From NCBI GenBank assembly GCA_048882505.1, contig JBHLRO010000009.1:30001-62000 (forward strand): a stretch of 32,000 nucleotides of DNA. The letters are read 5' to 3'. Shown one piece after another: positions 1 to 32,000 of the stretch. Both the position numbers and the translations under genes were made by a program. The stretch comes from Candidatus Thorarchaeota archaeon. Lineage in GTDB: Archaea > Asgardarchaeota > Heimdallarchaeia > Hodarchaeales > Hodarchaeaceae. The notes beneath the pieces are model-generated. The model saw only the letters and a program-made list of their open reading frames with translations. It was not told where the DNA came from and searched no databases. The first letter of the stretch is position 1; every line of letters begins with the position of its first letter.

Positions 1-1
1 G

Positions 2-562
2 TTCGATCGTGGACACCTCCTCGGGAACCAAGATCTCCACACTAAATCGTTCTGCCTGTTTTCGGAGGTTTTTGGCAAAATCCTCACCTGTAATCCCTTC
101 AGGAAACCCTGGAAAATTATCTAGTCTATTTGTAATGAATGCCTGCCCGCCTACTGTAGATTTTTCAATAACTAGGACATCATAACCGTCGCGGGCCAAA
201 TAAATCGCGGCCGTGAGTCCAGAAGGTCCAGCTCCAACTACAATGGCATGATAAAATTCCTTAGAGGCCTTCGTCGCGAGATCAAGCTCTTCCGCCAGTT
301 CAAGGTTGGAAGGCTCGATAAATAGCTTTCTCTGTTTGTCTCTAAGGATCTCCACCGCAGGAATCTGTCTTTTATCGATACCATAAACTTCTTTGTTTGC
401 CTCGAGTACAAATTTCAGAGCATTCTCTCCTTCAACACCTGGGATCTCTATATCAAACCAATTATAGTGTACGCGCTGTTCCCCCAGGTACTTTTTTATC
501 CGACGACAATCACGACACCAGTTCGCTCCATAGATATTTATCGTAAAGTCTTGAATAGCCAT
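2..562 (-). CDS. trxB: Glutaredoxin/NrdH-like domain fused to thioredoxin-disulfide reductase (5' part only; runs off the left edge)
   Basis: Not in the ORF track; translated by hand from ATG at 562: MAIQDFTINIYGANWCRDCRRIKKYLGEQ...FYHAIVVGAGPSGLTAAIYLARDGYDVLVIEKSTVGGQAFITNRLDNFPGFPEGITG. Shows a Grx-like WCxxC motif followed by the TrxR FAD-binding GxGxxG and ENxPG(F)-type motifs. Confidence 0.9.
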   Translation of the reverse strand, partial: MAIQDFTINIYGANWCRDCRRIKKYLGEQRVHYNWFDIEIPGVEGENALKFVLEANKEVYGIDKRQIPAVEILRDKQRKLFIEPSNLELAEELDLATKASKEFYHAIVVGAGPSGLTAAIYLARDGYDVLVIEKSTVGGQAFITNRLDNFPGFPEGITGEDFAKNLRKQAERFSVEILVPEEVSTIE

Positions 563-664
563 GACACGCGTTCTCCGTTTGATACTAGCAATAAGTAACC
601 GATTTTTATTTAAATTGGTTTTTTACCAATACAAATACCTCCCGAGCTTAATGAGTGATTCCTT

Positions 665-1303
665 GTGTGTCCACAGTCTACTGGCCTTCTAATTGTGTTT
701 GAAGGCATTGACGGTTCAGGAAAGACGACCCAAATTGAGCGAGTAGCAGCTCGTCTGAGAACCAATCATAGTATGAAAGTTATGGTGACCCATGAACCCA
801 ACCACAATTCCCCCTATTATCGAATGATAAAAGAAAAGGTAAAGAAACATAGGGATCAAACCCTACCTGAAGAGGAATTAGAATTATATCTGAAGGATCG
901 TAAGTGGGATCTGGAGCATAATATCCTGCCTGCATTGGAACGAGGAGAGATCGTGTTGGTAGATCGATATTATCTCTCAAACGCAGCGTATCAGGGGGCT
1001 CTTCCCGCATTTTCTCCGCTTGACATTCTCGAACGAAACGCCTTCGCCAGAAAACCTGATTTGTGGATTATTTTGGATGTTTCAGTAGAAGTTGGCCAGT
1101 CTCGAATTGCGCATCGTGATAAAAAGCAAAATAAAGATATGCTAGAGTTCGCGCAGTTCCAAAAGCTAGTAAGAAAGAACTATTTCCAGCTGACCAAAAT
1201 GGATCAAATCGGTCGGGTCGAATGGATTGACACAGAGGTTCTAACAGAGGAGGAGCTTACCCAGAAGATTATACAGATAATCGTTTCTCTCCTCGACAAG
1301 TGA
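665..1303 (+). CDS. tmk: Thymidylate (dTMP) kinase
   Basis: P-loop FEGIDGSGKTTQ, THEP and DRYYLSNAAYQG motifs. GTG start. Confidence 0.95.
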   Translation: MCPQSTGLLIVFEGIDGSGKTTQIERVAARLRTNHSMKVMVTHEPNHNSPYYRMIKEKVKKHRDQTLPEEELELYLKDRKWDLEHNILPALERGEIVLVDRYYLSNAAYQGALPAFSPLDILERNAFARKPDLWIILDVSVEVGQSRIAHRDKKQNKDMLEFAQFQKLVRKNYFQLTKMDQIGRVEWIDTEVLTEEELTQKIIQIIVSLLDK

Positions 1304-1343
1304 CGGCATACCGCGAAAAAGGAAGATGAATTTCAGATTCAAA

Positions 1344-1907
1344 TCATTTCAATAGCCTACGGGCTTGTTCCAGATACTGATTAAGCAATTCTGCGGTGGC
1401 TCCACGGAAATTTTCCATGGCCTCTTCACTTTCTGCGCGTTCTCGCAAAATGCTGGCTTGTTGGTGAATCTTAATATCATGAATTACTTTCTCAATGTCC
1501 TTTTCCAATTCGTCATCTAGTCTAAAGATTTCACCTTTCATTTTACGCAATCGAACGAGTAGCGCTTGGGCTTCCGTGAACTGTAAATTATGAACCAAAA
1601 TTAGGGCACGTACAAATAAACTTTGCACGATAACTTGCTGCGTCGTCGGCGCTATATAACGGTCAATCCGCTTCAGAAATTGCATAGCAGTTGCCACTTG
1701 CCCTTCCTCCAGGTAGGCTTTTGCCAACTGTAAATTTCGAAAGTCCCGGAGCTCGAGTTTATTTTGCAGAGAATTCTCAATTCGCTGCAGAGAGAGGCGA
1801 ATCTCTGAATCTAAAGTCACGATCTGGGAACTCCTTATGTTCGGGATAATTACGATCTCATTGCTGGATGTATTGCCAGTTGTATTATGGTTATACTTTT
1901 TCCTCAC
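1344..1907 (-). CDS. Helical, TPR-like hypothetical protein
   Basis: Two TPR-like helical hairpins (LQLAKAYLEEGQVATAMQFLKRI; SLFVRALILVHNLQFTEAQALLVRL) and a charged helical C-terminus. Start position uncertain. Confidence 0.6.
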   Translation of the reverse strand: MRKKYNHNTTGNTSSNEIVIIPNIRSSQIVTLDSEIRLSLQRIENSLQNKLELRDFRNLQLAKAYLEEGQVATAMQFLKRIDRYIAPTTQQVIVQSLFVRALILVHNLQFTEAQALLVRLRKMKGEIFRLDDELEKDIEKVIHDIKIHQQASILRERAESEEAMENFRGATAELLNQYLEQARRLLK

Positions 1908-1997
1908 CTAGATAAAAAGGGCTGCCCCCGTAAGGTTATGCATTGATGAGGAATTTATTTGCGAAGAAATCTACTATCTGGTTGAAATTACCTGATC

Positions 1998-2312
1998 TTA
2001 TTTGACCCGTTTGATTATATGCCAGCCATATTTAGTTTTAACAGGAATTTGCGTCATCTCGCCCTTCTTCAGGGCAAAAGCTGCCTTTTCAAATTCCCTA
2101 ACTGTTTTTCCTCGTGTAATGAATCCAATATTTCCGCCTTTTTTTCCACTAGAATCCAAAGAGTGCTCGCGGGCCATTTGTTCAAACTGTGCTCCAGTAT
2201 TAATCAGTTCGATTAGTTCCTCCGCCTTGGTTCTCCCTTTGATAAGTATATGTTTTACCTGGATCTTGCCTGACATTCTGAAATCACGAAATTGAAGCCA
2301 GAGTAATTTCAT
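1998..2312 (-). CDS. ppiC: Single-domain parvulin-type peptidyl-prolyl cis-trans isomerase
   Basis: VKHILIK, FEQMAREHSLD, GGNIGF, VREFEKAAF and TKYGWHII rotamase motifs. Start is either ATG 2312 (ATGA overlap with the upstream stop) or ATG 2276 (MSGKIQVKH). Confidence 0.95.
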   Translation of the reverse strand: MKLLWLQFRDFRMSGKIQVKHILIKGRTKAEELIELINTGAQFEQMAREHSLDSSGKKGGNIGFITRGKTVREFEKAAFALKKGEMTQIPVKTKYGWHIIKRVK

Positions 2313-3169
2313 TTAGGATTTTTCTGTTTAATTATAGTTTTAGGAATTTTTTCTTTGTAAGTAAGAGGTGGCTGGGATTTATCCTTTCTTGATGGAGTTT
2401 TATTACGAATTGATGGTGGAGGACGCTTATTTACTGTCTTCTTGGGGATTTTGGTTTTCGTTCCGTGAGGCGACCTTTTCTGTTTACCAGGAGTTTTGTT
2501 TTTTATATTCTGAGGCGGCTGCTGATTTGCATTCTTTTTAGATTTAAGAGTAGGTGGTAATCGCCTGATTCGATTCTTTGGGATTGATTTATCTTTATCC
2601 GTGACGGGAGGTGGTCTGTTCACCCTATTCTTAACTTTAGATTTAGCGGAACCCAGTTTTGTTGGATGAATTCTCCTAGAAGCGGTACCTGGAGTCTTTT
2701 CACTGATTTTAGGAGGTAATGGCTGATTTCTCACCCCATTCGTCTCTGAATTTTTCCTTCCCGCTCTAGAGGGAGGTCGTTTGGCTTTAATTTCAGTTTT
2801 TGGCGGGGAAACGCTACTAGTGTTAGCTTGTTCTTTAATTTTGAATTTCTTTTCAGATAACCTTTCATTATTTGGGATAGGGTCTTCAAGAATGATTGGG
2901 GGTGTAACGTTAACAAATTCTTCTTTCCTTGATTTTTTTGGCCTAAAACCCTCCCTAGAGGGAATGAAAGGCTCCTCCTTGGGAATATCTGCGATCGAAT
3001 CTTGACGTGGGGGTGGAATTTCGAATCCTTTTAGCTTTGACGATGAATCAGGGGTCTTATGTTTGATAAATGCTGAGGAATTGGAATCAGGAGTCTTTTC
3101 TTTGATAAATTCTGAAATGGAGTCCTTGGGGATCTTATCTTTAATTTTCTTTGATTTTCTTAAACCCAT
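2309..3169 (-). CDS. Lys/Arg/Pro/Ser-rich, predicted intrinsically disordered protein
   Basis: 286-codon ORF with a GGTGGAG RBS-like element before the ATG. No hydrophobic core. Recurrent KTP, IPK and (R/Q/L)PP motifs. Stop overlaps the parvulin ATG. Confidence 0.75.
   Translation of the reverse strand: MGLRKSKKIKDKIPKDSISEFIKEKTPDSNSSAFIKHKTPDSSSKLKGFEIPPPRQDSIADIPKEEPFIPSREGFRPKKSRKEEFVNVTPPIILEDPIPNNERLSEKKFKIKEQANTSSVSPPKTEIKAKRPPSRAGRKNSETNGVRNQPLPPKISEKTPGTASRRIHPTKLGSAKSKVKNRVNRPPPVTDKDKSIPKNRIRRLPPTLKSKKNANQQPPQNIKNKTPGKQKRSPHGTKTKIPKKTVNKRPPPSIRNKTPSRKDKSQPPLTYKEKIPKTIIKQKNPK
3045..3115. repeat. 39-bp-period intragenic tandem duplication (SEFIKEKTPDSNS / SAFIKHKTPDSSS)
   Basis: gaatcaggggtcttatgtttgataaatgctga (3045-3076) vs gaatcaggagtcttttctttgataaattctga (3084-3115): 28/32 identical. 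Confidence 0.9.
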
Positions 3170-3283
3170 TGATGCTCCACCTGATCGGACTAAACCAGTG
3201 AAAATCCTATCTAAATTAGGTATAGTCGTACCTTTTTAAAACCTTAACGGAATATAATAACTTTGGGAAAATTAAAAGCGAGA

Positions 3284-3871
3284 TTATCTCCCCATCACGA
3301 AACCGACTCCAGAAATCAGGAAAAACAGTCCATATAAAACGCCAATCAGGTCATGTGAGTAGTAGTAACCCACCATAAGAAACAATGTCCCGAAAATAAA
3401 GAATGTAATTATGGCAGTCCACTCTGCACTAGGACCCCTTTGGGATTGGGCGGTAATGCGTATGAATTGGTATCGTGTGAAACTACGGATTAACAATGCG
3501 GAAGAAACAGCCAAGTAAGGGAATGCCAAAATAGAGGCCAGCCCGATCGAGAGGGTAGCTGTTTCATTGCCCGGAAGAACATTGATAACAAAGGAAAGCA
3601 TGGAGTTTCGACCCAGGGGGAACATCGGTGCTACAAAAAGCACTAACAAAGGAATGATATTAGCTAGCGAGAGGAAATAAATTTCATTCAGCGTGGCTTT
3701 ATGATCTAGATAAAAAAACATACGTAAAAAATAGAATATTGTGACTGTTGCGTAAAGAGTTAAAAACAACAAATCCAAGGCAGTTTCATCTTGTTGTTGT
3801 ATAAAGAAGAATACAGTGGCCGAAATCCCTAATAAAAAAGCAAAAGAGGCGAGTGTGTGACGAGCAGCCAT
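3284..3871 (-). CDS. ~6-TM integral membrane protein; RING-less paralog of the membrane domain of 4064..5173
   Basis: Six hydrophobic segments. From ATG 3871 (MAARHT) it aligns without gaps and in register with the adjacent protein over residues 1-92. This favours ATG 3871 over the TTG 3904 used by the ORF track. Confidence 0.8.
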   Translation of the reverse strand: MAARHTLASFAFLLGISATVFFFIQQQDETALDLLFLTLYATVTIFYFLRMFFYLDHKATLNEIYFLSLANIIPLLVLFVAPMFPLGRNSMLSFVINVLPGNETATLSIGLASILAFPYLAVSSALLIRSFTRYQFIRITAQSQRGPSAEWTAIITFFIFGTLFLMVGYYYSHDLIGVLYGLFFLISGVGFVMGR

Positions 3872-4014
3872 GGTAATGTCATCTATTTGGGTATTCTGGA
3901 TCAATCTTCGATAGTGCGGGTTAAATCAAATATATTCTTGACTAATAAAATACCTACGTTTACCAAACTGGGCAGTCACCAACTTGATTCCACTCTCATC
4001 TAGACAGAAACCAG

Positions 4015-4030
4015 ATCCATTATAATGGAT
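4015..4030. promoter_or_regulatory. Perfect 16-bp palindrome ATCCATTATAATGGAT in the intergenic gap (candidate operator or hairpin)
   Basis: Direct reading. Centred on a TTATAA TATA-like core, between the two paralogous membrane genes. Confidence 0.4.
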
Positions 4031-4063
4031 TTCTTATTGAAGTCATCCGGTTCTGACAGCATT

Positions 4064-5173
4064 TCACCTTCCCTTGTTATATAATTTGATTATCTGGGCA
4101 TATTGCCGTCCTGACACTCGAATAGCGGAAGAAGAGGAGAGGCGTTTGTTACATCGCGAGCAGGTTCCTGCTACTGCGATCCACTTCTGAAATTCATTAC
4201 CATGTGCAGGATATCTGCAGTGTGGACAGATCACCACATCTTTGTGATCTTCTATTGGAAACTCATAACAAAAGATACATCTAAAATCATCTTTGCTAAT
4301 ATTTCTTCCCATAGGGACATATTTAGACAAATTAGTTCTTGTTACTTTCGCCATATTCTGTTGGGCAGTCTGTACCTGTAATCCGGGAGCCACACGGACA
4401 TCCCGACGGATATTTTGGATCCGAGAAGCAGCACTTCGAGTGTCTGATGATAATCTGGGTTGTGAGGAGCGCCGTTCTGATATTGATCTACGATCTCTTG
4501 ATGATCTCGATCGTATCGTCCGAGAAGAGGTCTGTCGGGTACGAGGAACCCGTTTAAACGGAACAAGAACAATTTTCAGTATATAATGTTGAATAAATAA
4601 ACCCAAACTTAAGATACAAAACAGTAAGCCCCCAAATTCAATTAATCCCTGTTCAATCCAATAAAGGAAGAATATGATGACCAAGGTAAAATTATGAATA
4701 ATCACCGCTTCGTTCGGAAATGGACGTCGATTTATAAAAAATTTAGGATACTGGCCAATATAATAACGGCGAAGAAGTATAAGCAGCGCTCCCATTGATG
4801 GGATCACGATAATTAAACCAAAGAGGTTCCAGAAAATCCTTACGCGACCTAAAGTCAGAAAACTTAAATCTAATGACATATCGAAAAGAGAAGTCTGGAA
4901 CATATCATTAATCCCAAGGGAAGCCAGGTGAGCCAAGAGGCTTCCCCCCGCCCCTATGACAGTGGGAATCACAAGGAAGGTTGCAGAGGCCAATGGCGCG
5001 TTATATGACCTAAAATACCGCCATTCATCTATTAGTTTAATCAGGAGAAGGGTAATAAAGGTGAGAAAGAAGAACGTCAATGCGACGTTCTGAGGCTGCC
5101 CCACGACCAGGGAAAGAATGCCGAAGACAAATCCAATGACAAACACACCGATGTAGGTATTCCGTTTGATCAC
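4064..5173 (-). CDS. Multi-pass membrane protein with Arg/Ser-rich linker and C-terminal RING-variant zinc finger (putative membrane-anchored E3 ligase)
   Basis: About 6 hydrophobic helices in aa 1-205 and an R/S-rich linker. Finger is CIFC-x13-CPHC-x4-H-x2-E-FQKW-x6-CSRC at aa 299-341. Lies directly downstream of E1/E2/JAB. Confidence 0.8.
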   Translation of the reverse strand: MIKRNTYIGVFVIGFVFGILSLVVGQPQNVALTFFFLTFITLLLIKLIDEWRYFRSYNAPLASATFLVIPTVIGAGGSLLAHLASLGINDMFQTSLFDMSLDLSFLTLGRVRIFWNLFGLIIVIPSMGALLILLRRYYIGQYPKFFINRRPFPNEAVIIHNFTLVIIFFLYWIEQGLIEFGGLLFCILSLGLFIQHYILKIVLVPFKRVPRTRQTSSRTIRSRSSRDRRSISERRSSQPRLSSDTRSAASRIQNIRRDVRVAPGLQVQTAQQNMAKVTRTNLSKYVPMGRNISKDDFRCIFCYEFPIEDHKDVVICPHCRYPAHGNEFQKWIAVAGTCSRCNKRLSSSSAIRVSGRQYAQIIKLYNKGR

Positions 5174-5207
5174 CCGATGTCCACGACCTCAATCATTCTG
5201 AACTCCA

Positions 5208-6023
5208 TTATTCGTGGTCATATTCTAGAAACATCGTTTTACCTTCTGCTAAAGGTAACAAGGTTTGGATCATTTGGGGGAGACTTTCTAAGGGACAATT
5301 CAAAACTCGAAAACTTGGCTCCTCCCACGTCCGTAGATCTTTCCGTAATCGAAAAATCTTAAATCCATAAGAAGAGGAGGAAATTTCGGTCGGATCAATA
5401 ACCAAAGCGATGGGAGCTGCCAAATGAGAACCTTGACTGCCAAGCCTTTGGTAACGTACCTGGGTTTGAAAATCCGTTTTACTCATGAAAGGGGAATAGG
5501 ATGGATGAGAATGATACCACCCGAGAATCCGGTGCCCTTCCTTCACCGCATCCTCATAAACTTTCACCATACTTTGCGGATCTTGGATTTGAGCATTGAC
5601 ATTTGTACCGTGTCCAATTGGATAGGCATCCGTAATCACCAAGCATGTTAAAGGGGTGTTTGGATGTTCCACATGTCCCGTAAGAAGGCCAATGACCTCT
5701 ACCCATTCAGAGCGTGGAAGAGAATCATTAGCATACTTTAAAGCATGAAGCGCCAGCTTTAGATATGCTTTAAGGTTAAGTTTCACCCGAGGTGGCTCAT
5801 GAAGTTCACCTAAATCAGCGTCCAAATCAGTTACAACATCATCTGTCCTGTGTTTTGTATCCGTCCGCGTAGCTGGAGGAGATCGATCTTCATCGGAATG
5901 GAGGGTCATGACCGAAGGTGTTCTAGGGTATGATCCCTTAGATAATGCCCGTTCCAGTGATTTATCAGGGGTAGAGACTTTCAATGTGATAGTTGACAAT
6001 TTGGGGTCGAACATCAATGACAC
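5208..6023 (-). CDS. JAB1/MPN+ (JAMM) metallo-isopeptidase, Rpn11/CSN5-like deubiquitinase
   Basis: WVEVIGLL (catalytic Glu) and GWYHSHPSYSPFMSKTD (H-x-H-x7-S-x2-D), followed by ALVIDP. Start uncertain (GTG 6023, ATG 6014 or ATG 5909). Confidence 0.92.
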   Translation of the reverse strand: MSLMFDPKLSTITLKVSTPDKSLERALSKGSYPRTPSVMTLHSDEDRSPPATRTDTKHRTDDVVTDLDADLGELHEPPRVKLNLKAYLKLALHALKYANDSLPRSEWVEVIGLLTGHVEHPNTPLTCLVITDAYPIGHGTNVNAQIQDPQSMVKVYEDAVKEGHRILGWYHSHPSYSPFMSKTDFQTQVRYQRLGSQGSHLAAPIALVIDPTEISSSSYGFKIFRLRKDLRTWEEPSFRVLNCPLESLPQMIQTLLPLAEGKTMFLEYDHE

Positions 6024-6114
6024 GTCTCGCAGGAAGAATTCAAAGGTACTAGGACCATGGCCTCGACGTCTTGGTTCTTTAGCTATGATTTTTCACCTTT
6101 TTGCAGAACAGATG

Positions 6115-6642
6115 CTACCATTTTTTGTTGGCATATTTCTTTGTAATCTCTTGAGCTTTTTTCTTAAACTTCTCAGGACTATTCAAGTACTCTACGGCGG
6201 CCTTCTTATTGAAAACATCCCTAGGGTTAGTATATGCGGCATCCACATCGAACATTGCAAGGATGGAATGAATCACCGTGGTAATATTTTTGGAAGGTGA
6301 CCACCCATCGGGCCGTCCAACTAGATCGGGGTCAACGAGAGCCAAACAAATATTCCGTTTCCCTTTATATTCATCAGGCTTAGGCCAAAAGTTAGGATGC
6401 CAGATTGGAGTATGTAAACGGACGAATGGGGGTACATAGGGATAATTTCCTCCGAACTTGATTTCAAGCTTGAATTTACCCTTCTGGTAGGGAGTCCCTT
6501 TAGGCCCTTCAAGTAGCAGAGCCAGATGTTCAACAGATTTTTTTGGTCCGGGGAAGGCTTTCAGCTGTTTTATTGTGCCGCTTTTGTACAGCTTCTTCAG
6601 CTGATTATAATCTTTGGAGATGCGTTTTATTCGAATTGAAAT
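6115..6642 (-). CDS. Ubiquitin-conjugating enzyme E2 (UBC fold), 175 aa, probable non-canonical ATT start
   Basis: Hand translation: ISIRIKRISKDYNQL...LLEGPKGTPYQKGKFKLEIKFGGNYPYVPPFVRLHTPIWHPNFWPKPDEYKGKRNIC(99)LALVDPDLVGRPDGWSPSKNITTVIHSI...NKKAAVEY...FKKKAQEITKKYA. Contains KRI, GP-x2-TPY-x2-G, YPxxPP, HPN, catalytic Cys and WSP. The ORF track shows only the last 76 aa. The frame is closed upstream by TGA at 6675-6673. Confidence 0.92.
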   Translation of the reverse strand: MSIRIKRISKDYNQLKKLYKSGTIKQLKAFPGPKKSVEHLALLLEGPKGTPYQKGKFKLEIKFGGNYPYVPPFVRLHTPIWHPNFWPKPDEYKGKRNICLALVDPDLVGRPDGWSPSKNITTVIHSILAMFDVDAAYTNPRDVFNKKAAVEYLNSPEKFKKKAQEITKKYANKKW

Positions 6643-6650
6643 TGGGGTAA

Positions 6651-6656
6651 ACCTCC
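6651..6656 (-). promoter_or_regulatory. Shine-Dalgarno GGAGGT ahead of the E2 ATT codon
   Basis: Minus strand reads TAG-GAGGT-TTACCCCA-ATT. GGAGG overlaps the E1 stop and ends 9 nt before ATT 6642. Confidence 0.7.
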
Positions 6657-13653: not shown

Positions 13654-13943
13654 GTGCCACCTTTCAAGTTCCTATACGACATCGAACATGGGTCCCTGGA
13701 CGGAGTTCCGATCAAGAGAGTACCTTATAACGCACGTCCATTGTGCGATCTATTGTACCGACCTTTTCTAAGAGACCTAGCCAAGAGGGAATTTTGGCAA
13801 ATACCACCAGAAGGTTTCTAAGGATTTCTAAGAATCAGAAAGATAACCGCAACAGAGAAAGACGAAGCTAGACGGCAATGAAATCTTCAATGTTAAGAGG
13901 ATCTTTTTTTTAATGAAGGATTAAATAGGTTGGAGATCAGTTT

Positions 13944-14564
13944 ATGACATCTGACACAGACATCAAGGTAAAATTATGCCAAACAATGAAGGAACTTTAC
14001 CGAGAGAAGATCCTGACAGATATTGGTGGAAATCTGAGTTTTCGATCAACGGAGAATGACGATCAATTCTGGATAACCCCTTCTGGAATTAAGAAAGATA
14101 TAGTGGAAATCTCTGATCTAGTGAGACTGTCAACGATAAACGGCGAGATCTTGGAGGCGAGGTCTGACCGTGTTCCCTCAGTTGAATGGCCAATGCATCA
14201 GGCCATATTAAACGAGGACGAGGATTTCCGATTTGTCGTTCACGCACATCCTCCCTTCGCTAGCGCCCTTTCAGTTGTGAAAATCCCCCCCAAATTTCCT
14301 CAATTGACTGGAGAACTAACATATCTAGTTCCAGAGATCATAATCGTACCTTATCAAAAATCGGGAACCTCTGAATTGGGGGCAGCCGCAGCAGAGGCCC
14401 TTTGGGACTGTAGTATTGTAATTCTGGAAAATCATGGAATTGTGAGTGTATCTGAAGGGAGCTTTACAGAGGCAGCCATGCGTATCAGGGCTCTTGAAGA
14501 ATATCTACAATTATACCTAACTGCAAGTCGATTTGGTGAACTCAGGGAATTTCCTGGTTTTTAG
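13944..14564 (+). CDS. Class II aldolase/adducin family protein (FucA/AraD-like)
   Basis: GGNLS, ITPSG, PSVEWPMH, VVHAHPP, ILENHG zinc-site motifs. Confidence 0.92.
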   Translation: MTSDTDIKVKLCQTMKELYREKILTDIGGNLSFRSTENDDQFWITPSGIKKDIVEISDLVRLSTINGEILEARSDRVPSVEWPMHQAILNEDEDFRFVVHAHPPFASALSVVKIPPKFPQLTGELTYLVPEIIIVPYQKSGTSELGAAAAEALWDCSIVILENHGIVSVSEGSFTEAAMRIRALEEYLQLYLTASRFGELREFPGF

Positions 14565-14580
14565 ATCAACGGTGGACAGT

Positions 14581-16113
14581 ATGTCTGAATATTATCTCAC
14601 ACTTGATGCTGGGACAAGCGGAGGGAAATGTGCGATTATTGATGAAAAGGGGGAGTTTCGTAGTATTATCAAGACCGCCTGGGGTTATGTTCCCGTTGAG
14701 GAGTTAGAACCTTACGGTTTCATGTTTCACCCTGATCAATTCTGGCAGATTCTCCTGCGTCTTATGGTTACTGCCATTGGTCGGGCGAAGATTTCACCTT
14801 CAGATATCGTCGCAATCGCTGCTACCTCTCAACGGCATGGGTGTGTATTCCTTGATGGTAACGGAATGGAACTATATGCGGGCCCGAATCGTGATGCCCG
14901 AGGTTTAGAGGTTGATATAGAGGATTATTTTGATCCTGTGCAACTTTATGAAATAACAGGTCATGGTCCACCATTTATTCTTCCCTTAGCTAGATTACTC
15001 TGGTTTCAGGATAATGAGGAAGAAATTTTTGAACAGATTAAGCATCTATTGACGATAGATGGCTGGGTTAATTTTCGGTTAACAGGAAAATATACGATTC
15101 ATGATTCGGCTGCCGCCGAAACGATGCTTTTTGACATCAGGAATAGAACCTGGTCAGAAACGATACTGGAAGAGTGTGATATCCCGCACGAAATCCTTCC
15201 TGAACGTTTCCCGATTGGCGCGTATATCGGAGACGTAACAGAAGATCTAGTAAACAGATTGGGCCTTAAATCAAAAACTCCTGTGATGATGGCACCAGCT
15301 GACACACAAGTATCACTACTTGGTTGCGGGGCTTACCAGAAGGGTGATCTTGGTATAGTTGCAGGGTCGACCATGCCAATCCAACTTATCGTTGACCAAG
15401 CGATGGTAGACGGTAACCAACAATTATGGACTGGGGCTTTTACCAATACATTGACTCCTTTATGGGTTATAGAATCCAATGCTGGTTCTGCGGGGGACAT
15501 CCATACCTGGTTCATCGAAAGAATACTGAAACCCATAAACGCGGCCAATCCGTACGCAACATTTGAACAGCTGGCCCTATCCCAACCTCCGGGGGCCCGT
15601 GGAGTTTTTGCTGACCTTGGGGCGCAAATCTTTCAAGCTCAACGAATGTTAAACATTCCGAAGGGTGGAGGCTTTTCTTTTCTACCAATAGCTTACTCCT
15701 TAGATGTGCCGGTAGATATCGCTTCTCTAGCTCGCGCTCTTCTTGAAAATTTAGCATTTGCAGTTCGTGCAAATATAGTACAGATTACAAATCTGACAAA
15801 TTATACTACCATAAGCACATACTTGGTTGGGGGTTTAGCGAAATCCAAAGCTTTTGCCCAAGTCCTTTCTAACGTCATCAATACGAATATAAAAGTACCG
15901 TCCAAACCAGAAGGTGCCCTTCTGGGATGTGCAATTGCTGGAATGTTGGGATTAGATCGATTCGCAACTCTTCGGGATGCGATTGAATCCTTGATAATGG
16001 GGAATCATACGGAATATATTCCACAAGAAGATCAGATAAAATCATATGATAGCCTATACCCCCAATGGCTTCAATTCTACCAAAGTTCCCGTCCCGACAA
16101 TGAAACGACTTAG
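14581..16113 (+). CDS. FGGY-family carbohydrate kinase
   Basis: LDAGTSGGK, ATSQRHG, DARG, ADTQ, ARALLENLAF, LVGGLAKS and EGALLGCA motifs. ATG 14581 preferred. Confidence 0.9.
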   Translation: MSEYYLTLDAGTSGGKCAIIDEKGEFRSIIKTAWGYVPVEELEPYGFMFHPDQFWQILLRLMVTAIGRAKISPSDIVAIAATSQRHGCVFLDGNGMELYAGPNRDARGLEVDIEDYFDPVQLYEITGHGPPFILPLARLLWFQDNEEEIFEQIKHLLTIDGWVNFRLTGKYTIHDSAAAETMLFDIRNRTWSETILEECDIPHEILPERFPIGAYIGDVTEDLVNRLGLKSKTPVMMAPADTQVSLLGCGAYQKGDLGIVAGSTMPIQLIVDQAMVDGNQQLWTGAFTNTLTPLWVIESNAGSAGDIHTWFIERILKPINAANPYATFEQLALSQPPGARGVFADLGAQIFQAQRMLNIPKGGGFSFLPIAYSLDVPVDIASLARALLENLAFAVRANIVQITNLTNYTTISTYLVGGLAKSKAFAQVLSNVINTNIKVPSKPEGALLGCAIAGMLGLDRFATLRDAIESLIMGNHTEYIPQEDQIKSYDSLYPQWLQFYQSSRPDNETT

Positions 16114-16129
16114 TTCCAGGAGTAGATCC

Positions 16130-17137
16130 ATGAAAATACTAATTACTGCACCATTTCATGACGAATATAGGACACAACTTCAAAAAAAGTGTGAAGTGGT
16201 ATATGAGAACTGGAGAGAGACGGGCACCTTATTTCTGGACTCAGATGAGTTAATCCAAAAAATCAATACCCTCTCGATTGATATTTTCATTACTGAGGCA
16301 GATGAAGTGGATGACCAGGTGATCCAAAATACCTCACTTAGCCTTATAGCTTCCACGCGCGGCACTCCCCGGAATATCGATCATAAAGCGGCCGCTAAAA
16401 AGCAAATACCAGTCATTTATACCCCCCATCGGAATGCAGATGCAGTGGCCGACTTAACAGTAGCCATGATGCTTTGCCAGGCACGCAAAATAATTGAAAT
16501 AGACCGATTTCTACGGAAAGGAAATTTCGACGTTTCTGATCTAGAAGAAGGAGAGTTCGCTCAGTTTCTCACGCGCTATCAAGGAGTGGAACTAGGGGGA
16601 TTGACTGTTGGAATCATCGGGTTGGGGGCGATTGGACAACGCGTAGCACAGAGGCTAAACTTAGGTTTTGGGGCGAAAATTCTATTCTATGACCCCTACG
16701 TATCTGAAGACCATCCGGTTGCACAAGAGACAGATTCTCGTCAAGTCCCCCTCAAACAACTAATGCGGGAAAGCGATATGATCACAATCCATACGCCACC
16801 CTTACCTGAGACAGAGGAACTGATTGGTGAAGACGAATTCAATTTGATGAAACCCACAGCCCATTTCTTTAATCTTGCCCGCTCGTTCTGTATTAACGAG
16901 GATGCACTCTATGAGGCGCTAAAAACAAAACGAATCGCTGGAGCAGGACTTGATGTGTTTGATGATGAGCCTGTAGATTCTGATAACCGATTTTTGGAGT
17001 TTGAAAATGTGACAGTAATGCCCCATTTTGGCGGTAATACCCGGGATGTCGTCAGACATCAGAGTCAGATGATTACTGAAGATGTTCTCAACTTTTTATC
17101 TAATAAACCTTTGAAAAATACCTGGCCTCTGAGTTAA
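16130..17137 (+). CDS. D-isomer-specific 2-hydroxyacid dehydrogenase (SerA-like, no ACT domain)
   Basis: NADAVAD, GIIGLGAIG, YDPY, ITIHTP, NLAR, LDVFDDEP, PHFGG. ATG 16130 follows AGGAG; ATG 16100 is an alternative. Confidence 0.92.
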   Translation: MKILITAPFHDEYRTQLQKKCEVVYENWRETGTLFLDSDELIQKINTLSIDIFITEADEVDDQVIQNTSLSLIASTRGTPRNIDHKAAAKKQIPVIYTPHRNADAVADLTVAMMLCQARKIIEIDRFLRKGNFDVSDLEEGEFAQFLTRYQGVELGGLTVGIIGLGAIGQRVAQRLNLGFGAKILFYDPYVSEDHPVAQETDSRQVPLKQLMRESDMITIHTPPLPETEELIGEDEFNLMKPTAHFFNLARSFCINEDALYEALKTKRIAGAGLDVFDDEPVDSDNRFLEFENVTVMPHFGGNTRDVVRHQSQMITEDVLNFLSNKPLKNTWPLS

Positions 17138-17166
17138 GAAGTACAAGTTATTGTAACCGATTTCCA

Positions 17167-18246
17167 ATGTTTCATGATCTAACTTCGTTCTCTAAAGCAT
17201 TTAAGGATGCGATCCAATCAGGTAATCCGGCTATTGGGCTTGTAGCGGACAATGATCTTGATGGACTGTTCAGCGCGGTTAAACTCGATTTAGCTCTTTA
17301 TGACCTACTTGAACTCGAAGTAGAAACCGTTTTTCGGGACGAATTGAGATGGGAAATTCCGATAACTGATCAATTTGATGTCCTTATATTTCTTGACCTT
17401 GCTTACGACAATACTCCAAATTACCGAAAAGCAGCGGCGAGTGCCAGAAATACCTTTGCAATTGATCACCATGTGACTAGTGAAAGGGGTTTTCCACAAA
17501 GGGTGGAAGCATTTAACCCTTGTAAAGAGGGACAATGCTACCAACCTACTACTTTCCTAGTGGATCGTATTAATAAGAAACTAGGGCAAAAAGATAATGC
17601 TCTACAGGATTACCTAACAATTCTAGGTGTTTTAGCTGATGCTGGCATTAATTTCAAGGTTTCTTCAGAAGAAATGTTGACCTTTGAATTTGCTTTCGAC
17701 GAAGCGCTTCAAACTGTTTTCAATCTCTCTCAAACGCGCTTCAAGGAACTGCTAGCCGCTGTCAAATATAAAGAATGGATATACCCAAGATTTAAGGAAA
17801 TAAATGCCGCATTGAATAGTTCCGCCAAGGATCTTGGATGGAAGGAAATTTATTTCCGATTCATCAATCAAGCTGAGGATGTAAACGCAGCTTCGAAGTT
17901 AGTAGAGGAGATCGAAAAGAAATACTCGAATGCATACAAAGAGCTATTGGATCAAGTTCCTAAGGAGCCTACGGGAAAAACTTCATCAGGGATTTGGATA
18001 TTCAAGAATAACACTCCGATCCCCAATGGGACAATTGGTAGGATTATCGCTGAAATGTATGGAGAAGCAGTCATTTCCTATAGTTGTAAGAAGTTTTGTA
18101 GAGTGAGTGCTCGTGCACCTGTGGGTATGGACATGGATTTTATCCCTCTCTTCGCAGGTTATGGAGGCGGTCATCCGAAGGCATCAGGAGCAATCTTGAC
18201 CCCTAAAAGATTTGATGAATTCCTCGAAAAGGCTCGAAACTATTGA
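17167..18246 (+). CDS. DHH/DHHA1 phosphoesterase (RecJ/NrnA/Cdc45 superfamily)
   Basis: DNDLDG, FLDLA, AIDHH, GVLAD, and C-terminal RVSAR...GGGHPKASG. Confidence 0.88.
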   Translation: MFHDLTSFSKAFKDAIQSGNPAIGLVADNDLDGLFSAVKLDLALYDLLELEVETVFRDELRWEIPITDQFDVLIFLDLAYDNTPNYRKAAASARNTFAIDHHVTSERGFPQRVEAFNPCKEGQCYQPTTFLVDRINKKLGQKDNALQDYLTILGVLADAGINFKVSSEEMLTFEFAFDEALQTVFNLSQTRFKELLAAVKYKEWIYPRFKEINAALNSSAKDLGWKEIYFRFINQAEDVNAASKLVEEIEKKYSNAYKELLDQVPKEPTGKTSSGIWIFKNNTPIPNGTIGRIIAEMYGEAVISYSCKKFCRVSARAPVGMDMDFIPLFAGYGGGHPKASGAILTPKRFDEFLEKARNY

Positions 18247-18356
18247 TTTACGCTATTCCTATTGGATTTTTGTGTGAATAGACTAATAAGGATATCTGTT
18301 CGGAGTATACTAGACCTTTAATAAATCATTTTAAGGTCGGCAAATGGCTTTATATC

Positions 18357-18370
18357 TTCTATCGATAGAA
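18357..18370. promoter_or_regulatory. Perfect 14-bp palindrome TTCTATCGATAGAA just downstream of a TATA box
   Basis: TTTATAT at 18349-18355, then the palindrome, then RBS GAGGTGG and ATG 18404. Confidence 0.45.
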
Positions 18371-18403
18371 AAAATTACCAAAAATTAAAGAGGTGGTAGC
18401 TAA

Positions 18404-18712
18404 ATGATATTTTTGTTAACCGTATGGTTCCCTCCCAGTCAAAGCAATGCTGTTGCGAAAATCTACTTTGAACGACCAAGGGAGATCCCTCATATTAGGA
18501 AATGGCAAGCTTTTAATACGAGTGGAGGAAAAAAAGGTCATAAACAATATCATTTGATTATGACAGAAAGAGGTAAGGGGGATGATGCCCTAATAGAGAT
18601 TAATAAATACATGATGCCATTAACCAATAAGATTGAAGGGTTGCGTACAAAGATTGAAGTTCTAATGGGTGTTACGGATTCAATGAACCTTTTGGGTATC
18701 GATTGGGAATAA
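18404..18712 (+). CDS. Small hypothetical protein (102 aa)
   Basis: RBS GAGGTGG plus ATG, own TATA box, alternating beta/alpha pattern. Confidence 0.75.
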   Translation: MIFLLTVWFPPSQSNAVAKIYFERPREIPHIRKWQAFNTSGGKKGHKQYHLIMTERGKGDDALIEINKYMMPLTNKIEGLRTKIEVLMGVTDSMNLLGIDWE

Positions 18713-18740
18713 TGGGATCCATTACCCTTATTTTTCACCA

Positions 18741-19685
18741 TTAGATATCCATGGGAACCGATTTGAACCCATATTTGTGGGGGATAGGTTTCCAAAGAAT
18801 AATTGGGAGTGAAAAGGTCTGTTTGTGCCCAATGGCCCCAGAAATAGCACTTTGATGCTTTCTAAGCATTCCTTTTGCCATAAACGAGAAAGATTGGGCA
18901 ACAAGATAGATCTGACGGACAAACGGGTGGTCCAGGAAATCTGTCTGTAGGACTCGGTCCACAAATGGTTCCAAATTATCCACATCTACATCTTCATCAA
19001 GGGCATAAACCCAAGTTTCTTCCTCCTGACTCGCGATAAGGCGGAGATCGTAGCTATGAGAACCTAAAAATGGTGCGATTTCGATTACATTGAATTTCTG
19101 ATCTATATCTTCGGCACAAAAAACTGCAAATCGTAACTGTAAAGCGTGAGGTAGCGATTCTTGCCTTTTTAAAGCGGAAAAAAGAAATGAAATAAGCTCA
19201 GGTGATTGTCCCCCCAATCCCGAAAGGAAGTCTCGTGGAGACATCGCCCGTTTCTCAAGTTTTTCTAAGGTTTCGGTTGCTATCTGAAAATTCTGAGCAA
19301 AATTCTTTAGAAGGGGAACTGTAAGACCTTTAAAGTCAGATAGTTCACTGACCTGAGCACTGATGGTTACAGATACATCTGAACTCTCCATTCCGACCCA
19401 CTGGCTTTTCATAGTCTTTTGATAGACATCATGACTTTCAGTGGTCTTTACCGGCGCCATACCTTTTGCAATAAGGATTTTATCAATTTCCTCCTTTTCT
19501 ACACTCGCAGAACAGTGAGGGCACGAATAGATCGTCTCTCCAGTGTGTCCCAATCCAATCTCACAAAAAAACCCTTTACGACAACTAGGGCAAAACCAAA
19601 CATGCGCATTCGGATCAGGAAATTCCTGTCGTCTTCCTCCTGGAAGATAACATTTGGCACAAGTGGCCTCGCAGCTCATCTTCAT
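18741..19685 (-). CDS. Multi-Cys Zn-finger protein with HeH/SAP-like motif and restriction-endonuclease-like C-terminal domain
   Basis: N-terminal C-x3-CxxC-x19-CxxC-x5-C-x5-H-x7-CxxC; FKGLTVPLLKNFAQNFQI; C-terminal YDLRL...IYLVAQSFSFMA. Domain calls beyond the Zn finger are tentative. Confidence 0.65.
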   Translation of the reverse strand: MKMSCEATCAKCYLPGGRRQEFPDPNAHVWFCPSCRKGFFCEIGLGHTGETIYSCPHCSASVEKEEIDKILIAKGMAPVKTTESHDVYQKTMKSQWVGMESSDVSVTISAQVSELSDFKGLTVPLLKNFAQNFQIATETLEKLEKRAMSPRDFLSGLGGQSPELISFLFSALKRQESLPHALQLRFAVFCAEDIDQKFNVIEIAPFLGSHSYDLRLIASQEEETWVYALDEDVDVDNLEPFVDRVLQTDFLDHPFVRQIYLVAQSFSFMAKGMLRKHQSAISGAIGHKQTFSLPIILWKPIPHKYGFKSVPMDI

Positions 19686-19850
19686 CAGTACTGGGCCTCT
19701 GAACTTCGGTGAAAGTGAACGAATTTTGATGATTATATCCGAGATTCCTCATTAATTAAGTCGTAGTTTCGAACAAACCTCTAAATAAGCTGGTTTGAAC
19801 AAGAACGTTTTCACCTGGAATAACTCCGGTTATGGTCTTACGTGTGTTCA

Positions 19851-21176
19851 ATGACAACTCAAGGTTCTCATTCATATCGAAACGCTAATATGCTTCTCTT
19901 TGCATCGCTAACTGTTAATATCGGATTTGGGTTGCTTGCAATTTTCATTACCCTTCTTGCTGATGAAATTAATCTTACGCCAATTGAAATAGGTATAATC
20001 ATCAGTATTTTCATGGTGTCTCGAGCCATTGCAGCTGGTATTGTTCCAGGAATTTCTGATCGAATAGGAAGACGAAGAATTCTACTCGTGTTTCTTATCC
20101 TTTATGCGATCAGTACTGCCTTATTAGGTATGGCTCGAGATGGTTGGACTCTCTTCTTTCTCCGAATTATAGAAGGCGCTGCGGCGGGTGCGGTGTTTCC
20201 CACAGCGGAAGCTCTGCTTGTAGACTCTGTACCGATTCCAGAACGTGGCGCGTGGATGGGGAAATACTTCACAACATTCAGTCTCGGATTTATAATCGGT
20301 CCAGCTTTTGGTGGCATTCTTTTTACAATAGGAACTGATTTCCTAGGTTTTGATGTATTAACCGCTTTTATAATTCCCTTTCTTGCCACAGGATCCCTAG
20401 GGGCTGTTTCAACCCTTTCAATAATCCTATTTGTTAGAGATGTACCGCATGAGTTACCCAGTCAACCTGTCACTGAAAAATTGTCACCAGGTAGCCTACG
20501 AACGGAATATCTAAAGTCTTTCTTACTGATCGGAGTATTATCAGGTTTTGGGATTGGGCTTGTGATACCGATATTTGCTCTTCATATGGAACACCAATTT
20601 GCCCTCACAGAGGGGAATATTGGGTTCGTGTTTACGATTTCAGGAGCATTTGGCCTTGTGGTGAACTATCCAGCAGGTCGGGTCAGCGATCGTCTGAGAA
20701 ACCGAATGTCCCTTGTAACGTTTGGAATGATGCTTACGGGATTTGCTTTTATAGGAGTAGCCATCAGTGTAAGCCTCCTTGCCGTCATTATGTTTTTTAT
20801 TGTACGACAAATGTCCTTTCAAGCATATATCCCTGCTTATCGTGCTTTTCAAGCTGATAAGATACCAATTCAGGTACGAGGTCAGGTAATGGGCCGAATC
20901 CAGTCCGCCTTTAATGTTGGAGCAGTTTTTGGTCCTCTGGTAGGAGCTTGGATATACGAATTATTTGTTACTAATCTATTAACCATTCCGTTTTTGAATT
21001 ATAATTTCTTTGGGGGCGGGGTTCCCTTCATTGTTGCGGGCATTTTCGGATTTTTTCAAATGATAATCGCATTAAGTGTTTTACAAAAAGAACGTCATAA
21101 AATGCCATCTGCAGGAACTCATTCTTCCCCTGCCTCAACACCCACGTTTGTTTATTCAGAAGGCCCCGAAGCGTGA
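19851..21176 (+). CDS. MFS transporter (DHA1/TetA-like, 12 TM)
   Basis: Motif A GISDRIGRR and GRVSDRLRN, RIIEG, GFIIGPAFGG. ATG 19851 preferred. Confidence 0.92.
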   Translation: MTTQGSHSYRNANMLLFASLTVNIGFGLLAIFITLLADEINLTPIEIGIIISIFMVSRAIAAGIVPGISDRIGRRRILLVFLILYAISTALLGMARDGWTLFFLRIIEGAAAGAVFPTAEALLVDSVPIPERGAWMGKYFTTFSLGFIIGPAFGGILFTIGTDFLGFDVLTAFIIPFLATGSLGAVSTLSIILFVRDVPHELPSQPVTEKLSPGSLRTEYLKSFLLIGVLSGFGIGLVIPIFALHMEHQFALTEGNIGFVFTISGAFGLVVNYPAGRVSDRLRNRMSLVTFGMMLTGFAFIGVAISVSLLAVIMFFIVRQMSFQAYIPAYRAFQADKIPIQVRGQVMGRIQSAFNVGAVFGPLVGAWIYELFVTNLLTIPFLNYNFFGGGVPFIVAGIFGFFQMIIALSVLQKERHKMPSAGTHSSPASTPTFVYSEGPEA

Positions 21177-21230
21177 CAAATGTCTCATTTGTCCTTTATA
21201 GCTATCCAGGTTGCCCAGCGTAATTAGGGA

Positions 21231-22019
21231 CTAGGCCAATCCCAAATAGGCCTCTCTCACATGGGGGTTGCTCACGAGTTCCTTTTTTGTCCCTTCCAAC
21301 TCGATGCGTCCTTCCTCGAGGAGATATCCACGATCACAAATATCCAATGCGATAGATGCATCCTGTTCTACAAGAAGAATAGTTGTTCCTCCTTTCTGAA
21401 TCTCTCGGATAGTGTCGATAATCTTTGCTTTTATGAAAGGAGCGAGTCCCAAAGACGGTTCATCTAGGAGTAATAACTTTGGATTCCCCATGAGTGATCT
21501 GGCCAGCGCTATCATCTGCTGCTCACCCCCGGAAAATTTGCCAGCATGTTCGTCTAGTCGTTCCTCCAAAACAGGGAAAAGCCCGAGAACCTTCTCTAAG
21601 TTTTTTTCAATGACCTCTTCATCTTTTATGGCATACGCACCCAAATTCAGGTTCTCTCGAATCGAAGATTCTGCAAAGAGGCGCCTTCGTTCTGGACAGT
21701 GGATCACTCCCAAGGCGACAATTTCATGTGGTTTCAGGGACTTATTCCTTTCCATAACCCTAAACTGGCTTTTAGTAGACTCAGCAATTAATTTCCCTCG
21801 AAAAAAGATCCTTCCTCTTTCAAGTTCAACCAAACCTGAGATGGCCCTCAGAAGAGTCGTTTTCCCTGTACCGTTGGGCCCTATGATGGCAACTAGTTCT
21901 CCAAGGTTAACTGTCAAGGTTGCACTTGCAAGAGCAATAGCTCGACCATAATGAACACTTACTCCTTGCAGTTCCAATAATGAAGTTGTCGTAGGTGGGG
22001 CCGTAATAAGATTAGACAT
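21231..22019 (-). CDS. livF: Branched-chain amino acid-type (HAAT) ABC transporter ATP-binding subunit
   Basis: GPNGTGKTT, CPERRRLF, FSGGEQQM, LLLDEPSLGLAP, VEQD, VREAYLG. Confidence 0.93.
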   Translation of the reverse strand: MSNLITAPPTTTSLLELQGVSVHYGRAIALASATLTVNLGELVAIIGPNGTGKTTLLRAISGLVELERGRIFFRGKLIAESTKSQFRVMERNKSLKPHEIVALGVIHCPERRRLFAESSIRENLNLGAYAIKDEEVIEKNLEKVLGLFPVLEERLDEHAGKFSGGEQQMIALARSLMGNPKLLLLDEPSLGLAPFIKAKIIDTIREIQKGGTTILLVEQDASIALDICDRGYLLEEGRIELEGTKKELVSNPHVREAYLGLA

Positions 22020-22794
22020 ATTCTTTCGCCTCAGTACCTAAGTAAGCAGCTATAACTTCCTCGTTTTGAGAAATTTCCTTTGGACTCCCTTCAGCTATCA
22101 ATCGTCCCTGATGAAGAACAAAAACCTTTTTGACCAAACGCATCAGGATTTTTAGTTTGTGCTCTACAATAACAATCGTCACTCCCTTTGAATTCTGTTC
22201 CCGAATTAATCGTTCCACTCGAAACGCTTCCTCGTGAGAGAGCCCAGAAAACGGTTCATCCAATAAGAGGAGTCGGGGTTGGACAGCAAGAGTCCGAGCA
22301 AAGTCAAGTCGCTTTAAATCGCCATGAGGAAGGATAAAAGCAGGATAATTTTTCTTTTCGGCCAGGTCTACCTGAATTAGAGACCAGGTGGCCTTGTTTT
22401 TTAGAACTGAAGATCTAGAAACAATGTTTCTTGGAATATGGGGAACTGTCGTGTTTTCGAGAGCATTTAAATATTTAAAAGGACGGACAATTTGAAATGT
22501 TCTAGCTATTCCCAATTTGGCAACTTTGGAAGGTGATTTTCCAGTTATTTTCTCTCCATTAAACAGAATGACAGCCCCTTTTTCAGGTTTGAGAAATCCC
22601 GAAATTAGATTAAAAAACGTGGTTTTTCCAGCCCCATTGGGCCCAATGATGCCAATGAGTTCACCAGACCTGATCTGGAGACTGAGATTGTTGACGGCCT
22701 TTAATCCCTCGAAATGCTTGCTAAGATTCCTAATCTCAAGAAGGACTTCGTTAATCTTTGGCGTAGATTCTGTTTCTGATAGGTCGACGGACAT
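22012..22794 (-). CDS. livG: HAAT ABC transporter ATP-binding subunit
   Basis: GPNGAGKTT, GIARTFQ, LLLDEP, VEH, VIAAYLG. 8-nt overlap with livF. Confidence 0.93.
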   Translation of the reverse strand: MSVDLSETESTPKINEVLLEIRNLSKHFEGLKAVNNLSLQIRSGELIGIIGPNGAGKTTFFNLISGFLKPEKGAVILFNGEKITGKSPSKVAKLGIARTFQIVRPFKYLNALENTTVPHIPRNIVSRSSVLKNKATWSLIQVDLAEKKNYPAFILPHGDLKRLDFARTLAVQPRLLLLDEPFSGLSHEEAFRVERLIREQNSKGVTIVIVEHKLKILMRLVKKVFVLHQGRLIAEGSPKEISQNEEVIAAYLGTEAKEYV

Positions 22795-22820
22795 TAAAGA
22801 TCACTCTCTTTGAACCGATT

Positions 22821-24560
22821 TTAATCTGGCTCATATCGTCCTGCTGATGGCCAGACGCCCCAAAGGTGGAGCCGAACCTTCTTGAACGCCTTGGGGAGAT
22901 AATAAGCAAAAGGAATACCAATTGATACGTATATAAGAAATTTCGCCTTTATTAGATCCTCCGCGCCCCATGCATAACCCAAACCCAGGATTTCTTGCAG
23001 TACAAACAGGGCAAAGGTTTCAGTAAGAAAAAATATCCCTGAGGCGATAAGACCGAAAATAAAGATGACTAGAAGACCAAGAGCCATTATGATATCCCCT
23101 CCGGTGGAAAAAAACAGTTGGCCCAGATAATCGATCTTTCCTATATAATTGGTTAATGTTCCAAGCCCAAATGTGATCCACTGGCTGACTATGTCTGTTC
23201 CAAGCGGCAAGGCCGAAGAAATCCCTTCAATGAAGCTACCCCCCCATCCGAGACTTGAGGGAATTAATACCCATGCTAGAGCGAAAAGTATCCCGATGAC
23301 GACGGCTCTTTTCTGATCCTTGGTTGCTCTTGCCAAGCCATATGGCATGTAACGTAGAGTCAATATCAGGAGGATTGCAAAAGCTAGGATGTCTAGCCCC
23401 TGTATGTCTTGAAAGACATTTCCAAGAAAAAGGTTGGTAAGAATTGTTAGGAGAAACGCACCGATAACTCCACCAGAAATTGATCCGATCCCTCCAATAA
23501 CACACATGATAATGATGCTGAAGGAAAAGGAAGGTTCGAACATACTGGGGCCAACGTGCCTTAGATATTGAGCATACATTCCACCAGCGATGCCCGCAAA
23601 AAAAGCACTACCAGCAAACGCCAAAATTTTGTAAAATTCCGTGTTGATTCCTAGTGATTCAGCAGCATCTTCTTCTTCTCGAATAGATTGAAAGACAAGG
23701 CCGATCCTCGAATAAGCTATCAACATCATTACCCCAACTGAAACGAACAAAATAATTATCGTCAAGATATAGAAATTCAGCTCATTAATCTCGCCTGCAC
23801 GTGCTGCGAGATCTTGGGGAAGATCAGATGGAGCGAGTCTATCAATAATGAATGGGCCTGTAATAAATGGGATTCCGTAGCTCGGCCCAAATAGCTCTGT
23901 AAATATTACCACTATTTGCGAAGCAATTAGGGGAAGAAGTAAGGTCACCAAGGCCAGATATGGCCCTTTTACACGTAAGGCAATTATACCGATGATTGTG
24001 GCGAAGAGGGCTGAAATAATCCCCCCGTAAATCAGACCTTCTAGTGCTTCTCTTTGAAAAGTTGTCCCTAGGATGCCCTGAAGGAGCAGGTTAACGAGTG
24101 AAATAACAATTTCCAGAATTTGGTCCAGTATAGGTATACCCAGAGGAACATAAATTAAACCGACTGAAAAGCCGGAACCAACCCAGAAAGTTACATAGGC
24201 CGCTAATCCCCAGAAGATCGCGTGACCAAAGCTCACCTGACCAGTGTATCCAGATAAGAAGTCCCAAGAAGCTGCAAAAATTGCCCATATTGCACAAAGC
24301 GAAAGAATGTTGAGAATATACGCATTATTCCCAAATAACCCCAAGGATCTTCCCAAAGCATAAATATTGCTAATGATTGGTATGTTACCTCCGCCGAAAA
24401 ATGAATTCAAAAATGCAAAAGGTGGTGGAAGCCGCGCGCCGGGAGTTACGATGATTAATGGAAAGAGAAAGAGCAAAGAAACCCCTATGATGTAATAGCC
24501 TCGGTCACGAATATCATCCCAGATGTCCTCGAGTTTTTCAATTACTTTGTCTTTCTCCAT
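22821..24560 (-). CDS. livM: HAAT ABC transporter permease (unusually long, 579 aa)
   Basis: GYTGQVSFGHA, LRVKGPYLALVTL, SIREEEDAAESLGIN, IGGIGSISG. Confidence 0.88.
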   Translation of the reverse strand: MEKDKVIEKLEDIWDDIRDRGYYIIGVSLLFLFPLIIVTPGARLPPPFAFLNSFFGGGNIPIISNIYALGRSLGLFGNNAYILNILSLCAIWAIFAASWDFLSGYTGQVSFGHAIFWGLAAYVTFWVGSGFSVGLIYVPLGIPILDQILEIVISLVNLLLQGILGTTFQREALEGLIYGGIISALFATIIGIIALRVKGPYLALVTLLLPLIASQIVVIFTELFGPSYGIPFITGPFIIDRLAPSDLPQDLAARAGEINELNFYILTIIILFVSVGVMMLIAYSRIGLVFQSIREEEDAAESLGINTEFYKILAFAGSAFFAGIAGGMYAQYLRHVGPSMFEPSFSFSIIIMCVIGGIGSISGGVIGAFLLTILTNLFLGNVFQDIQGLDILAFAILLILTLRYMPYGLARATKDQKRAVVIGILFALAWVLIPSSLGWGGSFIEGISSALPLGTDIVSQWITFGLGTLTNYIGKIDYLGQLFFSTGGDIIMALGLLVIFIFGLIASGIFFLTETFALFVLQEILGLGYAWGAEDLIKAKFLIYVSIGIPFAYYLPKAFKKVRLHLWGVWPSAGRYEPD

Positions 24561-24562
24561 TC

Positions 24563-26020
24563 TTAGGCCTCTAATTCCTTTCTCTCGCCAAAGATTCCTT
24601 CAGGTTTTACAATCATTACAATGAGCACTACAATAAGGGGGATGGCCCAAGATAATGTTGCCAGATCAGGTAAGCTACTCACAATAACTACGGCATAGGC
24701 AAGGATAATTGACGCAACAATACTTCCAGGGAGACTTCCAAGCCCTCCAACAGTCACAATGGCAATAGCAATAATTAACACCCACCAACCCATAAAAGGA
24801 CCAAATTGGGGTTTTGCGGTGAAAGGTGAGGTTAATACGGCCGCAAAACTAATCAGGGCTACTCCTATCCCAGAAACAATGGCCGTGGATTTTCGTATAT
24901 CAATCCCAGACAGCGCTGCTGCCTCCTCATCCTGAGAGACGGCCCTTAATGCCGCACCCATTTTGGTTTTCCAAATAAAAAGATAAAGGAGAAGAACAGC
25001 AACGACTACGAAAAGAAAGGCATAAATCTGAACTTCCTTAATGAGGGCCCCGTAGATGTTTATGACATTGCCTTGAGGAACGATTGTATCATAAGAGATT
25101 CCAAGCTTTATTTCACCGAAGCGTACAAGCTCATTACCTCCCCTAGGAAAATAGATTATCTGTATTATACTTTGAAGCACGAGTGCCAATGAAAAAGTGA
25201 CTATAAGGACATTTACGTGACTGTATCTAACTTTTTCCAATAAATAGCGATCAGAAATCATGGCCAAAAAAGCGGTTAATGATATAGAAAGCACCATCAA
25301 TGCAATATATTCGGAAGAAATCCCCAGAAAGTTAATTACTACCGATGCTGTCGCAAGACCAAACATTCCGATAATAACCTTTGGTTCTGGCAGTTCCAAA
25401 TACAATAAAGCAAAACCTAGCAGAAGTATTGCGGCCCCTATTGAGAATCCTTGTCTTAATAGCCGTTCTAAGGTTCCTAACGAAACCACGAAACCCGCTC
25501 GTCTTAACGAATCCTGCAGAACATGGCCGGCAATAGCCACCAATACCGAAAAGACAACGAACATAAAATGACGAAAATTGAGCCTTCTCCAAAACAGTGT
25601 TAAGGCTGCGATCACAACAATTAGGGGGAGATAGGCTATTAATATGAAAATAAATCCATCAATGGTTCCCGATTCAGTCAGTACGGATATTGCTGTATTT
25701 GGAGACGGAACGATAGCTCGTGCTTCAATCAGAAAAAACATTGCATACGCCGCTACAACATAGTACCCACCGATAGAAAGCTTTAATTGTTTGGCAATCC
25801 CGAAGATTAAAGAAAAACCGAGGGCAATCGTAGAATAGATGGCACTGAGGACTGCTCCATTCATAAAGATTTGAAGGGTAAGCCCAAAAGATCTGTGAAC
25901 GAATAAAAGTTGATATAGTAGAATCCCCAAATAAATCAGAAAGATGGAAGCCACACCTGCAATGAGACGATATTCTTTCTGTATGTATTCCAGAGAGGAT
26001 GATAAAGTGCCTGTACTCAT
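24563..26020 (-). CDS. livH: HAAT ABC transporter permease (unusually long, 485 aa)
   Basis: IALGFSLIFG, KTKMGAALRAVSQDEEAAALSGID, VGGLGSLPG. Confidence 0.88.
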   Translation of the reverse strand: MSTGTLSSSLEYIQKEYRLIAGVASIFLIYLGILLYQLLFVHRSFGLTLQIFMNGAVLSAIYSTIALGFSLIFGIAKQLKLSIGGYYVVAAYAMFFLIEARAIVPSPNTAISVLTESGTIDGFIFILIAYLPLIVVIAALTLFWRRLNFRHFMFVVFSVLVAIAGHVLQDSLRRAGFVVSLGTLERLLRQGFSIGAAILLLGFALLYLELPEPKVIIGMFGLATASVVINFLGISSEYIALMVLSISLTAFLAMISDRYLLEKVRYSHVNVLIVTFSLALVLQSIIQIIYFPRGGNELVRFGEIKLGISYDTIVPQGNVINIYGALIKEVQIYAFLFVVVAVLLLYLFIWKTKMGAALRAVSQDEEAAALSGIDIRKSTAIVSGIGVALISFAAVLTSPFTAKPQFGPFMGWWVLIIAIAIVTVGGLGSLPGSIVASIILAYAVVIVSSLPDLATLSWAIPLIVVLIVMIVKPEGIFGERKELEA

Positions 26021-26174
26021 ATGTAATCACGTTCTTCAATTGATATAGCTGCTGCGGAGAATAAACTTAAACTAGGGTATTTCGAACAATTTGTGCCTTT
26101 ATTGGATATTACCAAGCGTCTGATCGTTATCGAGACATTTATCCTAGATGAGGTTTGATAGGTTCTCTAAAATC

Positions 26175-26197
26175 AAAAAAAGGGGGAAAAAGAAAGA
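26175..26197 (-). terminator. T-rich terminator/attenuation element between livK and livH
   Basis: Minus strand TCTTTCTTTTTCCCCCTTTTTTT about 17-40 nt after the livK stop. Confidence 0.5.
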
Positions 26198-26213
26198 ACA
26201 CAGGTTCTTAGTG

Positions 26214-27776
26214 TTACTTTCTTCTTTTGTTCTTGCTTAAAAGAACTGCACTGGTACACACAATTAGGACCAGCAGAAATCCAAAACTTGGAGTTGGTTC
26301 CGTTGCTGATACCCAACCATGTTCACTGTGGACAATCGGCCATTCCATTTTCTCGGTGAGGTTCTCGGTCAATGGTACGGAAGTACCATTGAACCAAATG
26401 GTTCTTTTAACTCCACCTTTCTGCCACTGTGCCATATACCCTGTAGCATACGGTTGACCACGAACTCCAACGGTAAGTGGCGTGTACAGATCGTGCACCG
26501 TTAAATTTGTTGGAACACCGGGTATTACGTACCTTGAACCGTTGTCGTAATATGCCACCTGCCCGTAGGGGTATCCAAAAATGGGATGGGTCCAAACGTT
26601 GGGTTCACTTGTAAATTTAATTCTGGCCACAATACCTTGATAGTCCGTATCTAGCAATTCAGCTTGAACTGCCTCACTATCTACAGTGCCAGCCCTGACG
26701 ATTGCCTCTTTTAAGAGCATGACAGCATCGTATGCTGCAACAGCGGTGTAAGTAGGCGTTTCTCCATATTCCGCTAAATATGCATCCCTGTAGTCATTTA
26801 GAGCAGGAATATGCTTTAAGTCTGGTGGTGCTGTTTCGTATTCAATCTCTCCATAACAGGCGCCTTGAGTCTCATCAAAGTAGGTACTGGCTTGGGACTC
26901 AACGTTAATCCCAGCTAAAATCTGGGTCATGTTTAGAGCTGCCCAGGCTTTAGGTACATTGGCACCTACAGGACCTGAGAAAATTTCCATGATAGCATTA
27001 ACATTTAAAACTTTTCCAGAGCCAAGATATCCAGTGGGGTATTTCCCTTCTGTCATTCCTGACTTAATGGGTGTCATGGCCGAACTAACAGCATCTAAAT
27101 CGGATGTAACTGGAATAACAATGTCAGATGTGAAATTAAGGACAGGAAGTCCGACGTACGTAGGCAGATAGTAATTGAGATAGAATTTTAGACCAGTGCT
27201 CATTGCTAGGCTCCACGCGGCCTCTTCACGAACGATGGTTACGTTTTTCACGCTTTTTTGGGGAGCTAAGCCGAATGCATAGAAATCGAGTAGGGCTCGA
27301 GTAAGTTCTGAGCCATTGGTAGGGCTAACTCGCCAAAAATATGGCGTGATAATCGGGGCAGTTGAACCTAGTCCCAGAAATGGACGATTCAGGAGCGTCT
27401 GGAGCTGTACAACTACTTCGGTTCGGAATCCACCGATAATAGCAAGGACATCGTCTTGTTGTTGCAGTTTATTCATTGAGAGGGTTCCAGTAGCAGGGTC
27501 TGGTAGACCAGTATTGGGATCCGATGTTGTTTCGATTATTAAATCGAAGTCATATGTGGTTCCTCCAACAGTGAAACCACCATCATCCGTGATATCCTTG
27601 ACAGCTAATTTGAGTCCTTTCTCCATGTCCTTTCCAGGGGTAATCTCAAGCGGACCAAGCCCACCAATCTTAATTTTGGTATTTTGTTGGACATTCGCTA
27701 CTCCAAGGTTTAGCATAGACGATATCCCTAGACTAGCAATTACCAACATAATAAAATACAAGGATTTCTTCTTCAT
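26214..27776 (-). CDS. livK: HAAT ABC transporter substrate-binding protein with signal peptide and C-terminal membrane anchor
   Basis: Signal peptide, IKIGGLGPL, IIGGFRTE, AAYDAV, AIVRAGTVDSEAV; C-terminal TEPTPSFG-TM-KRRK. Confidence 0.88.
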   Translation of the reverse strand: MKKKSLYFIMLVIASLGISSMLNLGVANVQQNTKIKIGGLGPLEITPGKDMEKGLKLAVKDITDDGGFTVGGTTYDFDLIIETTSDPNTGLPDPATGTLSMNKLQQQDDVLAIIGGFRTEVVVQLQTLLNRPFLGLGSTAPIITPYFWRVSPTNGSELTRALLDFYAFGLAPQKSVKNVTIVREEAAWSLAMSTGLKFYLNYYLPTYVGLPVLNFTSDIVIPVTSDLDAVSSAMTPIKSGMTEGKYPTGYLGSGKVLNVNAIMEIFSGPVGANVPKAWAALNMTQILAGINVESQASTYFDETQGACYGEIEYETAPPDLKHIPALNDYRDAYLAEYGETPTYTAVAAYDAVMLLKEAIVRAGTVDSEAVQAELLDTDYQGIVARIKFTSEPNVWTHPIFGYPYGQVAYYDNGSRYVIPGVPTNLTVHDLYTPLTVGVRGQPYATGYMAQWQKGGVKRTIWFNGTSVPLTENLTEKMEWPIVHSEHGWVSATEPTPSFGFLLVLIVCTSAVLLSKNKRRK

Positions 27777-28020
27777 TTTCTGTCACATTTTGTATCCTGA
27801 AGTATTTGCACAGATCTCAGATTTTTTTGATCTTTTGATGTCACTGCAAATAATCATAGATTAAGTTAATAGGTGATTTTTGAATGTTTCTATCGAACTT
27901 GTCAAAATACAACGTACGCAGCTATTCGACACTATTTACGCAAATTCAAAGCATATCCCAAATACCACAGATGAAAGATCATTTTGATGGCTTTTAAATT
28001 AGATTGAAAGTCAATTATGG

Positions 28021-28035
28021 CAACTCAATGAGTTG
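28021..28035. promoter_or_regulatory. 7-1-7 inverted repeat CAACTCA-A-TGAGTTG in the divergent liv/fadD intergenic region
   Basis: Direct reading. Lies near the middle of a ~500-bp divergent spacer. Confidence 0.35.
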
Positions 28036-28272
28036 GGAACATCTTTGAGTTACTTATCACTCGCGTTTCGGTATTTTTCTTCGTGGAATGCCTTTTCTTG
28101 GTCCGAATAGTTCACATATGGAGGTTATCATCCTGATTTTCCCTGAAAATCCATTTTTAGACCGATTATCCACTTGTTTCAACTATGATTCATATGACAT
28201 TGCATTTGAATGGAGCACAATTCTTAAAATTGGTCGCACGACACATCATATCTATTAAGGTGACTGAGATCT

Positions 28273-30027
28273 ATGGAACCAATCTTAGATTTATCCGATC
28301 GACAATGGTTTAAAGCAGGTTTATGGCCAGAGGAAACCCCTAAACATATGGAATATCCCGAAGATTTCCCTATCTGGAAATATCTGGAAGAATCTGCATA
28401 TACGAATCCTGATAATGTGGCGACAATATTTTTCGATGCAAAAATTACATATAAAGAGTTATGGGAAAGAGTGTTACGATTTGCTGATTCCTTACAGAAA
28501 CTGGGTATTAAGAAGGGGGACAGAATCGGAATCTACCTACCTAACTGCCCACAATTTGTAATTTCGTTTTTTGCAATCAATCGATTAGGAGCTACTATTG
28601 TTCCGTTTAATACGCAATACGTTGACCATGAATTGACTTATCAGCTGAATGATTCTGGAGCTCGAACCATCATTACCATAGATATCACCTATGGGCGGGT
28701 ACGAAATCTTAGGAAGCGTGGAAAGGCCGAACTGGATCACATTATTGTAGCTTCTTTGCATGATGAATTACCTACTTCAAAACGGATTCTCGGTATCCTG
28801 ACTGGAAAATTGCCGCTTAGAAAGAGAATAAATCCAGAGGATCTCTCATTTAATGCCCTAATTAGGGACGGAAACCCTGAAAATGTTCCTGATGTCCCAA
28901 TTAATCCGAAGGAAGACCTTGCACTCATCCAATATACAGGTGGAACCACGGGCGTCAGCAAGGGAACAATGTTAACTCACTTTAATGTCATTAGCAATCA
29001 GATTCAAACCCATGCACTCTACTATCCTCCTGCAAGGCACGGTATGGAAACTTGGGTGGTTGTGCTTCCCTTGTTCCACATTTATGCCTTGAACGTGTGT
29101 ATGATTGCCTCGATAGCGTTTGCAGGAAAGATGATTCTAATCACAGATCCTTTGGCAGGGAGACCAATCTTACAGGATCTCCTGGAAACCCTAGCAAAAT
29201 ATAAACCAACATATTTCCACGCAGTTCCAAGCCTGTATCTCGGTTTATGCTTTCATAAAGATATAAAAGACTATGACCTAACGTCAATCAACGCCTGCCT
29301 ATCTGGAGCCGCTCCTCTGCCAGAACAGGTCATGTATAATTTTGAGGAACTCACAGGAGCGAACGTTGTTGAAGGATACGGACTAACAGAGACTAGCCCT
29401 GTAACTCATGTGAATCCCTTTACTCCAGGAGGAAAACGTGCGGGCAGTATCGGTTTTCCAATTCCAGATACAGATGCTCGAATATTTGACCTAAAAGACG
29501 GAAATAAGGAATTGCCGATCGGAGAAGGCAACGAAGGGGAGATTGGGATTAAGGGCCCTCAGGTAATGAAGGGATACTGGAACAAGCCTGAAGAAACCAA
29601 GAACACCTTCAATGATTCGGGGTACTTCTTAACGGGAGATGTAGGGTACATTGATGAAGATGGCTATTTCTATATTACTGGCCGAAAAAAGAACATGATT
29701 GACGTGTCTGGGCTAAAGGTATACCCGCGAGAAGTTGAGGAGTTAATCATTGAACATCCGGCAATTCAAGAGGTTGCAGTGATAGGGATTCCTCATAAGA
29801 TAAAAGGCGAGGAAGTTGCTGCATTCGTTGTCCTGAAGGATGACGAGACAGCTTCTTCGGAAGAAATTATAGAATTTTGTAAAGGCCGAATTGCCCGTTT
29901 CAAAGTCCCACGAAAGGTTTTCTTCATCGATGAGTTACCGAAATCGGCGATTGGCAAGGTGTTGCACAGAGAGCTTCGCGACGAAGTATGGAAAAAGGCC
30001 GGCCGAAAGCGATCAATTGCTGGCTAA
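28273..30027 (+). CDS. fadD: Long-chain fatty acid-CoA ligase (AMP-binding family)
   Basis: YTGGTTGVSKG, PLFH, SGAAPL, EGYGLTETSP, TGDVG, RKKNMI, KSAIGK. RBS AGGTGA. Confidence 0.92.
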   Translation: MEPILDLSDRQWFKAGLWPEETPKHMEYPEDFPIWKYLEESAYTNPDNVATIFFDAKITYKELWERVLRFADSLQKLGIKKGDRIGIYLPNCPQFVISFFAINRLGATIVPFNTQYVDHELTYQLNDSGARTIITIDITYGRVRNLRKRGKAELDHIIVASLHDELPTSKRILGILTGKLPLRKRINPEDLSFNALIRDGNPENVPDVPINPKEDLALIQYTGGTTGVSKGTMLTHFNVISNQIQTHALYYPPARHGMETWVVVLPLFHIYALNVCMIASIAFAGKMILITDPLAGRPILQDLLETLAKYKPTYFHAVPSLYLGLCFHKDIKDYDLTSINACLSGAAPLPEQVMYNFEELTGANVVEGYGLTETSPVTHVNPFTPGGKRAGSIGFPIPDTDARIFDLKDGNKELPIGEGNEGEIGIKGPQVMKGYWNKPEETKNTFNDSGYFLTGDVGYIDEDGYFYITGRKKNMIDVSGLKVYPREVEELIIEHPAIQEVAVIGIPHKIKGEEVAAFVVLKDDETASSEEIIEFCKGRIARFKVPRKVFFIDELPKSAIGKVLHRELRDEVWKKAGRKRSIAG

Positions 30028-30057
30028 TTTTTAAACCTGATTTCGGGATAGGTCTCG

Positions 30058-30930
30058 ATGCATGAGCTGCTTTCCCATGCAAGTGGGGACATTCTCGAAT
30101 TTCGTTGGGCAAGTGATCTTGAGATCTTTCGATTTCCATACTGGGCTCCATGTTACTTGATTGATGGCCTACTCATTGATACAGGAGCCCCAGGTGGAGA
30201 CGAGGAATACTCCAGATTTTTTCGCAATCATGAAATCACTCAGTGTGTATTAACACATTCACACGAAGATCATGCAGGTAATGTTCACATCCTAAATAAG
30301 CTAGAAGTTCCAGTTTATGCTCATAAGGATGCCGTACCTTTATTGACCGAAGGTTTTACTTACCCAGAGTATCGAGCCCTGGCATGGGGATCAGAGGTTC
30401 GTCCGGGCAAAGTTAAAGCGATTCCCAAGGAGGCGATTAAAACTCAAGAAAAAGGATATTCTTTTTCCGTTATTCCAATGCCAGGGCACGCGCCCGATTT
30501 AATTGCCTTTCTCGAGAAAAACCAGCAGTGGGTGTTTGTAGCGGATTCCGTCCTGCCTAAATATAGCCAGATTTTTGATTTCTCAGATCCGCAGTATCCA
30601 CGGGGAGCGTGGATTCAAGAAGACATCTCACTGATCTATCGATCAATTTACAACCTTTCAAAAATAACCAGGGGAATGAACCGCCTGCAAATCTTCACTC
30701 AATTATGTGGAATTCAGTCTCGCAGTTTTTTGCAAACTAGATTAGAAGAGATTGAAGCTATGCACAAAAAAGCACATTATTTACATCATAACGGGTTAAC
30801 CGAAGATGAAATTCTGATTCGGTTGTTTAAGAGGGAAAGTTTTGCCGGAATAAACTCAAATGGCCATTTATCTAGAAAAAATCTGGTGAAATCTCTTTTA
30901 AAGTGGCCAAAGGAATCCGGTAAAAAATGA
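30058..30930 (+). CDS. Metallo-beta-lactamase-fold hydrolase
   Basis: LIDTG, THSHEDH (HxHxDH), PGH, and VADS motifs. Confidence 0.88.
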   Translation: MHELLSHASGDILEFRWASDLEIFRFPYWAPCYLIDGLLIDTGAPGGDEEYSRFFRNHEITQCVLTHSHEDHAGNVHILNKLEVPVYAHKDAVPLLTEGFTYPEYRALAWGSEVRPGKVKAIPKEAIKTQEKGYSFSVIPMPGHAPDLIAFLEKNQQWVFVADSVLPKYSQIFDFSDPQYPRGAWIQEDISLIYRSIYNLSKITRGMNRLQIFTQLCGIQSRSFLQTRLEEIEAMHKKAHYLHHNGLTEDEILIRLFKRESFAGINSNGHLSRKNLVKSLLKWPKESGKK

Positions 30931-30993
30931 AGTTCTAATACAAAACGTCCGACTGATCAGGACCGAATTCTAGTTTTAACGGAGCTGAAAATT

Positions 30994-32000
30994 TTGAACC
31001 TATCAGACTGGTGGATAAATCAGATAAAAAACACCTTTAGTATGGGGCACCTACCCGCGATTCAAGATTATTTACGAACCCCATCAATCTCAGCTACTGG
31101 TGAGGGGATCCGTGAGACTGCTGAAAAAACAGCACAAGCGATACAGCAGCTCGGAGCAGAGGATGTGCAAATCGTACCTACGGAGGGATGGCCCATTGTT
31201 TATGGAGAATTAATTTCAGATCATGAAAAACCAACTGTAATCTTCTACAGCATGTATGATGTTCAGCCCGTAGAGGCTGAAAAATGGCAAGTGCCTCCTT
31301 TTGGCGGAAATATTGTAGAGGATTTCGAGGGAATGGGACGCGCCCTTGTGAGTCGAGGGGTTATAAATACAAAAGGCCCAACAATGGCATTTTTCCAAAC
31401 TTTGAAAACAGTGGTGGATGCGGGCAAGGAACTGCCAGTAAATATTATCTTTGCAATTGAAGGGGAGGAGGAATTGGCCTCTGTTCACTTTCCGTCTTTC
31501 GTTCACGATTTTAAAGAGCAACTCGCGAAAGCTGATTTGGTTTATTTTCCCATTTTTAGCGAAACCATGGACGGGAGGATATTAATTTCACTGGGGGTTC
31601 GTGGAATTATCTATTTTAAAATCTGGGTTCAAGGGGGACCTTGGGGTGGACCTCAGTCTCGTAACATTCATTCATCTTTAAGTAGTTGGGTGGACTCCCC
31701 AACATGGAAACTGATTCATCTGATTTCAAAAATGCGGGCGCCTGATGGGAAGATACTAGTCCCAGGCATATATGATAATGTAAGGCCAGTATCAGAGGAA
31801 GACCGCAAAATGATCAAGGAAAGTGCGCCAAAACTCGATATTAACATCGTAAAAAAGTCTATTGACGTACATACCCTACTCACATCTGAAGCAACGGATA
31901 AGGAACTCTCAGCAGAGGAGTTAGCACTGAGATTTCTCGCACCGTGCTTAACAGTTGACGGAATCATTTCAGGAAATTCTGAAGAAAAAGGGACTAAAAC
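30994..32000 (+). CDS. M20/M25/M40 family peptidase/amidohydrolase (5' part only; runs off the right edge)
   Basis: Not in the ORF track. Hand translation from TTG 30994 (GGAG upstream; ATG 31042 alternative): ...AIQDYLRTPSISATGEG...GWPIVYGE...FYSMYDVQP...PPFGG...SRGVINTKGP...IEGEEELAS...HSS. Confidence 0.88.
   Translation, partial: MNLSDWWINQIKNTFSMGHLPAIQDYLRTPSISATGEGIRETAEKTAQAIQQLGAEDVQIVPTEGWPIVYGELISDHEKPTVIFYSMYDVQPVEAEKWQVPPFGGNIVEDFEGMGRALVSRGVINTKGPTMAFFQTLKTVVDAGKELPVNIIFAIEGEEELASVHFPSFVHDFKEQLAKADLVYFPIFSETMDGRILISLGVRGIIYFKIWVQGGPWGGPQSRNIHSSLSSWVDSPTWKLIHLISKMRAPDGKILVPGIYDNVRPVSEEDRKMIKESAPKLDINIVKKSIDVHTLLTSEATDKELSAEELALRFLAPCLTVDGIISGNSEEKGTK

Follow-up and report, generated by a model that had tools for sequence, protein, structure and literature searches.

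The stretch of DNA analysed, hereafter the window, is 32,000 nt long and all coordinates below are positions in it. It holds a ubiquitin operon of the Heimdallarchaeia whose genes all lie on the minus strand, and the two genes considered here, A and B, are in this order the last two of its E2-JAMM-A-B cassette; throughout the text A denotes the membrane protein that ends in a RING-like domain and B its RING-less neighbour. The genes ahead of A encode two tandem ubiquitin-like proteins (7919–8863), an E1 of the ThiF family (6656–7900, Pfam ThiF E = 5.3e-52), an E2 (6115–6642, Pfam UQ_con E = 4.5e-26, frame read from 6630) and, directly upstream of A, a JAMM/MPN deubiquitinase (5208–6023, Pfam JAB E = 5.5e-14), which adjoins A in loci from other families as well. 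The ubiquitin-like genes were identified using Pfam and phmmer; the one at 8513–8863 matches Pfam ubiquitin with E = 2.5e-7, and the one at 7919–8383 is sub-threshold in Pfam and reaches the same ubiquitin-like ORFs by phmmer with E-values of 1e-31 to 1e-37. A frameshift was suspected in the E2 but was rejected, as frame analysis shows an intact frame that merely has no canonical start codon (ATG, GTG or TTG) and would begin at ATT.

Gene A (4064–5173, minus strand) starts with GTG and encodes 369 aa while gene B (3284–3871, minus strand) starts with ATG and encodes 195 aa, both being defined as ORFs, and the N-termini of orthologs begin at the same positions. The ORF boundaries leave a spacer of 192 nt between them in this genome (3872–4063); elsewhere it is 1 nt (locus L003) or 41–83 nt (called ORFs of five other loci). 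Since the spacer of the window is long and AT-rich, B may have a promoter of its own.

The AlphaFold2 model of A has a pLDDT of 78 overall and of about 90 in the membrane domain (aa 1–207, 4553–5173), in which helices at residues 2–23, 28–56 and 64–80 are followed by a beta-hairpin (95–116) and by helices at 117–139, 155–175 and 180–207. By the positive-inside rule both termini of the domain, like loops 2-3 and 4-5, are predicted to be cytoplasmic, with the hairpin on the outer side of the membrane. Next comes a linker (aa 208–285, 4319–4552) assigned from pLDDT and composition, which is disordered (pLDDT below 50 at residues 207–273), Arg/Ser-rich and lysine-poor, with a family mean of 2.2 Lys against 15.5 Arg and a K/(K+R) of 0.12, compared to 0.56 in the RING domain. 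The 40 orthologs of A are all Heimdall/Hodarchaeales MAG proteins. An exhaustive HMMER search of 1.84 billion proteins with the membrane profile of A gave 42 cluster representatives, all A-like and without any other architecture among them, and the C-terminal Cys/His motif of A recurs in all of the full-length ones.

The RING-like domain of A (aa 286–369, 4067–4318) was delimited from invariant columns, a profile match and structural matches. Conserved in the finger are seven invariant Cys/His ligands (C299, C302, C316, C319, H324, C338 and C341) together with E327 and W331. When the C-terminal profile was run against the PDB, the best match was the RING-H2 finger of RNF24 (2ep4, E = 1.3e-4), with which the CxxC pairs, the His at ligand 5 and the Trp four residues past ligand 6 align. 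The finger differs from RNF24 in that its second ligand pair is CxxC and not CxH, in having four residues ahead of the His and in an invariant Glu, E327, at the position where ligand 6 aligns. It also passes no Pfam RING threshold; no Pfam family reaches E 0.01 with the whole of A, and the isolated finger gives sub-threshold matches only, to Prok-RING_1 (18.3 bits, cut-off 29.1), zf-RING_2 (11 bits, cut-off 27.3) and zf-RING_16. Judged from its sequence the finger is thus an atypical RING. Residues 290–369 of the model align with the RING/U-box entry 3lrq_A (Z = 9.7, rmsd 4.0 Å, 74 residues aligned), with Ring1b (2ckl_B, Z = 8.4, 3.0 Å, 69 aligned) and with the U-box of Prp19 (2bay_A, Z = 7.4, rmsd 1.5 Å, 56 aligned), and Foldseek assigned the domain RING/U-box probabilities of 0.9–1.0. 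The C-terminus of A is accordingly predicted to have a RING/U-box fold, and A itself is probably a membrane RING-type E3.

Protein B has 69 orthologs and finds nothing in Pfam. Its AlphaFold2 model (pLDDT 85, pTM 0.79) has helices at residues 2–24, 28–57 and 61–83, a beta-hairpin at 90–110 and helices at 111–133, 147–171 and 175–194, and the protein ends two residues past helix 6 with neither a RING nor a Cys/His motif. The most conserved stretch is the putatively cytoplasmic loop 4-5 (aa 129–150, 3422–3487, minus strand), recognised from its invariant columns and from the hhalign alignment, in which it is matched to the Arg-rich loop 135–156 of A. Invariant in this loop are R129, S130, F131, Y134, F136, I137, R138, S143, G146, P147, A149 and E150; the model is of low confidence at residues 137–144. 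The alignment of B has a mean column identity of 68% and 32 invariant columns, more than the membrane domain of A, and identity to the window protein within the genus is 58–70% for B and 41–48% for the A membrane domain. B contains one Lys and eight Arg. Its lysine share falls within the lowest 1.6% of 311 membrane ORFs, a comparison set of crude ORF calls from this one genome, and the mean K/(K+R) of the B family is 0.23. Such low lysine content in B and in the linker of A would be expected if both sit beside an active ligase and escape self-modification. In locus L014 a second ORF of 195 aa lies beside B; it was considered as a paralog of B and rejected (hhalign probability 0.5%), and it weakly matches DUF6512.

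The first-pass annotation had described A and B as distant paralogs of which only one carries the RING, with membrane domains of about 200 aa and about six transmembrane segments that align without gaps from residue 1 over 92 positions. This description was borne out. The gapless register contains Met1 and exactly the 19 identities listed there, and shuffled B sequences give 8.5 ± 2.5 identities in the same register (p about 5e-5). The two models comprise six long helices and a beta-hairpin in about 195–207 residues each, and the zinc-finger domain that follows in A is absent from B. Conserved polar residues of the membrane domains, which might line a lateral cavity, are E50, N116 and E179 in A and N62, E63, N71 and D174 in B. 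When a profile of 38 A membrane domains was aligned with one of 67 B sequences using hhalign the probability was 35–40% (P = 3e-4, score 32), and with 65 A sequences it was 93% (P = 3e-7, score 50) over 169 colinear columns. The weaker downstream similarity that had been pointed out in the ALL...RY region lies inside this same colinear alignment. In BLASTP, B of the window matched L006:8555-9658, a slower-evolving A ortholog of family f4, with E = 1e-6 and 32% identity over 75 ungapped residues, and the B profile directly matched A-like ORFs in two genomes (E = 1.7e-5 and 1.3e-4). A comparison of predicted folds, proposed in the same annotation, showed agreement in element order between two independent AlphaFold2 models, namely three helices, beta-hairpin and three helices. 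Among the 2.3 million clusters of the AlphaFold DB, a Foldseek search with B returned its own ortholog at rank 1 and at rank 2 an A-family protein labelled 'RING-type domain' (residues 5–183, TM 0.68, E = 1.5e-4), the hit after that having a TM of 0.22, and the reciprocal search with A found B at rank 9 (TM 0.56 by hit). Profile-profile, pairwise and structural evidence thus agree on the ancient duplication that had been suggested, and A and B are very probably ancient, very distant paralogs. Both copies occur in four family-level lineages, so the duplication predates the split of those lineages. No internal repeat of three plus three helices was detected in either A or B (P = 0.07 and 0.69, respectively).

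The explanation favoured here combines the paralogy, a membrane E3 and an A-B heteromer, and as a whole it is given a probability of about one half. A would be the membrane-anchored RING-type E3 of the operon; its RING, tethered by the disordered and lysine-poor linker (about 80 residues), would hang in the cytoplasm and could meet the ubiquitin-charged operon E2 there. B, presumably co-expressed with A, would most likely assemble with it through the homologous membrane domains as the RING-less subunit of a hetero-oligomeric membrane ligase. On the cytoplasmic side the complex may mark substrates that are embedded in the membrane or associated with it, and the neighbouring JAMM enzyme would reverse the mark. 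Synteny, co-occurrence, the stronger conservation of B and the lysine depletion are the indirect evidence for the heteromeric ligase. Of the 55 Heimdallarchaeia genomes with A or B, 50 encode both. The five genomes with only one of them are 68–88% complete, and no genome that is at least 90% complete was seen with just one. In 42 of the 50, B lies next to A, downstream and in the same direction, across four family-level lineages, and the genera that have or lack A and B are largely those that have or lack the operon E2. A pair kept together in this way across the class suggests a two-subunit membrane ubiquitin ligase. Complex prediction from the alignments of the A membrane domain and B gave a score of 0.01 (mark 0.32), but it was run without controls and has no bearing on binding.

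Somewhat less probable, and the most serious competitor, is that A and B, though true paralogs, form no stable complex. B would then retain the function of an ancestral six-helix protein, perhaps a small transporter, receptor or membrane enzyme, and the copy in A would be a mere anchor or targeting module fused to the small RING of the operon; or else B could be a regulated target or competitor of A. The stronger conservation of B and its own invariant cytoplasmic loop fit such an independent role. In the LC_3-like clade B is detached from A, away from the ubiquitin genes and between nitroreductase and acyltransferase genes, and in five of seven genomes of family f6 it either faces A in convergent orientation or lies on a different contig, so that tight operonic coupling is dispensable. 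In addition, genomes of f20, a family of another Asgard class, have Ub-Ub-E1-E2-JAMM and an A-like protein but no B, and hence an A-type ligase can exist without B. The small RING protein of Aigarchaeal operons is soluble (PMC5654768), which fits a later fusion to a membrane domain. Against this explanation stand the retained A-then-B order, the joint gain and loss of A and B with the operon E2 and the lack of nearly complete genomes with only one of the two, and the lysine depletion of B is hard to explain if B is unconnected with ubiquitylation.

Far less probable is that A and B are unrelated six-helix proteins, alike through hydrophobic composition and helix spacing. When the window pair is compared directly the Smith-Waterman z is 2.1–2.5 and the BLASTP E-value 0.09–0.27, and a different ungapped register gives 18 identities; the weak local alignment together with this register means that the window pair alone would not prove homology. 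The A-profile search of 1.84 billion proteins returned no B at E 0.001 or better, and the A-B sequence signal lies mostly in helices 1–3, the C-terminal halves alone not being significant (P = 0.07). The profile comparison with shuffled controls, which the first-pass annotation had put forward as a check, nevertheless speaks for homology. With the 38-sequence A profile (score 32), shuffles within 10 columns gave 14.5 ± 2.7 and the reversed profile 13; with the 65-sequence profile (score 50), within-10-column shuffles, which preserve hydrophobicity, gave 14.7 ± 2.9 with a maximum of 25 and block-order shuffles 24.8 ± 5.7 with a maximum of 44. The score is thus about 12 SD over shuffles that keep local hydrophobicity, no control reaches it, and it climbs from 32 to 50 with the deeper A profile. 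The BLASTP match through the intermediate ortholog was composition-adjusted, each model retrieves the other family among the fold clusters, and an unusual beta-hairpin separates helices 3 and 4 in both models, so that chance resemblance is already largely refuted. That B is a truncated, decaying and functionless duplicate left after loss of the RING, as its RING-less state and its position immediately downstream of A might suggest, is refuted by its conservation, the frame being intact in 54 genomes and kept even after relocation to another locus, with columns more conserved than those of the A membrane domain.

Among solved structures the shared membrane fold has, as modelled, no detectable relative. 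Foldseek against the PDB matched neither membrane domain at E 0.001 or better, the matches of B in a VIA-align comparison with 48,161 chains were all designed helical repeats or helical hairpins (best Z = 10.0), no PDB sequence matched the HMMER profile of B or of the A membrane domain at E 10 or better, and feature and shape searches of the ESM Atlas gave only scores in the range of chance. No Derlin, rhomboid or MARCH entry is among the Foldseek and VIA matches listed for the two models, an absence from the list that is not an exclusion. Residues 1–141 of A align with HRD1 (9uav_B, Z = 8.2, rmsd 3.4 Å, 113 aligned), a partial match of the kind that is common noise among helical proteins, and the top 50 matches of B do not include HRD1. 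The interpretation offered in the first-pass annotation, a heteromeric E3 or channel complex, holds in part: the ancient duplication and the role of A as RING-bearing subunit stand, the latter with the RNF24 and RING/U-box matches, and the pseudo-symmetric heteromer, with B as substrate receptor or scaffold, stays a hypothesis, whereas nothing in the analysis supports a channel, and kinship with the membrane domains of Hrd1, Derlin or MARCH is unsupported, the sole HRD1 match being partial.

A bolder extension, which we consider rather unlikely as it stands, is that the Heimdallarchaeia possess a dedicated machine for the ubiquitylation of membrane proteins. In this machine two paralogous six-helix subunits, of a fold unseen in solved structures, would form a pseudo-symmetric hetero-oligomer, in which one subunit carries the RING and the highly conserved cytoplasmic loop of the other recruits substrate, E2 or JAMM. 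If true, ubiquitylation of membrane proteins resembling ERAD or endocytic sorting, with a multi-subunit membrane E3, would already have existed in archaea when eukaryotes arose. As a class, the Heimdallarchaeia are regarded as belonging to the nearest known relatives of eukaryotes.

Archaeal ubiquitylation operons with E1, E2, a small RING protein and Rpn11 are known from Caldiarchaeum subterraneum and from Asgard archaea (PMC5654768, PMC6043591). The operon in the window is compact like these and has in common with them a ubiquitin-like protein, a ThiF-type E1, a UBC-type E2, a JAMM/Rpn11-like deubiquitinase and a RING-type protein. In the known operons the RING protein is small and soluble, whereas here it is fused by a disordered linker to a six-helix membrane domain of 207 residues and is followed by a RING-less paralog of that domain. 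The A/B architecture was described nowhere in the literature searched, which is not proof of its absence. To our knowledge the E3s of Asgard ubiquitin operons have so far been treated as small soluble RING proteins; the E3 proposed here is a polytopic membrane protein, coupled across the class to a paralog of its membrane domain that has no RING.

Multi-subunit membrane ubiquitin ligases are otherwise known to us from eukaryotes, as the Hrd1-Der1, Pex2/10/12, Dsc and Asi complexes. In Hrd1-Der1, which acts in ERAD-L, a polytopic membrane RING-H2 ligase works with a RING-less polytopic partner, and A and B are similar in having a cytoplasmic RING past the last helix, with a RING-H2 finger as its best match, and a RING-less polytopic neighbour. 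Hrd1 and Der1 are, however, not paralogs of each other, and no sequence match to A and B was found. The resemblance is one of logic only, and membership is unsupported. The closest precedent for paralogs that assemble into one membrane E3 is the peroxisomal Pex2-Pex10-Pex12 ligase, a heteromer of related polytopic subunits with their membrane domains packed together (PMC9279156). All three peroxins have kept the RING finger while B has none, and no structural or sequence similarity to their membrane domains was detected. If A and B do assemble, a multi-subunit membrane ubiquitin ligase would exist in archaea too, with a bearing on the origin of ubiquitin-dependent surveillance or sorting of membrane proteins, and since the system is compact, with seven genes and defined partners, this is directly testable.

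The genome carrying the window (4.3 Mb, 94.6% complete), whose closest protein matches bear the names Candidatus Heimdallarchaeota, Hodarchaeales and Hodarchaeum among others, contains a ubiquitin-type operon that runs on the minus strand from window position 8863 to 3284. A tandem pair of ubiquitin-like genes (8513–8863 and 7919–8383) is followed by genes for a ThiF-type E1 (6656–7900), a UBC-type E2 (6115 to about 6642; UQ_con E 4.5e-26) and a JAMM/MPN deubiquitinase (5208–6023), and then by gene A (4064–5173), encoding a 369 aa membrane protein with a C-terminal RING-like domain, and gene B (3284–3871), encoding 195 aa. The second ubiquitin-like protein (154 aa) stays below the Pfam thresholds (Rad60-SLD, E 0.012), and phmmer matched it at 1e-31 to 1e-37 to ubiquitin-like ORFs of other genomes, the same ORFs as those of its tandem neighbour. 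The E2 frame (6115–6672) is intact, yet ATG, GTG and TTG are all missing before the catalytic Cys; a GGAGGT overlaps the E1 stop and the ATT 8 nt further on is a likely non-canonical start codon, while standard ORF callers give merely a 76 aa C-terminal fragment. Directly downstream of B (1998–3169, minus strand) lies the gene of a 286 aa low-complexity protein rich in Pro and Lys, which overlaps the beginning of that for a parvulin-type PPIase; phmmer saw neither where other families carry the cassette, and both are therefore probably outside the system.

The first-pass annotation had proposed A and B as distant paralogs, from an ungapped alignment starting at residue 1. Its 19 identities besides Met1 over 92 positions were reproduced exactly, and its start codons are correct, A and B orthologs starting at matching positions. 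Shuffles in the same register gave 8.5±2.5 identities, below the observed 19. Since a neighbouring register gives 18 identities and the local alignment is weak (Smith-Waterman 59, z 2.1–2.5; BLASTP E 0.09–0.27), the two window sequences alone leave paralogy undecided. Relatives were gathered from a collection of 5.8 billion proteins (69 for B, 40 for A), and in hhalign a profile of 38 A membrane domains scored 32 against one of 67 B sequences (probability 35–40%), compared to 14.5±2.7 for column shuffles inside 10-residue blocks, which preserve the hydrophobicity pattern, and 13 for a reversed profile. An exhaustive HMMER search of 1.84 billion proteins with the A membrane profile returned 42 cluster representatives, all A-like, every full-length one sharing a C-terminal Cys/His motif. 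When the profile-profile alignment was repeated with an A profile deepened by these sequences, the probability reached 93% (P 3e-7, score 50) over 169 colinear columns (A 9–186, B 10–181); shuffling columns within blocks gave scores of 14.7±2.9 (maximum 25), and shuffling the order of the blocks gave 24.8±5.7 (maximum 44). With true homology the score increases as a profile deepens, and the rise from 32 to 50 therefore fits true homology. BLASTP of window B against an A ortholog from another family gave E 1e-6, with 32% identity across a gap-free stretch of 75 residues, and the B profile matched A-like ORFs in two genomes (E 1.7e-5 and 1.3e-4). The signal lies mainly in helices 1–3 (N-terminal halves, probability 91%, P 1e-6; C-terminal halves, P 0.07 with a colinear register). 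We put the probability that A and B are paralogs at about 0.93.

AlphaFold2 models made from the family alignments (A membrane domain, pLDDT around 90; B, mean pLDDT 85, pTM 0.79) showed the same unusual order of elements, three helices, a hairpin and three helices, at residues 2–23, 28–56, 64–80, 95–116 (hairpin), 117–139, 155–175 and 180–207 in A and at 2–24, 28–57, 61–83, 90–110 (hairpin), 111–133, 147–171 and 175–194 in B. Among 2.3 million AlphaFold DB clusters Foldseek ranked B's own ortholog first and an A-family "RING-type domain-containing protein" second (residues 5–183, TM 0.68, E 1.5e-4, 18% identity), with TM no higher than 0.22–0.42 beyond these; the reciprocal search with A recovered a B ortholog (probability 1.0, TM by hit 0.56). 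Searches of solved structures with both membrane domains gave no convincing match. The A model partially matches human HRD1 (9uav_B, Z 8.2, 113 residues), in a range common for helical proteins, and HRD1 is absent among the 50 matches listed for B; the match is a lead only, and a kinship with Hrd1 or Derlin is unsupported. The paralogy is ancient, and the common fold has no detectable known relative.

According to the positive-inside rule the N-terminus, loops 2–3 and 4–5 and the C-terminus of both proteins are cytoplasmic and the hairpin is outside, which therefore places the RING of A on the same side as E1 and E2. That only one of the two carries a RING was borne out, although the finger is atypical and its activity putative. 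The last 80 residues of A are modelled as a RING/U-box-like fold (3lrq, Z 9.7; Ring1b, Z 8.4; Prp19 U-box, rmsd 1.5 Å over 56 residues), and the C-terminal family profile matches the RNF24 RING-H2 domain (E 1.3e-4); no Pfam RING model scored A above its threshold. In the ligand pattern, C-x2-C-x13-C-x2-C-x4-H-x2-E-x10-C-x2-C, ligand 6 aligns with an invariant Glu, four residues before an invariant Trp. A is quite probably the membrane RING-type E3 of this operon.

In a survey of 400 genomes of the phylum B was found in 54, all within the class of the window and confined to four family-level lineages (f1, 18/21; f2, 2/2; f4, 24/31; f6, 9/12), and A in 51 genomes, again from these four lineages. 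Both occur together in 50 genomes and one alone in 5 (completeness 68–88%). B follows A, adjacent and co-directional, in 42 of the 50 (f1, 17/18; f2, 2/2; f4, 21/23; f6, 2/7), the f6 exceptions being two convergent pairs ~1 kb apart and three split over different contigs. The E2-JAMM-A-B cassette also occurs in loci from f2, f4 and f6, with A-B spacers of 41–83 nt, and of 1 nt in locus L003. The operon E2 follows much the same distribution across genera as A and B, and the families f3, f5 and f7 lack all three. The pair is part of the ubiquitin cassette, and its retention as a pair dates back to before the divergence of the four lineages. The window genome holds no further copy of the A membrane domain or of B; in genome G045 a weak B-profile match (contig C122, 1928–2206; E 6e-5), in which TGA occurs twice and TAG once, is possibly an additional copy of the domain that has decayed.

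There are about even odds that A and B form a physical heteromer, assembling via the homologous membrane domains to make a single membrane ligase to which A would contribute the cytoplasmic RING-type domain; paralogs from an oligomeric ancestor often assemble with each other. The main rival is that B retains an independent function and A took over the domain as a mere anchor. This is favoured by the mobility of B in some clades, as in the LC_3-like clade of Hodarchaeales, where it lies outside the ubiquitin cluster (L001:8001–8591; L014:6001–6591), flanked by nitroreductase and AAT-family acyltransferase genes, and by systems without B in f20, a large family of another Asgard class, where locus L012:1079–7673 (genome G234) contains two Ub genes, E1, E2, JAMM and a 398 aa A-like membrane protein. 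In L014 B is separated from the AAT gene by another ORF of 195 aa. The similarity of the 398 aa protein to the A profile is limited to roughly the first three helices, and nine weak matches in f20 cover the N-terminal part only.

Conservation and composition of the two proteins were also compared. Within a genus B is 58–70% identical versus 41–48% for the A membrane domain, with 32 versus 12 invariant columns, and its most conserved stretch is cytoplasmic loop 4–5 (residues 129–150), partly disordered in the model and aligned with the Arg-rich loop of A. With a single Lys to eight Arg, B ranks in the lowest 1.6% among 311 crudely called membrane ORFs of its own genome, and the mean K/(K+R) of its family is 0.23 versus a membrane median of 0.44. 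The A linker (window 4319–4552, residues 208–285) is disordered and Arg/Ser-rich (family mean 2.2 Lys versus 15.5 Arg) and looks like a "lysine desert" beside the RING, whose own K/(K+R) is normal (0.56). Lysine-poor surfaces would be expected for neighbours of an active ligase, the control set being crude.

A limited literature search turned up no account of a polytopic RING protein accompanied by a RING-less paralog, which does not in itself prove novelty. In the archaeal and Asgard E1/E2/RING/JAMM operons described in the papers searched the RING proteins are small and soluble (PMC5654768, PMC6043591, PMC9192718, bioRxiv 10.1101/2023.07.25.550441), whereas the operon in the window encodes the polytopic RING protein A together with its RING-less paralog B.
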